Notes under the pieces: model-generated
Told to the model about the DNA's origin: nothing
What the model saw: the letters and a program-made list of their open reading frames with translations, nothing else
Databases searched by the model: none
DNA from: a virus
Taxonomy: Duplodnaviria > Caudoviricetes
DNA length: 55,322 nucleotides
Reading direction: 5' to 3' (one strand)
IMG/VR virus record: IMGVR_UViG_3300004225_000001
Coordinates: 1-55,322 of that record
Position numbers and translations under genes: made by a program
Part shown: piece by piece, positions 1 to 55,322 of the stretch
Position numbering within the stretch: position 1 is the first letter of the stretch
How the letters are laid out: each line of letters opens with the position of its first letter

Positions 1-47
1 ATCTGGAGGCGCGGCGCGGAGTCGAACCGCGCTAACCGGATTTGCAA
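1..47. repeat. Left attachment-site core (duplicated 3' half of tRNA-Cys)
   Basis: Identical to 55276-55322. The reverse complement reads TTGCAAATCCGGTTAGCGCGGTTCGACTCCGCGCCGCGCCTCCA. Sequence beyond position 47 does not supply a tRNA 5' half. Confidence 0.95.
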
Positions 48-204
48 GGCCAATTTGCTCTATGGTGACAAACACTTGCGAACCGGCTACCAATTTGGCT
101 ACTTTTCGCTCTGCCTTTCCCGCGCGTCCTCAATGTCAAGGATCGCATTGAGCTGCCCCGCAAGCTCCGCATACCCCGCCCTGCACTGCGCTATTGCACC
201 CGGC

Positions 205-525
205 TTATTTCAGATACAGCGCCGGCAGCACAAACCCCGCAGCGAATAGATCGGCGTGGTAGTCGCTGGCGCTGCACGCCGGGTCTTTTGATGCGCATTC
301 CGCCATGGCCTGCAGCGCAGTCTGGCAGCGCACGGTTTCATTCGGGAACACTTCGCGCAGGCACTGGCTCTCGATGTAGCGGAAGGCCTGAAACACGGCC
401 GGATTGATGGCCTGGTTGCGCGCACGCTCTGGGGCACCGAAAAACACCCACCAGGCCACCCAGGCGCCAAGCACCCAGGAAAGCGGGACGATCCAGTGGC
501 GGCGCCTTGCGTACCAGGCTTTCAT
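205..525 (-). CDS. Small membrane protein (N-terminal TM helix, 4-Cys C-terminal domain); moron-like
   Basis: 106-aa ORF; hydrophobic WIVPLSWVLGAWVAWWVFFG; extended -10 TGcTACCAT 7 nt before the ATG. Confidence 0.7.
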   Translation of the reverse strand: MKAWYARRRHWIVPLSWVLGAWVAWWVFFGAPERARNQAINPAVFQAFRYIESQCLREVFPNETVRCQTALQAMAECASKDPACSASDYHADLFAAGFVLPALYLK

Positions 526-547
526 GCGCGCGATGGTAGCACCGCTC

Positions 548-3500
548 TCAATTGAGCTTCATGTTCAGCTCATGCTGCAGCTTGCGCTTTTTGTCCTGCT
601 CGATGGCGGTCAAGCGCTGGAACTCTTCTTGACCAATGCGGCCGGTCTGCAGCTGGCGCTTGTACTGGCTGATGTTCTTGTCGATCTCCATCTTCTCGGC
701 GCCGAACTTGCCCATGAGGTTCCTGCGCATCACGTCGGGCGGATAGCTGCCCAGCTTCACGCCGAATGATGAGGCCACCGCCTGAGCGGTTGACATTTCC
801 CGGCCAAAGGCGTCGGTACGCCCGGTCAGCGAACCAACGACCCCCGTGGTTGCATAGGTCCCAGGCACGCCAAGCACATTCGGCGCGGCGGCTTTGTACA
901 TGTGATCCAGGAATTTCTCGGCCTTTTGCCGCGCGGTGTCGGTCCCTAGCGTGATTGGCTTTCCGGTGAAGGCGCTCTTGTTCAGTGCAACCTCGGCCAT
1001 CACCGCCAGCGGGCCGCCAGGCTGCAGGCCGGGCAGAATTGGGATGGCCGACTGGCCCTGCCCAATGTCAAATACGTCGCCTACAGGAATGAACCGGCGA
1101 ATGTCCAGATACACAGGGCTGTTGTGACCGTCGTTCCATGGCATGCGGATCAATTTCGGAACCATCCCCCAGACGTTGCCGGCTTTCTCTTCCGGCAACA
1201 GCTTGCGCTCATCTTCGTCGCCGCCGCCCGCGCCAGCAAGCATCACCCCCAGAGCATTGAGCCCACCGGCCAGCGCCATCAGCTTGAGCAGCTTGTGGGG
1301 CTTGCGCGCAACGGTTTCAAGCAGCATTGGCACGGCGCGGTATGTGAAGGACAGGAACGGCCAGGCCGACTTGCGCATGGCATTGATCCACGGCGCATTG
1401 ATGTTGTAGTCGAGGAATGATGCTTTCGCGCGCTTGCCAGCGTCCAGATCCGTCGCGCCCTGCTCTTTCGCGGCCAGCCAGGCGCCAAGGCGGAACACGT
1501 CGTCTTCGGCCTGGTAGGCATCGAGCAGCGCACCGCCTGCAACTTTCACCGCTTTGCCAGGAAGGCTGACAGCCGCTGCATCAAACGCCGCCGGGAAGCG
1601 CAGATGCAGCGCGTGCTGAAGCGCAGCAAAAACGCCGGTCTGGGTTTCCGCATTTCCGCCATTGGTGGCCGCCATCTCGCGTTCCAACGACGCCAGCAGC
1701 GGCTCGATCTGGTCGCGCGAGATCTCATTCGTCACCCAGGATCCCGAATCGCCACCGCTGTCGGAATAGCGGTTGAGGATCTCGCGCGCCGCGTCTCGGT
1801 CCGCAATGCCGCCACGCTTATCGCTGGCCGCTAGCATGATGCGCAGCGCTTTGGAGACATGGGCGGCGTGCACCTCGTGCCAGTCGGCCATCACGAAGTT
1901 CGACATGACGTTGTTCATGTGCACCGCAGGGCTCAGCGCGGTTTTGCTGGTCTTCCACAGATTCAGCACCTTGTTGTACGTGTCGCCGAACGGCTGGAAC
2001 CCACCGCCGGCCATTTGGCGCAGATCGTTCCACACCGGGCCCTCAACGTAGCGCCCGGCCAGCTTGCCGTACTTGAGCACATTGGTGCCGGCGATCTTGC
2101 TGTCGGGCACGCGCACCCATTCGCCAGGCGCGAAGGTGTCGCGGTACTTCTCCGAGGCGTCCACCACTTCGCCGGGGATGGCTTCGCCCTCCTTCTTTGC
2201 ATGGTTGATGGCCAGCCAGTCCAGATAGCGCCCGACTTCCACGTCGTGGATCATGGCGTGCAGGGTTTTTGCGATGGCGAAACGCGCCTCGTCAATCTCC
2301 CCCATTTGCTCGCGCTCGTCCTTGGTGAAGTCGCGCCACAGCACCGCATTGGGGCCCTTCACATCGCGCACTTCCCAGGTTCCTGCCTGCGTCCAGTCGG
2401 CGTATTTGGCAGGCAGGCGCTCGCTGGCGGGCCAGTAGGCCAGCTCCAGCACGCGGCCCGGTTGCCTGCCGGTCATGCCGGGAAGTGGCGTCGTGCCGGT
2501 GCCGGATGGAGCGCGGCGCTCCAGGCGAAGCAGCTGCTCTCCCTTGAGTGCGGCATCAGCCTTTCCCTTGGCAAGCTTGCGCTGCCACCAGTCGGGAGCC
2601 GCGCTTTTGATGGCGGACATGGCGGCCGTCTCGCTCAGGCCGCGCCCCTTGTACTGCTCGCCCAGCACAGCGATGGTGCGCGCGCGCTTGGCCTTTTGCC
2701 CCTTGGTCTGCTCCAGCGTGTGCTTGGCGTAGCTGCGGCGCAGATAGGCAAATCGGTTGCGCTTGAAGGCCTCCGGGTCGAGTTGGCCCAGGCGCACGGC
2801 GTCCTTGGAAAGGCGGTCGATCATCTCCTGCACTTCTTGCAGCACGGCCACCGATTCCTCGGGCAGCCCTTGCATCATGGAGACGTAGGCCTGCGGGTCT
2901 GCCCCGTCCATGTTCATCCACTCGTAGGCCACGCGGCTCTCGGCGCGGGTCAGCGTGGCGAGCTTCTCGATCAGTGAGCCGGCCTTGCGCAGCTGCACGC
3001 GCTGGCGCCCCTGCAGCATGGTGCGCTGGTCCTTCACCGCCTCGGGCAGGCCGTAGTCGGACATCACGCCCGCCTTGACCTTCTCGGGCACGACGGCATC
3101 CAGTAGGCTCGCCGCTTTGTCGTAGATCGCGCCAGTGAGGCGCTCCACGCCAGTGCCGCGGGTCAGGCCTTGGGCAATAGCGTCGAGCGGCCGCACACCG
3201 CCGGTGCGGTCTTGGATGATGGCCTCGGCGCGCGTGGCAGCATCCTGCGCAGGCGCGGCGCGCGACAGGCGGATGTCTGGATTGGTGGGGTCGAAGGTGC
3301 CGCGGTTGCCGGTGGCGCTCTTGATCTGCTCGGGGCGAAACACGATCCAGGTGTCGCCGCCTTCCATCCCGCGAATCACATAGGCGTCATGGCCCGCGCG
3401 CCGCGCTTCGGCCGGCGTCAGCTTGCCATTGCGCTCAAGACCGACCTGCCAGTCGTCATCCTGAATCTCATAGGGGTGGGTCGCGGTCAGATACGCCGGA

Positions 3501-6500
3501 ATAACGTTGCCACCATCGTCCCCGGTGTTGGCGTAGTCGCTGGCAAATCGAGGATTCGTGGTGAAGTATTGGCCCTGCTGATCTTCCGGCACAAGCGAAT
3601 CGCGGAAAGTGGAGAAGTCGTAGGTCGTCCCGTGGTACACCACCAGCGGCTTGCCAACGGCATCCACCACCTTGCTGTCGCCAAACCAGCGCTTGAACGC
3701 CGCGCTTTCCGTCTGATCGCCAGCCATCCCCCGCGAAAGCATCGCCTCCCCGGGCCGCTGAATTCCAAGCCGCTTCGCCACCAGCTCGTACACCTTGGGA
3801 TTGCGAGCAGCCAGATCCTCGGCGTCGCGGTAGCCGCGCTCCCTGGCCTCGGTCTGCAGGCGTTTTTCCTGGCGCGCCTGGTCGTCGGCCAGCGCGGCAG
3901 ATAGGCGCGTGCCGGCCGCTTTGGCGCCGTCGCTTGCCCCCGCCTTGCCGGCCATGTATGCGCGCGCGCCGCGCACCAGGTCAGCGACGAACAGGTCGGC
4001 GCGCTGCTGCTCGCTCAACGTGCCGTCGAGCCAGGTGCTCAGCTTGGCGGCCATGGCGGTGAAACCGTGCTCGGCCAGCCAGTCGCGCGCCAGCGCCGTG
4101 ACCTTGCGCCAGCCCTTGAGCTGCGCAAGCTGGGCGCTTGGAATGTCCACAATGACCTCCTCCACAGCCTCGGCGTTGGTCAGCTTGCCGCGCTTTTGCA
4201 GCGCCGTGGCTGCCTTGCGCACGGCGCCGTTGTTGGCGTAAATCAGGCTCATGGCCTGGGTTTTCGCGTCGCCCAGGATGGCGTGCAGCCCGAAGTGCGC
4301 AGCTTCGTGTTCGGCCAATACGTGCTCGGCGCGCAGCGCGTCGGGCAGGCCGCTGGCGAACAGGTAGAACTCGCCCTCGTGCATGGCGCCGTCCACGTCG
4401 TTCCATGCACCCTGCTCTTCGATGTAGTCGCGCAGTCCCTCGGGCGCCAGCGTCGGATCGGCGAGCACATGCACCTTGGGCATGCGTGGGTTCTTGGCGG
4501 CGATGCGGTCGGCCAGGGCCTGCAATTCGGCCACGGGCATGCCGGCGGGTTCGCCATCGCCGCGGCTGAGTGGGCCTAGCTCCGTCTTGGCTAGAATCTG
4601 TCCGCGCCTCTGTTCTCCGGGCAAGCCAGTCAATCGCGGCTGGAACGATCCGGAGGCAGGGGCGCCCTTGTTTTCGTCGCCATTTGGCGGTTCACTGCGG
4701 CTCAGGCGGATGTCTGGGTTGGCGGTGTCGAAGGTGCCTCGGTTGCCGGTGGCGCTCTTGAGCTGGTGCTTGTTGCGCAATGCCAGCGAAATTCCGGCTT
4801 CGTCTTCAACATAGACGGAATCTGCTGATGGGTTGTCTCGCAGGGCCTTGGCGACGTCCAAAAAGTGGACGGGCGTGTCGGGGCTGTTCAAGGGGCTTTC
4901 GGCCCTGGCGAACAGCTCCATGGTTTTGCCGCTGCTGAGCGCGGCCACGCGCGCCCCCGTCTGGCTGAACGCGACGAAGATTGGTTTGTCGTCGCGGAAG
5001 GTGGAGAAGTCTGATTTCGTTTCGTGGTACACCACCGCCGGCTCGCCGGTGTCAGGGTCCACCACCTTGGAGACACTTTCAGCGGCTACCTCGGGGTCTT
5101 CGGCCTGCACGGCTTCCCAGTCGCCAAACCAACTCCTGAATGCCGGCGTGCGCACCTGTACCCACTGCTCATAGGTGAGCTTCGTTTCGCCTGACGCCTC
5201 GGCCTTCTCGTAGACGTCGCGCCCACCCTCATTTTCGATGCCGCCCTCGCTGTTTTGCGGGAAATGCTTGTTCAGCACCCGCTCAGCCGCAGCGCGGGCA
5301 TTGGCCGTCAGCTGGCGCTGCCACGCGCCTGCGTTCGGCGACCACTTGAACCCGTTGGCTTTCAAGTCGCTCCGGACGGCTTCGCCAGGCTTCTCGTCGA
5401 AGAACAGGCGCAGCCTATCGTCTTGGGCGTTTTCCTCGGTGCGCACGCCTTGGCGAGCGGTTGCTACGGGGCCTGCAGCAGCTTCCGCCACGCGCTGCTC
5501 GGCCTGCGCCAAGCGCTCACGCAGCCGGCGAATCTCGGCATTGTTGTTGGCCAGCTTGTAATCCGCATAGCCCCGGCGTCCGGCAAAATCGGGCTTCTTG
5601 AGCTCGGCGATCAGCGCCGGCGAGTAGCCAAGCGCCACCAGGGGCTCGTCGTCCTTTTTGCGCAGGGCGGCGTTCACGGCTTTCATGCGCTCCTGCGTGG
5701 CCTCACGCTCTTCCAGGTTGGCGCGGATGCGCGCCACCTCGGAGTCCGGGCTGTTGTCGATCGGGCCACGGGCCGCCTTTGCCATGCGGGCAATGCCCTT
5801 GCGCAGAAATTCGCTGGCCTCCTGGGCGCGCTTGTCGGCAGTTTCCGACTTCTTGCGGTTCGCCTCCGCGGGGAAGCGCGCGGGCCCAGCGATCATTGAG
5901 GACATCACCCGTGCACTCGCGCCCAGCGCCTCCAGGTAGCGCGACCGGTAACCCTCGACCACATCGCCCAGAACCTCCACCGCGCGCGCACGCGCCGCGG
6001 CGTCATCGCCGAGCGCGGCCTCGGTCCGTTTCCAGGCATCGACCAGGGCCCGCACATAGTTTCGCCGTGCGCTGGCGCCGCGCTGCTCGGGGCTGTGAGA
6101 AGTGCCAGAGTAGGCCTGCGTTGCGGCATCGCGTGGAATATCCGATTCCCGCACCGGAACCGGCATGGCAGCAGCGAATTCGCGCAGAGCCTCGTATTGC
6201 CCATCATGGATCGCCTGAGTCAGGCCGTCGGCACGCATGAACGAGCCAGGCTCCATCGCGTCCAGCGCTTGCCGGCCCAATTCCGCAACAATGGCGTCGC
6301 GCGCCTGCTCGCGCAGCGCGGCCACGTCACCATCAGGCTGGGCCTTGGCGATGTCTGTGGCAATTTGTGTTGCCGTGCGCACTACGCCGGCTGGTTCAGG
6401 CTCGCTATTTTTGGCGTCCGCGCGTAAAATCGAAGCCGGAGGTGTCCCGATGAAAGTGCCCGATAAATTCCCGCCCGGCTGCGAATTCGTGGCGTCATTC

Positions 6501-9500
6501 AGCGGAGACGAGTTCGTTAAATTCCCCGACGGCAAGGTTTTCAGGCTCGACGACAACGGCTCCGATTTGTTGCCCGCCAAGTCGCTCCCCGCCAAGTCGC
6601 TCCCCGCCAGATCCGCAGCGCCAATTTCCGAAGCCGTTTTCTTGAGCTGCGCACGCGGCTGCCGCGAATTTTCCGCCACCGGCAAGGTCAACTTGTTCCC
6701 GGCCGCAGCAAACGCGGCATCGTAGAACTCGCGCATCGCGTCGCCGATTTCTTTGTACGCGGCCGACGCCTCGGGCTGCACCCGCTGCGCCTCATACAAT
6801 TTGTGCCCCTGGGCATCCTTTGCCGCCAGCATTTGCGGCACATTGATCTGGATCTCCGCCGCCACTCCGTCAGGCAGCACCACATTCAGTAGCACGTCGG
6901 CATAGCCATCGATCCGGGCATCCTCAGAAATGCGGGTCTTGACGCGCGCCACGCTACCAAACACCTTCACGACAGCATCAACCACGGCCTGCACGTCGCC
7001 GTAGCTGCTCACCACCACCGTGGCGCGCAGCAAATCGCGCATCCTCTCAGGGCTGAAATCTGCGCCGTCCGGGTCGACGTACTTTTCGACGGCCCGGTCC
7101 ATATTCTTGACGGACGCGACGATCTGGCCCAGGGCGCCGGACTGCTGCGCCACAGCAGCAACATTCTTGGCGAAGCCCTGAAAAGCGCCCAAGGCTGCAT
7201 CGAGCAGGGGCTTTAGCTCCGCTTTTGCGCGCGCACGGTCCTTGGGCGACACGACCATGGGCCGCGGCTGCTTGGAGTATTTCTCGATGTAGCCATTTGC
7301 TCGCGCGATCAACTCAGCGGGCAGAAAGGTTTTCGCCGACGGAGGCCGGTAGTTGTCACGGTCGCGGTCGTAGGCCTTGCTCTCGATCTTCGATACAGCG
7401 GACGTAGCCTCAGTGGCCTTGGCAGGGCTGTTAAACAGATCGCCCTGAACGGCGCTTGCAGCCTCTCCGATATCGCCAAAAAGTCCATGCTGCGCCGGGT
7501 TCGCCATACCGTCCAGTGCCTGCAGCGCTGCCTTCTGGTAGAGCTCCGGGCTGATCTTGTTCCAGAAGGTTTTAAAACGCGGGTCGGCCTTGATCTGCTC
7601 GCGCACCCACTTGGTCGCCCGCTTCATGTCGGTGCCCACCAGCCGGATGGCAGCGTCGAACAGCTTGGCCAGCGTGGGCATCAGGTCGGGGGTCTTCTCG
7701 GGAACCATGGCGGCGCGCGTGTGCTTGCTGGCAATCTGCGCCAGATCACCCAGGGCGTCCTTGAAGTCCTGCACGGCGGCAGCGCGCTGACCCACCGGGG
7801 TTTTGTCGCCTTCACTTTGCTGCACGCTAGGGAACTCACGCACGGCATCGAGCAGCTCACGGATCGGCGCATCCAGACGGATCACGGGGACACTCTCGCC
7901 AAGCGCCTTCATCGCCATCCACTGGTGGTGGCCGTCCAGCACATGGCCGTCAGACGACACCAGCACAGACCGCTCGCCGATCGACCCGGTCTTCATGAAC
8001 CGTTCGGTCTTTTCGCGCGAAAACTCCGCTTGCGTCGGTTTGAGGCTGGACGCCGGCACCTCGTCCTTGGTGCTGCTAATACCGCGCGCGTTTAGGAAGT
8101 TGACCAGGGCGCCGCGGTGCTCACCTTTGACTTGCGGCATGTCGCTCCGGGGAATACCCAGCGTGCCGGAATCCTCGGGGAAGTGGACCCATTCGCCTAC
8201 TTCGTCGTTTGCGGCTTCGCGCGCTGGTTTTCCAGGCTGTCGTCCTGCGGCATCGGCTTGGGTAGGCCCATTGCCTTGATCGCGGCCTTCACTGCGCGGC
8301 GCATCTTGGGGTTGCCCTCCATCGCGCGCATCAGCTTGTGCACCTTCTCCAGCGACTCCCCGCTGGGGGTCTTGGTCAGCATTGCCATTCTGGGTTTCCT
8401 TTGCGGTATTGATCAGGCTGGCGCGCGTGGGCGCTGGCCCATCGTCGCCAAACATGGATGGCTGGGTCGGGTCGCCAGCATGCTCCAGCGCATCGTAATA
8501 ACGCTGGAAGAACTCGGCAATGCGGCGCGGGCTGCGCGCGTTCTCGCTCAAGAATGTCAGCAGCTCGGCCGCCTCGGGGCTGTACTTGGGCCCGGTCAGA
8601 TCCGCCTGGCCCAGCTCGTCGGACACTTTCCAGCCCTTCTCCTTAAGCGCTGAGAGGCCTTCGACGGCAGCCAGCAGATCGGGGGCGATGTCGGCCTGGT
8701 GCAAGGTGCCAGCGTCCATGCGCTCGCGCGCGGCGGCGATGGTCGGCGCCACACGCACCAGCGCCTTGCTGATGTTGGCCAGGTTGTTGTCCATGCTCTC
8801 CGTCATGCGGCGCAGCGATGGAGAATCCCCGTAGGCGCGGGCCAGCACGGCATTCTGGATGCGGCGGTAGCCGGCGGTGGACAGGCGCCCGTCCGACTCG
8901 ATCAGGTCGCTCTGCTCGGTGACGGGCAGCGTGGCCATGAACTGGCGCACAAAGTCCATGTTGTTGCCAAAATCCCCTTGCTCGTCCGGGTTCAGGCCGT
9001 CGAGGGAATTGAGGCGCTTGGCGTCCGACAGCGCCTGCTCGCTCGGGCTCATGCGCTGCACGGTGCTGGCGTTGGCCTGGCGCGCGAACTCGGCGCGGTT
9101 CACCGGCGTGGCACGCACGCGCACCAGCACGGGCTTGGCCATGGCGTCGATGGCTTCGGGAGCCAGCCCAAACTGCGCCGCGTTGTCACGCAGGAACTGT
9201 TTGTAATTCTCGGCCTTCTGGCCGTTGGCCTGGTAGACGCGCTTGAGCGCAATGGTCCGCGCGTTGCCCGACTCCACCAATCCGTCCGCGCCCACGATAG
9301 GCGCGCCGTTGGCAGCATCCGCCGACAGGCCCAGGCGGGCCGGGTCAAGTCGCTGCACGATGCCCGAGACTTGCAATTCGCTGGCCTGGCGGCTGCGATC
9401 GCGCGGCTGCAATTCCTTGGGGAAAAGCGGATTGACTGCCAGCCCCTCGTCGTGCGACGTCACCAGATCGCCCGCGTCCATCAGCGCGTACTGCGCCTCC

Positions 9501-11101
9501 AGGCGTGCGCCGGCTTCGGTGGTGAACGAGGACATGGCGCCGCGCTCGGCCTTGGGCCAGGTCGAGGCGATGCTCTCTCGCTCAGCGGCCAGCTCGGCGG
9601 CCTTGGTGGCCAGGTCTTGGCGCTCGCCATCAAAGGCGGGCCCGTAGCCGTTCTCTGGCGCCAGTTCCTGCTGGCGCTCAGTGATGGCCTGCAGCTCGCC
9701 GCCCAGCGCATCGGCGCGGTCCAGCGCGGTCAGTTGCACCGGGGTTTTCAGCGCTTCCTCGGCGGCGGCGGTGTCGCCTACCCCAACGGCTTCCAGGCCG
9801 GCCGATCCTCTTCCCGCCACGACTCCTGCGGCTGCTCCTGAATTGGTAGCTGCTTGCGCTTGTCCTGAAAGCGCTGGCGCCTGATTTTGCTGGTTTTCTG
9901 CTGGCGTTTGGTTTTGGACATTGCTCCCCCTAAAGTTGTCTCGCGCATAGCCCAAGCCATGCCCGCCGGAGCCCATGGCGAAGCCAGCGGCCAGGTTCTG
10001 GGCCGCAGAGCCGCCCGGGTCGTATTGCTGCGAAGGGTCTGCCTGCACCGAGGCGCCGTACTGCACGGCATCTTCTGGCACGCCCTGGAATCCCTCTTCC
10101 ACGGTATCTTGTGCAACGCGCTTGCCGAACTCGCGAATTCCCATACGCTCGACGCCGGCGATGGTCTTGGCCGTCGCGTCGCCGCCAAAGAGTTTGTTGG
10201 TCAGCACGGTGCCCAGCGCAGTCCCTGCGCCCGCCAGCAGCGGAACTTGGTCTGCCAACTCATTGGCCAATATCTCGCGCGCCTTGGCCGGGTCTCCTTG
10301 GGTTTCTGCCAGCACAGCCTGGAACCGAGGCGACTTGGCCAGCATTTCCAGCGGCATTTCATTGACTTGCTGGTACACGCCCTGGCGTGACTGCAGGGCC
10401 GACGACGACGCCTCAGACAGCGCTCCAGCGGTACTCACCCGCCCCAGGCTGGCGCCCGCGCGGTGCACCACAGAACCAACCCCGACGCCAGCTGCCATAT
10501 CGGGAGCGGATCGGGCCATGGTGTGCGCGAAAGCCAGTGGGTTGTCCTTGATGGCCGCCAGGTTGTCGACAAACCCCTGTGCTTCTGCGGTGTTCTGCTG
10601 CTGAGCGATCAGCTCGGGGTTGTTGGCTTTGTCGGACGCCAGGATCTCTGCCTTTGCGCGCTCGGAGTCGCGCTGGAGCATGCGGCCAAAACGGGCCGGG
10701 AGGTTGCTCGGGTCCGCTACCTGCGCATCGCGCGACTCCGCAGCAAAGCGAGAGGCCAGCCGGGCATTTTCCTGGACGGCCTCGTTTTCCTTGGCGATGT
10801 CTTTGCCGCTGATGGCGTTGGCGGCCCAGGTGATGCCGCGATCTGCTGCAGCCGCTGCGCCAGACACGCCGGCGAGTGCGTTCGCCGCAGGATCCTGAAT
10901 GAATGTTCCGATGCCGCCAGCAATGCCTGCGACGCCCTGCGCAAGGCCAGAATCTATGGCGTGCAAGTAATCTGCGGCCGTCGCCTGGCTTTTGCGTTTC
11001 TTGCGCTCGTTGACGATCGGGTCATCCGCCCACCACGCATCGCCGTCCTGCGCGTCCTCGCCAGAGGCAATAGGATCCTGTTCCCACCATTTTTCGGCCA
11101 T
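548..11101 (-). CDS. Giant polyvalent internal virion/ejection protein (~3517 aa): DdrB-ParB, ParB-like, RelA/SpoT-like, DUF3560-like, 2x ART-PolyVal-like and HExxH peptidase domains
   Basis: Motifs LQPRDR...GAPIV...VESGNARTIAL; LKPTQ...VLDGHHQW; VK..R..EK / RDLLRATVVV / GYADVLLNV / AEIQI; GFKWSP..GAWQRQLT; twice F..WFGD..VVYH..KSATGNRGTFD; HEAAH. Last gene of the virion module. Start placed at MAEKWW (an alternative ATG lies at 11125). Confidence 0.9.
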   Translation of the reverse strand: MAEKWWEQDPIASGEDAQDGDAWWADDPIVNERKKRKSQATAADYLHAIDSGLAQGVAGIAGGIGTFIQDPAANALAGVSGAAAAADRGITWAANAISGKDIAKENEAVQENARLASRFAAESRDAQVADPSNLPARFGRMLQRDSERAKAEILASDKANNPELIAQQQNTAEAQGFVDNLAAIKDNPLAFAHTMARSAPDMAAGVGVGSVVHRAGASLGRVSTAGALSEASSSALQSRQGVYQQVNEMPLEMLAKSPRFQAVLAETQGDPAKAREILANELADQVPLLAGAGTALGTVLTNKLFGGDATAKTIAGVERMGIREFGKRVAQDTVEEGFQGVPEDAVQYGASVQADPSQQYDPGGSAAQNLAAGFAMGSGGHGLGYARDNFRGSNVQNQTPAENQQNQAPALSGQAQAATNSGAAAGVVAGRGSAGLEAVGVGDTAAAEEALKTPVQLTALDRADALGGELQAITERQQELAPENGYGPAFDGERQDLATKAAELAAERESIASTWPKAERGAMSSFTTEAGARLEAQYALMDAGDLVTSHDEGLAVNPLFPKELQPRDRSRQASELQVSGIVQRLDPARLGLSADAANGAPIVGADGLVESGNARTIALKRVYQANGQKAENYKQFLRDNAAQFGLAPEAIDAMAKPVLVRVRATPVNRAEFARQANASTVQRMSPSEQALSDAKRLNSLDGLNPDEQGDFGNNMDFVRQFMATLPVTEQSDLIESDGRLSTAGYRRIQNAVLARAYGDSPSLRRMTESMDNNLANISKALVRVAPTIAAARERMDAGTLHQADIAPDLLAAVEGLSALKEKGWKVSDELGQADLTGPKYSPEAAELLTFLSENARSPRRIAEFFQRYYDALEHAGDPTQPSMFGDDGPAPTRASLINTAKETQNGNADQDPQRGVAGEGAQADARDGGQPQDAPRSEGRDQGNGPTQADAAGRQPGKPAREAANDEVGEWVHFPEDSGTLGIPRSDMPQVKGEHRGALVNFLNARGISSTKDEVPASSLKPTQAEFSREKTERFMKTGSIGERSVLVSSDGHVLDGHHQWMAMKALGESVPVIRLDAPIRELLDAVREFPSVQQSEGDKTPVGQRAAAVQDFKDALGDLAQIASKHTRAAMVPEKTPDLMPTLAKLFDAAIRLVGTDMKRATKWVREQIKADPRFKTFWNKISPELYQKAALQALDGMANPAQHGLFGDIGEAASAVQGDLFNSPAKATEATSAVSKIESKAYDRDRDNYRPPSAKTFLPAELIARANGYIEKYSKQPRPMVVSPKDRARAKAELKPLLDAALGAFQGFAKNVAAVAQQSGALGQIVASVKNMDRAVEKYVDPDGADFSPERMRDLLRATVVVSSYGDVQAVVDAVVKVFGSVARVKTRISEDARIDGYADVLLNVVLPDGVAAEIQINVPQMLAAKDAQGHKLYEAQRVQPEASAAYKEIGDAMREFYDAAFAAAGNKLTLPVAENSRQPRAQLKKTASEIGAADLAGSDLAGSDLAGNKSEPLSSSLKTLPSGNLTNSSPLNDATNSQPGGNLSGTFIGTPPASILRADAKNSEPEPAGVVRTATQIATDIAKAQPDGDVAALREQARDAIVAELGRQALDAMEPGSFMRADGLTQAIHDGQYEALREFAAAMPVPVRESDIPRDAATQAYSGTSHSPEQRGASARRNYVRALVDAWKRTEAALGDDAAARARAVEVLGDVVEGYRSRYLEALGASARVMSSMIAGPARFPAEANRKKSETADKRAQEASEFLRKGIARMAKAARGPIDNSPDSEVARIRANLEEREATQERMKAVNAALRKKDDEPLVALGYSPALIAELKKPDFAGRRGYADYKLANNNAEIRRLRERLAQAEQRVAEAAAGPVATARQGVRTEENAQDDRLRLFFDEKPGEAVRSDLKANGFKWSPNAGAWQRQLTANARAAAERVLNKHFPQNSEGGIENEGGRDVYEKAEASGETKLTYEQWVQVRTPAFRSWFGDWEAVQAEDPEVAAESVSKVVDPDTGEPAVVYHETKSDFSTFRDDKPIFVAFSQTGARVAALSSGKTMELFARAESPLNSPDTPVHFLDVAKALRDNPSADSVYVEDEAGISLALRNKHQLKSATGNRGTFDTANPDIRLSRSEPPNGDENKGAPASGSFQPRLTGLPGEQRRGQILAKTELGPLSRGDGEPAGMPVAELQALADRIAAKNPRMPKVHVLADPTLAPEGLRDYIEEQGAWNDVDGAMHEGEFYLFASGLPDALRAEHVLAEHEAAHFGLHAILGDAKTQAMSLIYANNGAVRKAATALQKRGKLTNAEAVEEVIVDIPSAQLAQLKGWRKVTALARDWLAEHGFTAMAAKLSTWLDGTLSEQQRADLFVADLVRGARAYMAGKAGASDGAKAAGTRLSAALADDQARQEKRLQTEARERGYRDAEDLAARNPKVYELVAKRLGIQRPGEAMLSRGMAGDQTESAAFKRWFGDSKVVDAVGKPLVVYHGTTYDFSTFRDSLVPEDQQGQYFTTNPRFASDYANTGDDGGNVIPAYLTATHPYEIQDDDWQVGLERNGKLTPAEARRAGHDAYVIRGMEGGDTWIVFRPEQIKSATGNRGTFDPTNPDIRLSRAAPAQDAATRAEAIIQDRTGGVRPLDAIAQGLTRGTGVERLTGAIYDKAASLLDAVVPEKVKAGVMSDYGLPEAVKDQRTMLQGRQRVQLRKAGSLIEKLATLTRAESRVAYEWMNMDGADPQAYVSMMQGLPEESVAVLQEVQEMIDRLSKDAVRLGQLDPEAFKRNRFAYLRRSYAKHTLEQTKGQKAKRARTIAVLGEQYKGRGLSETAAMSAIKSAAPDWWQRKLAKGKADAALKGEQLLRLERRAPSGTGTTPLPGMTGRQPGRVLELAYWPASERLPAKYADWTQAGTWEVRDVKGPNAVLWRDFTKDEREQMGEIDEARFAIAKTLHAMIHDVEVGRYLDWLAINHAKKEGEAIPGEVVDASEKYRDTFAPGEWVRVPDSKIAGTNVLKYGKLAGRYVEGPVWNDLRQMAGGGFQPFGDTYNKVLNLWKTSKTALSPAVHMNNVMSNFVMADWHEVHAAHVSKALRIMLAASDKRGGIADRDAAREILNRYSDSGGDSGSWVTNEISRDQIEPLLASLEREMAATNGGNAETQTGVFAALQHALHLRFPAAFDAAAVSLPGKAVKVAGGALLDAYQAEDDVFRLGAWLAAKEQGATDLDAGKRAKASFLDYNINAPWINAMRKSAWPFLSFTYRAVPMLLETVARKPHKLLKLMALAGGLNALGVMLAGAGGGDEDERKLLPEEKAGNVWGMVPKLIRMPWNDGHNSPVYLDIRRFIPVGDVFDIGQGQSAIPILPGLQPGGPLAVMAEVALNKSAFTGKPITLGTDTARQKAEKFLDHMYKAAAPNVLGVPGTYATTGVVGSLTGRTDAFGREMSTAQAVASSFGVKLGSYPPDVMRRNLMGKFGAEKMEIDKNISQYKRQLQTGRIGQEEFQRLTAIEQDKKRKLQHELNMKLN
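3266..3324. repeat. 59-bp direct repeat, copy A (end of second ART-like domain)
   Basis: 55/59 identical to 4703-4761 by manual alignment; encodes KSATGNRGTFD..NPDIRL. Confidence 0.9.
4604..4674 (+). ncRNA. Candidate antisense hairpin sRNA nested in the giant gene
   Basis: TAGAAT at 4592-4597; three stacked stems 4604-4612/4657-4665, 4615-4620/4650-4655, 4626-4631/4638-4643 with G-U pairs that only form on the + strand; followed by CTTGTTTT. Confidence 0.4.
4703..4761. repeat. 59-bp direct repeat, copy B (end of first ART-like domain)
   Basis: 55/59 identical to 3266-3324. Confidence 0.9.
6450..6725 (+). CDS. Nested antisense gene (91 aa); candidate immunity protein/antitoxin for the RelA/SpoT-like domain
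   Basis: TAAAAT at 6425-6430, GGAGGTG RBS at 6438-6444, ATG at 6450; globular-looking MKVPDKFPPGCEFVASFSGDEFVKFPDGKVFRLDD; the opposite host frame is a Ser/Asn-rich linker. Confidence 0.65.
   Translation: MKVPDKFPPGCEFVASFSGDEFVKFPDGKVFRLDDNGSDLLPAKSLPAKSLPARSAAPISEAVFLSCARGCREFSATGKVNLFPAAANAAS
6573..6613. repeat. 15-bp tandem repeat (2 full copies plus 1 partial) in the dual-coding region
   Basis: CCCGCCAAGTCGCTC twice plus CCCGCCAGATC; reads DLAGS in the giant protein and LPAKS in the antisense ORF. Confidence 0.9.
8197..8388 (-). CDS. Overprinted same-strand, alternate-frame gene (63 aa, basic helical protein)
   Basis: AAGGA RBS 8 nt before the ATG; amphipathic SLEKVHKLMRAM...MRRAVKAAIKAMGL; coincides with the low-complexity linker after the DdrB-ParB domain. 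Confidence 0.55.
   Translation of the reverse strand: MAMLTKTPSGESLEKVHKLMRAMEGNPKMRRAVKAAIKAMGLPKPMPQDDSLENQRAKPQTTK
9833..9888. repeat. Dispersed REP-like hairpin element, copy 1 (inside coding sequence)
   Basis: TAGC-N4-tgCGCTT-N7-AAGCGCT-ggcgcctgATTT aligns with 44873-44927 and 51163-51216. Confidence 0.7.
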
Positions 11102-11132
11102 GCAAACCCCCGGATTCAAGTGCATGGGACAT

Positions 11133-11148
11133 TGCCATGCCTGCCACG
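11133..11148 (-). promoter_or_regulatory. Late-gene 16-bp motif, copy 1 (upstream of the giant gene)
   Basis: + strand TGCCATGCCTGCCACG; consensus TGCCATGCYTGSCACG found five times in the same orientation. Confidence 0.75.
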
Positions 11149-11154
11149 GGCGGC

Positions 11155-12816
11155 CTAGCGCTTCTTGATGCGCACCGTACCGTCTGGCGCCGTGTAGCGT
11201 GATCCAGCAGGCAAGTCGTCAAATTCCTTGCGCGTGGAAATCGGCGGCGCGTCGTACACCTTGCCGCTCGCGGAGCGCCCAGGCTCGGCTTTGCCGCCGC
11301 TATCTGCGGCAGCAGGCGGGAATAAGTAGGACATGGCCGCTTCGGTGGCAGTCTTCGCGGCATCGGCGTTGCCCATGTTGGCCGCCAGTGCCTTGCCGTA
11401 AATATCGGACCGCACGGACTCTGGAGACTTGTCGTTGTTCTGCATCGCCTTGCGCAGGCCTTCGGCTTCATTCTTGGCAAGCCCCGCACGCACCAGCGCA
11501 CCGGCAAGTTTCACTTGGGCCGGAGCATTTCCGTCCGTCTCGGGCACCGCCTTCATGATGCCCTTGCGTACAGCATTGATCTCGGCTTCGCTGGCGTTCG
11601 GGTGTTTCTCCTGGAACAGCGCGGCAGCGGCCTCGGCCTTGTCGGTTGCATCGCGCCGGGTTTGCGCACGGTCAGACATCGCAGCCCCCTGGCTGGCCCC
11701 AGCCCGAGAATCCGCATTGCGCGAGAGCTGCAGCTGCTCATTGCCGCGCCGGTTGCCTTCGGCCTGGTAGAACCGGCTGAACACTTCTCCCGCCTTCCCC
11801 AGCGCGTCCAGCTCGGCCACGGTGTTGATGGTGCGGATGTCGCCGTTCTGGTCCTTGAATTGGAGCACGCGGGTTTCCACGCCGTCCTTGCCCTTGACCA
11901 TTTTGTCGCTGACGATGGCGGCCGGGTCCAGCTGCACCTTGCCCGAGGCGTTGAAGGCCTTGGCAATCTCGGCCGCCCCGGCGCCGCTTTGTGCCAGGCG
12001 CAGCGCGCGCTCGTAGCCCTCGCTCTGCACCTTGTTGAGCATGTCGGAGAACTCTCCAAAGCTGCGTGTGTCGAGCTTGCCGTATTTGGCGTCGTGGTCC
12101 ACCAAGGCAGCGCGGTCGGCAAGCGAGTCGCCAATCGAGTATTCCGGCCGGCGCGGGGCAACGGGCGCAGTCCCAAGCTCGTCGGGCGACTTGCCGGCGG
12201 CCTTGTCGGCCTCGTATTTATTGAGCGCCGACTGGTACTGCTTGGTGGCTTCGGCATACTGGTTTTGCTGCTGGCCGAACCGGGTGTCTGCGAACAGCGC
12301 ACGGCGAGACTTCTCGTATTCGTCCTTGTCAGCCTGCTGTGCATCCTGGCGGCCCCAGTCCTTTTGCGTGCGGTCCCAGCGGGCGTCGTCGCGCTCTTCT
12401 GTCTTGGCCTCGCGGCGCAGACGCATCGCCCCCATGGGGTCGCTCTTGCCAATCACGCCGGCCATGGCCATGGTGCGCGCGCGGTCCTGCTGGTCTGCAT
12501 TCATGGGCCCCGCAGTGCGCTTGCCAAGAAAGTCCGTCACCCCTTGCTGGGCAATCTCCCCAGTCATGCTCGGGTCAGACTTCGGCGTCACGGTGTACGC
12601 CTTCTTGGAGTCGTCGTATCCGATGTCGTACTGGCCAGACTCCCCTGCGGCACGCAATTGATCGCCTTGCTCGGAGGTGAACCCATCGCTGGTTTCTGCC
12701 TCGGCGTCGCCGATCTTGCGCAGCTGGTAGTCCTGCACCACTTGTCCGACGGCTTTGTATCCCTGGTTGAAGCCATCCATGAAGTCAGCAACACCATTGC
12801 GCCTGCGTCGTGCCAT
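11155..12816 (-). CDS. Putative internal virion/DNA ejection protein (553 aa)
   Basis: Ala/Gln/Asp-rich helical protein between an ejection protein and the giant gene; start overlaps the upstream stop (TAATG). Confidence 0.75.
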   Translation of the reverse strand: MARRRRNGVADFMDGFNQGYKAVGQVVQDYQLRKIGDAEAETSDGFTSEQGDQLRAAGESGQYDIGYDDSKKAYTVTPKSDPSMTGEIAQQGVTDFLGKRTAGPMNADQQDRARTMAMAGVIGKSDPMGAMRLRREAKTEERDDARWDRTQKDWGRQDAQQADKDEYEKSRRALFADTRFGQQQNQYAEATKQYQSALNKYEADKAAGKSPDELGTAPVAPRRPEYSIGDSLADRAALVDHDAKYGKLDTRSFGEFSDMLNKVQSEGYERALRLAQSGAGAAEIAKAFNASGKVQLDPAAIVSDKMVKGKDGVETRVLQFKDQNGDIRTINTVAELDALGKAGEVFSRFYQAEGNRRGNEQLQLSRNADSRAGASQGAAMSDRAQTRRDATDKAEAAAALFQEKHPNASEAEINAVRKGIMKAVPETDGNAPAQVKLAGALVRAGLAKNEAEGLRKAMQNNDKSPESVRSDIYGKALAANMGNADAAKTATEAAMSYLFPPAAADSGGKAEPGRSASGKVYDAPPISTRKEFDDLPAGSRYTAPDGTVRIKKR

Positions 12817-14618
12817 TACGCCACCTCTTTCATGGTCAGGCCCAAGGCCCCGTAGTTCACCGTGTCAAAGCCAGTGCGCGAGTCCACTGCCACCGCCGAC
12901 GGCATGTAGGCGCGCACCTCATCGGCCATCACCCCCTCGAAGCGGCGCCGGTCGGGATCGTCGATGTAGCCGAACTCGTACAGGTTCAGGCCAGTGCGCG
13001 CGTCGCAGCCCACCAACTCGATGTTTTCTTTCAGGCGCCGGTCCGAGAACGCGGTGATCAGGCTGGCGCCGCCACCCAGGATGGAGCCCAAGCCACCCAG
13101 GCCAGAATCCTGGTTCGCCATGGTGTTGGCGTAGTTGGCCTGCGCATTGAGCACGCCCGTGGTCCCCTGCATGGCGATCTGGCGGCCCTGCATGGTGGTG
13201 TTGTTCGACTGGCCCATGGCGCCGATCAGCGCCTGGCCTGCGCCTGACTGGTTTTGCACCGCTGAATTGCCCGCATTCATGGCCACGCCGTAGGCGCCCT
13301 GCGATGCGCCGGGCATGCCGCGCGCCATGCCGGTGACGTCGAGCTGGCGCGCCCAGTCCATCGAGTCATCCTGAATGCGCAGATTGCGCCCGGCCATCGA
13401 CGCCGATTCGCCACGGTTCATGGCGTCGGCCGTGGCGGCCTGGCCGGTGCGGAAAGTGTCCTGCGTCATGCCGATGCCCTGGCCCACCAGGTTGCGGTAG
13501 TTGGCAATCGAATCGTTGCGCGTGCCGTTGGCGGCCGCTGCCAGCTGCGACGCCTGGGCCGAGCTGACGGAGCCCAGCGTGGACGGCATGGAGACGCCGT
13601 AGCGCTGCGCCTGGCGCGCGGCCGTATTCAGCGCCGCGGTCTGGCCGGTGCGCGTGTCGGCCACCGCGCGGCCCACGTCGTTTTCAATATCGCCCTGGTA
13701 GCGGTTGTAGATGCCCGCATTGCCGCCGGTATAGAGCGCCGTGTCGGCGATCTGCTTGGCCTCAAAATTCTGGTTGCGCCCATACAGTTCGTTGGCGTTG
13801 GCGCGCATTTCGTCGGTGATGCCGTCGCGCTCAGACTGGTCCATCAGCGCCTTCAGGAGCGACTGCTGGGTCAGCGAGAGACCAGACGTGCCACTGGTGC
13901 CCGCAGTTCCGCCCGTGGTTCCGGTCCCTGTGCCGTTGGATCCGCCGACTCCCGCCCCGCCAGAACTTGCGCCCCCGCTGCCGCTGTTCTGTAGGGTGCC
14001 GTAGTAATACTTGCGGTATGCGGTGTCCGGGTCCAGCCCCTGCACATCAGAAACCGCCAAGAACTTGTCGGGGTTGGCCTGGTAGTAGGCCCGCGCCTCT
14101 GGGTCCTGCACATCGTTGATGCTGCGCTTGGTCTGGTAGTCGCCGTACATCTCCCCGGTGGGGACATTCGGGTTCGAGCCCTTGCGGGTGACGGTTCCGT
14201 CCGCGTTCACGGTGAATCCCGATGCCGCCGGGTCCGTGCGGGTCTGAGCGCCGCCACCGGGTGAATTCGTGCCGACTTGGTAGTTGGCATCCCACTGCGA
14301 TTTAAGGCCCGGCGCATTGCGGGCGATGTAGCTCGGGTCCGTGGTCTTGTCGAATTGGAGCCGCTTGCCGGAACTGTCTTCATAGACCGCCGTGCCGTCG
14401 CCCATCTTGGTGACGCGCGCACCACCACCCAGGTCAACCACCGTGCCCGGAGCGACTTGGTCCGAGTAGAAAGCGTTTTGGTCCTGCTGGAATTGCGACG
14501 GCGCAGGGGCCGCAGCCGCAGCAGGGGCTGCCGCAGGCACAGCAGGCGCAGGCGCAGCGGCTGCGGGCGGCGCTACTTGAGCCGGGTAACTGTCGGATCC
14601 GTCGTCCCAGAAAGCCAT
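12816..14618 (-). CDS. Putative ejection protein with C-terminal peptidase S74 / intramolecular chaperone domain (600 aa)
   Basis: Gly/Ala/Gln-rich body, hydrophobic GLGGLGSILGGGASLITAF, then SDRRLKENI...LYEFGY...GVMADEV; AAGGA RBS. Confidence 0.8.
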   Translation of the reverse strand: MAFWDDGSDSYPAQVAPPAAAAPAPAVPAAAPAAAAAPAPSQFQQDQNAFYSDQVAPGTVVDLGGGARVTKMGDGTAVYEDSSGKRLQFDKTTDPSYIARNAPGLKSQWDANYQVGTNSPGGGAQTRTDPAASGFTVNADGTVTRKGSNPNVPTGEMYGDYQTKRSINDVQDPEARAYYQANPDKFLAVSDVQGLDPDTAYRKYYYGTLQNSGSGGASSGGAGVGGSNGTGTGTTGGTAGTSGTSGLSLTQQSLLKALMDQSERDGITDEMRANANELYGRNQNFEAKQIADTALYTGGNAGIYNRYQGDIENDVGRAVADTRTGQTAALNTAARQAQRYGVSMPSTLGSVSSAQASQLAAAANGTRNDSIANYRNLVGQGIGMTQDTFRTGQAATADAMNRGESASMAGRNLRIQDDSMDWARQLDVTGMARGMPGASQGAYGVAMNAGNSAVQNQSGAGQALIGAMGQSNNTTMQGRQIAMQGTTGVLNAQANYANTMANQDSGLGGLGSILGGGASLITAFSDRRLKENIELVGCDARTGLNLYEFGYIDDPDRRRFEGVMADEVRAYMPSAVAVDSRTGFDTVNYGALGLTMKEVA

Positions 14619-14637
14619 GGCCTATCCTTTCGTGCGC

Positions 14638-15480
14638 TTATGCGAGGTAACGCGTAACACCAGCACTGCCGAAGCGTTGCCCGCGAAGATGGGGCGACGC
14701 TGCGCCAGCCCCGGCAAAACCCATGATTGCCGCCTGTTGTGGGGGTGCACCGGTATTGCCAACCACTTGCTGCAGCGCGTTCGGGTCTGCGGCGGCCGCG
14801 CCTTGCTGCGCACCTTGGGGCTGCGCCTGCCCAGGGTAAGAAAAATCCTTGTTCCAGTCGGCCGCAATATCTGGGTTGGCCTTGGCCACTTCGGACATTG
14901 GCGTGCCGGCGGCGTAGCTGTAGCTGCCGCCGTCCTTGTTGATGAAGGTGGCAGAACCGTCGGTGTTGCGCGTGATCTTTCCGCCAGCCAGGTCAAGCAC
15001 CTGGCCCGGTTTGGTCTGGTCCCAGTAGCCATCCCAGGCGTTCTGCATCTTGGCTGCGCCAGAGAAACCGCGCGCCATATTGCCGGCCTTGTTCAGCGCG
15101 TCGTGCATCGAGACGCCGGACGTCCCCAGGCGCGCCACGTCGCGCGCAGTGAGTCCCCCGGCCGCCTGCGTGAGCATGGCCTGCTCCATCGGGCGGAACG
15201 TCTTGCCGTACTCGTAGTAGTCTTTCCCCTGCTCTGCGGTCTGGCGCATGATCTCCAGCTGCGCGTCAACCACGGGCTTGGCCACGGCCATGTTGTTCTC
15301 GTACTGGCGCCGCGCCTCGTCGAGCTGGTTTTGGCCCAGCTGCGCGCCAATGGCTGCCGCTTCGCGCGAGGCGTCCGCCACCGGCTGATAGTCTGGGGGA
15401 GGCGGCGCGTCACCACCAAGATCAAAGTACATGCGGCGCAGGCCATCGCGCCGGTAGCCAGAGAATTTGCAGGGGATCAT
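14638..15480 (-). CDS. Putative ejection protein (280 aa)
   Basis: Start at MIPCKF with ATGA overlap; GGDAPPPPDYQP followed by Ala/Gln-rich helices typical of podovirus pilot proteins. Confidence 0.7.
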   Translation of the reverse strand: MIPCKFSGYRRDGLRRMYFDLGGDAPPPPDYQPVADASREAAAIGAQLGQNQLDEARRQYENNMAVAKPVVDAQLEIMRQTAEQGKDYYEYGKTFRPMEQAMLTQAAGGLTARDVARLGTSGVSMHDALNKAGNMARGFSGAAKMQNAWDGYWDQTKPGQVLDLAGGKITRNTDGSATFINKDGGSYSYAAGTPMSEVAKANPDIAADWNKDFSYPGQAQPQGAQQGAAAADPNALQQVVGNTGAPPQQAAIMGFAGAGAASPHLRGQRFGSAGVTRYLA

Positions 15481-15917
15481 GGCTTTGCGTGCTCCAAAAG
15501 ATAGTCCGACAGGCGCTCTGGCACCATGAAGGGCGCCGCCTGCGCCACAATCTCGGCGCCTTGCTGCACGCCGTTGAGCGCGCCGATCAGGAAAATCGCC
15601 ACGTTCATCACTCCGTAGCGCAGGTAGTGCGCCAGCTCCAGCTGGTGCGCGTCGCATTCGCGCTCCATCACATTGGCGGCCTGGTAGCTGACCATGGCAG
15701 CCATCATCAGCGCCCGAATCTCGGACTCAAACTTGCGGTAGCAGGCGTTGCCCGGCAGGTACAGCAAGAGGGTTTCCATCAGTGCGTTCACGTCGACCGG
15801 CTTGTCCTGGTCAATCAGGTCATCCCAGGCGTGCGCAACGAACACCAGCCGCTCGTAGAGGTCCAGCGCACTGGCATTGCCGGCGAACCAGCGCAAACGA
15901 TCGGGCGAATCATTCAT
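15477..15917 (-). CDS. All-helical DDxxD protein, isoprenoid synthase/prenyltransferase-like (146 aa)
   Basis: VFVAHAWDDLIDQD resembles the first aspartate-rich motif of class I isoprenoid synthases; translationally coupled to the downstream gene. The gene is well supported, the function tentative. Confidence 0.6.
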   Translation of the reverse strand: MNDSPDRLRWFAGNASALDLYERLVFVAHAWDDLIDQDKPVDVNALMETLLLYLPGNACYRKFESEIRALMMAAMVSYQAANVMERECDAHQLELAHYLRYGVMNVAIFLIGALNGVQQGAEIVAQAAPFMVPERLSDYLLEHAKP

Positions 15918-15928
15918 GCCAGACAGCG

Positions 15929-15944
15929 TGCCATGCTTGCCACG
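15929..15944 (-). promoter_or_regulatory. Late-gene 16-bp motif, copy 2
   Basis: TGCCATGCTTGCCACG, 11 nt upstream of the 15917 ATG. Confidence 0.75.
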
Positions 15945-15951
15945 CGCGCTT

Positions 15952-16143
15952 TTATTGCAGACGGCTCACCAATTCATTGAAGCGTGCGATCACGTCCGCC
16001 AGCGTGGCATCGGGCTCCAGCGTCTTGACGCTCCCGCCGCGCTTTCCGGTGATCACTTCCAGCGATTCCTTCACGGCGCTGTCAAACAGCGTGCGCTGTG
16101 GGGTATCGCTGCGGGGCACCTGTGGAATCGAGGGCTTTTTCAT
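15952..16143 (-). CDS. Small tail-associated protein (63 aa)
   Basis: ATGA overlap with the nozzle gene stop; position in the tail module. Confidence 0.7.
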   Translation of the reverse strand: MKKPSIPQVPRSDTPQRTLFDSAVKESLEVITGKRGGSVKTLEPDATLADVIARFNELVSRLQ

Positions 16144-18092
16144 AGCGCCTTCAGGTCGCTCATGGTTTCCGCGATCGCGGCATACTTGACGCGCACGGAG
16201 CCGGTCAGGCCGATGGCCACGCTCTCGGAGCGAAACCCCCCGGGAAGGCGGAAGGCATCGGCACTGGTGAGCATGGTGCGCGAGTACACGGGCCGCCCAT
16301 CGCTGTACAGCGTGAACGTGAGCACGCTCGGGCTGGGCGGGGAAATGCTCATGATCTCCGGGCTGGCATTGACCACGTTGGCGTTGACGGGCCGCGCATT
16401 GATTCCGCCAAGCCCTTTGTAGACGCCGATTGCGGCCTGATTCAGCGCCACATTGGCCTCATAGTCGGCCTGTGCAGAGGCGAAATCTTCCTCGGTCATT
16501 TCCCCTACGAAGTCGACTCTGGCGGCGCCGAAGTTCATCGGCTGCGGGAGGTGATAGTCCTTGGACACCCAGGCATAGTCGATGCGCGGCCCGACGCCGG
16601 CGTCCCACAGGCTCACGCCGCCCGCGTCCACCATGTACAGCCGGCCGTCTGCGCGGTCGGCATAGAGCTCGTCCGGCACCACGCTCAGTTTGGTCAGGGC
16701 CACGCCGCCGTCCGATGGCGAGAACACCAACACGCCCCGGAATCCGTCGCCGCCGTCGTAGCGCACGAACACGCGGCCCTCGGCAACGGCGGCCACCATG
16801 CCGCCAGGGTTGAGCGGCACCCACTCTTCGCGGGTGTAGAGCGCATCGGTCCAGATTGCGGCGCCGCCCATGCCCACATAGGCCAGGCCGTAGGTGGTGG
16901 CATACAGCACGCCATCGCCGATTGAAATCACGCTGCGCTTATTCAGGCAGGGCCAGACCTTATCGACCGAATCCATGGTGACGCTGGCCGGCTCCGCGCC
17001 CGTAGCCACGTAGGGCCGGCCCTTGCTGCAGGCCACCACGGTGGTGCCGTAGGCCTCGATGCCGACGATGGCCACGTCCGTGGCGCGCCGGTACTGCTGC
17101 GGCCAGGCGTGCGGCTGGTTCATTTCGGAAAAGCACAGCTGGTTTTCAAAGAACCCGGCCAGGGCGCCATTGGGCAGCGTGATCAGTCCGCGCAGCGTGG
17201 GGGGCGGCGGTGCCCAGTATTGCGAGATCAGCTCGTCTCCGGGGATGGCCGAATCCAGCAGTGTGTCGTTGTAGGTGGTTCCAACCCCCTCTGCCACCAG
17301 CTGGAAGGAGGCCGCTGTGCCAGCGGTCCGGTACAGGCGCCGCGTCATCCCCGTGGTGTTCCATGGAGCCACACGGGCCCAGGCAGTCTCGGCAGAGTAA
17401 TCACCGGCCACGGTGAATGTTTTGGCGGTTGGCGTGCTGGCCACCGCAGTTCGTGAGGTTCCCAGCACAATGGCGTCGCCATCGCGCAGCCAGTGGTTAT
17501 CTGTGTCGGTGAACGTGGTGACGCCAGCAGCAAAGACGCCAGCCACCGTACCAGAGTTGGCCGGGAAAGCATCCATTCCAGTGATCGCCCAGGTGCCATC
17601 GACCTTGCCGGTGACGACGTTGGACACCGGCGATTCCGGGCCCTCTTCACCCAGCGCGGAATAGAAGGTGTAGACGTAGAACCGGGTAACGGCAGCTCCG
17701 CTGCCACCCGAGTGGGAAATGCTTGCTGCGCCCTGCGGCTTGGGGATGCCCAGCGCAAAGCAGTCGGGCAGCTTGGAATAGGTGGCGTAGCGCGGTTCGT
17801 CGTCGCCCGTCCAGCAAAAACGCGCCTCGGACGCGGCCGGCAGGGGGGCGCGCACCACGTCAACATCTTCGCTCCATGCCAGCCACTGGCTTTGCAGGCC
17901 ATTCACGGCGCGGTAGACCGCCGTCCATGGGCCCGGATTGGACGGCGTGTGCACGGGCAGCGGCTGCTTGATCGGGCGGATCTCCCCGGACGAGAGATTC
18001 ACATTCGTTGCGTCGACCGCCAGGCCTTCGCCCAGCAAGCGCTCAGCCGTTCTGGGGACCATGCCCTTGAAGGGAGACAGCACAAAGCCCAT
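16140..18092 (-). CDS. Putative tail nozzle / tubular stabilisation protein (650 aa)
   Basis: Start MGFVLSPFKGMVPR with TGATG overlap; beta-rich; LCFSE..QPHAWP motif; lies before the ejection genes. Confidence 0.75.
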   Translation of the reverse strand: MGFVLSPFKGMVPRTAERLLGEGLAVDATNVNLSSGEIRPIKQPLPVHTPSNPGPWTAVYRAVNGLQSQWLAWSEDVDVVRAPLPAASEARFCWTGDDEPRYATYSKLPDCFALGIPKPQGAASISHSGGSGAAVTRFYVYTFYSALGEEGPESPVSNVVTGKVDGTWAITGMDAFPANSGTVAGVFAAGVTTFTDTDNHWLRDGDAIVLGTSRTAVASTPTAKTFTVAGDYSAETAWARVAPWNTTGMTRRLYRTAGTAASFQLVAEGVGTTYNDTLLDSAIPGDELISQYWAPPPPTLRGLITLPNGALAGFFENQLCFSEMNQPHAWPQQYRRATDVAIVGIEAYGTTVVACSKGRPYVATGAEPASVTMDSVDKVWPCLNKRSVISIGDGVLYATTYGLAYVGMGGAAIWTDALYTREEWVPLNPGGMVAAVAEGRVFVRYDGGDGFRGVLVFSPSDGGVALTKLSVVPDELYADRADGRLYMVDAGGVSLWDAGVGPRIDYAWVSKDYHLPQPMNFGAARVDFVGEMTEEDFASAQADYEANVALNQAAIGVYKGLGGINARPVNANVVNASPEIMSISPPSPSVLTFTLYSDGRPVYSRTMLTSADAFRLPGGFRSESVAIGLTGSVRVKYAAIAETMSDLKAL

Positions 18093-18610
18093 CAGAAGTT
18101 CTCCCCGAAGAACAGCGCATTGCCCGACGCGATCTCGTATTCGACGTCCAGCCACAGCTTGCGCACGTAGCAGCCCTCGGTGTAGGCCACCTTGGACAGC
18201 AGCGTAAAAGTCCACTCGGACGCCGCGCGCAGCACCTCGTCGGTGTAGCCTCGCGTGCGTGCCAGCGCGAGATCCATGGCAATCAGGTAGCTTGCATTGG
18301 AGGTAGTCAGCGTCTGACGGTTCTCGGCAATCACGCCCGTGAGCGCGCCCGAATTGAGTGTCAGGGCATAGGTTTCGCGCGAATTGGCGTAATACTGCGA
18401 GCGGCCCAACAAGCCGCCGGTGATGCCTGTGATGTAGGCATTCGCTGGTACCACGGAGAAGTCGAAAGCCGCCACAAAATCGGCAACCGTGCCCGCGACG
18501 GCGACATTAGAAGCATTACTGGCTTCGGCCTCGGTATTCCCCACCAGATTGGCCACGCCGGTCCACGTCGCCTCGACCACGCTGGCAGGGTACAGAGCCA
18601 GGGTCGGCAT
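18092..18610 (-). CDS. Hypothetical virion protein (172 aa)
   Basis: Start and stop overlap neighbours on both sides; beta-rich. Confidence 0.7.
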   Translation of the reverse strand: MPTLALYPASVVEATWTGVANLVGNTEAEASNASNVAVAGTVADFVAAFDFSVVPANAYITGITGGLLGRSQYYANSRETYALTLNSGALTGVIAENRQTLTTSNASYLIAMDLALARTRGYTDEVLRAASEWTFTLLSKVAYTEGCYVRKLWLDVEYEIASGNALFFGENF

Positions 18611-19527
18611 TACGCATTCACCCGAGACACTGCCAGGTAGGCGGTCGTGCCATTCCAGAAGGCCGACACAAAGGTTTCCCCGTTCGCAACGGAATTGATC
18701 GGCGGCAGCGTTGGGGCACCCACCACCTTGGGCGTGCCGGCCACCGCGGCCGTGCGCCCGCCAGTGGCGTCCTGCACCAGGCGCAGCTGGTAATTTCCAA
18801 CGCCGGGAAACGAGAGCGTGATCGTTGTGTTCGCGGTAAGCTTGAGCGTTTGCTTCTGCCCCAGGGCGAAGTTCACGGTCTTGCTGGCGCCGGAATCGCC
18901 CGCGTCGAATTCGCCATCAAACGGCAGCGCCCCGCCGATCTTCTTTTGCGTCAGCGTCTGCGCGTCATCCTTGCCTACAAGTGCGCTTGCAGGCAAGGCC
19001 TTGCCGCTGTCCTTGATGACCTTGCCGGTTTCTCCGTCGAACACCGCGATCATCAGGTCGTCGCTTTCTGCCGGCCCCGTCACGTCGCCGGTTTCAATGT
19101 CGTCGGAGCCCAGGAGCGATTCGCCGTTGAGGGTCTTTAGGTTGCCACCAGAGACCAACTCCTCCTGCGCGCCGATCTTGGAGCGGATGGTCGCCGCGTT
19201 CGCCGCACCCTCCAGCACACCCAGCGGGGCCAGCGTTCCGGCGGTCAAACGCAACTCGACCACGTCGCCAATGTTCCAGGTGCGCGCCGCCGTGCCCTCC
19301 TGCGCTCGCAAGATCGTCAGCGAGTCCGATCCGGCCGTGTGCTCAGTTACCTTGATGATCTCGATGTTGGCCGAGGCATCCTGCAGCGTGAGCAGAAAAA
19401 ACAGCGGATCGGCTGCGGCCGGGAAGCGTGTGCCATGGCCGGCCGTGACGGTCATCGTCGTGGCAGCGCCGGAGAGCGTAGCTCCCAGCGCGGAGAAGAT
19501 GTTATTGCCAAGCACTTGCATGTTCAA
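18610..19527 (-). CDS. Tail fibre-like structural protein (305 aa)
   Basis: LTILRAQEGTAARTW N-terminal module, LKTLNGESLLGS fibre motif, LVQDATGGRT C-terminal module. Confidence 0.75.
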   Translation of the reverse strand: MNMQVLGNNIFSALGATLSGAATTMTVTAGHGTRFPAAADPLFFLLTLQDASANIEIIKVTEHTAGSDSLTILRAQEGTAARTWNIGDVVELRLTAGTLAPLGVLEGAANAATIRSKIGAQEELVSGGNLKTLNGESLLGSDDIETGDVTGPAESDDLMIAVFDGETGKVIKDSGKALPASALVGKDDAQTLTQKKIGGALPFDGEFDAGDSGASKTVNFALGQKQTLKLTANTTITLSFPGVGNYQLRLVQDATGGRTAAVAGTPKVVGAPTLPPINSVANGETFVSAFWNGTTAYLAVSRVNA

Positions 19528-19763
19528 TTCCTCTTGGTCCAGTACGGTCGCGGTAGCTGTGCACGCGCCATTTCGTCCTCATGCGACTGCCTGCAATGGC
19601 CCGGCTGCCAGAAAAACAGCGTGTCGATGGCATCGGCGATCCAGCTCCAGTAGCGCTGACCTTTGACGCGCATACGGTGCGCACGTGCGGACAGCGTTTC
19701 GTCGGCCATGCCACCTAGCAGCGTGTTCAGCAGCTGGTCGAGTGCAATCAGAACTTGCAACAT
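19524..19763 (-). CDS. Conserved small phage protein (79 aa)
   Basis: LIALDQLLNTLLGG.ADETLSARAHR...IDTLFFWQPGHC, a pattern common next to tail fibre genes; coupled start and stop. Confidence 0.75.
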   Translation of the reverse strand: MLQVLIALDQLLNTLLGGMADETLSARAHRMRVKGQRYWSWIADAIDTLFFWQPGHCRQSHEDEMARAQLPRPYWTKRN

Positions 19764-20203
19764 CACAACCCTAGCTTCGCGCGCTCGTCCCGCCCCCACT
19801 GCCGGCAAGCCTCGACGTATGCGCCGAATGCCAGCAGTTCATCCTGCTCGCCCGCCTCGAATTCGTACACGCCCAGCGCCGCCCCTACACCGATGCGCGA
19901 GAAATACTGCTCATCACTCAGGCTGTACTTGCTGCGGATACGCGTTTCCATGCGTTCGGCGATCAACGCGCAGTGCGGGCTCGCAGCCTTGATGGCGTCG
20001 CGCAGCTCCGGCGTAATCGTGGCCTCGGTAATCGTCAGTTCTGCAGGCTGATCGGGCAGCGTCACAGAATCAGGGACTGAAACATAAGTAACGCCGCCCA
20101 GCGTACAAAGCTCAGTGCATTGATTTTCACTGTCCATTTCATAGGGCAGCGCCATTTGAATGGTGGTGTAGGGAGTAGAAACTTTTGTGTATGCGTAAAT
20201 CAT
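19763..20203 (-). CDS. Putative tail fibre assembly/chaperone protein (146 aa)
   Basis: Directly downstream of the receptor-binding protein; ends ERAKLGL. Confidence 0.65.
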   Translation of the reverse strand: MIYAYTKVSTPYTTIQMALPYEMDSENQCTELCTLGGVTYVSVPDSVTLPDQPAELTITEATITPELRDAIKAASPHCALIAERMETRIRSKYSLSDEQYFSRIGVGAALGVYEFEAGEQDELLAFGAYVEACRQWGRDERAKLGL

Positions 20204-20212
20204 TTTTAGGCC

Positions 20213-22051
20213 TTACAAGTAGCGGCAGGCGGCGAACCCAGTATAATAAAAGCCATTTGCGCGGCTATTATTCATAACGCGGTTATGTACACCGCTTATA
20301 TTCGCGCCGGCAAAACTCCCTCTAGAAACAACACAAAGTGTATCAATCATGTGTTCGTAGTAACTATCCAAACCCATCGTATTAGTTCCACTGGAACTAA
20401 CTCCGGTAGATGTAGGCATCCCCAGCATAGTCCTTGCACGGTCTGCGGCAGTGGCGTTTGAAAACACAGCATTACTGCCGTTGCCGTAGCGCTGAGAGAT
20501 TGCATTATTTGGGTAGTCGGTGCGAAAGTTGATAGTTATCTGGTCAAAATTCGCAGCAACGCCTGCTGCGCCCCAGTGGTCGGTAGAAAGCGAGACGCCA
20601 TCGGTAATTGCTGTTATGTCCGCTGTTGGTTTGAGTGCATAGAAAGTTGCGTTGTATAGCGTGCCGCCACTGGTATACGTGCTGAATCCAGTGCCATCCA
20701 CACCATTAAGTGATAAAGTATTTGGGTCAACAACCGTAACGGTGAATGCTTGACTATTAATCTGCGTCATCCCGCCCAAAGAAGTGAGAACCACCACATC
20801 GCCGGTAGTTCTTCCATGCCCAGCCACACCTATTTGTACCGGGTTTGTTTTGGTGGCCGCTGTAATTGTTTTTGCAGTGCCAATGGCCGTCATGCCTGGG
20901 TTAATCTTTCCGATATTCCCGGCAACATCGCTAATCCCGCAAGCTTGTCCGTTGTGTGTAGTTTTTGCGAAGTTGCTGCCCGATCCAGTCTTTGCGATAT
21001 TTGGGGCGCTCGCTGCTCCAGCTGATGTAAATGTCAGCGTGCCGTCGTCGGTCGAGCCCAGCGCGTTGTTGTCGCAGCCCTTCGGAAAATTTGTTGCCCC
21101 AGCAGACCACCAGGCGCAGTAGGTCGTGGACGTTGACGCCTGCGCATGCGCATCGCTGATGCGGGTGATTGCATCGGCCTGCTGCACAGTTTCCGGGTGG
21201 AACTTGGCGCCGCGCGAGCGCGCTGCAGCAAATGCTCCGTAGTGCGCATTGCCCGCCCCCACGGCAGAAAACCCCACTTGCCCAGCGCCAGGACTGGACA
21301 CCATCGGCATAGCCAGAGCGATGCTGGAGGCCACTGAGCCATTGGCAGAGCAGTCGTATTTGTCGCGGAAAAATCCAGGCTGCGCAACGCCAGCATTCAT
21401 GAATGCGCGGTGCAGATAAAAGCCTTCGGCGTTGGCCGTGGGTTCGTCCGGGTGGGTGCTTACTGGAACGATGCGAATCGTGTTCACGCCGTACGTCGCA
21501 TAACCAGGGTCAGCAGCATTTCCGAGGCGAAAGCGGTAGGCCGGCACCCAGCACATGATGCTGCCATCGGTGTACTGGTAGTTGCCGTAGTTGGCGCTGG
21601 CTGGATCAGTGCAGCCCGCAAGCGGCGTGAAGCCCGCAGGCACTTGCGGGCAAATGCCGACGCCAAAGCCTGCAGTGCCGGCGGTGCCAATGTTGTTGAT
21701 CGTGGCGCTGTTCAGGTACGGCGCGAGCCAAGTTGCGTCAAGACGGCCGGCAGCGTCGGCAATGGGCAGTTTGCCGGGCGCTGCAAATAAGCTGGCCGTT
21801 CCCCCAGTGACCACAGCCACGGCGCTAGCAAGCGCAGCTTGCGCGGCAACCATAGCCGCTGCACTGGTGGTTGCGCTGCTTGCAGCGGCAGATTGCGACG
21901 CACTGGCGGCATCGGCCGAAGCGGAGGCATCCCCCGCCTGTGTGGTGGCTTGGCTGACTTTTGTATCCAACGTGGCTTTGGCGACATTGACAGCGCTCAG
22001 TAAGTTGGTGGTAGCAAGAGTGAGCGCAGCGACTTCGGTTTCGATGGTCAT
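20213..22051 (-). CDS. Tail fibre/receptor-binding protein with C-type-lectin (Mtd/FGE-like) C-terminal domain (612 aa)
   Basis: Ala-rich coiled-coil N-terminus; GFFRDKYDCS, THNGQACGISDVAGN and terminal SRGSF...SR....YTGFAACRYL; AT-richer 3' third. Confidence 0.8.
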   Translation of the reverse strand: MTIETEVAALTLATTNLLSAVNVAKATLDTKVSQATTQAGDASASADAASASQSAAASSATTSAAAMVAAQAALASAVAVVTGGTASLFAAPGKLPIADAAGRLDATWLAPYLNSATINNIGTAGTAGFGVGICPQVPAGFTPLAGCTDPASANYGNYQYTDGSIMCWVPAYRFRLGNAADPGYATYGVNTIRIVPVSTHPDEPTANAEGFYLHRAFMNAGVAQPGFFRDKYDCSANGSVASSIALAMPMVSSPGAGQVGFSAVGAGNAHYGAFAAARSRGAKFHPETVQQADAITRISDAHAQASTSTTYCAWWSAGATNFPKGCDNNALGSTDDGTLTFTSAGAASAPNIAKTGSGSNFAKTTHNGQACGISDVAGNIGKINPGMTAIGTAKTITAATKTNPVQIGVAGHGRTTGDVVVLTSLGGMTQINSQAFTVTVVDPNTLSLNGVDGTGFSTYTSGGTLYNATFYALKPTADITAITDGVSLSTDHWGAAGVAANFDQITINFRTDYPNNAISQRYGNGSNAVFSNATAADRARTMLGMPTSTGVSSSGTNTMGLDSYYEHMIDTLCVVSRGSFAGANISGVHNRVMNNSRANGFYYTGFAACRYL

Positions 22052-22062
22052 AAGTGGTCCCG

Positions 22063-23583
22063 TCAGGTAAATGCGTGATGCGTTGCTACGATCGCTTGTG
22101 TTGCGATCAAGTCCGATGCCATCGCGGTAAAGGCAATCTGCACGTCTCCGTACACGGCCGCAGACGCCGCAGCGCTGGATTCGCTGGCTGCTGCGTTCGA
22201 TGCGCTTGTAGAAGCCTCTCCCGCCTTCGTGGCGGCCGTACCTGCGCTGGAGCTGGCCTCGCCGGCCTTGGTCGAGGCCGTTGAAGCACTTGCGGCGGCC
22301 GCAGATTCAGAGCTGGAGGCGGCTGATGCGCTGATACTGGACTCGCTGGCTCGTGCTGTTGCTTCTGCCGCCTTGTCTATGGCCGTGGCGCGCGCGCCAC
22401 TCGCATCGACCGCACTGCTGGCCGCCGCAGCGGCGGACAACGAGGCTGCGTTCGCGCTTCCTAGCGCAGCCGATGCGCTGGATGATGCAGAGCTAGCAGC
22501 AGCATTCACTGCCGCGATGCTCCCGTAGATCGCAAGGGCATCCGACAACGAATCGGCAGCAGCCACAGCGGAGGCATTGGAATAAGTTGCGCTGGCCGAG
22601 GCTTCGCTGGCCTTGGTCGTTGCCGTTCCTGCGCTTACGGCTGCCTCTACAGCTTTGGTGGCGGCCGTGCTGGCAGACCCAGATGCGGCGCTTGCATCGC
22701 CCAGGGCAGCGCTGGCAGACGACGCTGCAGCCGCAGCTGAATTGCTGGCCGCCGTGGCGGATGATCCGGCTTCGTTCGCTTTGGTCGACGCCGTTGCGGC
22801 GCTTGTCGCTGCGCCCGACGCAGACCCCGAGGCGGCGCTGGCGGAGGCCGAGGCTTCGCTTGCTTTGGTAGCGGCCGTGCCAGCGCTGATTCCTGCGGCA
22901 GTGGCCGATCCCTGCGCTGCGCTGGCATATCCAGATGCCTCTCCCGCCTTCGTGGTGGCCGTGCCTGCGCTTGCGCTTGCCGCGCTGACAGACCCGGCTG
23001 CGGCGTCTGCGCTGCTCTGCGCCTGGCCCGCGTAGATGGCGGCGGCTCCTGCCGCCTGTGAAGCGTCGTAGGCCGACCCGCTCGCAGCACCAGCGGACCC
23101 GCTGGCAGCGCTGGCCGACGACGCCGCAGCAATTGCCGATCCCGAGGCGGACGAAGCGCTGCCCAGCGCCTCCCCGGCCTTGGTGGTCGCAATCTGCGCC
23201 TGCGCCGTCACGGCCGCCAGCGCCCCTTGCGCGGCAATCAAGGCCTGTGCGGCTACGTCCACCGCCGGGTATGGCTCTTGCACCAGGATCTGGTGCAGCT
23301 CGCACGCCGAATTCGGCACGCTGGCCGTCGCATCGAGGAACTTGCGGCCGGTGTCGGGGTTTGTCGCGGTGACGCGGTACATCGAGCCCGCAACCCCAAG
23401 CGCATTCGGCCACAGGTCCAGCACGCCCTCACCGGCGGCGTCGGCCACCACTTCAACGATCTCGGGCACGACAAAACCGCCTTGGATCTCGGTCTGGTCC
23501 AGCTTGGCGCGCAATATCGCGCCCGCCACCGGCTGGCCGTTCTGGTCGTAGGCGATGAAATGGACTGGTACGGTGGTCAGCAT
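22063..23583 (-). CDS. Proximal tail fibre with Stf-like Ala/Ser repeats (506 aa)
   Basis: Beta-sandwich-like N-terminus, then many A(T/A/S)TKA.EA..SA repeats. Confidence 0.8.
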   Translation of the reverse strand: MLTTVPVHFIAYDQNGQPVAGAILRAKLDQTEIQGGFVVPEIVEVVADAAGEGVLDLWPNALGVAGSMYRVTATNPDTGRKFLDATASVPNSACELHQILVQEPYPAVDVAAQALIAAQGALAAVTAQAQIATTKAGEALGSASSASGSAIAAASSASAASGSAGAASGSAYDASQAAGAAAIYAGQAQSSADAAAGSVSAASASAGTATTKAGEASGYASAAQGSATAAGISAGTAATKASEASASASAASGSASGAATSAATASTKANEAGSSATAASNSAAAAASSASAALGDASAASGSASTAATKAVEAAVSAGTATTKASEASASATYSNASAVAAADSLSDALAIYGSIAAVNAAASSASSSASAALGSANAASLSAAAAASSAVDASGARATAIDKAAEATARASESSISASAASSSESAAAASASTASTKAGEASSSAGTAATKAGEASTSASNAAASESSAAASAAVYGDVQIAFTAMASDLIATQAIVATHHAFT

Positions 23584-23592
23584 GGCGGGTCT

Positions 23593-24294
23593 TTACTGCA
23601 TGCCTGGCTCTGCGCCTGGCCGTTGTCGGGGTTTGGTCGCACTCGTCGCCTGGACCTCGATGCCGATGGCTTGGGCGAATGCCGCGTAATGGGACGCTGC
23701 CATGCCGCTGTTGGCTGCGTACTCCGCATCCTTTGAGTGCGCGCGGTACAGCACGTAATCGAGCACGGCGTTGGCGAAGATGTCGGGCAGCCCCAGATTG
23801 CCCAGCACGGCATCAATGCCGGTGGTAAGAGGCTGCGCAATGTCGACGGGGTAGGCGCTGTAGAGGATCTCCAGCTGCGCCAAGGCAGTGGCCGGCGGGT
23901 ACACGTAGAACACGCGCGGCTCGCGCTCATCGAACATGTAATGCACCACGTCCACCGTTCCGCTCAACGCATCCCAGCCAGGCTGCAGGGCGTCTAGCAC
24001 ATGGCGCTGCACCAGGCGCACGGCGCGCTTTTTGGACGTGGCGGCCACATTGCGCAGCACTTGCAGCAGCTTGAGAGGAAGCGGGGTCAACCCCATTGCG
24101 TCCAGGCTCTGGCGGCTGCCTGCGGCGAGCGTGGCGGTGGCGTTGGCGCTCAATGCGTCGGGCCGGTAGGTGATGATCTCGCGCTGCGCGTCATTGGCCC
24201 ACTGCACCATCTCCGGGATGGTCCAGCGCACGAACTCGGTGTCGTGCAGCATTTCTGCTGCGCGGCTCAGGATGGCTTTTGCGGGCGTGGCCAT
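23593..24294 (-). CDS. Head-tail adaptor protein (DUF6682-like, 233 aa)
   Basis: L.D.EFVRWT..E...W.NDAQREI..YRPDA and FYVYPP...DYVLYRA.SKDAEY. Confidence 0.75.
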   Translation of the reverse strand: MATPAKAILSRAAEMLHDTEFVRWTIPEMVQWANDAQREIITYRPDALSANATATLAAGSRQSLDAMGLTPLPLKLLQVLRNVAATSKKRAVRLVQRHVLDALQPGWDALSGTVDVVHYMFDEREPRVFYVYPPATALAQLEILYSAYPVDIAQPLTTGIDAVLGNLGLPDIFANAVLDYVLYRAHSKDAEYAANSGMAASHYAAFAQAIGIEVQATSATKPRQRPGAEPGMQ

Positions 24295-24296
24295 GG

Positions 24297-24914
24297 TCAG
24301 CACCAGTGCGCGCGGCGGCGCGGCGTGTTGTTGGTGTAGCCCCGATAGGCGTCCACGGTGGCGGCGTTGATGGCGGCGTCAAACGCGCCGGCATGCACCC
24401 CGGCCAACTCAAAATTGGTCCAGGTCATGCCTGGCATAGCCATCAGGCGGGCGCGGGCGCCTGCAGCAATGGCGCCCTCATGCTGGTAGAAAAACTCGTC
24501 GGGGATTCCAGTCGAATACCGGCCAGGCATCAGCGAGGCCTGCACCGAGAGCATGCCGCCGGCCGGGCATTGGCGCCCCAGGCGGAACGTGGTGCGGTTG
24601 TTGCTGGCCAACCCGGCCTGCGGAGCGCTGCCCAGATCCGGGTCCGAATCAATCTGGCGCCAAGAGAGCACGTCAATCGGGCTCCCATCAATGGCGGCCT
24701 TCTCGACACGCACCACCAGCGCGCGGTCCGGCGTGTCCAGGTCGTATTCCATCGCGCCGGCCAAAATTCGCGTGGGCTCAAGCCACACCGTCCAGCAGCG
24801 CGTGCGCCGCATGAAAAGCTGCGCTGCAAACAGCAACTCTTGATTCAGCAGCGGGTCCGGGCATCCTGGCAGCGTGACCAGCATCCCCGGATACCAATCG
24901 GCCCAGACTGCCAT
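24297..24914 (-). CDS. Second adaptor/tail tubular protein (205 aa)
   Basis: LPGCPDPLL...AA..F.RRTRCW and IAAGARARLMAMPG..WTN; position after the capsid genes. Confidence 0.7.
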   Translation of the reverse strand: MAVWADWYPGMLVTLPGCPDPLLNQELLFAAQLFMRRTRCWTVWLEPTRILAGAMEYDLDTPDRALVVRVEKAAIDGSPIDVLSWRQIDSDPDLGSAPQAGLASNNRTTFRLGRQCPAGGMLSVQASLMPGRYSTGIPDEFFYQHEGAIAAGARARLMAMPGMTWTNFELAGVHAGAFDAAINAATVDAYRGYTNNTPRRRAHWC

Positions 24915-24919
24915 GGCGT

Positions 24920-25264
24920 TCAGGCCTTTTTAGGCTTGGGGCCGGGCTTGCGGCGCACGACAGGCGGGGTGTTGGCTTCGAGCGGGAGCGCAGCTGCGGC
25001 AGGGGCCGTGGCATCTCCACCAGGGGCCTCATCACCTTCATCGTCGCTCTCACCCGAGGCGATGGCGGCGGCGCTGTCGTAATCTTCTGCGTTGGCAGGC
25101 CAGAACAGGCGGCCGGCGATCAGGTTGGCAACCGTGTCTTGATCCGTCACGTCGCATACCAAGTCGCCACCGGCATCGCGCTCAAAAACAAACGTCGTGC
25201 CGTTGTCGCCCTGCACTCGCACCGTGCCGTCGCGCCGGGCGATGATCGAAGTGGTGAGTTTCAT
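24920..25264 (-). CDS. Hypothetical head-region protein (114 aa)
   Basis: AAGGA RBS; acidic linker and basic tail RRKPGPKPKK. Confidence 0.75.
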   Translation of the reverse strand: MKLTTSIIARRDGTVRVQGDNGTTFVFERDAGGDLVCDVTDQDTVANLIAGRLFWPANAEDYDSAAAIASGESDDEGDEAPGGDATAPAAAALPLEANTPPVVRRKPGPKPKKA

Positions 25265-25280
25265 TTTTTTGTCCTTGCGT

Positions 25281-25313
25281 AAAAAAAGGGGCGGAAGTTG
25301 CCCGCCGCCCCTT
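25281..25313 (-). terminator. Rho-independent terminator after the capsid and decoration genes
   Basis: Minus strand AAGGGGCGG-cgggcaact-tCCGCCCC-TTTTTTT. Confidence 0.8.
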
Positions 25314-25346
25314 CAAGCTGCTTGCGCAGCGCACTGAGACACCCCG

Positions 25347-25814
25347 TCAAATCGACCGATAGAAAAGTGTCACGCCGAGCGTCCCGGCGGCAGCCGTGGT
25401 GGGCGCAGTGGCCACTTTCACGCCCACCTTGCGGTCGGAATTCGTCGCTTGCACGCTCACCATGGCGATGCCATTGGGCGTCAGACGCTGGTGGAATGCT
25501 GCGTTGACCGCAGTGGTCGCGCCCCAATTGGCGCCGCCGTCTGCTGCGTCCGTCGAAAGATCGGTGACGCCTGCGTTGCAAATGCCCACTTGCAGCACCA
25601 TGGCCGCAGTGCTGGTGTCCATGTCGGTGCCATCCACGTGCACGTCCACGGGCACGCAGCCAGCGGGCAACCACATCACGGCGCCGGTCGTGTTGAGAGC
25701 CAGGTCGCCAGTCGCCATGGCGATGGTGGCGCGCACCGACAGCACTTCGCCGCCGGCCGGGTACGGCATCGGCTTGCGGCCCGTCAGATAGTCGTTGGAT
25801 TTGGTGAATGCCAT
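25347..25814 (-). CDS. Capsid decoration/cement protein (155 aa)
   Basis: Immediately after the major capsid gene; beta-rich; AAGGAG RBS. Confidence 0.7.
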   Translation of the reverse strand: MAFTKSNDYLTGRKPMPYPAGGEVLSVRATIAMATGDLALNTTGAVMWLPAGCVPVDVHVDGTDMDTSTAAMVLQVGICNAGVTDLSTDAADGGANWGATTAVNAAFHQRLTPNGIAMVSVQATNSDRKVGVKVATAPTTAAAGTLGVTLFYRSI

Positions 25815-25839
25815 GTCAGATACTCCTTATCGGTGTGGC

Positions 25840-26955
25840 TTATCGAGCGGCTGCGGCGGTGTCCAGCGCATAGGCGCCGAAGTCCTGCGCGCCCGCTGGC
25901 GTGGTGAACGTGACTTTCTTGACGCCGAAGATCGAGCTGGTCGTGATGACCACCTTGTCGCCGTTGTCTCGCGTCTCTTCGTGCCAGTCAAAGCGCAGAT
26001 TGGTGCCCGGCGATCCGAACGCCACCACAGCGGCCTGAGAGCCAAGGAACAGGGCGCGCGCAGCTTCCACATTCGCGCCTGCTCCAGCGTTGTTGAACCG
26101 GATGGCATTGCGGTGCGAGTGCAAGATGCAATTGCGGTACATGCCCATAGAGCCCTTGAAGATCGGGCTGTTCTTGCCTTCGGCGCCGGAAGCGGACTTC
26201 TGGATGTCCAGCCATTGGCCGGTCGCCGTCGAGCTGCGCAGGTCGTCTTCCTGGAACACGTGCATCACGCAGACGAAGGTTTCGGCGCCGTCAATCTTGC
26301 AGGGCTGCAGCACCGGAATGTCGGTGGCGCCGCCGCCCTGGCTGTCGGCCTTGGTCTTGGCGCGGTCGATCAACCGCAAGTCCATCTTGTCGCCGGAGTC
26401 GATGTTGTTGTACGCCGTGGCGTCGTTGCCGTACAGGCGGTGGTAGGCATCGGGCGTCACCAGCGCGTTGTTTGCACGGCCGGTGTAGCCAATGGGCAGC
26501 AGGAAGTTCTCGTTGATGCCGCGCTCACCACTGATGTAGATGAAAAGCAACTCGTCCATCAACCGCGCCCACCAGCTCGACTGCTGGCGCTTGGCTTTCT
26601 CGCGCAGATCGTGCAGCGTGCGCTTGCGCGTCATGCGCCCGCCCGTGTTCACGCCGGCACGTGCCTGATCAATGTAGATCTGGTCGGTGTAGAACTTCTG
26701 GCCTTCTTCCTTGCCTTCCAGAATGTCCTCGCCCTCGACGGGGGCCATCTTCAGCTCGGCCAGCAAGTCGTAACTGATCTGCTCGCCGGCGTCCGATTCG
26801 AGATCGGTAAGGATCTGGACCGGAACTTCCGCTTCGGCGCCACGCGCCATGAATTTGGAATTCCAGTAAGACTTGTGGCTGGTGTCGTAGGCCAGCATGC
26901 CAGCCCACTTCTTGACCGCTTTCGCGTCGTTCACCCCTACGATTGTCCGTGCCAT
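25840..26955 (-). CDS. Major capsid protein, N4-gp56/DUF4043 family (371 aa)
   Basis: TDLESDAGEQISYDLLAEL...VEGEDILEGKEE...IDQARAGV..GGRMTRKRT.HDLR; AAGGAG RBS. Confidence 0.9.
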   Translation of the reverse strand: MARTIVGVNDAKAVKKWAGMLAYDTSHKSYWNSKFMARGAEAEVPVQILTDLESDAGEQISYDLLAELKMAPVEGEDILEGKEEGQKFYTDQIYIDQARAGVNTGGRMTRKRTLHDLREKAKRQQSSWWARLMDELLFIYISGERGINENFLLPIGYTGRANNALVTPDAYHRLYGNDATAYNNIDSGDKMDLRLIDRAKTKADSQGGGATDIPVLQPCKIDGAETFVCVMHVFQEDDLRSSTATGQWLDIQKSASGAEGKNSPIFKGSMGMYRNCILHSHRNAIRFNNAGAGANVEAARALFLGSQAAVVAFGSPGTNLRFDWHEETRDNGDKVVITTSSIFGVKKVTFTTPAGAQDFGAYALDTAAAAR

Positions 26956-27021
26956 ACGAAATACTCCTTAAAAGTTGGTACTTTTTCGGAGCACCTCATG
27001 CGCTCACGTTGCAATAGCTTT

Positions 27022-27222
27022 TCAGCTAGGACTCAAGGCTGCCATGCTTGGCACGACCTCCACATCGCCGCTTTCATGTTTTTTGATGCGCACCTGGCGC
27101 GGTGCACTCACGCGCAGGCGCGACTGCAGGCCGCTCTTGTAGATCAGCTGCACCACCACGTCATCGCCGACGCAGATGCGCTCTCCCACCTTCACGTCGA
27201 GGATCACGCTGGTCTTGTGCAT
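27022..27222 (-). CDS. Divergent CsrA/RsmA-fold protein (66 aa)
   Basis: ILDVKVGERICVGDDVVVQLIYKSGLQSRLRVSAPRQVRI aligns without gaps to the CsrA pattern LILTRRVGE.L.IGD.V.V.V....G.QVR.GV.AP..V.V. Confidence 0.7.
   Translation of the reverse strand: MHKTSVILDVKVGERICVGDDVVVQLIYKSGLQSRLRVSAPRQVRIKKHESGDVEVVPSMAALSPS
27040..27055 (-). promoter_or_regulatory. Late-gene 16-bp motif, copy 3 (upstream of the capsid gene)
   Basis: TGCCATGCTTGGCACG inside the 3' end of the CsrA-like gene. Confidence 0.75.
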
Positions 27223-28157
27223 CAGCTGTCCCGCATGAACTTCGCACGCTGCGTGGGCGTCATGGCTGCAATGGCGTCCTCGTATTCCTGGCCATCCAGC
27301 GCCAGCACACCAGAGAACTCGCCCTCAACGTCGCCGGGGCCGTCGCCGCCTGGCACTTGCGCCAGGGTTTTGGGCGCGCCAGACACCGGCGGTTGCCGCT
27401 TCGCCTTGGCTGCGGCAATGGCGTCCGCTGCGCTGGGCTTGGCCGGAGCCACGCCGTGCAGCGCCAGCACGCGCTTGTGCGCCTCGGACAAAAACCAATC
27501 CATCGGCTTGTCGCTGTGCTCTTCTTTGGCGGCGAGCACGCGCACGAACTGGTCCCAGTCAGCGGCCTTCGCCGCATCCTTGCGGTAGTCGATGCCGCCA
27601 TCCTTGGCAGCGGTGCGCACGAACGAATTGATGGCCGTCTGCCACGCCGACTGCGCCGACTGCTCTGTCATTTCGACCGAGACTTCATGCTTTGCGCGGG
27701 CCACCAACAGCTGCTCGCGTTGTTCGCCCAGGGCGCTCAGGCCAACATCGCGCTCGTCGATGTCGATCTCACCGTCCTTGTACTTCTGGCGCAGATCGGC
27801 GTCTCTCGCCTTGATGGCCTGGATCTGTGCCTCGTAGTCGCCGGGCAGCTGCGCGCGGTACTGCGGGGCAAAGGCAGGCGCCTGCGGCTCGTCGGAATTC
27901 TGATCGTCTGCGGAGGCGCCGGCTGAGGCGTCTGCGGCAGCCGTGGCGTCTGCGGCACCAGCGGCAGGAGCAGTGTCCGCGGCAGGAGTGGCAGAAGATC
28001 CGCCATCGACGTCATCGTCGTCGTCGTCGTCGTTGCCACCAGATGCGGCGATTTTCTCCATCGCCATGCGCGTGTCGGCATCGACATCGTCGTCGGCCAT
28101 GGCGGCGCGTTCTTCGTCGGTCAGGGTGTCCAGTAGGGACTCGTCAAGCGTACTCAT
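27222..28157 (-). CDS. Capsid scaffolding protein (311 aa)
   Basis: Very acidic N-terminus and coiled coil; directly upstream of the capsid gene; AAGGAG RBS. Confidence 0.8.
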   Translation of the reverse strand: MSTLDESLLDTLTDEERAAMADDDVDADTRMAMEKIAASGGNDDDDDDDVDGGSSATPAADTAPAAGAADATAAADASAGASADDQNSDEPQAPAFAPQYRAQLPGDYEAQIQAIKARDADLRQKYKDGEIDIDERDVGLSALGEQREQLLVARAKHEVSVEMTEQSAQSAWQTAINSFVRTAAKDGGIDYRKDAAKAADWDQFVRVLAAKEEHSDKPMDWFLSEAHKRVLALHGVAPAKPSAADAIAAAKAKRQPPVSGAPKTLAQVPGGDGPGDVEGEFSGVLALDGQEYEDAIAAMTPTQRAKFMRDS

Positions 28158-28184
28158 GCGCGCTGCTCCTTCGGGGTTGAAAAA

Positions 28185-28376
28185 TCAGGATTCGTCGGAT
28201 GCGACTTTCGCCACTTCCAGCATTTTTTTCTGGGCCAGCTTGCGGACCTTGGCCAGACGCTTGGGGTCGCCCTCGATCTTTTCCGCTTCGATCATGGTTT
28301 CGAGGTCGCGCTGGGCGGCCCAGTCGTCCTCGGAACTAGACAAGATGCCGAGGGTGGTGCGCTTGTTCTTGGCCAT
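28185..28376 (-). CDS. Small helical head-region protein (63 aa)
   Basis: GGAG RBS before MAKNK; DW.A..DL.T..EAE.I..DPKRL motif. Confidence 0.75.
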   Translation of the reverse strand: MAKNKRTTLGILSSSEDDWAAQRDLETMIEAEKIEGDPKRLAKVRKLAQKKMLEVAKVASDES

Positions 28377-28381
28377 GGTGG

Positions 28382-28936
28382 CTACTCCGGTTTGGGTGTT
28401 GGTAAATCTGCCATGCTTGCCACGCTGGGCCATGCGGAAATCAGGGTTTTGACGTCGGAAGAATGCCCGTCAGCCGCTTGCGCCACGCTTTGATATCGTC
28501 GGCTGCACTGATCGAGTAACTCGTTGGCGGCAATGGCGTACTCACGGATGGCGCTGGCGGGAGTTGCAGCGTCGGCGAGCTGGCGGGCGGCGAATAGGGT
28601 TTGCTCGCGCATCCCATCAGACTCAGCGCGAGCAGCAGCAGCGTCGCGACGATGAAAATCAGCTTGTTTGCGTGCTTCATTGAGGGCTCCTTGGTACTTG
28701 GTGGCGATCTGTGATTGTTGGGATCGCAGGGCGTCCATGGCTTTTGCGGAGGCCTCGGATACCTTCGTTCGGTCCTCGGCCCGCCCCGTTTTCTCGGTCG
28801 CAAGGGCCACCTCGGCCTTGTCCGCCCTGCGCTCGGCCTTGTTCAGCGCCCCATGTGTAAAAAACAGCGCAATCGCTAACACAAGGCACGCCGCGCCCGC
28901 GACGTATGAAAGAATCTTGTCAGTCAGTCCGAACAT
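28382..28936 (-). CDS. Rz: Inner-membrane spanin (184 aa)
   Basis: GGAGG RBS; N-terminal TM helix then long Ala-rich coiled coil; contains an embedded lipoprotein gene. Confidence 0.85.
   Translation of the reverse strand: MFGLTDKILSYVAGAACLVLAIALFFTHGALNKAERRADKAEVALATEKTGRAEDRTKVSEASAKAMDALRSQQSQIATKYQGALNEARKQADFHRRDAAAARAESDGMREQTLFAARQLADAATPASAIREYAIAANELLDQCSRRYQSVAQAADGHSSDVKTLISAWPSVASMADLPTPKPE
28409..28424 (-). promoter_or_regulatory. Late-gene 16-bp motif, copy 4 (upstream of the scaffold block)
   Basis: TGCCATGCTTGCCACG inside the 3' end of the i-spanin gene. Confidence 0.75.
28441..28680 (-). CDS. Rz1: Outer-membrane spanin lipoprotein embedded in Rz (79 aa)
   Basis: AAGGAG RBS; signal peptide MKHANKLIFIVATLLLLALSLMG/C (lipobox); Pro-rich mature part. 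Confidence 0.85.
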   Translation of the reverse strand: MKHANKLIFIVATLLLLALSLMGCASKPYSPPASSPTLQLPPAPSVSTPLPPTSYSISAADDIKAWRKRLTGILPTSKP

Positions 28937-28986
28937 TTCGGCCACCTCCACCAGTAGAAAAGCATTGCGATCAGGATCGGATTCAT
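28924..28986 (-). CDS. 20-aa hydrophobic micropeptide in the lysis cassette
   Basis: GGAGG RBS; ATGA overlap with the endolysin stop; MNPILIAMLFYWWRWPKCSD. Confidence 0.45.
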   Translation of the reverse strand: MNPILIAMLFYWWRWPKCSD

Positions 28987-29594
28987 GGCTTTGCCTCCGC
29001 AACCAAGTTCGATGGAAAGTGCCCATCGCGCCCCCACTCCGCGCACAGCTCGCGCGTGGTGTCGCGGCGAATAACCAGGCCGGGCAGACGCACCTTTTGC
29101 CCGCCCACAGTGCCGTACACCCAGCGCGGCATCTGCATGCACGCGCCCACCAGGTCGCCGGCATTGGCTTTGGCCTGCAGCGTGGTGCCGATGAGCGCCG
29201 ACGGCACGTTGTAGGCCACATCCAGGAAGCTCGCGCGGACAAACACGTTGTACTTTTCCCAGTTGCCGAGGTTGGCCCGCGCAATGGTCAAAGACTCGCG
29301 GTACATCGCGGTTTCCAGCCGCTCGCAATCCGCTGGCGTGTAGTACCTGCTCGGCACCACGGCGGGGCCTGTTACCCCTGCGCATACAGTCCAAGGCTGC
29401 CCCTTGCCCGCGCGGTCGATGTATGGTTTGCCAATGTGGCGCCCGCTGCTCTCGTAGTAGCTGCCGACCTCGCGGGCAATCTGGATCGCTGCGTCGTCTG
29501 TGCGGCCTTGCTCGCCTGTTTGGTACACGCCAGCGCCGGCCACCGTCGCAGCCGCAGCCACGGCGAGCAGGCGGTTGCGCAGGGCTGCGTTCAT
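28983..29594 (-). CDS. SAR endolysin, GH24 lysozyme (203 aa)
   Basis: Weakly hydrophobic N-terminus LLAVAAAATVAGAGV; E...PYID....WTVCAGVT catalytic region; RWVY...LPGLVIRR. Confidence 0.88.
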   Translation of the reverse strand: MNAALRNRLLAVAAAATVAGAGVYQTGEQGRTDDAAIQIAREVGSYYESSGRHIGKPYIDRAGKGQPWTVCAGVTGPAVVPSRYYTPADCERLETAMYRESLTIARANLGNWEKYNVFVRASFLDVAYNVPSALIGTTLQAKANAGDLVGACMQMPRWVYGTVGGQKVRLPGLVIRRDTTRELCAEWGRDGHFPSNLVAEAKP

Positions 29595-29860
29595 TCATCA
29601 ACCCCAAGATCACCCAAGTCACTCTCCATTTGCCGCTTGCTTCGCAGCAATTCGACGCGCAACTCGTGCTCTGCCTCCTGCCTTCGGTTAGATTTTGCGC
29701 GGTAGTGCCAGTTCACCAGAACGCCTGCGAGCGCAAGTGCAAGGCCGGCAAGGCTCACAAACTGCGCCGACGTAATCCAGCCCAAAACAGTAAGCCCCGC
29801 CCCGGTCCCGGTGGCCCGATTCCCGATACTTGCGAGCGCATCGATAGTTTCAGTCTTCAC
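29591..29860 (-). CDS. Holin (2 TM, 89 aa)
   Basis: TGTGAGLTVLGWIT and LAGLALALAGVLVNWHYR with a charged tail; directly upstream of the endolysin; GTG start. Confidence 0.85.
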   Translation of the reverse strand: MKTETIDALASIGNRATGTGAGLTVLGWITSAQFVSLAGLALALAGVLVNWHYRAKSNRRQEAEHELRVELLRSKRQMESDLGDLGVDE

Positions 29861-32193
29861 TTCATTACTCCCGCATCAACACTGGCCGACAATTCATCGA
29901 TCCTCTGCCGCATCACGGCGATGCGCTCATTGCTCTCGGCCATGATTTCCGCCACTTGCTTGCGCCCCTCGGCCTGAATCCGCGCCTCTTCCAGGCGGGA
30001 ATCGGCGTCCGTGCGGGTCTTGAGTGCCTGGCCCTGCGCGGCGGACGTCACCTTGCGCAGTTGCTCTGTCAGGCGGTCAATTTCTGCGCTCGCTTGCTGC
30101 CGCACCTGGTTGGCCAGGTCTTGGGCTTGCGCCTGGGCTTGCCCGCCGCCCTGTGCGTCGGCTTCGAGCTTCGCGGCCTTGGCATTGAGCTCGCGCACCT
30201 TGGCCTGCTGCTCCTGCAGTGCGCCGATGGCCTGCTGGCGCGCCATTTCGGTGGCTTCCTGCTGCTGCTGCTGCTGCTGCTGCATTTGCTGCTGCTCTTC
30301 CGGCGTCGGCTCCTTGCTCGGGTCTCGGTCGCCAGTCAGCTTGCGAATCTGCTGGGCGATCTCGTCCTTGTTCGGCAGATCCGAGAACTCCATCGCCATG
30401 GTCAACAGGCGCAATGCCACCTCGGGCGGCAGGCGCCCGGCCATTTGGTTCAGCGACTCGAACATCACCTGGCGCAGCGTTCCGCTGTAGTCGGCTTCGG
30501 ACACCACAAAATCAGCCATGCTGGCGGTGATGTCGTTGATGAACCGGACGGACCCGTCGGGCTGCACTTCGGGCTGGTTGAGCTTGACCCACTCAATGGC
30601 GTTCTTTGCGCCCGTCAGGCGCACCACCTTTTCCTCGGTCATGAACTGCTCGGCCAGGCTCAGCTGCTTCTCACCGTGGATCTGCGTGGCCAGGCGCAGG
30701 TTATCGAACAGCTCGGTAGTGACCACGGAGCCCTGCAGCTGGCGCGCCTTGATGGCTTCGCCCGATACGGCATTGGTCTGGCGCCCCATGTTCTCCTGCG
30801 AGACGCCGGCAGACTTCTGAATCGCCTGAGCGTTCAGCGTCATCATTTGGATCTGGCCCACGGCGGCCTCGGAATCCCGGCGAATCGTGACTTCCTTGCC
30901 CGCCTTCTTGATGATCAGTCCGTCCGGCGCCGCAGCCTCTTCGCGCAGGTTCTCCCAGTCGTCGGTAGCGCCCTCGTCGGCGATCACCTGGTTTGTCGAC
31001 ATCAGCCAATTGGCTTTCGACGCGCGCTTGTTCAGGTCTTGCTGAATGTCGCGCACCCGGCGAATTGGCCCGTATGGCAAGCGGTCCCGCCCGCGCCGGT
31101 AGGCCCAGACGGGCGTCAAGCTGAAGCGGTTGTGGCGAAAAATGCTCGGGCCGATGCTCAGCAAGTGCGCCTCGGTGAACACCGCCACATGCACGCGCAT
31201 CATGATCTTGTCGATGATGGTGCCGCCGACCGTGCCCAGCGCATTGGCCAGCGCACCATCACGCTCGTCGTAGAAAGCGCCCTTCATTGGGCCGCTGCCC
31301 ACAATCTTGGATTGGGTGGGCTTCCTGAACTGGCATTCAATCAGCTTCACGCGCCTGCGCTTGGCGTCAATCCCGATGCCGACCCCGCTGGCGCGCAGCG
31401 TGCCAGACTTGGTGATATTCATCAGCTCGTCGGTGGTGTACCAGGTGTCCTCTTCCGAGTCGGCCAGATTGAATTGCGTGTCGTTCACCGCCTGGCGGAT
31501 CTGCTTCTCGCGGTCCGGGAACATCATCACGGCGATATCCTCGTCCACCCAGCGCCAGCGGAACAGGTAGCGCGCATCGCTCAGGTCCAGCTCGTAGCTG
31601 GCAGAATCCCACAGCACATTGCGCCAGTCCTCGGTGCGGTTGTAGATGGCCTCGGCAGTCGGGTCATCGCGCACACCGTCGTCGATCCAGCCGACGCCTG
31701 CCTTCATGGCCTCACTGAATGCCTTGGAGCGGTTGAACTGCACCCGGTTGACGTCGCTCAGGTACTTGAGCGTCTTGGTCTTGACGTCGGCCAACTCCAC
31801 ATCGTCCTCGGTACGCGGCATCACGCGCCAGTCGACGCGGGTTCTGCGCTCGGTGCCGATGATCCAGTCGATCATCGGTGCCACTTCGTTGAACACCAGC
31901 GGCATTTGGCCCCGGTCGCGCAGCACCTGCGCGTCGGCCGGGTCCCACTGCAGGTTGTCGTAGAAGTCCGCGTCCATCGCCATTTCCAGACGATTGGCGG
32001 CCTGCTTGTCTTTTTCGTAGTAGTACCACTCCAGCAGCTTACGCAGCTGGTTGCGGCCCTCTTCACTATCCAGCGGGTTTTCATCCAGCACGGACAAATC
32101 GCGCGCTTCGGACTCCATCGTCTCAGCCTGACGGGCGTAGTAGTCCTCCCCTGGCGCGGTGTTGCGTCGCACGCGCGGATCGAACTCAGGCAT
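29857..32193 (-). CDS. Portal protein, P22-like podovirus type (778 aa)
   Basis: DFYDNLQW...L..RGQ.PL.FN...P.IDW..GTE; YELDLSDARY; Gln-rich C-terminal barrel. Confidence 0.9.
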   Translation of the reverse strand: MPEFDPRVRRNTAPGEDYYARQAETMESEARDLSVLDENPLDSEEGRNQLRKLLEWYYYEKDKQAANRLEMAMDADFYDNLQWDPADAQVLRDRGQMPLVFNEVAPMIDWIIGTERRTRVDWRVMPRTEDDVELADVKTKTLKYLSDVNRVQFNRSKAFSEAMKAGVGWIDDGVRDDPTAEAIYNRTEDWRNVLWDSASYELDLSDARYLFRWRWVDEDIAVMMFPDREKQIRQAVNDTQFNLADSEEDTWYTTDELMNITKSGTLRASGVGIGIDAKRRRVKLIECQFRKPTQSKIVGSGPMKGAFYDERDGALANALGTVGGTIIDKIMMRVHVAVFTEAHLLSIGPSIFRHNRFSLTPVWAYRRGRDRLPYGPIRRVRDIQQDLNKRASKANWLMSTNQVIADEGATDDWENLREEAAAPDGLIIKKAGKEVTIRRDSEAAVGQIQMMTLNAQAIQKSAGVSQENMGRQTNAVSGEAIKARQLQGSVVTTELFDNLRLATQIHGEKQLSLAEQFMTEEKVVRLTGAKNAIEWVKLNQPEVQPDGSVRFINDITASMADFVVSEADYSGTLRQVMFESLNQMAGRLPPEVALRLLTMAMEFSDLPNKDEIAQQIRKLTGDRDPSKEPTPEEQQQMQQQQQQQQEATEMARQQAIGALQEQQAKVRELNAKAAKLEADAQGGGQAQAQAQDLANQVRQQASAEIDRLTEQLRKVTSAAQGQALKTRTDADSRLEEARIQAEGRKQVAEIMAESNERIAVMRQRIDELSASVDAGVMK

Positions 32194-32620
32194 ATTCGAT
32201 CCCGTCCTTTTCAATTCGCACGTCCTGGCTGGCCAGTTGCACGCCATCGGCGCTCAGGATGGTCGAGCCGTAGCTGCCGCGCAGCAATTCCTTGTCCGGC
32301 GAATGCGGCATGCGCACCAAGTCCGGTAGGCCTTCGTGAATGATGGTGGCCAGCTTCACCCAGGCCACGGTCGAGGCGTCCAGGCCCAGCACCTCGGATG
32401 CCTTCTTTGCAGTGTGGGCCAGCTGGATCGGGTCATCGTAGGCGTGCGCGTTGCGCTCGAGCACGATGTAGAGCGGAGCGCCCGGCAGGAATGGGTTTCC
32501 GGCCCGGTACGTGGCGGCCAGCACCAGCGCACGCTCGTCGTTCACCCAGGTGTAAATCGCCGTCACGTCGCCGTGAACACGGGTCAAATGCGCCTTGGCG
32601 GTGTCAATCGAAACGGACAT
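32186..32620 (-). CDS. Hypothetical protein preceding the portal (144 aa)
   Basis: Start MSVSIDTAKAH downstream of late motif copy 5; 8-nt overlap with the portal start. Confidence 0.75.
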   Translation of the reverse strand: MSVSIDTAKAHLTRVHGDVTAIYTWVNDERALVLAATYRAGNPFLPGAPLYIVLERNAHAYDDPIQLAHTAKKASEVLGLDASTVAWVKLATIIHEGLPDLVRMPHSPDKELLRGSYGSTILSADGVQLASQDVRIEKDGIEYA

Positions 32621-32651
32621 GTCGGCCCCAGAGTTGTCTGGGCGCCTACGG

Positions 32652-32667
32652 TGCCATGCTTGGCACG
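32652..32667 (-). promoter_or_regulatory. Late-gene 16-bp motif, copy 5 (upstream of the portal block)
   Basis: TGCCATGCTTGGCACG, intergenic. Confidence 0.75.
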
Positions 32668-32698
32668 CTTTCCAACTGTCCGGAACTTCCGGATGGTT

Positions 32699-32831
32699 GC
32701 CATCACAGAGCAGGGCTGGCGGTGAATCCCCAGCTTCTTTCCACGCTCGCAGGCTTTGGCCACTTTGTAAAAAGTCACTCCCCGCGTCCGCTTGCGCATC
32801 ACCACTGCGCAATTCACTGCTCTGTGATGGC
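32699..32831 (-). ncRNA. C4-antisense-like cloverleaf structured RNA
   Basis: Perfect 15-bp closing stem (32699-32713/32817-32831); TTGCGCA-gtggtga-TGCGCAA arm; GCTGG-ggattcaccg-CCAGC arm; loops GGTGA and TCACC are complementary. Confidence 0.7.
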
Positions 32832-32853
32832 CCTCTTGCGAGGGCTCAGGCGA

Positions 32854-33369
32854 TCAGGCCGGGCGCGCTGGCCTTGGCACACCGGCAAGGTCGGCGGCAG
32901 CATCGGCCTCAGTCAGCACTGGGCGGGCCAACTCATCACGCAGGCGGAAGCCCAACAGCGGCCAGATTTTTTGCACGGCATTGGAGCGCGCCACCTTGCG
33001 GCCAATCTCGGCATTGAAGTTCTCTGGGCTGGCACAGGCGCTCTCTCCCGTGACCGTGAAGCCATTGCGCAGCACTAGGACGCAGAAGGTGAGTAGGCCC
33101 AGCGACGGGATGCCGATATCGCCGAAGTTGCGCGGGTTATGCGCCGCGTGGTGCGCGGCGCCCTGCGCAGCCGTGAAATAGTGCTCACTGGCAATCTCGG
33201 CCTCGATGTCCGCTGGCGTCACACGCGGCGCCTTGCTGGCCTTGGCCTGGATCTCGCGCTCAAAGGATTCGGGGCCGTGGTCGATGGCATCAATCGCCAC
33301 CACGCCGAACTTCTCGGGATAAGCGTTGAAGGCATCCGTGGGGATGTTGCTGTTGATTACTTGGGTCAT
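32854..33369 (-). CDS. Gp49-family phage protein (N4 gp49/Sf6 gp66 type, 171 aa)
   Basis: PRVTPADIEAEI...LTFCVLVLRNGFTVTGESACASPENFNAEIGRKVAR.NAV.KIWPLLG; CAGGAG RBS. Confidence 0.85.
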   Translation of the reverse strand: MTQVINSNIPTDAFNAYPEKFGVVAIDAIDHGPESFEREIQAKASKAPRVTPADIEAEIASEHYFTAAQGAAHHAAHNPRNFGDIGIPSLGLLTFCVLVLRNGFTVTGESACASPENFNAEIGRKVARSNAVQKIWPLLGFRLRDELARPVLTEADAAADLAGVPRPARPA

Positions 33370-33391
33370 GGTCGTCTCCTGTTGAAAATCC

Positions 33392-34720
33392 TCACCGCGC
33401 CATCGGCGATCCACGCCGCCGCGGCACGTCGCGCTTGATTCCTGTACTGCGCATATGGTCCTCGGCGACGACGGCCATCAGGCCGTAGGCGTCTGCTCCG
33501 TGCGACGCCCAGTCGTGGTCCGGGCCCAGGCCAATATCGCGCTCTTCGTCCCACTTCTCGTGGTAGTAGGTCAGCGCGTCGCGCCCGGCCTCGGTCGTGT
33601 CCTCGTTCATCCAGACGGCCGGGAACATGCGGCGCGCAGCGTTGATGCGCGCCAGCGCGGCGCCCTTGCCCTGGTTCGGCACTACGGTGACGCTGTAGCC
33701 AGCGGCTTCCAGGGCCGACTGGTAGCTCACGCTGTACACCTTGTCGTGCGTGGCGCCGTCGTGCGGCAGGTATATCTCGGTTTCCTTGGGCTTGTAGCCG
33801 TGCTCGTCCATCCACTGCAAGTGGTAGCCGATCTCCTGGCCCACGGCCTCGGTGTAGTCGAGCACGCGCACCTCGCGCCCGACGAATTGCGCGCCCCACA
33901 TAGCGAAGGCATCAGCATTCGCACCGGTGCCACCGATGTCCACGAACAGCCGACGCTTCATCAGCGGGTCATACGCCACCCGGCCCAGGCGCCCGTCGGC
34001 CTTGAGCGCCAGCATTTGCTTGACGAAGTACGCGCCCCGGATGGCGGTGGCGTACTCACCTTCCCAGACGTGGCCGTAGCTGTCCGGGTTGTCGCGCAGC
34101 CACTTGAGGCGCTGGCGCTCCAAAATGTCAGGAAAGCACGGGTTGTCCCGCCAGTTAAGCTCCACCACCTTCATGCGCGGGTCTTTGGTCTGCCTGAATC
34201 GCCGGTCGGTGGCGCTCTTTTTGCGCAGCGGGTTCCACGTCACCCATAGTTCGCTGTCCTCCTGGCGCAGCGTCGGGATCACGATGTCCCAGGGGGAATC
34301 GGTGATCGGCTCGGCCTCGTCGGCCCACAGCAGCAGGATCTTGGCCTTGGACTTGAGCGACATGATCGTTCGCTTGTCCATGCCGCTGAATTTGTAGGAA
34401 ATCCGCTTGCTCTTGGTGCGGATGTACTTGTCGCCAAGCTCGAAGTGTGGGCGCAGCCAGGGCTCACTCTCGATGGCCGAGCGCACTTCGGCCAGGCTTG
34501 AGTCGTCAATGGAGTTCAGGCGCTCGCGCCCGCAGACGATCACCCCCTCGCGTCCCGCCTGGTCCCACATGTAGGCCCGAACGGCGGTCATCATGGCAAA
34601 ACTCATGGTCTTCGCACTGCCGCGTCCGCCGTAGGCCCCGCGCACGTCCGCTTCGCCGGTGAATACGTCGATCAGCTTCTCGGGCAGCGCAATCTGCGCG
34701 GTGACAAGCTCGTCACTCAC
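33392..34720 (-). CDS. terL: Terminase large subunit (442 aa)
   Basis: Walker A YGGRGSAKT, Walker B LLWADEAE, coupling motif TWNP, nuclease FVDIG...HDWASHGADA. Confidence 0.93.
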   Translation of the reverse strand: MSDELVTAQIALPEKLIDVFTGEADVRGAYGGRGSAKTMSFAMMTAVRAYMWDQAGREGVIVCGRERLNSIDDSSLAEVRSAIESEPWLRPHFELGDKYIRTKSKRISYKFSGMDKRTIMSLKSKAKILLLWADEAEPITDSPWDIVIPTLRQEDSELWVTWNPLRKKSATDRRFRQTKDPRMKVVELNWRDNPCFPDILERQRLKWLRDNPDSYGHVWEGEYATAIRGAYFVKQMLALKADGRLGRVAYDPLMKRRLFVDIGGTGANADAFAMWGAQFVGREVRVLDYTEAVGQEIGYHLQWMDEHGYKPKETEIYLPHDGATHDKVYSVSYQSALEAAGYSVTVVPNQGKGAALARINAARRMFPAVWMNEDTTEAGRDALTYYHEKWDEERDIGLGPDHDWASHGADAYGLMAVVAEDHMRSTGIKRDVPRRRGSPMAR

Positions 34721-35229
34721 TTGGCGGGTCGCTTTAGTGGCACCAGCTGCACCAGGTGGATGATGGCCGGCTGCTGGTTGTTGTCTTTCTCGAACAGGCC
34801 AAGGTGCTTCATGGCCTTGTCCACGGCGCTGTTCTTGTCCCAGAACTTGTATTCGATGCGCCCGTACTCGTCGATCTTGAAGCTGGCCACGGCGGCGCGC
34901 GTGGCTGGGTCGAGTTCATGCGGCAGCTTCACGCGACCGTCCTCACCCATGATCCCGGCAATGTCCGATTGCGCCATGCGCTTGAGTTCCAGCAGGATCT
35001 CGGCGCCCACCAGGCCTGCTTTTTCAGCTGCAACTGTCTGAATTTCAGACACCCTCCGGTGAACGTCCTTATGTGACGCCAGCAGACTGGCCTGGGTCAT
35101 CACCGCCTTGGGCGTCCATTTCTGGCTGACAGGATAGGCCTGCCGGTACGCCTCTGCTTGTGACAGACCAGAGCCAACCAGCTGCGCGAAGCGGTCTTGC
35201 TTTGGTGTCAGGCCGTGCTCGTTTCTCAT
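34717..35229 (-). CDS. terS: Terminase small subunit (170 aa)
   Basis: LTPKQDRFAQ...SQAEAYRQAY HTH; K.WDK..A......KHLGLF; overlaps the terL start. Confidence 0.88.
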   Translation of the reverse strand: MRNEHGLTPKQDRFAQLVGSGLSQAEAYRQAYPVSQKWTPKAVMTQASLLASHKDVHRRVSEIQTVAAEKAGLVGAEILLELKRMAQSDIAGIMGEDGRVKLPHELDPATRAAVASFKIDEYGRIEYKFWDKNSAVDKAMKHLGLFEKDNNQQPAIIHLVQLVPLKRPAK

Positions 35230-35747
35230 TCTTTGAACCCAGTCAGGATGGTTTCGAGCATGGCGATGCGGTCGCACATGCTCAGGTGTGGCCACAGCGT
35301 CTTGCCAGCGTGCTCGGTGCGCAGGAATTCCACGGTGTCGCCATGAAACTTCTCCATGGCGCCCTGCTCCAGCTCGCTGTAGCGGATGGTCTTGGGCACA
35401 GGGAACACGCCGCCCTTGGGCCCGGGATACCAGTCGCAGTGTCCAGCGCCCACCTTCAGCCAATCGCGGAACCCCTTGAAGTTCTCGAAACGCTCCTGGC
35501 TCTCGAACAACGCCTGTTCCAGCGCCATATGCTTTCGGTGGAACCAGCCCAGGCGCTGCTGCAGCGTGCTGACCTCGATCATTTCTCCGGGCTCCAGCGC
35601 CATGATTCGACGCCACAGCCTGCGCCACTGGCGGCGCCCACGTTCGCCAAGGCCATCCACGATGCCGAAGATCACGCGGCGCGCAACCGCGGCATCCTGC
35701 TCAGGGATGGCCTCTGCGTCTTGACGGACGAGGGTGATGTCAGGCAT
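35226..35747 (-). CDS. DUF1367-like protein (173 aa)
   Basis: R...FHRK..AL...LFE.Q...F..FRDWLKVGAGH...PK.I.Y..L....F. Confidence 0.7.
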   Translation of the reverse strand: MPDITLVRQDAEAIPEQDAAVARRVIFGIVDGLGERGRRQWRRLWRRIMALEPGEMIEVSTLQQRLGWFHRKHMALEQALFESQERFENFKGFRDWLKVGAGHCDWYPGPKGGVFPVPKTIRYSELEQGAMEKFHGDTVEFLRTEHAGKTLWPHLSMCDRIAMLETILTGFKE

Positions 35748-36108
35748 CGCCACCCGATTCATGCCCCATGAGCTTGAAAAGCGCGTCCATCAGCATGCGC
35801 TGCACCTTGGCGTGGCGATTCAACATCACCTGTTGGCCGGGGAGCCAGCCAGGCTCGATGGCCAAGGCGTTGGTCTCGTCGTCCACCAGCGCCAGCCAAC
35901 CCTCGGCGTCCCGGTAGCGCAGCGGAACAAACTCAAGGCCCACAGTGCGCAGCCGAACCGGCAAGTCGCGGGCCTTTTGGTCAAACGCAATCGGGTCCAT
36001 GACAGCCAGCACCAGGCGCCCGCGTTTTTGTGCAAAGCGAATCGCATCAATTGGAATGTCAACGACTGTGATCGGCTCCAACTCACGGGTGTAGAGGACG
36101 ACGTTCAT
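35740..36108 (-). CDS. Hypothetical protein (122 aa)
   Basis: Overlap-coupled to both neighbours. Confidence 0.7.
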   Translation of the reverse strand: MNVVLYTRELEPITVVDIPIDAIRFAQKRGRLVLAVMDPIAFDQKARDLPVRLRTVGLEFVPLRYRDAEGWLALVDDETNALAIEPGWLPGQQVMLNRHAKVQRMLMDALFKLMGHESGGDA

Positions 36109-36434
36109 TCAATTGCCCCCGCTTTCCTGAGCGCACCCATGGCCATGGCGCGCATGTCGGCCAGGTGGCGCTCAGTGGCGGCCATGGCGCCGGCAGATCC
36201 AGCGCCTTCAGCTGGCCGCAGGCCGGCAGACCAGAGCGCGTCCATCAACTCCTGCGCCTCGGATGTTCGCACCGTAAGCGCGGGATCAGGCCTAAAGCCT
36301 TCCTCGACCTTTTGAAACACGATAAGGGCCACGGAGTCGCGTCCCGCGCCCGTCCCGTCTTCCCTGATGTAGATCGCCACCTTGTCGCCGAAGTCGCGCT
36401 GTTCAGCGAAAAATCTCACTTTTCCTTGGGTCAT
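36105..36434 (-). CDS. Hypothetical protein (109 aa)
   Basis: ATGA overlaps; AQELMDALW.AGLRP...HL.DMR motif. Confidence 0.75.
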   Translation of the reverse strand: MTQGKVRFFAEQRDFGDKVAIYIREDGTGAGRDSVALIVFQKVEEGFRPDPALTVRTSEAQELMDALWSAGLRPAEGAGSAGAMAATERHLADMRAMAMGALRKAGAIE

Positions 36435-36880
36435 GACCTGATCTCCTTCACTTCAATACCAAACACATGCAACATCAATTTGCGCTTGAGCCTAAATTCC
36501 GGTGTGACGCAGCCTTTTACATCCTCAACAATTCGCGCCCCAGCGCTTGTCACATAAGCGAAGTCAGCTATATAAACTGTAGCGCGTTCTTTCTTCCCGC
36601 TCGGCGCCACTTGCGGCGGGATCAGCTCGAACGGCACTTGCAATTTCAGGTCCGATATCTCCCGCGCCTTCTGCAGCATCACCAGGTACTGCCAGCGCTT
36701 GTGTTCGGCCTTGCTGTCGAACTTGATCCCGCCGTCCACCACCTTGGTATTGCCGTACTTCTGACCGCGCTTAGTGCGCTCGGCCGGGGCATCGCGCATC
36801 TCTCGCGGCGTGCGGGCGCCAGCCACGCGAGCCTGCAGATTCGTCAGCTCGGACTGGGTCAAGCGCAGCGCGGTGCTCAT
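36431..36880 (-). CDS. DUF1064-family PD-(D/E)xK nuclease (149 aa)
   Basis: KYGN.K..DGGIKFDSKAE..R...L.LQVPFEL...YIADF.Y...VEDVKG. Confidence 0.85.
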   Translation of the reverse strand: MSTALRLTQSELTNLQARVAGARTPREMRDAPAERTKRGQKYGNTKVVDGGIKFDSKAEHKRWQYLVMLQKAREISDLKLQVPFELIPPQVAPSGKKERATVYIADFAYVTSAGARIVEDVKGCVTPEFRLKRKLMLHVFGIEVKEIRS

Positions 36881-37080
36881 GCGGCCTCCATGAACAGGTC
36901 GAGCGTCTGCGGATCTGGACGACGCGCGCGGCGCAGGCCGGCGGTGATGCGCGAGCCGCTGCGCCCCTTTAGCTTGAGCAGCCCGAAGCGCCGGGCGCAG
37001 GTAGGCCCGACAGGCTCAGCGCCCAGCATCACGGCAGGAAACAGCGTCACGCGCCCACAGATAGCGCAGCGGATTTTCAT
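36877..37080 (-). CDS. Small zinc-ribbon protein (67 aa)
   Basis: CAICGR...GPTCAR; ATGA overlaps. Confidence 0.7.
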   Translation of the reverse strand: MKIRCAICGRVTLFPAVMLGAEPVGPTCARRFGLLKLKGRSGSRITAGLRRARRPDPQTLDLFMEAA

Positions 37081-37370
37081 TTGCGGCCCCGCTTTGGCTT
37101 TTGCGTGGGAGCTGGCGCGGCGGTCACGGGCTGCAGCGCCCGTTCGGGCAGCTTGGCCAGGCGGCGCACCTCGGACTCGTCCAACCCCCACGACTGCACA
37201 TCCTCGATCACGGCCTGGCAGCGGCGGCGCTTGGTGTCCTGGTCCAGCCGCAGCACGCGCTGGATGTACTGGATGCGCCGTGCCTGGCACCAGGTGCACC
37301 GATCGGCGAAATAATTGAAGTCCTCGGACTGGCGAGGGTCATTGCAGCAGCTGCAGGGGACTTGTGTCAT
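37077..37370 (-). CDS. Cys-rich hypothetical protein (97 aa)
   Basis: CSCC...CTWC; ATGA overlaps. Confidence 0.7.
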   Translation of the reverse strand: MTQVPCSCCNDPRQSEDFNYFADRCTWCQARRIQYIQRVLRLDQDTKRRRCQAVIEDVQSWGLDESEVRRLAKLPERALQPVTAAPAPTQKPKRGRK

Positions 37371-37903
37371 GCCGCCCTCTGCCCCAGGCCAGCGAACGGG
37401 CTGCAATAGTCGCGCCAGAGCAGATGCGCTCGCACCTTGTGCACCAATGACGGCGCCAATTTCAGGCGTCGGCCGATTTGCGTCAGCGTTTCGCTGCTGG
37501 TCCTAATCTCTTGCACCAGGTCTTCGCTCAGAACGGCGGTGGCCTTCGCGCGCTTCGATTGTGCAATTCGCGCCCGCTCAGCGAGCGTCCGAACGCGCCC
37601 GCGCAGAGCAGCGCTGCGGGTTCGGCAGACCAGGTGATCTGGGTGCACGCATCCAGCGCAGCCGCAGGACACGTTGACTTGGTACTTCGGCGCAATGGGC
37701 CCGCGCGTCAGCTCCCACAGAAGGCGGCGCACGGACCACACTTTCCCGGCCACGTTCCACTCGGGGCCACATACCGAGCTGCTGCGGTCCCAGACCAAAC
37801 ACCCGCCGTCGTCGTGGCAGCGCGCCAGCAACTGCTCCAGCGCGATGTCTTCGATGCGGTGGGCAACGCGGGGGGCCCGGCGCTTTTTGGGCTCTACTGC
37901 CAT
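37367..37903 (-). CDS. Degenerate HNH-type domain plus C-terminal HTH (178 aa)
   Basis: GCLVW...RRLLWEL..GPI...SCG...CVHPDHL, then LSEDLVQEIR...QIGRRL; the catalytic His appears replaced. Confidence 0.65.
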   Translation of the reverse strand: MAVEPKKRRAPRVAHRIEDIALEQLLARCHDDGGCLVWDRSSSVCGPEWNVAGKVWSVRRLLWELTRGPIAPKYQVNVSCGCAGCVHPDHLVCRTRSAALRGRVRTLAERARIAQSKRAKATAVLSEDLVQEIRTSSETLTQIGRRLKLAPSLVHKVRAHLLWRDYCSPFAGLGQRAA

Positions 37904-38436
37904 GACTGCTTTCCCTCCATGCCGAGCGCAACCTTGGCAGACCAGAGCGTGTACGCCTTGATGGCATCCCCTGCTTCGGCCCGCGCCAGGATGCGGCGCG
38001 CCCAGTCCTTGCCATCGTTTCTTGGCTCAATCGACACGCTCACGGGAGCAATAACAGGCGCCGGCAGCTGCGGCAAGCCGTGTTCTTGTGCGAACGTCTG
38101 GCGCGGCGCGGCGGCATCGCACAGGCGCTCGAACTCGGGTAGGTTCGGCGGGAACTGCGGGTGCGCTTGCGACAGCCGGCCGGCTGCTGTTTCGAGCACG
38201 TCATCAGGGAACTTGCGCAAGGCGGCATCCCAAATTTTCATGGCGGCGCGCACCCCTTTGTCTTTGCCCTGGGCGTCTTTCTCGCCCGTCGAGAACTTCG
38301 ACAAAAACAAGTTTCCATAGGCGCCGTGCATCAGGATGAACAGCTTGCGAATCACGGTGCTGGTTTGCTCTGTCGGCTGCGGCGATTGCGCAGCCTCGCG
38401 CACCGCGTTGTCGGCGAGTGTGGCGACGTCGGTCAT
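37894..38436 (-). CDS. Replication protein, lambda P-like helicase loader candidate (180 aa)
   Basis: Follows the initiator gene; LF..M...YG..F...W...L...FPPNLPEF..LC. Confidence 0.6.
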   Translation of the reverse strand: MTDVATLADNAVREAAQSPQPTEQTSTVIRKLFILMHGAYGNLFLSKFSTGEKDAQGKDKGVRAAMKIWDAALRKFPDDVLETAAGRLSQAHPQFPPNLPEFERLCDAAAPRQTFAQEHGLPQLPAPVIAPVSVSIEPRNDGKDWARRILARAEAGDAIKAYTLWSAKVALGMEGKQSWQ

Positions 38437-39242
38437 TCAAAAACTCCCTCGTAAATAGCGGCCGAAGCTGCGGCGAACTTGTGCGGAACGTCGCGACTTG
38501 CGGGGCTGTTTTGCGCCCTCACTTCCGGCGTCCAGTCGTTGAGAAAATGGCGGTCAGGACCGAAGAACGTCGCCGCGTGTTTCACAAACCGTGCTTCGGT
38601 GTGGTTGGCTTCGCAGTACGCGGCATAGCGAGCAGTGCCGGCCTGCATCTGCTCTGGCGTGGTTCCGTCCTGAATTCGTGCTTTCCACGCCTTGAACGCC
38701 TCGGATTTCGATTGCCCGGTGCGCCTCGGGTAGCTGTCCCATGCCGCCTGAAATTCGGGGCTGTAGCCGTCGTCACTTTTTCCGCAAAAACTACGTGACT
38801 GTTCTGAACGTAGTGAAGAACAGTTATCTGAGCTATGAGAAGCTTTCGAGTTGGGTTCTTTCTGGGTTGAATCTGGGTTACCCATCGAAAACCCACTGGG
38901 TTCTTTCTGGGTTTCCTTTTTAGGGCGACCCCCCTTCTTCCCATTCAACCTAGCGGCTTCGATCGCTGGAGCCGCTTCGGTTATTTCTTCGTCGGCTCTT
39001 TGGTTCCTGCGCAGGCCATCAGAACTCAGCGGGAAGAACTTCTCAGCCACAGCGCGCACAGCTTCTTGCTCTGGCTTAGACATGGCGCGACAGATGCGGT
39101 AGAGCTCGTCAAATGCGCCGGGGAGTGGATCCTCGGTCGAATAGACCTCATCCAGCAGCAGCGTGTACGCGCCGTGCTGCGCCAGCGTCAGGCGGGCCGT
39201 CTTGCGGCCATAGTCGGCGGGGTAGCGCTTGTAGAAGTTCAA
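38433..39242 (-). CDS. Replication initiator, YdaU/DUF1376 family (269 aa)
   Basis: FYKRYPADY...T..LT...HGAY.LLLD..Y; NGKKGGRP; FQAAWDSYPRR...K.EAFKAW; TTG start with GGAG RBS. Confidence 0.85.
   Translation of the reverse strand: MNFYKRYPADYGRKTARLTLAQHGAYTLLLDEVYSTEDPLPGAFDELYRICRAMSKPEQEAVRAVAEKFFPLSSDGLRRNQRADEEITEAAPAIEAARLNGKKGGRPKKETQKEPSGFSMGNPDSTQKEPNSKASHSSDNCSSLRSEQSRSFCGKSDDGYSPEFQAAWDSYPRRTGQSKSEAFKAWKARIQDGTTPEQMQAGTARYAAYCEANHTEARFVKHAATFFGPDRHFLNDWTPEVRAQNSPASRDVPHKFAAASAAIYEGVFE
38852..38913. repeat. Iteron array, probable replication origin
   Basis: 17-bp TGGGTTCTTTCTGGGTT at 38852 and 38897; TGGGTT units at 38852, 38863, 38874, 38897, 38908; adjacent AT-richer stretch; inside the initiator gene as in lambda O. 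Confidence 0.75.
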
Positions 39243-39273
39243 GCCGCTACTCCAAAAGACTTGCAGCGCTCAC

Positions 39274-39513
39274 TCATTTCGTCCCCGCCTTGCTGATAGC
39301 CCGGCGCCGGCCCACACTGGCCTGGGCCTGAGCGCGAGACTCGATGACGATCTGGCCGGCAGTGCTCGGCTCCAGGTCAATGGTCCTGCGGCCCCTGGAG
39401 TCCATCGCCTTACTGACCACCGTCAGCGCAGCGCCTGGCTTCTGCCGCTTGGGCAGCTTGACTGGGGTGTTGCGGTCAGGGCCGCGCGGGCGGACCGAGA
39501 GAAATGCGTTCAT
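39274..39513 (-). CDS. Small basic protein (79 aa)
   Basis: In operon order, start adjoining the upstream stop. Confidence 0.6.
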   Translation of the reverse strand: MNAFLSVRPRGPDRNTPVKLPKRQKPGAALTVVSKAMDSRGRRTIDLEPSTAGQIVIESRAQAQASVGRRRAISKAGTK

Positions 39514-39827
39514 TCAGGGCTCCTGCAACGCGCCAGCCGGTACCGCAGATACCGAGGATTGCGTGGGTCGGGCGCCGTCTCGATCAGTTCCAGGCGGCGC
39601 AGGAAATAAAGCCCCCAGGACACGGCAGAGTGCGTGTGCTGGGTGGCGCAGATCAAATCCAGGCTGGTGAAATACCGGCCTGGCTGCTTTTTTACGTGCT
39701 CCAGGATGTCGCTGGCCGCGCCGCGCTGCATCACGCCGAACGGGCGCGGGTTGAACCGCGGGGGCCGGGGCTCCTGCGACTCGCTCGCTTGCACAATCTG
39801 CTGCGCGAGCCAGGCCATGCCGCTCAT
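39510..39827 (-). CDS. Winged-helix-like DNA-binding protein (105 aa)
   Basis: ILEHVK......T..DL...T......VSWGL.FLRRLELIE pattern; ATGA overlap. Confidence 0.6.
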   Translation of the reverse strand: MSGMAWLAQQIVQASESQEPRPPRFNPRPFGVMQRGAASDILEHVKKQPGRYFTSLDLICATQHTHSAVSWGLYFLRRLELIETAPDPRNPRYLRYRLARCRSPE

Positions 39828-40201
39828 TCACGGCGCCCCTTCCGAAAATCGTCCGATGGACTCTGGCAGGCGCCCTGCGCCATGATGCGAAGCATGCCAA
39901 GCTGCTCCTTCAGTGCCTGCTCCAAGACGCCGACGAGGCAGTCTCCGCGTCCGGTTTCGCGCAGCGCGCAGAGCACATCGAGCGCGCGGGACGCCTCTGG
40001 AGACAGCGGCAGCCAGCAGCCGTCGACCAGGGCCTGCTGCAGCACGTCGCGAACGAACTCGGCTTTGGGGATGCCGCGCTGCGCAGCAGCTACGACGGTC
40101 AGGTCGTGCAAGTCCTCAGACACTGGAATGTCCAGGCGCTGGTGTAATTTGCCGTCCGGGAAAGTGCGGCCGGACCGGCTGAGCATGGTGGGCGGTGGCA
40201 T
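39824..40201 (-). CDS. Ribbon-helix-helix regulator in the cII position (125 aa)
   Basis: RLDIPVSEDLHDL....AAQRGIPKAEFVRDVL followed by a second degenerate RHH-like unit. Confidence 0.65.
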   Translation of the reverse strand: MPPPTMLSRSGRTFPDGKLHQRLDIPVSEDLHDLTVVAAAQRGIPKAEFVRDVLQQALVDGCWLPLSPEASRALDVLCALRETGRGDCLVGVLEQALKEQLGMLRIMAQGACQSPSDDFRKGRRE

Positions 40202-40737
40202 CAGGCAGTGGCGAGTTCAGGCCATATCAAATGCCAGTCATCGGGGCGCAGATCGCGGCGGGTTACTGCGCCATCAGTGGCGCGTTCGATGGAGACTGCG
40301 TTGATGTACCCAACCCCACGCGATCCATGAGCCATCTGATTGACAAAGGAGGGAACAACACCAATGGCCCGCGCCAAAACAGCTTGTCCGCCAACAATGG
40401 CGCACGCCCGTTCTACTTGCCCAGCCGCACCTTCACGCTCGGTTTCTGGGGTAGCTTGCTCTGCCTCAATGCGCGCCCACTCGCAAACAGCCTCAAAATC
40501 CAATCCAGAGAACCATTCGTTCTTGTGCTTTTGATCGCATGCGTCAATGCACCGCTGTATCAACCTCGCCTCGGCAGAGCATTGATATTCAGTGGCGAAT
40601 ATGGCCCGATCAACGAGTTCGATGCCCACGCATGCCACGCGATCCGCATGGGATGCAATGCGGGAGTCTGGAGCGATGCTTCGGCCAACTTTTATGTGTC
40701 CGTTGCTGAACAGGCAGGCGTAGAGGAAGCCCTTCAT
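40201..40737 (-). CDS. GIY-YIG (T5orf172-like) domain fused to a YdaS/Cro-like HTH (178 aa)
   Basis: GFLY......HIKVGRS....R....AE..L......KNEWF, then GGQAVLARAIGV....V.Q...IERATDGAVTRRDLRPDDW.LIWPEL; GGAGG RBS. Confidence 0.8.
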   Translation of the reverse strand: MKGFLYACLFSNGHIKVGRSIAPDSRIASHADRVACVGIELVDRAIFATEYQCSAEARLIQRCIDACDQKHKNEWFSGLDFEAVCEWARIEAEQATPETEREGAAGQVERACAIVGGQAVLARAIGVVPSFVNQMAHGSRGVGYINAVSIERATDGAVTRRDLRPDDWHLIWPELATA

Positions 40738-40994
40738 TGCGCCTCCTGCGCTTCCCCGCGCATAGGGGCGGTGGCGGCCTCCTCGGTGGGCTCGAAACGC
40801 GTAGCGGCCGTTGCGGCCTCCAGATCGACGCCGTCCAGGGCGCCGGGGTGCGCCACCTTCAGGTACATCATTCGCGCCTTTGGGATGCCGCTTTTCTTCC
40901 ATTCGCTGACGGACGGCATGCGGACATCAAAGAGCCGGGCGACCTCTGCCGTGTCACCAAGCGCCTCGATGATCTTTGTTGCGTGTGTGTTCAT
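40734..40994 (-). CDS. cro: Cro-like repressor (86 aa)
   Basis: IIEALGDTAEVARLFDVRMPSVSEWKKSGIP HTH; divergent from cI. Confidence 0.85.
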   Translation of the reverse strand: MNTHATKIIEALGDTAEVARLFDVRMPSVSEWKKSGIPKARMMYLKVAHPGALDGVDLEAATAATRFEPTEEAATAPMRGEAQEAQ

Positions 40995-41000
40995 GCCTTG

Positions 41001-41029
41001 ATTATTAGGAGTCGCTAATCGCTTGTCAA
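41001..41029 (-). promoter_or_regulatory. PR-like early promoter
   Basis: Minus strand TTGACA-17 bp-AATAAT, 6 nt before the cro ATG. Confidence 0.8.
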
Positions 41030-41068
41030 TAGCCTCTCCAAATAAAGTTACTGTTAGCCTTGCCTTAT
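41004..41068. promoter_or_regulatory. OR-like operator triplet (41004-41019, 41028-41043, 41053-41068)
   Basis: ATTAGGAGTCGCTAAT, whose reverse complement matches 42610-42625 at 15/16, plus two weaker copies spaced 24-25 bp apart. Confidence 0.75.
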
Positions 41069-41765
41069 GCCTCTATCTGAACGTCTTGTTACCGCTATGG
41101 CGCAGGCTGGGATGTCTCAGGCAGAACTTGCGCGTGCATGCAACGTAAAACCCCCGAGCGTGCATGGGTGGCTTAGCGGGAAAGCAAAATTCCTGCGGGG
41201 AGAAAACTTGCTTCTCGCATCAGCAGCACTGGGCGTTAGTCAGCAGTGGCTAGCCACAGGCGATGGGCCAATGATTCCGAAACCTCAGTTGGGGGCGTCC
41301 GTGCCGACTCTCGCCCCATCCCCCTCGCCTGGCGAGCCAGCAATCCACGTTCCCCTTCTCGCAAACGCCGGCAGCATGGGCGGCGGCATTGACGCGCTGC
41401 ACGAAGACGTGATGCTGGGCGCGCTCACTCTGTCCGAGAATTGGGTCAGCAAGATCGTGCGGCCCTCGCGCCAGGGCGCGCTTCGCTTCATCCATGGCTT
41501 CGGTGACAGCATGTCGCCCACCTTTGAGGATGGTGATGTATTGCTGGTCGATACCGGCGTGCGTGACCCGCAATCCATCGACGGCGTGTATGTGCTCTCA
41601 GCCAACAACCGGCTCTACATCAAGCGCGTGCGCTGCCGGATGGACGGCGCCATGGAGGTCAGCAGCGACAACGCCACAGTCAAGACCGTGGACGTGCTCA
41701 ATGGGGACAGCGCCCTGGACGTGCTCGGGCGCGTCGTCTGGTGCTGGAATGGGAAGAAGCTCTGA
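41067..41765 (+). CDS. cI: CI-like repressor (HTH plus S24 autopeptidase, 232 aa)
   Basis: MSQAELARAC.V....V..W..G HTH; GDSMSP (catalytic Ser) and YIKR (catalytic Lys). Confidence 0.93.
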   Translation: MPLSERLVTAMAQAGMSQAELARACNVKPPSVHGWLSGKAKFLRGENLLLASAALGVSQQWLATGDGPMIPKPQLGASVPTLAPSPSPGEPAIHVPLLANAGSMGGGIDALHEDVMLGALTLSENWVSKIVRPSRQGALRFIHGFGDSMSPTFEDGDVLLVDTGVRDPQSIDGVYVLSANNRLYIKRVRCRMDGAMEVSSDNATVKTVDVLNGDSALDVLGRVVWCWNGKKL

Positions 41766-41774
41766 TCGCAGACC

Positions 41775-42044
41775 ATGGAACTATTTAGCGCTTTCGTCGG
41801 ATTCATTGGTGGCTTATTCCTCGGCGGCCTTGCCGGTCTATTCGCCCTGCCTGTGGTGGGCACCATCTCCGAGGCTGTAAATAGTCGGAGCACGGAAAGC
41901 ATCGGCGTCGCCATTTTCGTTTTTGCCCTGTTCGGCACGGCCCTCGGCTACGCCCTTTGGGTGCTGCTACTCAGTGCCCCAGTGGCGGCAGGAGGACTTG
42001 TCGCGTTTTTCTACATGGGCAAAGCATTGTTCACAAAGAGCTAA
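41775..42044 (+). CDS. Small polytopic membrane protein downstream of cI (89 aa)
   Basis: Three hydrophobic segments; starts 9 nt after the cI stop. Confidence 0.7.
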   Translation: MELFSAFVGFIGGLFLGGLAGLFALPVVGTISEAVNSRSTESIGVAIFVFALFGTALGYALWVLLLSAPVAAGGLVAFFYMGKALFTKS

Positions 42045-42112
42045 GACGCACTTCGCTTTTCTAATTGCCAGACAGGCGGCCTGGCCATTTGCCGCCATAC
42101 CGAAGGGGACCC

Positions 42113-42235
42113 ATGAAAACCATCATCGCCATCGCCATTGTTTTGGCAGCAGGCTTCGCCCAGGCGCACTCGGGCGGAACCGATAGCCAGGGCTGCCACG
42201 TGGACCACAAGACCGGCATTCGCCACTGCCACTGA
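42113..42235 (+). CDS. Secreted His/Cys peptide, YHYH-like (40 aa; absent from the ORF track)
   Basis: AAGGGG RBS; MKTIIAIAIVLAAGFAQA/HSGGTDSQGCHVDHKTGIRHCH. Confidence 0.8.
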   Translation: MKTIIAIAIVLAAGFAQAHSGGTDSQGCHVDHKTGIRHCH

Positions 42236-42246
42236 GCGACGCCGCC

Positions 42247-42465
42247 ATGCGCAAAACCACCGGACTCGTCGCCACAGCCGTTGCCCTGGCCATATCGGCG
42301 CCCGTGTTTGCCAAAGGCAGCCACGCGGTTCGTGGCCACGTCACCAAGAAAGGCAGCTACGTGCAACCGCACCGCGCGACCAATCGCGACAGCACCAAGG
42401 CCAACAATTACAGCCACAAAGGGAACGTGAACCCCTACACCGGCAAAAAAGGCACTAAGGACTGA
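42247..42465 (+). CDS. Small secreted basic protein (72 aa)
   Basis: Signal peptide ending VFA; VRGH..K.G.YVQPH..T......NNYS.KGNVNPYTGK.G. Confidence 0.8.
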   Translation: MRKTTGLVATAVALAISAPVFAKGSHAVRGHVTKKGSYVQPHRATNRDSTKANNYSHKGNVNPYTGKKGTKD

Positions 42466-42508
42466 GCGAAGCGGCGACCTAGCCGCTGACATCTTTCCCC
42501 GCACCACC

Positions 42509-42533
42509 AACCGCCCTTGAGGCGGTTTTTTTT
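42509..42533 (+). terminator. Rho-independent terminator closing the cI operon
   Basis: AACCGCC-cttga-GGCGGTT-TTTTTT. Confidence 0.85.
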
Positions 42534-42584
42534 CGCCTGCTCGATTGCCGGCCCGGTGATACGTTGCAAAAAAACATGGAAATA

Positions 42585-42627
42585 GTTAGCAACTCCTATT
42601 GACATAGAACTTAGCGACTCCTAATAT
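42585..42627 (+). promoter_or_regulatory. PL-like promoter with two operators (42585-42600, 42610-42625)
   Basis: TTGACA(42599)-17 bp-TAATAT(42622); GTTAGCAACTCCTATT and CTTAGCGACTCCTAAT. Confidence 0.85.
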
Positions 42628-42710
42628 TCCCCCATGCCCAACAACCAAGCCCACCTCGCACTGCTCGCCAGCAAGCCGCAGCAAGCGCGCATCAAACAGG
42701 AGAACGCCGC

Positions 42711-42944
42711 ATGGACGTCGCAACTCGATGCGCAGGCATCCCCTGCATTGCCCGCGTCACCCACTACCACCGCCAGCGTGCCCTTGGTCCCAGCGCAGAC
42801 AGCGACTGGGACGCCGCTGGCTACGACGAAATCACCTTCGACCTGTGCGACCAGCGCGGGCGCCCTGCCCCCTGGCTCGAGCGCAAGTTGAGCGAGCGAG
42901 ACACCGACCGAATCCAGAACGAAATAAGCGAGGCAATGCAATGA
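42711..42944 (+). CDS. Early hypothetical protein (77 aa)
   Basis: CAGGAG RBS; GIPC..RV...D..GY.E..F...D.RGR.A.WLERK motif. Confidence 0.75.
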   Translation: MDVATRCAGIPCIARVTHYHRQRALGPSADSDWDAAGYDEITFDLCDQRGRPAPWLERKLSERDTDRIQNEISEAMQ

Positions 42945-43180
42945 ACGGAGAGCAGATCATCAACACCGGCCGGGTGCAAATCGGCCTGCGCGCGGCGCGC
43001 CCTGGGCCGCGCCTGGACTTCTCGTGCGCTGCACCAGACACCGACATGCTGGGCCTGCAAAGCGCCCTGGCCGGCCGTGGCGCCAAGTTCAGCGAGCAGT
43101 TGGACTGGGATGGCATTTTCATTGCCGGCGGCTGCATCGTGGCCGTGGCCACCGCCCTTCTCTGGTTCTGGAGCCGGTGA
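42941..43180 (+). CDS. Early protein with C-terminal TM helix (79 aa)
   Basis: ATGA overlap; GAGG RBS. Confidence 0.7.
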   Translation: MNGEQIINTGRVQIGLRAARPGPRLDFSCAAPDTDMLGLQSALAGRGAKFSEQLDWDGIFIAGGCIVAVATALLWFWSR

Positions 43181-43548
43181 TGCGATTCAACATCATCAAC
43201 CCATCCGACCCATACACGATGGAAGCGCCCAATCTTGAAATTGCCGCTATCGCAATTTCTTTTTTGGGCAACGGCGCCTACCCGCTAGAGGGGCTTGGCG
43301 AAGACGCCGGACAAGACGTGCCCGCATTTCTTTTCGGCGGACATGACGAGTGGTTCCAATCGACCTTCGGCGCGAATTTTGAAGCCGTTGCCGGTCGTGT
43401 TGTTGAGTCGTTTCCAGAGCCCCTAGCGAACACCCTTGACTCTGTGACGTTGCAGAGCGAACGGCGCAGCAGCATGAACAACATCAAAGCACGGGCGCAG
43501 GCTCTTTCCAATGCTTTGCGCCAGAGAAAAGCAGGGAGCGCCACATGA
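43180..43548 (+). CDS. Hypothetical protein (122 aa)
   Basis: TGATG overlap; IINPSDPYT...ERRSSMNNI. Confidence 0.75.
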   Translation: MRFNIINPSDPYTMEAPNLEIAAIAISFLGNGAYPLEGLGEDAGQDVPAFLFGGHDEWFQSTFGANFEAVAGRVVESFPEPLANTLDSVTLQSERRSSMNNIKARAQALSNALRQRKAGSAT

Positions 43549-43745
43549 ACGCCTGCCACTCCAACGCCTGCTGCCAGGGCCGCAAGCCCTGCCCCACTCC
43601 CTGCGCCTGCGAAGTGCCAGAGGCCGATCAAGACGCCATCGAAGGCGGCCTGTCTGCAATCGTGGCCATCGCCGCCTGGGCGTGGCTGACCATTCTTGTT
43701 TTTGCTGCAGCCGGGCTCATTGCCGGCATTTTTTACAACGCTTGA
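43545..43745 (+). CDS. Small Cys-rich membrane protein (66 aa)
   Basis: C...CCQGR.PCP.P.AC plus a TM helix; ATGA overlap. Confidence 0.75.
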   Translation: MNACHSNACCQGRKPCPTPCACEVPEADQDAIEGGLSAIVAIAAWAWLTILVFAAAGLIAGIFYNA

Positions 43746-43753
43746 GGACCACC

Positions 43754-44869
43754 ATGAATGCAGTCGCAAACACTGAAAACAACGCCCTGGCCGTGAACAG
43801 CGCCAGCAGCTTCTCACTCCTGATGGACCCCAACAGCCTGGACCGCCTGGAGCGGGTCGCCGACCTGATGGCCAGCAACAAGACCACCGTGCCCGCGCAT
43901 TTGCGCGGCTCCAAGGGTGATTGCTTCGCCATTGTGTTGCAGGCCATGCAGTGGGGCATGAACCCCTTCGCGGTAGCTCAAAAGACGCACCTCGTGAACG
44001 GCACGCTGGGCTACGAAGCCCAACTGGTGGCGGCAGTCATCAACAGCTCAGGCGCCGTGAAAGACCGGTTCAAGTTCGAGTTCTACGGCCCCTGGGAGAA
44101 GGTGATCGGCAAGTTCATCGTGAAGAAGGGCGACAAGGGAGAGTACCGGGTGCCGGGCTGGACTTTCGCCGACGAGGAAGGCTGCGGTGTGCGGGTGTCG
44201 GCCACACTCAAGGGCGAGACGGAGCCGCGCGTTCTGGATCTGCTGCTGGCCCAGGCCCGGGTGCGCAACTCCACGCTGTGGGCCGACGACCCAAAGCAGC
44301 AGCTTGCCTATCTTGGCGAAAAGAAGTGGAGCCGGTTGTACGCCTCCGACGTGATCCTTGGTGTGTACACCGCCGACGAGTTAGCCGAGCCCGGCGAGAA
44401 GTTCATGGGCCCGGTGGACGAAGTGCCGAAAGCGGAACAGCCACCCACCATGTTCGACCCGGCGCGCTTCGACAAGAACCTGCCCGAGTGGCGCAAGGCC
44501 ATTGCGGCGGGCAAGGCCAAGGCAGAAGGCGTGATCGCCAAAGCCAGCACGCTGGGCACGCTGACCGACGAGCAGAAGGATGCCATTCGCGCGCCGCTCA
44601 CCGCCACCGAGAAGGCGGCAGCAAAACCCGGAATGGCCCGGCCCGCCGAGCCGGTGACGGACGTGCAGCCCAAGGGCGAAGAGGCGGCGCCAGCAGCCGA
44701 CACCGGACCCGCCATCACCTTCGCCCTGGTCAACGATGCCATGCAAAAGGCGCCCGATATTGACGCCCTCTATACCGCTGCCGACCTGATCGGCGAAGTT
44801 GGTGATCCACAGCAGCGCAGCGAACTGACGGCCATTTTTGAGCAGCGCCAAGCAGCGCTGGGCGGCTGA
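43754..44869 (+). CDS. recT: RecT-family ssDNA annealing protein (371 aa)
   Basis: VPAHLRG..GDC.A..LQAMQWGMNPFAVAQKT..VNG.LGYEAQLV.AV...W..DPKQQLAY. Confidence 0.88.
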   Translation: MNAVANTENNALAVNSASSFSLLMDPNSLDRLERVADLMASNKTTVPAHLRGSKGDCFAIVLQAMQWGMNPFAVAQKTHLVNGTLGYEAQLVAAVINSSGAVKDRFKFEFYGPWEKVIGKFIVKKGDKGEYRVPGWTFADEEGCGVRVSATLKGETEPRVLDLLLAQARVRNSTLWADDPKQQLAYLGEKKWSRLYASDVILGVYTADELAEPGEKFMGPVDEVPKAEQPPTMFDPARFDKNLPEWRKAIAAGKAKAEGVIAKASTLGTLTDEQKDAIRAPLTATEKAAAKPGMARPAEPVTDVQPKGEEAAPAADTGPAITFALVNDAMQKAPDIDALYTAADLIGEVGDPQQRSELTAIFEQRQAALGG

Positions 44870-44872
44870 TTC

Positions 44873-44927
44873 CACTATCAAAACAATAGCTACTAGCGCT
44901 TATCTGTAAAGCGCTAGGAGCCAATTT
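44873..44927. repeat. Dispersed REP-like hairpin element, copy 2
   Basis: TAGCtactAGCGCTT-atctgta-AAGCGCT-aggagccaATTT, intergenic between recT and the exonuclease. Confidence 0.75.
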
Positions 44928-44939
44928 AAAGGGAAAACC

Positions 44940-46787
44940 ATGTACACCACTTTGGAAAACGCCCCCCAGGGAAGCGCCGCCTGGCACGCAGCGCGCGCGC
45001 AGCACTTTTGCGCATCGGAAGCCGCCGCTGCAATGGGGTTGTCGAAATACACGTCGCGCGATCAACTGCTGCGCCAGAAGGCCACCGGCCTGACGGAAGA
45101 AGTCAACCCAGCAAAGCAGCGTCTGTTTGACGCCGGCCACGAAGCCGAAGCGCTCGCCCGCCCCATCGCCGAAGGCATTGCAGGCACCGAGTTTTACCCC
45201 GTCGTCGCCACGCGTGAAGTCGATGGCCTGCCGCTGCTGGCCAGCTTCGACGGCATCGACCTGATGGACGAAGTGATCTGGGAAAACAAGCTGCTGAACC
45301 AGAAGCTGGTGCAGCAGGTGCAGGCGGGCGACCTGGATCCGCACTACTACCTGCAGTTGGAGCACCAGCTTCTGGTCAGCGGCGCGGCGCGCGCGCTGTT
45401 CACGACAAGCGACGGCACGCCAGAGGGCACGCACTCGCTGTGGTACGAGTCCAAGCCCGAGCGCCGGGCGCAGCTGATTGCCGGGTGGAAGCAGTTTCAG
45501 CAAGACCTGGCCGCGTACCAAGCCCCAGCGCCCAAGGCCGCCGCCGTGGTGGCCGACGCAATGGAGAGCCTGCCGGCGGTGTCGCTGCGCCTGGACGGCA
45601 AGCTCGCGGTTATCTCCAACCTGCCCGACTTCACCACCGCGCTGCGCGCCTTCATCAAGCGCATCCCGGCGAAGCCTGAAACCGACCAAGACTTCGCCAA
45701 TGCCGAGAGCGCCTGCAAGGCCTTGAAACGTACCGAGGACGCGCTTACGGCCGGCGAAGATGCGGCGCTGGGTGAAATGGTGGACTTCGAGGCCATGCGC
45801 CGCCAGGTGCGTGACCTGAAAGACTTGGCGCGCACCACGCGGCTCGCCACAGAGAAGCTGGTGGCCGCACGCAAGGAGCAGATCCGCGGGGAGATTGTGG
45901 CCAGCGGCGTTGCGCGGTATCAGGCCCACATCGAGAGCCTGAATGCCAGCTTGGGCCGCAACTACATGCCCCGCTTGCCGGTGGACTTTGGCGGCGCGGT
46001 CAAGGGCAAACGCACGGTCGAGAGCCTGCGCGGCGCCGTGAACGACGAGCTGGCTCGCGCGAAGATTGCCGCCGGCGAAGTGGCCCAAAACATTCAGACG
46101 AACCTGAACCTGCTGCGCGAGAAGGCCGGCGCCCATGCCTTCCTGTTTGCCGACACGGCCACCATCGTGCTCAAGCAGCCCGACGACCTGAGCATGCTGG
46201 TGAAGGCCCGCATTGCCGAGCACGATGCTGCCGAGGTCAAGCGCCTGGAAGCTGAGCGCGAGAAGATCCGCGAGGAAGAGCAGGCCAAAGCTCAGCGCGA
46301 AGCCGAAGCCAAGGAGGCGCAGCGCAAAAAGGACGAGGAATACCTGGCCGGCGCAGAACAGCGTGAGCAGGCACGGCAAGCAGAAATTGCCTGGGCAGTC
46401 CTTGCTACTCGATCGGCTCGCGACGAAATTCCGACCACTCCAGAGGGTCTGCGAGGCGGCTATCAGCGACTTTGGGTAGCGCCGGAGGCGGGTGTGCAGG
46501 GTGTGGTCAGCGCCCACAAGTGCGACGGCAACCACGGCGGACCCATGTGCGCAGACCACGAGTGCTGGAACGGTGGCGAGCCACAGGACACCGGCGAGCG
46601 CGTGAACCTGACCGCCATCAACGAGCGCTTCGCCCCCATCCAACTGACGTCGGTGGGCCTCGCGCAGTTGGGCTTTGAGCCCGTGGCCACCGTGAAGGCA
46701 TCCAAGCTGTACCGCGCCTGCGACCTGTCAGCCATGGCGGCGGCGCTTATCTCCCATCTGCACGCGCTTGAAGCCGTGCCAGCGTAA
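44940..46787 (+). CDS. YqaJ-like viral recombinase exonuclease with long coiled-coil extension (615 aa)
   Basis: QGS..WH..R......ASEA.A.MG.S.Y; GHE.E..AR; LASFDG...WENK; Y..QL.HQL.V. Confidence 0.9.
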   Translation: MYTTLENAPQGSAAWHAARAQHFCASEAAAAMGLSKYTSRDQLLRQKATGLTEEVNPAKQRLFDAGHEAEALARPIAEGIAGTEFYPVVATREVDGLPLLASFDGIDLMDEVIWENKLLNQKLVQQVQAGDLDPHYYLQLEHQLLVSGAARALFTTSDGTPEGTHSLWYESKPERRAQLIAGWKQFQQDLAAYQAPAPKAAAVVADAMESLPAVSLRLDGKLAVISNLPDFTTALRAFIKRIPAKPETDQDFANAESACKALKRTEDALTAGEDAALGEMVDFEAMRRQVRDLKDLARTTRLATEKLVAARKEQIRGEIVASGVARYQAHIESLNASLGRNYMPRLPVDFGGAVKGKRTVESLRGAVNDELARAKIAAGEVAQNIQTNLNLLREKAGAHAFLFADTATIVLKQPDDLSMLVKARIAEHDAAEVKRLEAEREKIREEEQAKAQREAEAKEAQRKKDEEYLAGAEQREQARQAEIAWAVLATRSARDEIPTTPEGLRGGYQRLWVAPEAGVQGVVSAHKCDGNHGGPMCADHECWNGGEPQDTGERVNLTAINERFAPIQLTSVGLAQLGFEPVATVKASKLYRACDLSAMAAALISHLHALEAVPA

Positions 46788-46794
46788 GCGCGTC

Positions 46795-47010
46795 ATGGCC
46801 AAGACCTCTCAAACCAAACGGATTGCCCGCCTGGAAGGCATCGCCATCGGCGCCGGCTTCTTGCTCCAGCAACTCCAAGCCCGGTACGGGCTGGATTTCA
46901 GCATCGGCATGGAAGAACAAGTGCGTGACTGCATCCGGGACTGCCAGCAAATCGCCAAGGCGCAGGAGCAGCGCGCAGCAGCCAACAACCCGCAACCAAA
47001 CAAGGACTGA
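46795..47010 (+). CDS. Hypothetical protein (71 aa)
   Basis: Fills the gap between the exonuclease and KTSC genes. Confidence 0.6.
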   Translation: MAKTSQTKRIARLEGIAIGAGFLLQQLQARYGLDFSIGMEEQVRDCIRDCQQIAKAQEQRAAANNPQPNKD

Positions 47011-47011
47011 C

Positions 47012-47296
47012 ATGGACAACAACATCACCCCACAGGCCACCGAAGCCGAAGAAGCCGCCCGCATCCCTATGGCGCCCGTCACGAGCAACCAAGTGGCGGC
47101 TGTCGGCCACTGCCCGGTCACCAACACCCTAGCGGTGAAGTTCGTCCACGGCAAGGGCGCGATCTACCACTACCCGAACGTGACGGAGGAGACGCACGCC
47201 AAGTTCGTGGCAGCCGAGTCCATCGGCAAGTTCTTCGGGCAGCACATCAAGCCGCTTCCGTTCAAGAAGTTTGCAGCGCCGAAGGCTCACCAATGA
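47012..47296 (+). CDS. KTSC-domain protein (94 aa)
   Basis: V.S.QV.AVG.......L.VKF......Y.Y.NV......F..A.SIGKFF..HIK; AAGGA RBS. Confidence 0.85.
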
Positions 47297-48054
47297 GCCG
47301 CGTGACAATTAACCTCACGGGCCAAGAGCCCGACGCTCCGGCAGCGCCACGCCCCGCATTCAAGCTCTCCGGCCTGGCCTCGATCAAGCACCTGAACGTC
47401 CGCAAGGAAGGCCCCGAGGACGAGAAGATCCTGGCGGTGGACGTGAAACTGGAATTCAAGATGGTGGACCGCCGCCTGTGCGCCTACTTCGACGATGCCC
47501 TGGAAGCGTTCTTGTGGCGCGGCGACACGCAGGCGCTCATCGTGCGCAACTTCTGGCTGACGCCCGTGGCCTACAGCAACGAAATCAGCGGCGCATTTGT
47601 GAAGATCGGTCTCCTGGAGTTCGCGGGCTGCGACGTGAAGAAGTTCAGCCTGCAGCCGGCAGACGGCGGTGTGATGACGCTGGCTTGCAGTGTGTCGCTG
47701 AACCCCAATTCGGCAGACGTGTCCGCGCTGGCCAGGCTGGTGCAGGACGAGGATCAGGTCAGTATCGAGGGGCCGCCAGATCTGTTCGATGCGGCGCCCA
47801 CACCCGCCGAGCAATCTGCGCCAGCGCCGCATGACATATGCAGTGAAGGCCCGGACCCGCTCTACGACGAAGCCGTCAAGCTGGTGCGCGAGGGCGGTAA
47901 GCCCAGCATCAGCTACGTGCAGCGTCATCTGCGCATTGGGTACAACCGGGCGGCGAGGCTGCTGGAGGACATGGAGCAGGCGGGGGTTGTCGGCCCCATG
48001 GGAGCGGGTGGCGTGCGCGATGCGCTGGCGGATCTGCTGAAGGAAGTGGCATGA
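47293..48054 (+). CDS. Phage protein with C-terminal FtsK-gamma domain (253 aa)
   Basis: [11 protein letters not shown]...[30 protein letters not shown]. Confidence 0.85.
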
Positions 48055-48761
48055 AAGAGCGCCCAATCCTTTTCAGCGTGCCGATGGTGCTCGCGCTGCT
48101 CGATGGCAGCAAGACACAGACGCGGCGGGTGGTGAAGCCGCAATTCGCTGCCGATGCAATCCCCGCCGAGATGGGAGCCACGAACGAACAAGGCCATCAA
48201 ATTTCCGGCCACTCAGGCATGTGGTGGTGCGATGCCGAAGGCAACCATGAAAAGGCCATCCGCTGCCCCTACGGCCAGCCCGGCGACCGGCTGTGGGTGC
48301 GGGAGACATTTCGAGGCTGCCGCGCCTACGAAGTGCAAGGCTACCCACCGAAGGACTGGGGCAATAAGCCTATCTGGTTTGAGGCAGACGGCACACCTCC
48401 GGGTCGTCCAGAGCAATGGGCACTGCGCTCCCGCCCCAGCATCCACATGCCCCGCTGGGCCAGCCGCATCACGCTGGAAGTGACTGGCGTGCGCGTCGAG
48501 CGCCTGCAGGACATCACCCGTGGCGACGCCATGGCAGAAGGATGCCCATTCCCCAACATGGCACAAGGCGATGACCCGCGCAAGTGGTATGCCGAGCTTT
48601 GGGACAGGCTGAACGCCAAGGGCCGCCCAACACTGCCACATAACACCGCCAGCAAGCGCTATGCACGCGTCAAGCACTGGCTCGAGACCCACCCAGATAC
48701 CAGCTCATGGGACGCGAACCCCTGGGTGTGGGTAGTCGAATTTCGGAGGGCGCCATGCTGA
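48051..48761 (+). CDS. ASCH-like phage protein (236 aa)
   Basis: ERPILFS.PMV.A.L.G.KTQTRR...GDRLWVRET...[14 protein letters not shown]...W..NPWVWV.EF. Confidence 0.8.
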
Positions 48762-50428
48762 CCCCTCAATTCCTGCTCCCCGTGCACGATGAAATCGTGG
48801 TAGACCTCTTCGCCGGCGGCGGCGGTGCCAGCACCGGCATTGAGCTGGCCATTGGCCGCGCGGTGGACGTGGCCGTCAACCACGACGCCGAGGCCGTCAG
48901 CCTGCACGAAGCCAACCACCCGCAAACCCGCCATTACTGCAGCGACGTGTTCGAGGTGGACCCGATCACCGTGACGGACGGCATGCCCGTGGGCCTGCTG
49001 TGGGCGTCGCCCGACTGCAAGCATTTTTCAAAAGCCAAGGGCGGCAAGCCCGTCAGCAAGAAAATACGCTCGCTGGCCTGGGTGGTCATCAAGTGGGCCA
49101 AGGCCGTGCGACCGCGCATCATTTGCCTGGAAAACGTCGAGGAATTCCAGACCTGGGGCCCGCTCGCCGAAGACGGCCGCCCATGCCCGCTGCGCAAGGG
49201 CGACACATTCCGTGCCTGGAAGCGGCAACTGCAGGAGCTGGGCTACACCGTCGAGCACCGCGAGCTGCGCGCCTGCGACTACGGCGCGCCCACCATCCGC
49301 AAGCGCCTGTTCCTGGTGGCGCGCTGCGACGGCGGAGCAATAGTTTGGCCCACGCCCACACACGCGCAGCCCGACAAGCGCGGCAAGGTGCCGGCTGGCA
49401 TGAAGCCCTGGCGCACTGCGGCGGACTGCATCGACTGGAGCATCCCCGCGCCCAGCATCTTCGAGCGCAAAAAGCCGCTGGCCGATGCAACTTGCCGGCG
49501 CATTGCCAAGGGGGTGATGCGGTACGTGGTCAACGCGGCTGAGCCGTTCATCGTGAACACCGCCAACAGCAAGACCACAGGCAGAGGGCCCAACGTCTGG
49601 CAAGCCACCGAGCCGCTGCGCACCATCACTTCATCGCCCGGTTTTGCGCTGGTTTCCGCCTTTTTGGCAAAGCACTACACCGGAGTTGTGGGCAGCAGCC
49701 TGAATGCACCGCTGGGCACGGCTACCACGGTGGACCATCACAGCCTGGTGACGGCCAATCTGGTGCATTACCACGCCGACAAAAGGCCGCATGACGTTCG
49801 AGCAAGCGACCTGCGCGAGCCGATCAAGACGCAGACCACCGAAAACCGCCACGCGCTGGTCACCGCCAACCTGGTGCACATGGGCCACGGCGAAGGCCAA
49901 TGCGGCACCAAGCGTTTCAGCCACGGCATCCGCGATGTCGAGCAGCCGCTCAACACCATCACTGCCCAAGGCGCCGCAGCTGGCCTGGTCACCAGCCACA
50001 TGGTCAAGCTGCGCGGCGACAACGTGGGCGCGGCGACCAATGAGCCGGTGCACACCGTCAGCGCCCAGGGCCTGCACCACGGCGAAGTGCGCGCCTTCTT
50101 GGTCAAGTATTACAGCACCGACCAAGACCCCGCCCTGCGCGAGCCCCTGCACACCGTCACTACCAAAGACCGCTTCGGCTTGGTGACGATCAAGGGCGAG
50201 CCCTACGCCATCGTGGACATCGGCCTGCGCATGCTCGCCCCGCGCGAGCTGTACCGCGCCCAGGGCTTCCCCGAAAGCTACCGCATCGACCGCGGCGCAG
50301 CCGGCGAGCCCATCACCAAAACCGCCCAGGTGCGCATGTGCGGGAATAGCGTGTGCCCACCGCTGGCGCGGGCGCTGGTGGCGGCGAACTACGTCGAAGT
50401 GCGCGTGAAAGAAAGAGCTGCAGCATGA
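48755..50428 (+). CDS. DNA (cytosine-5) methyltransferase, orphan (557 aa)
   Basis: DLFAGGGG (motif I), ASPDC (IV), ENV (VI), R.RLF (VIII), RAQGFP (IX), GNSV (X). Confidence 0.92.
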   Translation: MLTPQFLLPVHDEIVVDLFAGGGGASTGIELAIGRAVDVAVNHDAEAVSLHEANHPQTRHYCSDVFEVDPITVTDGMPVGLLWASPDCKHFSKAKGGKPVSKKIRSLAWVVIKWAKAVRPRIICLENVEEFQTWGPLAEDGRPCPLRKGDTFRAWKRQLQELGYTVEHRELRACDYGAPTIRKRLFLVARCDGGAIVWPTPTHAQPDKRGKVPAGMKPWRTAADCIDWSIPAPSIFERKKPLADATCRRIAKGVMRYVVNAAEPFIVNTANSKTTGRGPNVWQATEPLRTITSSPGFALVSAFLAKHYTGVVGSSLNAPLGTATTVDHHSLVTANLVHYHADKRPHDVRASDLREPIKTQTTENRHALVTANLVHMGHGEGQCGTKRFSHGIRDVEQPLNTITAQGAAAGLVTSHMVKLRGDNVGAATNEPVHTVSAQGLHHGEVRAFLVKYYSTDQDPALREPLHTVTTKDRFGLVTIKGEPYAIVDIGLRMLAPRELYRAQGFPESYRIDRGAAGEPITKTAQVRMCGNSVCPPLARALVAANYVEVRVKERAAA

Positions 50429-50688
50429 CCCACACAAAAGCATTCAAAGGCACGCCGCTCGAAATCGGCGCGCAGGTTTTCAACGAAATGTGCATGCCGG
50501 TGGTGCGCAGCGCATCCAACCAAGGCGCCACGCCGCAAGCACTGACCAAGCTGTACGCCGGATTTGTCAGCGCATGCCTCGGCTCCATGGCCGCCGACTT
50601 CGGCCAGGACTTGGCTGCCGATGTGGCGCAGGTACTTGTCGACAGCTTCAAAACGACCGACCTTGGCACAGGAGCAAAAACACAATGA
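50425..50688 (+). CDS. Hypothetical protein (87 aa)
   Basis: ATGA overlaps at both ends. Confidence 0.7.
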   Translation: MTHTKAFKGTPLEIGAQVFNEMCMPVVRSASNQGATPQALTKLYAGFVSACLGSMAADFGQDLAADVAQVLVDSFKTTDLGTGAKTQ

Positions 50689-51173
50689 CCCACGGCCGCC
50701 ACCCCCGCCGCGCGCGCCCCATCAACGCCAACCCCTTCGGCGCCGCGCTGCGCAAGGCCGCGCGCCTGACCAGCGCGGAAATCGCCGACACCATGGCGCC
50801 CAACCGCTTGTGCCAGACGCGCCTGCGCGAAGGCGCCGCAAGCGAAGACCAGCACGCCGTGCTCTACACCGCCGTCAAGATAGGCCTGGGCATCGAGCAA
50901 ACCGGCATCGTGTGCGGCCTGCGCGCCATCTTCGAAGACGCCGAGCAGGCCCTGGCCAGCATCCGCGAACGCGCGACCAAGGGCGGCGCCTGGCGTGCCA
51001 CAGCGCTGCACCACCACGAACTCGAAGCCGTGCGCCTGGCGCTCGATTGGCACGAATTCCAGCTGCGCCAGGTCAGCGCTGGAGAGCTGCACGCCGTGGC
51101 AAAAAAGCTGATCGCGCGCACGCAAAGCAGCGGCGGGAGCTTTGTGCGGCGCGCGCTGGAAGGAATAAATTAA
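50685..51173 (+). CDS. Hypothetical protein (162 aa)
   Basis: AGGAG RBS; ATGA overlap. Confidence 0.75.
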   Translation: MTHGRHPRRARPINANPFGAALRKAARLTSAEIADTMAPNRLCQTRLREGAASEDQHAVLYTAVKIGLGIEQTGIVCGLRAIFEDAEQALASIRERATKGGAWRATALHHHELEAVRLALDWHEFQLRQVSAGELHAVAKKLIARTQSSGGSFVRRALEGIN

Positions 51174-51216
51174 TAGCAACAAACGCTTACTGGATAAGCG
51201 CTAGAAGCCAATTTTT
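51163..51216. repeat. Dispersed REP-like hairpin element, copy 3
   Basis: TAGCaacaaaCGCTT-actggat-AAGCGCT-agaagccaATTT. Confidence 0.75.
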
Positions 51217-51226
51217 AGGATAAATC

Positions 51227-51667
51227 ATGAGCACAACAGAAGTAAAAGGCATACAGCGCGACGACACGGTGCACGGTGAAATCTATTTCACCGCTGCAGA
51301 CATGGCAACAGCAGCGGCGCAGGGGTTCAGGGATGGGCAGGCGGCACAGGCTGTAGTAGCAGCGGGGTGGATGAATCTTCCCGGCCCTTTGCCAGAGCAC
51401 GGAAATCCCGTGCTGCTGGACATCGGCAAGAAATACCCGATTCGCGCAATGTGGGCCGCGAAGCACACCGTCCAAGCTGCTGATGACGACACCGAATGGG
51501 GAGATTACGTTGAAGCTGATGACATGTACTACTGCCCGGAAGGGTGGTACGAATGGAACCTGCACGAAGAATGCCACTGGGCAGTGAGCGAAACGCCGCG
51601 TGCATGGTGCGAATTGCCCGCGCCCCTCCCCCCTGCTCCATCTACTGAGGGAGAGAGTAATGGGTGA
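51227..51667 (+). CDS. Hypothetical protein, DUF551-like W..LP..P ending (146 aa)
   Basis: AGGA RBS; Y.PEGWYE...WCELPAP. Confidence 0.7.
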   Translation: MSTTEVKGIQRDDTVHGEIYFTAADMATAAAQGFRDGQAAQAVVAAGWMNLPGPLPEHGNPVLLDIGKKYPIRAMWAAKHTVQAADDDTEWGDYVEADDMYYCPEGWYEWNLHEECHWAVSETPRAWCELPAPLPPAPSTEGESNG

Positions 51668-52640
51668 TCTAACAGACCGCCTGCGCTGTTTTGACAGGCA
51701 GACATGCACGGAAGCCGCAGAGCGGATTGAGACGCTTGAGGCAGAGCTTGCAGCAATGCGGGCGGGAGGGGAGCCGGTGGCGGAAATGGTTCCTTATCAC
51801 ACGCCATCTGGAAAAAGGGTGGCCGTTATTTCCAGGTTCCAGCATTTGCCTATCGGCACCAAGCTCTACACCCACCCCCAGCCAGCCGCACAGGATGCGG
51901 AGCGCATCCAAGCGCTGGAACTGGAAGTGCGGCAGTTGACTGAGAAGGTTGCGGAGCTGCGGGATGGCGGGGCCTATTCGCTGCCGGAGTGGCTTGAGGT
52001 GATGCATGCATCGGAAATACGGGGAATCTGGAATGACTGCAAACGCGATGGGTTGCACTACGTTGCGTTCGCTTGGCGAATAGAGCGCCTAGGATGGCAA
52101 AGACTGCTTGATGCGCTGCGCTCATCCCGCGGGAAAGCACCAGCACAGCAGCCCGCCCCATCGGCTGCGCCAGCGGTGGTAAGTGAACGCGAGTTCAAGC
52201 AGTTCCTGTCAGACGTGATGACCGCCGCAGGACTGGTGACGCATGGGAAGCAATGCAAAGACCTTGGCTCCCGACTCGGCGCTATGTGCGTGCGACTGCG
52301 CTCCCCCACGCCCCAGGCAGACAGCCAGCCAGCGCCAGCCAACACAAGGCAGATCGCAGAGTGTTACGGCGATTGCCCGGAGGACCCAAAGACATGCGCC
52401 AACCCATGCAAATTTGAAGGCCGCGCAGCCCGTGCCCAGGCAGACAGCGTGCTGGAGGATGCGGCGCGGTTGGAGCGCGAGCGAATCTGTGCTGCTATCA
52501 AGGCCGAGGATGACTACTGCGTCGAGCACGGTGACTACATGCTCGATTCCGACGACTGCATCAAGATCGTGCGCGCCAAGTGGGTGCGCCCTGACTACTC
52601 TGTAGATGCAGCCCGCAAGCAAGGAGCAAACCATGACTGA
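51660..52640 (+). CDS. Mosaic accessory protein (326 aa)
   Basis: Start MGDLTDRLR; short modules joined by EPVA, LYTHPQPA and QADS linkers. Confidence 0.7.
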   Translation: MGDLTDRLRCFDRQTCTEAAERIETLEAELAAMRAGGEPVAEMVPYHTPSGKRVAVISRFQHLPIGTKLYTHPQPAAQDAERIQALELEVRQLTEKVAELRDGGAYSLPEWLEVMHASEIRGIWNDCKRDGLHYVAFAWRIERLGWQRLLDALRSSRGKAPAQQPAPSAAPAVVSEREFKQFLSDVMTAAGLVTHGKQCKDLGSRLGAMCVRLRSPTPQADSQPAPANTRQIAECYGDCPEDPKTCANPCKFEGRAARAQADSVLEDAARLERERICAAIKAEDDYCVEHGDYMLDSDDCIKIVRAKWVRPDYSVDAARKQGANHD

Positions 52641-53319
52641 GCCGACAGAACTGCTGCCTTGCCCGTTTTGCGGCAGTGACAACATCGGGCACTACGAAGT
52701 GGAAGATCGCGATAACCACTCATTTGAGTGCCACGATTGCCTAGCTGGAAGCGCGTGCAAGAGCACGTACAACGAAGCCCTTGCAGCGTGGAACCGCCGC
52801 ACTGCTCCGCCAGCAGTGGCGGGAGAGCTCGTGGCGCCGGACTTCTACACTGCCTGCGGTTGGCATGATGGCGGGGGTGTAGGTGGGTGGATCGCCCTGC
52901 CAGGCTACAGCAATGAAACCGAGCACGGTGTGAAGCATTTGGTGCTGGATGCCGCTCGCAAGGAAGGCTACAAAGGTACGGCCGCCGGGCGATTGCTTGA
53001 GCTGGGGTGGGAAATCCGACCTGTGTACCTAACCCCGCAGCCCACCCAGGCGCAGGAAGCACCTCAATCTGGAGCGAAGTCTTTCCAAACGTACGCCGAG
53101 GCAAACGCGTACTCAAGGGGCTACTACGCGGGCAAGAAGGCCGCAACACAGGCGCAGGCCGGGGCGGTGCCGCTGACGGATGCGGTGGCGCGAAATCTCG
53201 TGTGGAGCATCGAGTCCGCATGGAATCGCTCCGATGACGTCAATGAAGACGATGCAGTCGAATTGATCCGGGCCACCGAAGCCGCCCACGGCATCAAAGG
53301 AGGCCCGCATGCTGAGTGA
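52633..53319 (+). CDS. Lar-family restriction-alleviation domain protein with C-terminal extension (228 aa)
   Basis: ELLPCPFCGS...ECHDC...A.AAWNRR; AAGGAG RBS. Confidence 0.8.
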   Translation: MTEPTELLPCPFCGSDNIGHYEVEDRDNHSFECHDCLAGSACKSTYNEALAAWNRRTAPPAVAGELVAPDFYTACGWHDGGGVGGWIALPGYSNETEHGVKHLVLDAARKEGYKGTAAGRLLELGWEIRPVYLTPQPTQAQEAPQSGAKSFQTYAEANAYSRGYYAGKKAATQAQAGAVPLTDAVARNLVWSIESAWNRSDDVNEDDAVELIRATEAAHGIKGGPHAE

Positions 53320-53542
53320 TGACTACCTGTGGAAGCAATCGGAGAAAACAATGATTGGCGGCAGTATTCACATTATCAGGTTTGCACGCGCCATCGAGGC
53401 TGAAGTCCGCGCACAAGACGAGGCGCTGATTCGGCAGCTTGTGGATGCGCTGGATGGATCAATCGCCATAACGATGATCAAGATTGATCTGCGGAATGCG
53501 GCCCTCACCGCCGCTCGTGCGCGGCTGGAGATCAAGCCATGA
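53309..53542 (+). CDS. Hypothetical protein (77 aa)
   Basis: AGGAGG RBS; FARAIEAEV motif. Confidence 0.7.
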   Translation: MLSDDYLWKQSEKTMIGGSIHIIRFARAIEAEVRAQDEALIRQLVDALDGSIAITMIKIDLRNAALTAARARLEIKP

Positions 53543-53715
53543 ACCGCCGCGCCATCAGCAACCGCCACGCCCTCGTGGCAAGCCTCTCTGAACAACACCA
53601 AGTCAAGGCCATAGAAGGCGCCGGCGGCTTTGAAGCACCAGATAAGCCAAACAGAGAACTGCGCCGTCGCATGGATCGCGAAGCGCGGCGCACAGCAAAG
53701 AAAGGCCGGCCATGA
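53539..53715 (+). CDS. Small basic protein (58 aa; absent from the ORF track)
   Basis: GGAG RBS; ATGA overlaps at both ends; MNRRAISNRHALVASL...NRELRRRMDREARR. Confidence 0.65.
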   Translation: MNRRAISNRHALVASLSEQHQVKAIEGAGGFEAPDKPNRELRRRMDREARRTAKKGRP

Positions 53716-53987
53716 GCGAACTACTCACCGACGAAGAAGTTGCGGCCCTGCTCGATTGCGAAGCAAGCACTGTGCAGGAGTTGGTGCGCACCAACAAGCT
53801 GCCAGCGGCAAAGTTCGGGCGTTCCTGGCGGTTCCACCGCGACACGCTTATGGAAGCCATCAAGCAGAAGACGATGGAAAACATGATTGCGCCGGCACCA
53901 AGGCTTCTCAATCAACAGAAGCCCGCTCAACTCAGAAAGATAGAAGTGAAGTTGCCGCCCGTTCTCCCCCGCCTAGGCCAATCGTGA
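53712..53987 (+). CDS. xis: Excisionase-like HTH protein (91 aa)
   Basis: LLT.EEVA.LL.....TV..L.....LPA.K.GR.WRF; convergent with the integrase. Confidence 0.85.
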   Translation: MSELLTDEEVAALLDCEASTVQELVRTNKLPAAKFGRSWRFHRDTLMEAIKQKTMENMIAPAPRLLNQQKPAQLRKIEVKLPPVLPRLGQS

Positions 53988-55112
53988 GGCCAGATCAGAC
54001 CCCCGCAGCGATGCGTAGCGCAGCATCATGCGGGTGTCGGTCCATCCCATAATCTTGCAAACATCAATCTCCGAGAACACCCACCCAGAGGCGTTGCGCA
54101 ATTCCACCCAGCGGCAGGTAGCCTCATGCCGCAGATCATGTTCCGTGAAGTCCGGCACATCGGCATAGGAAAACAACGTGCGAAACCGTGCCGTCAGCCG
54201 GCCGGATGCTCTATCCCGATCGGCGACATCACCAGACCAGAACGGGAACACCAGCCCCACACGGCCATCGCACCAAGCGCGCAGGCGCTCGCGCAGCGCA
54301 GGCTTGAGCGGCACCACGCGCGGTTTGATGGCGCCCCGGTGGCCCTTGCTGCCCTCCACATTCATGACGCCCTGCGCAAAATCAATCGAGGCCACGCGCA
54401 GCCGGTAGCACTCCGACAGCCGCAAGCCCGTGTCCACGATGAACGCGTACAACAGAGCGAATGCCGGGTCAGTCGGGTACGCCCGCTCGCGGTCGTCCCG
54501 CTTTTCGCCAGCCAGCACCACCAGCACGCGCGCATGCTCGTCGGGCGACAGCCTTCGGTTGCGCACCACATCTCGCTTTGCCGCGGCCCCGGTGGCCACG
54601 TCCGCCTCGGTATAAGTGCTGTAGCCACGCGGCAGCAGGCGCAGCGGGTTTGCATGCGGGTGCTGGCCCGGATCCGTAGTGCGGCGAATGTGCCAATCGA
54701 GCACGCGCGCCAGTGAACCAATGCGCTTGCGAATCGTGCCCGGCGAAAGGTTGCGCTCGCGTTTTAGCCTGCGCACGTATTCGTCGGCCCAGGTGAACGT
54801 AACCCCCGACACGCGCACGCCAACCACCTCGCCGCACAACACCGTCAGCACCTCACGGTCAGACGGCGCCGGGGCCGCATCGCGCTCAAATTCACCAATG
54901 ACATGCACCAGCATGTGGTCATCCTGCTTTTTCTCTGGCACGGCCAGCATTTCAGCGGGAACGATGCCGCGAGACAACAGAGCTTTAAGCTGCTCGCCGT
55001 AGGCGCGCGCTTCTGGTTCTGTGTCGAATGTGAAAAAGAATGGCTTGGGAAGAAGCGCGTGCTTTACCCGAAGCTGGAAGCGCTGCCCGCGCTGCTGGAC
55101 GTTGATGGCCAT
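53973..55112 (-). CDS. int: Tyrosine integrase (379 aa)
   Basis: TGLRLSE (R), HDLRH (HxxR), MGW, MLRYA (Y); adjacent to the att site. Confidence 0.95.
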   Translation of the reverse strand: MAINVQQRGQRFQLRVKHALLPKPFFFTFDTEPEARAYGEQLKALLSRGIVPAEMLAVPEKKQDDHMLVHVIGEFERDAAPAPSDREVLTVLCGEVVGVRVSGVTFTWADEYVRRLKRERNLSPGTIRKRIGSLARVLDWHIRRTTDPGQHPHANPLRLLPRGYSTYTEADVATGAAAKRDVVRNRRLSPDEHARVLVVLAGEKRDDRERAYPTDPAFALLYAFIVDTGLRLSECYRLRVASIDFAQGVMNVEGSKGHRGAIKPRVVPLKPALRERLRAWCDGRVGLVFPFWSGDVADRDRASGRLTARFRTLFSYADVPDFTEHDLRHEATCRWVELRNASGWVFSEIDVCKIMGWTDTRMMLRYASLRGSDLASRLA

Positions 55113-55275
55113 CGCGCCACTGTAACCCGACTAACCGCCCAGCACGATCCGATGAAGAGTAGCAGCGCTACCAAAATGAGGTAGCAGCGAGCCGGTTTGA
55201 GCGGTATTTGAGCCGGTTTGCTATCTAGTAAGCTATTTACTTGATAGCGCCGAATGCTTGCTGCATAAGGCTTTT

Positions 55276-55322
55276 ATCTGGAGGCGCGGCGCGGAGTCGA
55301 ACCGCGCTAACCGGATTTGCAA
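55276..55322. repeat. Right attachment-site core
   Basis: Identical to 1-47. Confidence 0.95.
55279..55322 (-). tRNA. tRNA-Cys(GCA), 3' portion; the 5' half presumably lies beyond the window end
   Basis: Anticodon loop TTGCAAA, T-arm CGCGG-TTCGACT-CCGCG, acceptor strand ending TCCA. Confidence 0.8.

Follow-up and report, generated by a model that had tools for sequence, protein, structure and literature searches.

The best overall explanation of the giant gene in this phage genome, and in our judgment a probable one, is that two of its low-complexity linkers are overprinted by real genes, the antisense one encoding a probable immunity protein. All three nested units that the original prediction had placed in the linkers are present, namely, an antisense ORF at 6450 to 6725 (+ strand), an ORF in the +1 frame at 8197 to 8388 (- strand), and an antisense-strand hairpin at 4604 to 4665 (+ strand). 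The idea that the linkers hide genes without breaking the giant ORF holds for two of the three units, the ORFs.

Genome context and domains of the giant polyvalent protein

The window, which is the whole stretch of DNA analyzed (55,322 nucleotides), is the complete 55-kb genome of a temperate P22-like podovirus and carries an integrase, a CI-like repressor, and a P22-type portal. The giant gene (548 to 11125, - strand; approximately 10.5 kb, 3525 open codons) closes the structural block and lies near the genes for an internal virion protein, an SU10 adaptor, and the capsid. Translation from the first in-frame ATG (11125) would give 3525 aa, and Met9, encoded by the ATG at 11101, is invariant across an alignment of 17 homologous giants, so the likely product is the 3517-aa protein of the original prediction, which is identical to the database protein P0004. 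A total of 271 homologous giant proteins were found at E ≤ 0.001. The combination of several unrelated domains in one phage ORF (ddrB-ParB, two ART-PolyVal stretches, a Tas1-like domain, and a primase-like module) is that by which polyvalent proteins are recognized (Iyer et al. 2017). The gene context suggests that the giant protein is delivered together with the DNA. In its layout, the N- and C-terminal blocks appear to be conserved, and the enzyme cassettes between them may be exchangeable.

The predicted DdrB-ParB domain was recovered as Pfam ddrB-ParB (PF18763, E 1.7e-36) at 9113 to 9511 (- strand, aa 539 to 671), inside a larger DdrB-like block (8396 to 9556, - strand, aa 524 to 910) that matches phrog_5143 (E 6e-86) and, by tblastn, is approximately 35% identical to DdrB of phage P1. 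A second conserved module with the motif LDGHHQW (7814 to 8230, - strand, aa 966 to 1104) matches phrog_11358 (E 2.6e-32). It had been named ParB-like, a name that no curated family bears out, as searches of Pfam, NCBIfam, and PDB gave no match and only PHROGs of unknown function were hit. The module that had been called DUF3560-like (5270 to 5977, - strand, aa 1717 to 1952) has no Pfam match at E ≤ 1 and instead matches phrog_19458, annotated as primase (E 1.2e-42). Two ART-like domains had been proposed. The second (3293 to 3664, - strand, aa 2488 to 2611) is a Pfam ART-PolyVal domain (PF18760, E 4.4e-27) followed by a DIRLSR motif at 3260 to 3277. The first (4694 to 5227, - strand, aa 1967 to 2144; phrog_30335) also ends in DIRLSR (4697 to 4714) and resembles ART-PolyVal over aa 2026 to 2081, but when that piece was scanned alone, its 30.8 bits fell just below the cutoff of 31.2. 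The HEAAH motif of the predicted HExxH peptidase is present (4295 to 4309, - strand, aa 2273) in a block of aa ~2200 to 2400, kept in about 105 to 110 of 120 homologs, but Pfam, NCBIfam, and further searches matched the region to no family, peptidase or otherwise. The C-terminal block (551 to 3238, - strand, aa ~2630 to 3525) is covered by 118 to 119 of 120 homologs and gave no match in Pfam, NCBIfam, or a phage tblastn search. Pfam scans of the giant protein contain no MuF domain.

A probable Tas1-like toxin domain

The predicted RelA/SpoT-like domain lies at 6695 to 7138 (- strand, aa ~1330 to 1477). Its assignment stands by one measure and falls short by another, as a phmmer search of PDB gave a sole match, to the toxin Tas1 (6ox6_A, E 4.3e-7), but the Pfam RelA_SpoT profile scored only 15.7 bits (E 0.019), below its cutoff of 27. 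Tas1 is itself described in the available part of PMC11782079 as a divergent toxSAS-related domain. In the phmmer alignment, aa 51 to 198 of the piece searched align with Tas1 residues 276 to 439, and the match ends at the C terminus of Tas1, at the place where the antisense gene stops. Twelve residues (K51, R55, K59, D75, R78, T80, G118, Y119, E135, N139, K147, and H152) are invariant in 25 homologs of the domain. The D-L-x-R-x-T and E-I-Q-x-N stretches, whose residues we take to be the catalytic residues of the family, are identical in the domain and Tas1. On these motifs and this match, the domain is a putative RelA/SpoT-type nucleotide pyrophosphokinase, that is, a toxic alarmone synthetase of the Tas1/Apk type (toxSAS-like).

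An antisense gene behind the Tas1-like domain

The 91-aa antisense ORF (6450 to 6725) is preceded on the + strand by a GGAGG ribosome site (6438 to 6442) and a -10-like TAAAAT (6425 to 6430). Searched against 76 homologous giant genes, it matched 26 loci with a median of 60 bits, compared with 50 bits for the main frame, and when 8785 alternate-frame segments were compared all against all, 97% of 155 pairs had the antisense frame scoring above the main frame. By HMM, the family has 25 loci, all inside the giant gene, in one relative frame, and just behind the Tas1-like domain; at E ≤ 0.001, it comprises 79 clusters at 50% identity. A start codon stands at the aligned position in all 25 loci (22 ATG, 2 GTG, and 1 TTG), and 22 of the 24 distinct sequences have GGAG or GAGG ahead of it (background, 7.2%). 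TAnnnT occurs at -25 to -20 in 20 of the 24 (background, 0.0023 per position), with an extended TG in 15. In the main frame, the complement of this hexamer reads as I, S, T, or N followed by valine encoded by GTA, a codon that makes up 6.6% of the valine codons. The antisense promoter of the window itself consists of the -10 hexamer only, with neither TG nor -35, and a sigma-70 scan of positions 1 to 12000 called no promoter.

The third codon positions of the antisense and main frames coincide, so conservation of the antisense frame is partly expected from that of the main frame. The pN/pS ratio is lower in the nested frame in 106 of 140 pairs, by a small gap (0.67 versus 0.74), and the per-position diversity (0.421, 0.418, and 0.607) does not discriminate between the frames. 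The protein was predicted by AlphaFold2 with a pLDDT of 82.2 and a pTM of 0.71 as five strands and a C-terminal helix. A metatranscriptome contig is identical to positions 6475 to 6915, and the RNA contigs that cover the region carry no strand information. In the bacterial contig L079, an intact gene of the antisense family is found where the giant protein is reduced to aa 1420 to 1567; this orphan copy adjoins a restriction-type gene. Comparative sequence evidence thus indicates that ORF 6450-6725 is a genuine conserved gene, presumably expressed.

The antisense protein as a probable immunity protein

The original prediction had cast the nested units as antidotes or regulators in the manner of toxin-immunity pairs, and the antisense gene behaves as such a partner in the Tas1 match of its neighbor, its fold ranking, its co-occurrence, and a complex model. 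Co-occurrence by tblastn and frame-wise conservation had both been proposed as checks on the nested ORFs. The Tas1-like domain was found in 29 loci, 24 of which have the antisense gene, and of the other five, two are truncated at a contig end and two carry an antisense ORF that has diverged; pN/pS favors the nested frames. In a fold search of 48,161 chains, the Tas1 immunity protein Tis1 (6ox6_B) ranked second (Z 4.7, rmsd 3.6, 60 of 76 residues aligned), behind an unrelated superoxide dismutase (Z 5.2), and the Tis1 match is weak by the tool's own caveat that a Z below 8 may mean just a common arrangement. Foldseek returned nothing at E ≤ 0.001, and Tis1 was not among its top 1000 chains on a second look. 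A family profile of 41 sequences matched nothing in PDB at E ≤ 10, and no match to the family was found in Pfam, NCBIfam, or Atlas. This missing sequence match to Tis1 says little, because known Tis1-like proteins share just 24% identity (PMC10083569).

The domain and the antisense protein, modeled as a complex, scored 0.68 (runs of 0.70, 0.68, and 0.67), compared with 0.01 for the best of three controls. It thereby passes a mark that was attained by 58 of the 80 solved complexes and by 2 of the 110 mismatched pairs. At least 82% of the contacts agreed between the runs, partner pLDDT was at least 79, and the interface includes the invariant Asp75 of the domain. As the Tas1-Tis1 complex is already solved, this pass may reflect likeness rather than binding of this copy.

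It may be that the antisense gene is real and has no immunity role for its neighbor, having landed in a tolerant linker as a lysogenic-conversion, superinfection-exclusion, or regulator gene. In having a host-type promoter of its own in a temperate phage, it resembles a moron, and the likeness to Tis1 is a weak fold match with the sequence match absent; in relatives, the similarly nested TnpV-like gene has no obvious antidote role. However, in every one of the 25 loci, the antisense gene lies strictly behind the Tas1-like domain, and the modeled interface, far above its controls, sits at conserved active-site residues. We therefore regard a role apart from the neighboring toxin as unlikely, though it keeps some weight. 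The antisense protein is most likely a Tis1-like antidote to the adjoining toxin domain.

The hairpin behind the first ART-like domain

The hairpin at 4604 to 4665 is preceded by TAGAAT (4592 to 4597) and followed by a T-rich tail to 4674, and it had been proposed as an expression unit with a -10 box. A role as an antisense small RNA or as a terminator, linked to the ART-like domain, would fit its stronger fold on the + strand (-41.7 kcal/mol, shuffle z of -3.97) than on the sense strand (-29.7 kcal/mol, z of -1.16). The antisense folds of the 120 nt behind seven ART ends in six genes also tend this way (z from -3.56 to +1.21, median of about -1.9), with two clearly strand specific. However, at least 26 of the non-overlapping 80-nt windows across the 55-kb genome are equally or more stable, a promoter and terminator scan called nothing at the hairpin, and Rfam gave no match. 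No equivalent was seen in five loci aligned at the same linker, conserved coding sequence without a counterpart lies behind other ART ends, and the hairpin core is absent from every other viral contig. The proposed unit thus finds no support beyond its own stability, and a function of this kind is improbable.

A +1-frame gene behind the DdrB-ParB block

The ORF at 8197 to 8388 encodes a 63-aa protein, predicted to be a basic helical hairpin, and has an AAGGA ribosome site (8397 to 8401, - strand) upstream of its ATG at 8388. It matched 19 loci among the 76 homologous giant genes, with a median of 60 bits versus 38 bits for the main frame, and in the same all-against-all comparison of 8785 segments, the +1 frame outscored the main frame in 77% of 107 pairs. 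The HMM found 28 loci, all inside the giant gene and in one relative frame, and the family is conserved behind the DdrB-ParB block. Ahead of the start, 15 of 17 sequences have GGAG or GAGG (background, 20%). Of the three main-frame codon positions, the third varies least over this gene (0.332 versus 0.413 and 0.478), and in 104 of 128 pairs, the nested frame has the lower pN/pS. The AlphaFold2 model has a pLDDT of 74.8, and a fold search with it gave nothing, with a best Z of 3.0.

The ORF is on the same strand as the giant gene and in its +1 frame, and ribosomal frameshifting would reach it as a 63-aa tail on a truncated product of about aa 1 to 912. In line with this, 2 of the 19 loci have no start codon at the aligned place by the rule used, and in several, the frame is open upstream of the ATG, by up to 106 codons. 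On the other side, the ATG is aligned in 14 of the 19 loci, three more have an ATG one or two codons past a TTG picked by the rule, and the Shine-Dalgarno-like motif stands well above its background, which makes frameshifting very improbable. ORF 8197-8388 is accordingly best read, from its conservation, as a genuine conserved gene with a start of its own, presumably expressed. Its protein might be a partner or an inhibitor of the DdrB-ParB module, which is a guess.

Chance, annotation, and the extent of nesting

As bare ORFs, the nested units are at chance level, because the giant gene has 57 alternate-frame ORFs of at least 60 aa and 300 synonymous-codon shuffles have 51.2 ± 4.3. Among the 92 alternate-frame ORFs of at least 35 aa, only these two have strong one-frame matches in the 76 homologous giant genes. 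The main-frame peptide over the nested start codons and ribosome sites varies freely. That the nested ORFs are non-genes, open frames of DNA with 65% G+C whose conservation is the shadow of selection on the giant frame, is barely credible. In favor of this reading, ORFs of this size are as frequent in shuffles, the same gene holds unconserved antisense ORFs of up to 380 aa, and the antisense and main-frame wobble positions coincide. Against it, the nested frames outscore the main frame where the two share DNA; the start codon, ribosome site, and -10 box are kept while the overlying main-frame residues vary; over the +1 gene, the third position of the main frame varies least; the antisense fold is confidently predicted; and the antisense copy in L079 is intact despite the destroyed giant frame. 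The counts across loci include shared kinship, and the loci are not phylogenetically independent.

The original prediction had gone further and assigned each effector its own antidote. This broader claim is not supported, as an unbiased scan of all alternate frames found no conserved nested gene at the two ART-like domains, the HExxH region, the primase-like module, or the second module once called ParB-like. Its expectation that standard annotation would miss the nested genes was borne out, since neither protein was matched by tblastn in 50,697 GenBank phage records. In 25 relatives, a TnpV-like gene in the +1 frame is nested nearby, with no obvious antidote role, and 4 other relatives have a 129-aa nested gene in the +1 frame.

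Comparison with known systems

Neither toxin-immunity pairs nor overlapping genes are new in themselves. In Pseudomonas aeruginosa, Tas1 (Apk1) is a (p)ppApp synthetase that serves as a type VI secretion effector, and Tis1 is its immunity protein (PDB 6OX6). The present pair is like them in that Tas1 is the sole PDB sequence match of the toxin domain, that a small protein of immunity size is encoded directly behind the toxin domain, and that the predicted complex forms at the active-site region, which fits the acceptor-site occlusion described in the available part of PMC11782079. It is unlike them in that the toxin forms a domain in the interior of a phage virion protein of 3517 aa, whereas Tas1 is the C terminus of a PAAR effector, and in that the immunity-like gene is antisense, lies wholly inside the toxin ORF, and has its own promoter instead of being downstream and co-oriented; its protein could not be matched to Tis1 by sequence. 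A further comparison is with the MuF polymorphic toxins of temperate phages and the MuF-fused (p)ppApp synthetases of phages (Apk2), which are also alarmone-synthetase toxins that are probably carried in the virion and accompanied by a small tis1-like gene. There, however, the Tis1-like and Aph1 immunity genes are ORFs in their own right that follow in an operon, and the giant protein has no MuF domain.

The polyvalent proteins of Iyer et al. 2017 (PMC5512222), which include DdrB and DarB of P1, likewise hold many effector domains per polypeptide, share ddrB-ParB and ART-PolyVal with the giant protein, and are noted there to carry RelA/SpoT domains; nested genes are not described in the main text of that paper. 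The iddB gene of P1, a 132-aa antisense ORF annotated inside ddrB, is similar in position and strand but lies within the ddrB-ParB domain region and not in a linker. For the +1 gene behind the DdrB-ParB block, ToxB-iToxB offers an analogy only; according to the available part of its report, ToxB is a CDI toxin with a ParB-CTPase fold that is neutralized by a small protein whose gene directly follows its own, and that part mentions neither DdrB nor polyvalent proteins (bioRxiv 10.64898/2026.05.05.722872). In the literature, no report was found of an immunity gene lying antisense inside the ORF of its toxin with its own promoter.

Proposed mechanism and implications

Under the proposed mechanism, the unit behind the Tas1-like domain, with its -10 box, Shine-Dalgarno sequence, and ATG, would produce a beta-rich protein of 91 aa that engages the toxin domain in the region of the active site, in the way that Tis1 engages Tas1. 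The bound protein would keep the toxin domain inert while the giant protein is synthesized and packaged, and threading of the giant protein out of the virion would strip it off. In the newly infected cell or the lysogen, the antisense protein would be remade early from its own host-type promoter, and it may then end the toxic pulse or shield lysogens from related phages. The toxin domain and the immunity gene would move together in cassette exchange because the same DNA encodes both. The +1 gene is presumably translated from the late mRNA through its own ribosome site.

Gene callers cannot annotate nested genes, and phage and prophage catalogs would therefore systematically lack such proteins. 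Nested genes would account for the DNA-level conservation of the giants' linkers, and the comparison of alternate-frame with main-frame conservation across homologous giant genes is a recipe for finding more of them. The antisense gene also offers a testable answer to the open question about MuF and polyvalent toxins of how a phage survives production of the toxin that it injects and what turns this toxin off once it has been injected. A more general reading, plausible but somewhat short of likely, is that nested genes are a design rule of giant polyvalent virion proteins, with at least four families, in which disordered linkers would encode small proteins that control the neighboring module. 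Antisense immunity would then make an injected ATP-draining toxin a self-limiting pulse, and bacteria or their mobile elements may take up the immunity gene by itself for defense against phages, as the copy in L079 may illustrate.

Phage genome and architecture of the giant gene

The window spans an entire virus record of 55,322 bases, bounded by direct terminal repeats. Its minus strand encodes a P22-type portal, a PF13252-family capsid, an SU10-type adaptor, tail-fibre-like proteins and an internal virion protein, and the window also contains genes for an integrase, a CI-like HTH plus S24 repressor, RecT, a YqaJ-type nuclease and a C-5 methylase. The presence of an integrase and a CI-like repressor alongside the P22-type portal and the other virion genes identifies the phage as a temperate podovirus, and its capsid shares 46 to 48% identity with other phage capsids, for example those of Pseudomonas Itty13 and Erwinia PEp14.

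The giant gene encoding the polyvalent protein (548..11125, minus strand) is a single open frame of 3,525 codons. Met9 (11101) is invariant across 17 aligned homologues, which makes the 3,517-aa product of the original prediction likely. Among 2,250 candidates scored, 271 proteins of 1,938 to 6,169 aa were homologous giants (E ≤ 0.001). Residues ~450 to 1100 and ~2650 to 3500 of the giant protein are common to nearly all of the 120 homologues listed, residues 1300 to 1550 to about 80 of them, and residues 1600 to 1950 to only 6. Judged from this uneven coverage, the giant gene is built of conserved ends with exchangeable cassettes between them. The best-conserved part, a C-terminal block of ~900 aa (551-3238, minus strand), occurs in 118 to 119 of the 120 homologues and has no match in Pfam, NCBIfam or GenBank phages; it may anchor or conduct the giant protein in the virion. 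Searches of GenBank phages with the giant gene by megablast and with its C-terminal 876 aa by tblastn returned no match, a search for related loci with one single protein piece confirmed none, and a scan of genome contigs gave only 2 loci.

The ddrB-ParB and ART-PolyVal domains read from the sequence were both recovered by Pfam. The RelA/SpoT-like domain was weak in Pfam (15.7 bits) but is secured by a single match among PDB sequences, to the toxin Tas1 (E = 4.3e-7), and it is referred to here as the Tas1-like domain. The modules named "ParB-like 2," "DUF3560-like," and "HExxH peptidase" show conservation without a match to any curated family; the "DUF3560-like" module matches a PHROG labelled primase, and nothing credible was found when the second ParB-like, primase-like and HExxH pieces were compared with PDB sequences. 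Both ART-like domains terminate in the motif ...KSATGNRGTFD..NPDIRLSR (4697-4714 and 3260-3277, minus strand), and this ending recurs in ART modules of relatives; a cassette border or a processing site may lie there.

In runs X19 and X21, RNA-seq contigs from a cultured organism align with a large part of the giant gene (494-8644) at ~90 to 99% identity, and the relative they represent is 93 to 96% identical across much of it; a related prophage is therefore present in the RNA library of that culture. These contigs carry neither strand nor level, and parts without cover prove nothing. One X19 contig joins 4344 to 4415 on opposite strands through 8 shared letters, a junction that a short inverted repeat probably produced during assembly.

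Two conserved genes nested in the giant gene

The original prediction singled out two ORFs inside the giant gene, one antisense (6450-6725, plus strand, 91 aa) and one in the +1 frame (8197-8388, minus strand, 63 aa). The giant gene has 57 alternate-frame ORFs of at least 60 aa, compared with 51.2 ± 4.3 in synonymous-codon shuffles. Since the G+C content of the DNA here is 62 to 67% and the shuffles come near the observed count, bare ORFs mean nothing, and conservation, assessed in 76 viral loci with homologous giant genes, was taken as the test. Translated in the aligned regions, the two nested frames give recognizable proteins with conservative variation, and the main frame of the giant ORF over them is low-complexity, being rich in G, A, D, Q, P and R at the +1 gene and in A, S, L, G and N at the antisense gene. 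A conservation scan of the 92 alternate-frame ORFs of at least 35 aa picked out exactly these two. When 8,785 alternate-frame segments from 77 giant genes were compared all against all, 161 clusters were present in at least four loci, and the nested frame scored clearly above the main frame (median difference above 20) in only five: the window's two families, two additional +1-frame families not present in the window, and the shadow of one of the latter two. Column-wise identity on the main-frame alignment was uninformative because the linkers misalign, and tblastn and score comparisons were used instead. With nested frames that are conserved and out-score the main frame, the two ORFs are, on this comparative evidence, real genes.

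Neither nested protein matched an entry in Pfam, NCBIfam or Atlas, nor any of 50,697 phage records by tblastn, and the cluster names of their called homologues were uninformative ("hypothetical protein," mostly on short contigs). Two longer antisense ORFs of 372 and 380 aa also lie inside the giant gene (1859-2977 and 8699-9841, plus strand); their conservation does not go beyond the shadow of the main frame. In DNA this rich in G+C, an ORF's length is not a guide by itself. The phage P1 record (L078) has an annotated 132-aa antisense ORF, iddB, inside ddrB (3477-3875), which was set aside as a precedent on account of its different position. Nothing relevant was found in the literature on polyvalent proteins with overlapping or nested genes or on embedded or opposite-strand immunity genes. 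The main text of the founding polyvalent-protein paper (PMC5512222) does not contain the words overlapping, antisense, linker or frameshift; architectures relevant to novelty could be listed in the supplements of that paper and of PMC10083569.

Expression signals and conservation of the antisense gene

A start codon stands at the aligned position in 25 of 25 loci (22 ATG, 2 GTG and 1 TTG), which bears out the inner ATG chosen for the antisense gene as its real start. GGAG or GAGG occurs no more than 24 nt upstream in 22 of 24 distinct sequences, compared with 7.2% for the antisense ATGs of these genes, and the giant-frame peptide over the start and ribosome-site bases varies freely between loci. 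Farther upstream, TAnnnT lies exactly at -25 to -20 in 20 of the 24 sequences (background, 0.0023 per position), 15 of these having the form TGnTAnnnT. The hexamer's complement codes for I, S, T or N and then, in most cases, for Val-GTA (codon share, 6.6%), a pattern that fits a -10 box rather than a protein constraint. In the window itself, the gene is preceded by TAAAAT and GGAGG, without the TG and without a -35 element, and a consensus promoter scan called no promoter there. Most relatives (e.g., L004, L009, and L023) have a second conserved element, CAGTATAT, ~45 to 52 nt upstream of the antisense start and ~21 nt upstream of the -10 box, which encodes a Y-T dipeptide in the giant frame and is absent from the window; it may be a promoter element or a binding site.

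The family proteins are 33 to 73% identical to that of the window, and among called proteins the family comprises 25 clusters at 90% identity and 79 at 50%, mostly on short contigs. Per-position diversity cannot separate the antisense and main frames and the gap in pN/pS is modest (0.67 versus 0.74) because the wobble positions coincide. The case for the gene rests on its signals, its fold and a comparison of scores, in which the nested frame is above the main frame in 97% of 155 pairs.

The +1-frame gene

Of 19 loci, 14 have the ATG of the +1 gene at the aligned place and 3 have it one or two codons beyond a TTG chosen by the start rule; the rule gave no start in the other 2. A Shine-Dalgarno-like motif precedes the gene in 15 of 17 sequences, versus a background of 20%. 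Here, the frames are separable by per-position diversity, which is lowest at the third main-frame position (0.332) and highest at the first (0.478), and pN/pS is 0.75 in the nested frame versus 1.11 in the main frame, with the nested value lower in 104 of 128 pairs. The HMM recovers the family from 28 loci, invariably in frame +1 and behind the DdrB-like block; in 23 of them the second ParB-like module comes next. The protein is modelled as a helical hairpin (pLDDT, 74.8; pTM, 0.39), for which a fold search returned no informative match (best Z, 3.0). One published ParB-fold toxin is paired with a small immunity protein (bioRxiv 10.64898/2026.05.05.722872), and the likeness of such a ToxB-type pair to the +1 gene is an analogy only.

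Further nested families and the hairpin

A third nested family, in the +1 frame and of ~95 to 108 aa, was observed in 25 related loci (L004:14358-14675, plus strand; also L003, L009, L011, L013, L015, L017, L020, L022, L030 and others) and is absent from the window. It lies in the linker just downstream of the antisense gene, before a methylase-type module. Its nested frame is above the main frame in 96% of 198 pairs, and two of three members tested reached the Pfam cutoff of 27 for TnpV (PF14198), with 31.1 and 27.3 bits. A fourth nested +1-frame ORF of 129 aa (L061:13323-13709, plus strand; also L063, L069 and L077) belongs to a different group of giant genes with four close loci only; it scores 497 versus 409 for the low-complexity main frame and has no Pfam match.

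The original prediction also placed an expression unit at a hairpin behind the first ART-like domain (4604-4665, plus strand). The hairpin is real and the plus strand is favoured, but its role as a unit found no support: it is not among the genome's 26 most stable 80-nt windows, Rfam gave no match on 1-12000, no consensus promoter or terminator site was called there, relatives have no counterpart, and its core occurs in no other viral contig. Sequence behind ART ends has a tendency to fold (n = 7), and conserved coding sequence follows in most cases. A plus-strand ORF ending 25 nt before the hairpin (4067-4579) was considered with it as a gene-plus-terminator unit and was rejected because identity in the antisense frame is below that in the main frame (0.37 versus 0.53) and no conserved cluster lies there. 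The broader proposal that every module carries its own nested partner is likewise not supported, the window's conserved nested genes being found at only two places. The prediction thus held in part: its two hidden genes stand, and the hairpin and the generalization to each module are not supported.

A probable immunity gene beside the Tas1-like domain

The end of the antisense gene coincides with the end of the Tas1-like domain. AlphaFold2 modelled the antisense protein with five strands and one helix (pLDDT, 82.2; pTM, 0.71). Foldseek and profile-to-PDB searches with this protein gave nothing, and the immunity protein Tis1 was not in Foldseek's list when it was re-examined. In a Foldseek-independent search of 48,161 chains, rank 2 was chain B of 6OX6, the Tas1 immunity protein, with a Z of 4.7 and an rmsd of 3.6 over 60 aligned residues, which is weak by the tool's own standard; the match gains weight because the adjoining domain independently matches chain A of the same entry. 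When the domain (25-row alignment) and the small protein (41 rows) were modelled as a complex, the score was 0.68, versus 0.01 for the best of three controls; 58 of 80 solved complexes attain this mark, as do 2 of 110 mismatched pairs. Since a Tas1-Tis1 complex is already solved, the model shows likeness, not binding. The runs agree in at least 82% of contacts, with a partner pLDDT of at least 79, and the modelled interface involves domain residues 62 to 67, 75 and 86 to 125, including the invariant Asp75, and residues 15 to 20, 35, 43 to 47 and 55 to 84 of the small protein. The Tas1-like domain is present in 29 loci, and the antisense gene was found by tblastn in 24 of them; of the remaining five, two are cut by contig ends and two have a divergent antisense ORF. 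HMM matches of the family are always nested. These models and associations suggest that the antisense gene is probably an immunity gene.

In a Silanimonas sp. MAG contig (L079:6631-7437), a remnant of the giant gene aligns only to residues 1420 to 1567 of the giant protein. An antisense-family gene (7001-7267, plus strand) is intact there, with a -10-like TAGAAT and AGGAGG upstream, as is a TnpV-like gene (6631-6912, minus strand), and these small genes are flanked by an MmeI-TRD-like gene and D5_N/Toprim primase genes. This copy could represent an orphaned immunity gene within a mobile island. For the phage itself, we propose that the antisense protein would inhibit the toxin domain during assembly, would be released on ejection, and would be synthesized anew from the incoming or resident genome.

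What the first reader, a model, noticed from the sequence alone, without database searches (positions are those of the whole stretch)
8197..8402. Overprinted 63-aa gene in an alternate frame between the two ParB-type domains
Seen: AAGGA-8 nt-ATG and an ORF whose limits coincide with the linker (host frame QNGNADQDPQRGVAGEGAQADARDGG...). The alternate frame reads as two clean amphipathic helices, whereas the host frame looks like a frame-shifted shadow. Inference: a translated partner or inhibitor of the DdrB-ParB domain made from the same late mRNA.
Basis: partly seen in the sequence, partly recalled or inferred. Interest (0 to 1): 0.7.

Follow-up and report, generated by a model that had tools for sequence, protein, structure and literature searches.

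The report
Hidden small gene inside giant phage gene
A 63-codon gene written in a second reading frame inside the flexible spacer of a giant injected-protein gene of an uncultured phage is real and conserved, and it encodes a small two-helix protein that ordinary gene finders miss.

Summary
It lies in the +1 frame of a 3525-aa polyvalent protein gene, over the spacer between a ddrB-ParB module and a second ParB/Srx-fold domain.

ORF length alone means little. The gene holds 12 same-strand alternate-frame ORFs of 63 aa or more, and a hydrophilic spacer is open in +1 automatically. The rest is far beyond chance.
- Codon-position GC flips to the alternate frame (.58/.42/.91; host GC3 .43).
- The ORF recurs in 35 distinct related loci: 34 start with ATG, 28 have a Shine-Dalgarno motif.
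- In 7 independent close pairs, 34 changes are silent in the small gene and change the host, against 5 of the opposite kind (p=4e-7).
- The wobble position moves from the host frame to the alternate frame exactly here.
- The host frame also stays open in 25 of 25 loci (mean chance about 0.2 each).

So both frames are kept, and this is a true embedded gene. It follows the ddrB-ParB module even where the second domain is absent. The product is a basic helical hairpin with weak, sub-threshold likeness to a single HEAT repeat. Translation and the partner or inhibitor role remain untested. This scan found the same layout before on other DNA.

The parts
8197..8388 (-). Embedded small gene: 63 codons plus the TAG stop, in the +1 frame of the giant gene. 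Product P0002 is basic (13 K+R, 6 D+E) and has no Cys.
   Evidence: Conserved in 35 distinct loci. Selection acts on this frame.
8397..8401 (-). Shine-Dalgarno-like AAGGA, 8 nt before the ATG
   Evidence: AGGA, GGAG or GAGG at -16..-4 in 28 of 35 distinct loci, against a background of 0.109.
8413..8415 (-). TGA in the small gene's frame, 8 codons before its ATG. It closes that frame upstream.
   Evidence: An in-frame stop lies within 15 codons upstream in 27 of 35 loci.
8254..8379 (-). Conserved core of the small protein (residues about 4-45): an N-terminal LPKTPSGE-type motif, two helices, and a GLP motif at the end
   Evidence: Alignments. AlphaFold2 helices at 13-24 and 27-40. All 3 changes here against L170/L171 are silent in this frame.
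8197..8253 (-). Variable C-terminal tail of the small protein. Its stop TAG is formed by the host Val codon GTA plus the G of the next codon.
   Evidence: Tail changes against L170: 3 of 6 are silent in the host and none is silent in the small frame.
548..11125 (-). Host gene: 3525-aa polyvalent protein (ddrB-ParB, ART-PolyVal and other modules). Residues about 913-977 are a Gly/Asp/Gln/Ala/Arg-rich spacer.
   Evidence: The frame is kept open across the overlap in 25 of 25 loci and in 33 of 33 spanning loci.
8396..9556 (-). ddrB-ParB module with its C-terminal extension (host residues 524-910). The Pfam ddrB-ParB core is residues 539-671, which is 9113..9511. The small gene follows the end of this module.
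7778..8197 (-). Second domain with a ParB/sulfiredoxin fold (host residues 977-1116)
   Evidence: (no Pfam match)

Best explanation
This is a genuine embedded (overprinted) protein-coding gene.

On the mRNA of the giant virion-delivered polyvalent protein, ribosomes that bind a conserved Shine-Dalgarno site start at the ATG at 8388, in the +1 frame. They make a basic protein of about 50-65 residues: a conserved N-terminal motif, a two-helix hairpin, and a proline-rich variable tail. Ribosomes already reading the giant gene pass through the same bases and read them as a flexible hydrophilic spacer.

Selection acts on the amino acids of the small protein and only keeps the giant frame free of stops. 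These steps are shown by comparative evidence. Initiation itself is inferred.

The small gene is inherited together with the ddrB-ParB module that ends just before it. I therefore infer, with about 35% confidence, that its product works with that module in the producing cell, as a holder, assembly helper or inhibitor of the predicted NTP-regulated DNase. The confidence figure given for this explanation (0.85) is for the claim that it is a real, translated embedded gene, not for the function.
For: 1. Composition. Codon-position GC in the ORF fits the alternate frame (.58/.42/.91). Host GC3 falls to .43, against .78 gene-wide.

2. Recurrence.
- A profile of the peptide hits 29 of 160 fetched loci, always on the same strand and in +1. 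That is 28 of the 33 loci that span the spacer and 1 of the 127 others.
- 20 of 20 loci found with the peptide itself have it embedded in a host ORF open for 917 or more codons.

3. Start signals. In 35 distinct loci there are 34 ATG starts and 1 GTG start. A Shine-Dalgarno motif is present in 28 of 35, against a background of .109.

4. Selection.
- Core amino-acid identity is 47% in the alternate frame and 32% in the host frame. The alternate frame is higher in 246 of 253 pairs. pN/pS is .76 against 1.17.
- In 7 independent close pairs, 34 changes are silent in the small gene and change the host, 5 are the reverse, and 22 change both. The expected share of the first kind among the first two is .48; binomial p=4e-7.
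- Differences by alternate-frame codon position 1/2/3 are 17/7/37 in the core. In the upstream module they are 51/29/205 by host codon position.

5. The host frame is also kept. It is open in 25 of 25 loci, although random synonymous recoding of the small gene leaves it open with mean probability .20.

6. Fold. pLDDT 78, two helices.

7. Linkage. The ORF starts +20 to +125 nt after the end of the module, or +476 nt in one locus, in 29 of 61 ddrB-module loci. Among those at least 55% identical with enough downstream sequence it is 27 of 32. Seven of the hits lack a ParB-2 motif downstream. In L133 the domain order is swapped and the ORF stays with the ddrB module.
Against: - There is no direct evidence of translation.
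- The divergent pairs are saturated, so the alternate-frame pN/pS is only .76.
- Some close relatives lack the ORF: 5 of 32 close ddrB-module loci. L021/L213 has a short spacer without it, and L016/L210 carries only a divergent version seen by eye.
- It is absent from the 15 distant modules whose host ORF ends 78-156 residues after the module. It is also absent from 50,697 cultured phage records by tblastn with the single peptide.
- No known family, solved structure or Atlas cluster explains the protein.
- The functional link rests only on gene linkage.
- Loci are related to each other, so counts over loci are not fully independent.
Confidence: 0.85

Rival explanations
1. The gene is real, but its job has nothing to do with the ddrB-ParB module. 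It could be a small nucleic-acid-binding or anti-defence protein, or a virion assembly factor, that sits in the one place in the giant gene where a second frame can be tolerated.
For: The protein is strongly basic (13 K+R against 6 D+E). No interaction was established. Spacers are the permissive places for overprinting (established knowledge on overprinted viral genes; PMC3494269 seen only as a search listing and abstract).
Against: The ORF stays at the 3' end of the ddrB-ParB module when the domain order is swapped and when the downstream domain differs. It was not found in the 127 loci that hold only the second ParB-fold domain, apart from L133.
Confidence: 0.4
2. It is a product of programmed frameshifting. 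Ribosomes slip from the host frame into +1 and end at the TAG, giving a truncated N-terminal isoform whose tail is the helical hairpin.
For: The alternate frame is open far upstream in a minority of loci, for example L007, L012, L083, L172/L173 and L177.
Against: An in-frame stop lies within 15 codons upstream of the start in 27 of 35 loci. ATG is kept in 34 of 35 and a Shine-Dalgarno motif in 28 of 35. The bases before the start otherwise vary, and no shared slippery run is visible.
Confidence: 0.04
3. It is a by-product. A hydrophilic low-complexity spacer is open in +1 automatically, and the conservation reflects selection on the composition of the spacer.
For: +1 stops need T at host codon position 2, which hydrophilic spacers lack. 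There are 12 other same-strand alternate ORFs of 63 aa or more in the gene.
Against: Selection on the host protein would leave host third positions free. Instead they are the most conserved positions (7 of 61 differences). Host-silent changes are rare (5 against 34). The ATG and Shine-Dalgarno motif are conserved. The alternate peptide is more conserved than the host peptide in 246 of 253 pairs.
Confidence: 0.03
4. The conservation is at the nucleic-acid level: an RNA structure, an internal promoter or a recombination handle inside the gene.
For: None specific. The first-stage notes propose recombination handles elsewhere in this gene (unchecked).
Against: The variation has a three-base period in the alternate frame (17/7/37), which is the mark of coding. 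No promoter-like or terminator-like site was found in 7800-9000.
Confidence: 0.03

Closest known systems
Rz/Rz1 two-component spanin genes of phage lambda (embedded architecture)
   Same: A small phage gene lies wholly inside a larger one, on the same strand and in the +1 frame, with its own start. Gene callers routinely miss it (PMC6139136, passages read).
   Different: Rz1 is an outer-membrane lipoprotein of the lysis cassette. This product has no Cys and so no lipobox. It lies in a structural-module gene, inside the spacer of a polyvalent protein, and its partner is unproven.
Hepatitis B virus polymerase spacer overlapped by the surface-protein gene
   Same: The same principle: a structured protein is written over the disordered spacer of a large multidomain protein, and the spacer frame is the weakly constrained one.
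   Different: That is an animal virus with a different protein and different biology. I recalled it from my own knowledge, prompted by the earlier scan note e1-3599676, and read no paper on it here.
HEAT-like repeat (Pfam HEAT_2, PF13646)
   Same: A helix-turn-helix hairpin of about 40 residues aligns to one repeat of the profile (profile positions about 26-65). 9 of 35 family members give a weak match, best E 6.9e-4.
   Different: In the five individual hits inspected scores are 15.8-18.3 bits, against a cut-off of 27.7. There is a single unit, not an array. The window's own peptide gives no HEAT match.
Polyvalent proteins of phages and conjugative elements (Iyer et al. 2017, PMC5512222)
   Same: The host gene is one of these: ddrB-ParB and ART-PolyVal domains in a late-gene context. 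The paper predicts that DdrB-like ParB domains are NTP-regulated DNases (passages read).
   Different: The main text of the paper has 0 occurrences of 'overlap', 'linker' or 'alternate frame'. It describes no genes nested in the spacers. Its supplementary files could not be seen.

Membership tests
Embedded (overprinted) same-strand protein-coding gene | The alternate-frame ORF is kept open in diverged relatives | tested here: met
   28 of 33 spanning loci, 20 of 20 loci found with the peptide, 35 distinct versions
Embedded (overprinted) same-strand protein-coding gene | It has its own conserved start codon and ribosome-binding site | tested here: met
   ATG in 34 of 35 and GTG in 1 of 35. Shine-Dalgarno motif in 28 of 35, against a background of .109.
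Embedded (overprinted) same-strand protein-coding gene | Purifying selection acts on the alternate-frame protein (wobble period in that frame) | tested here: met
   34 against 5 changes, p=4e-7. 17/7/37 by alternate-frame position, against 51/29/205 by host position in the flank.
Embedded (overprinted) same-strand protein-coding gene | The host frame is also maintained | tested here: met
   Open in 25 of 25 loci against a mean chance of .20. Both flanks are in one open frame in 33 of 33 loci.
Embedded (overprinted) same-strand protein-coding gene | The protein product is detected | not testable with these tools
   Only contigs of an RNA library cover the stretch. They show neither translation nor a separate transcript.
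Pfam HEAT_2 (PF13646) | The score reaches the curated cut-off of 27.7 bits | tested here: not met
   15.8-18.3 bits in the 5 of 10 members that matched. The window peptide gives no match.
o-spanin (Rz1-like) | A lipoprotein signal with a lipobox Cys | tested here: not met
   P0002 has no Cys
Cognate partner or inhibitor of the ddrB-ParB module (immunity-like) | Strict genomic linkage to the module | tested here: met
   The ORF follows the end of the module in 27 of 32 close loci. It does so regardless of the downstream domain and when the order is swapped.
Cognate partner or inhibitor of the ddrB-ParB module (immunity-like) | Physical binding to the module, or an effect on its activity | not testable with these tools
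   This needs co-purification or an enzyme assay. See Tried and rejected for the one computation attempted.
Programmed ribosomal frameshift product | The alternate frame is open from a conserved slip site, with no need for its own start | tested here: not met
   An in-frame stop lies within 15 codons upstream in 27 of 35 loci. The conserved elements are the Shine-Dalgarno motif and the ATG.

The most novel reading that the evidence does not exclude
The spacers of phage polyvalent proteins may carry a systematic hidden layer of small genes, each inherited with one enzymatic module. This one would be a new family: a single HEAT-like hairpin protein that acts as the dedicated keeper of the DdrB-type ParB NTPase/DNase. 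It would hold the enzyme inactive or chaperone it in the cell that builds the virion, and would be left behind when the giant protein is injected. That would make it an immunity-like partner written inside the weapon's own gene.
Probability: 0.25. Interest if true: 0.85.

Novelty: new member of a known kind. Interest (0 to 1): 0.7.

Why it matters
Gene finders forbid long same-strand overlaps, so this family is almost invisible. A search of 1.84 billion representative proteins gave only 13 hits. One of these is a spurious repeat protein and one is a 5692-aa protein with no aligned stretch. The 10 small-protein hits that I looked up all come from contigs of 557-1947 nt, where the giant ORF is cut off, and none has a usable name.

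The result shows three things.
- The 'floppy linkers' of giant injected phage proteins can be real genes in another frame.
- The sequence conservation seen in such a linker can belong to the other frame.
- A small protein is co-inherited with a ParB-type enzyme whose role in early infection is still unknown.

The case also gives a clean natural example, with many diverged copies, for studying how two frames share one stretch of DNA. Together with the earlier notes of this scan on other DNA, it points to a general and unannotated feature of polyvalent protein genes.

Tried and rejected
Compensated double frameshift. The idea was that the alternate peptide is the normal host sequence in relatives. 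blastp of P0002 against the 120 listed homologues gave nothing better than E 0.074. Rejected.

Known family for the small protein. None was found.
- Pfam and PHROGs on P0002: 0 families.
- Per-member scans of the 35-row alignment: only weak HEAT_2 (9 of 35) and Nif11 (2 of 35) matches, and no PHROG with more than 2 members.
- PDB sequence profile: only designed helical proteins and noise.
- Foldseek against PDB: no match at E<=0.001.
- ESM Atlas: no usable hit.

Free-standing copies.
- All 20 loci found with the peptide have it embedded.
- In a sample of 401 genomes of the order of G001, 4 had a match. L183 is embedded again. L184 is a weak in-frame likeness inside a 365-codon ORF, which I take as chance.
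- tblastn of P0002 against cultured phage records: no match.

Complex prediction. The ddrB-ParB module alignment A4 with the small-protein alignment A2 gave 'no answer': score 0.00 against a mark of 0.32, and the controls were not run. This is evidence neither way.

Sequencing runs.
- Four DNA runs may be the source sample.
- X5, X7, X13 (DNA) and X15 (an RNA library, kept as contigs) carry a variant of the L170 type.
- Contigs of the RNA library cover 7987-8882 in pieces. DNA can be present in such libraries, and contigs show no starts or ends. This gives no evidence on expression or a separate transcript.

Other checks.
- No promoter-like or terminator-like site in 7800-9000.
- A single-protein scan of viral contigs found nothing. 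An alignment was needed.

Literature. I found no report of genes nested in polyvalent-protein spacers in six full-text searches or in the main text of PMC5512222. Supplementary files of PMC5512222 and PMC6139136 are closed and may hold architectures or tables that I could not see.
Full report
WHAT IS THERE. The window is a virus record. The minus strand from 548 to 11125 carries one ORF of 3525 codons. Pfam finds ddrB-ParB at residues 539-671 and ART-PolyVal at residues 2488-2611. Upstream, in the same direction, lie genes matching terminase, portal, major head protein and an internal virion protein. The gene is therefore a phage polyvalent protein in the sense of Iyer et al. 2017 (PMC5512222, passages read), at the end of the structural block.

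The reported ORF is exactly as described. AAGGA lies at 8401-8397, followed by 8 nt, ATG at 8388, 63 codons, and TAG at 8199-8197. It is in the +1 frame and covers host residues about 913-977. This is the gap between the end of the phrog_5143 match (residue 910) and the start of the phrog_11358 match (residue 966). The downstream domain has no Pfam match, but its AlphaFold2 model has a ParB/sulfiredoxin fold.

IS IT MORE THAN CHANCE? Length is not. The gene has 16 same-strand alternate-frame ATG ORFs of 50 aa or more, and 12 of them are 63 aa or more. A +1 stop needs T at the second position of a host codon, so a spacer without hydrophobic residues is open in +1 automatically. This ORF differs from the other 15 in two ways. 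It alone has a Shine-Dalgarno motif. It is also the only one of the 16 in which host-frame GC3 falls well below alternate-frame GC3.58/.42/.91 in the alternate frame, with host third positions at .43 against .78 gene-wide.

RELATIVES. A search with host residues 780-1110 gave 1430 proteins at E<=0.001, of which 120 were listed. All 120 have both flanking anchors, and most show a recurring spacer motif in the host frame. None carries the alternate peptide in its own frame, so this is not a repaired frameshift.

DNA was obtained with an alignment of this region: 80 viral and 80 genomic loci. Thirty-three loci span the spacer. In all 33 the host frame runs open through it. In the +1 frame the same small protein appears, with consensus M..LPKTPSGE(S/T)(L/I)EK.R.L......NPKMRRA(V/I).AAIKAMGLP.P.P. 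The +2 frame is full of stops.

A profile of the peptide hits 29 of the 160 loci plus the window, always on the same strand and in +1. That is 28 of the 33 spanning loci and 1 of the other 127. Searching collections with the peptide itself gave 9 viral and 11 metagenomic loci. In all 20 it is embedded in a host ORF open for at least 917 codons within the locus.

Over 35 distinct versions:
- ATG starts 34 and GTG starts 1.
- AGGA, GGAG or GAGG lies at -16..-4 in 28, against a background of .109.
- A stop in the same frame lies within 15 codons upstream in 27.
- The stop codon is TAG in 22, TGA in 9 and TAA in 3; the 35th version (L133) runs off the end of its locus, so its stop is not seen.

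WHICH FRAME IS SELECTED? In the 32-codon core, mean pairwise identity is 47% for the small protein and 32% for the host spacer. The small protein is the more conserved in 246 of 253 pairs. pN/pS is .76 against 1.17. These pairs are saturated, so I also took 7 independent close pairs.
- 34 changes are silent in the small gene and change the host, 5 are the reverse, and 22 change both. The two single-frame classes have nearly equal opportunity (.48), which gives p=4e-7.
- Differences by codon position of the small gene are 17/7/37. In the ddrB-ParB module just upstream (6 pairs, 889 codons) they are 51/29/205 by host position. One pair was left out of this control because an insert makes its flank non-homologous. 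The wobble position therefore moves from the host frame to the small gene's frame exactly here.
- Against the nearest relatives (L170 and L171, 92-94% peptide identity), all 3 core changes are silent in the small gene and alter the host. In the C-terminal tail no change is silent in the small frame, and half of them (3 of 6 against L170) are silent in the host.

IS THE HOST FRAME STILL READ? Yes. I kept each small protein fixed and redrew its codons from local usage. The host frame then stays free of stops with a mean probability of .20 per locus. In reality it is open in 25 of 25 loci. The loci are related, so the product of these probabilities overstates the case. Spacer lengths differ widely among relatives, yet both flanks always share one frame. 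Both frames are maintained, so this is true dual coding.

WHAT GOES WITH WHAT. A scan with the ddrB-ParB module alone gave 61 loci.
- The small gene was found in 29, always in +1. It starts 20-125 nt after the end of the module, or 476 nt in one locus with an insert.
- Among loci at least 55% identical with enough downstream sequence, it is present in 27 of 32.
- Seven carriers have no ParB-2 motif (by a simple pattern) within 480 residues downstream.
- In L133 the second ParB-fold domain comes first, and the small gene still follows the ddrB-ParB module.
- It is missing from the 127 loci that hold only the second domain, except L133.
- It is missing from 15 distant modules whose ORF ends 78-156 residues after the module.
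- Natural exceptions exist. L021/L213 has a short spacer and no small gene. L016/L210 has only a divergent version seen by eye.

THE PROTEIN. It is basic (13 K+R, 6 D+E), has no Cys and is predicted as a helical hairpin (helices 13-24 and 27-40, pLDDT about 90 in the core, 78 overall). It has no family, solved relative or Atlas neighbour. Nine of 35 members give a weak match to one unit of Pfam HEAT_2. In the five individual hits inspected the scores are 15.8-18.3 bits against a cut-off of 27.7. This is a likeness, not membership.

In 1.84 billion representative proteins only 13 match. One is a spurious repeat protein and one is a 5692-aa protein with no aligned stretch. The 10 small-protein hits that I looked up all come from contigs of 557-1947 nt and carry no usable name. 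Relatives are rare in genomes: 4 of 401 sampled genomes of one order. Named carriers are Burkholderiales such as Limnobacter, Hydrogenophaga and Undibacterium.

HOW IT MOST LIKELY WORKS. Shown by comparison: a conserved start region, a conserved protein, and both frames kept. Inferred: internal initiation on the late mRNA of the giant gene gives a free small protein, while the giant protein reads the same bases as a spacer.

The function is inferred from linkage only: a partner of the ddrB-ParB module. Iyer et al. predict that module to be an NTP-regulated DNase delivered with the phage DNA. A holder, chaperone or inhibitor acting in the producing cell is my best guess, at about 35%. An unrelated small protein that simply uses the permissive spacer is about as likely.

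COMPARISON AND NOVELTY. The layout is that of lambda Rz1 inside Rz (PMC6139136). The principle is that of a structured gene written over a polymerase spacer in hepatitis B virus (recalled, not read). It is a new member of that known kind and a new protein family. Six literature searches and the polyvalent-protein paper gave no report of genes nested in these spacers. Supplements could not be read. This scan has noted the same layout on other DNA several times. Those notes are unchecked by me and do not share sequence with this ORF.

VERDICT. It is a real hidden gene with about 0.85 confidence, and its function is open.

Noticed in passing
window 9778-9921 (-): A second candidate +1-frame ORF lies in another low-GC3 spacer (host residues about 400-447). 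It has 47 codons, a K/R/Q-rich product, GGGGGAG 3 nt before the ATG, and GC by position .57/.43/.79. Similar peptides with the same ending occur in L002 and L083 but not clearly in the other loci looked at.
   Followed up: partly
window 7778-8197 (-): The domain after the spacer has no Pfam match even at E<=10. Its AlphaFold2 model (pLDDT 89.8) has a clear ParB/sulfiredoxin fold. It occurs widely without the small gene, including in F116-like Pseudomonas phage records.
   Followed up: yes
L021 and L213 (same viral contig); L016 and L210 (same viral contig): These are natural variants. One relative has a short 56-residue spacer and no small gene. Another has only a divergent version of about 34 codons. 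Both would be useful as natural knock-out comparisons.
   Followed up: partly
window 8197-8199 and the equivalent place in relatives: The small gene's stop is often built inside the conserved host Glu-Trp-Val motif of the next domain, or just before it. It uses the Val codon GTA, or GTG followed by A, so that TAG or TGA arises in +1. In the window it is GTA followed by G. TAG is the stop in 22 of 34 versions.
   Followed up: partly
L184 (G009:C12:105738-105866): A weak likeness to the small protein (E 7e-6 for one genome) lies in the main frame of a 365-codon ORF that continues into hydrophobic, membrane-like sequence. I take it as a chance resemblance.
   Followed up: partly
window 8306-8546: The table printed lists no variant in this stretch for any of the four laid runs, although variants lie on both sides. 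The stretch holds the start region and the N-terminal half of the small gene. 51 further differences were not shown, so this is only a hint.
   Followed up: no
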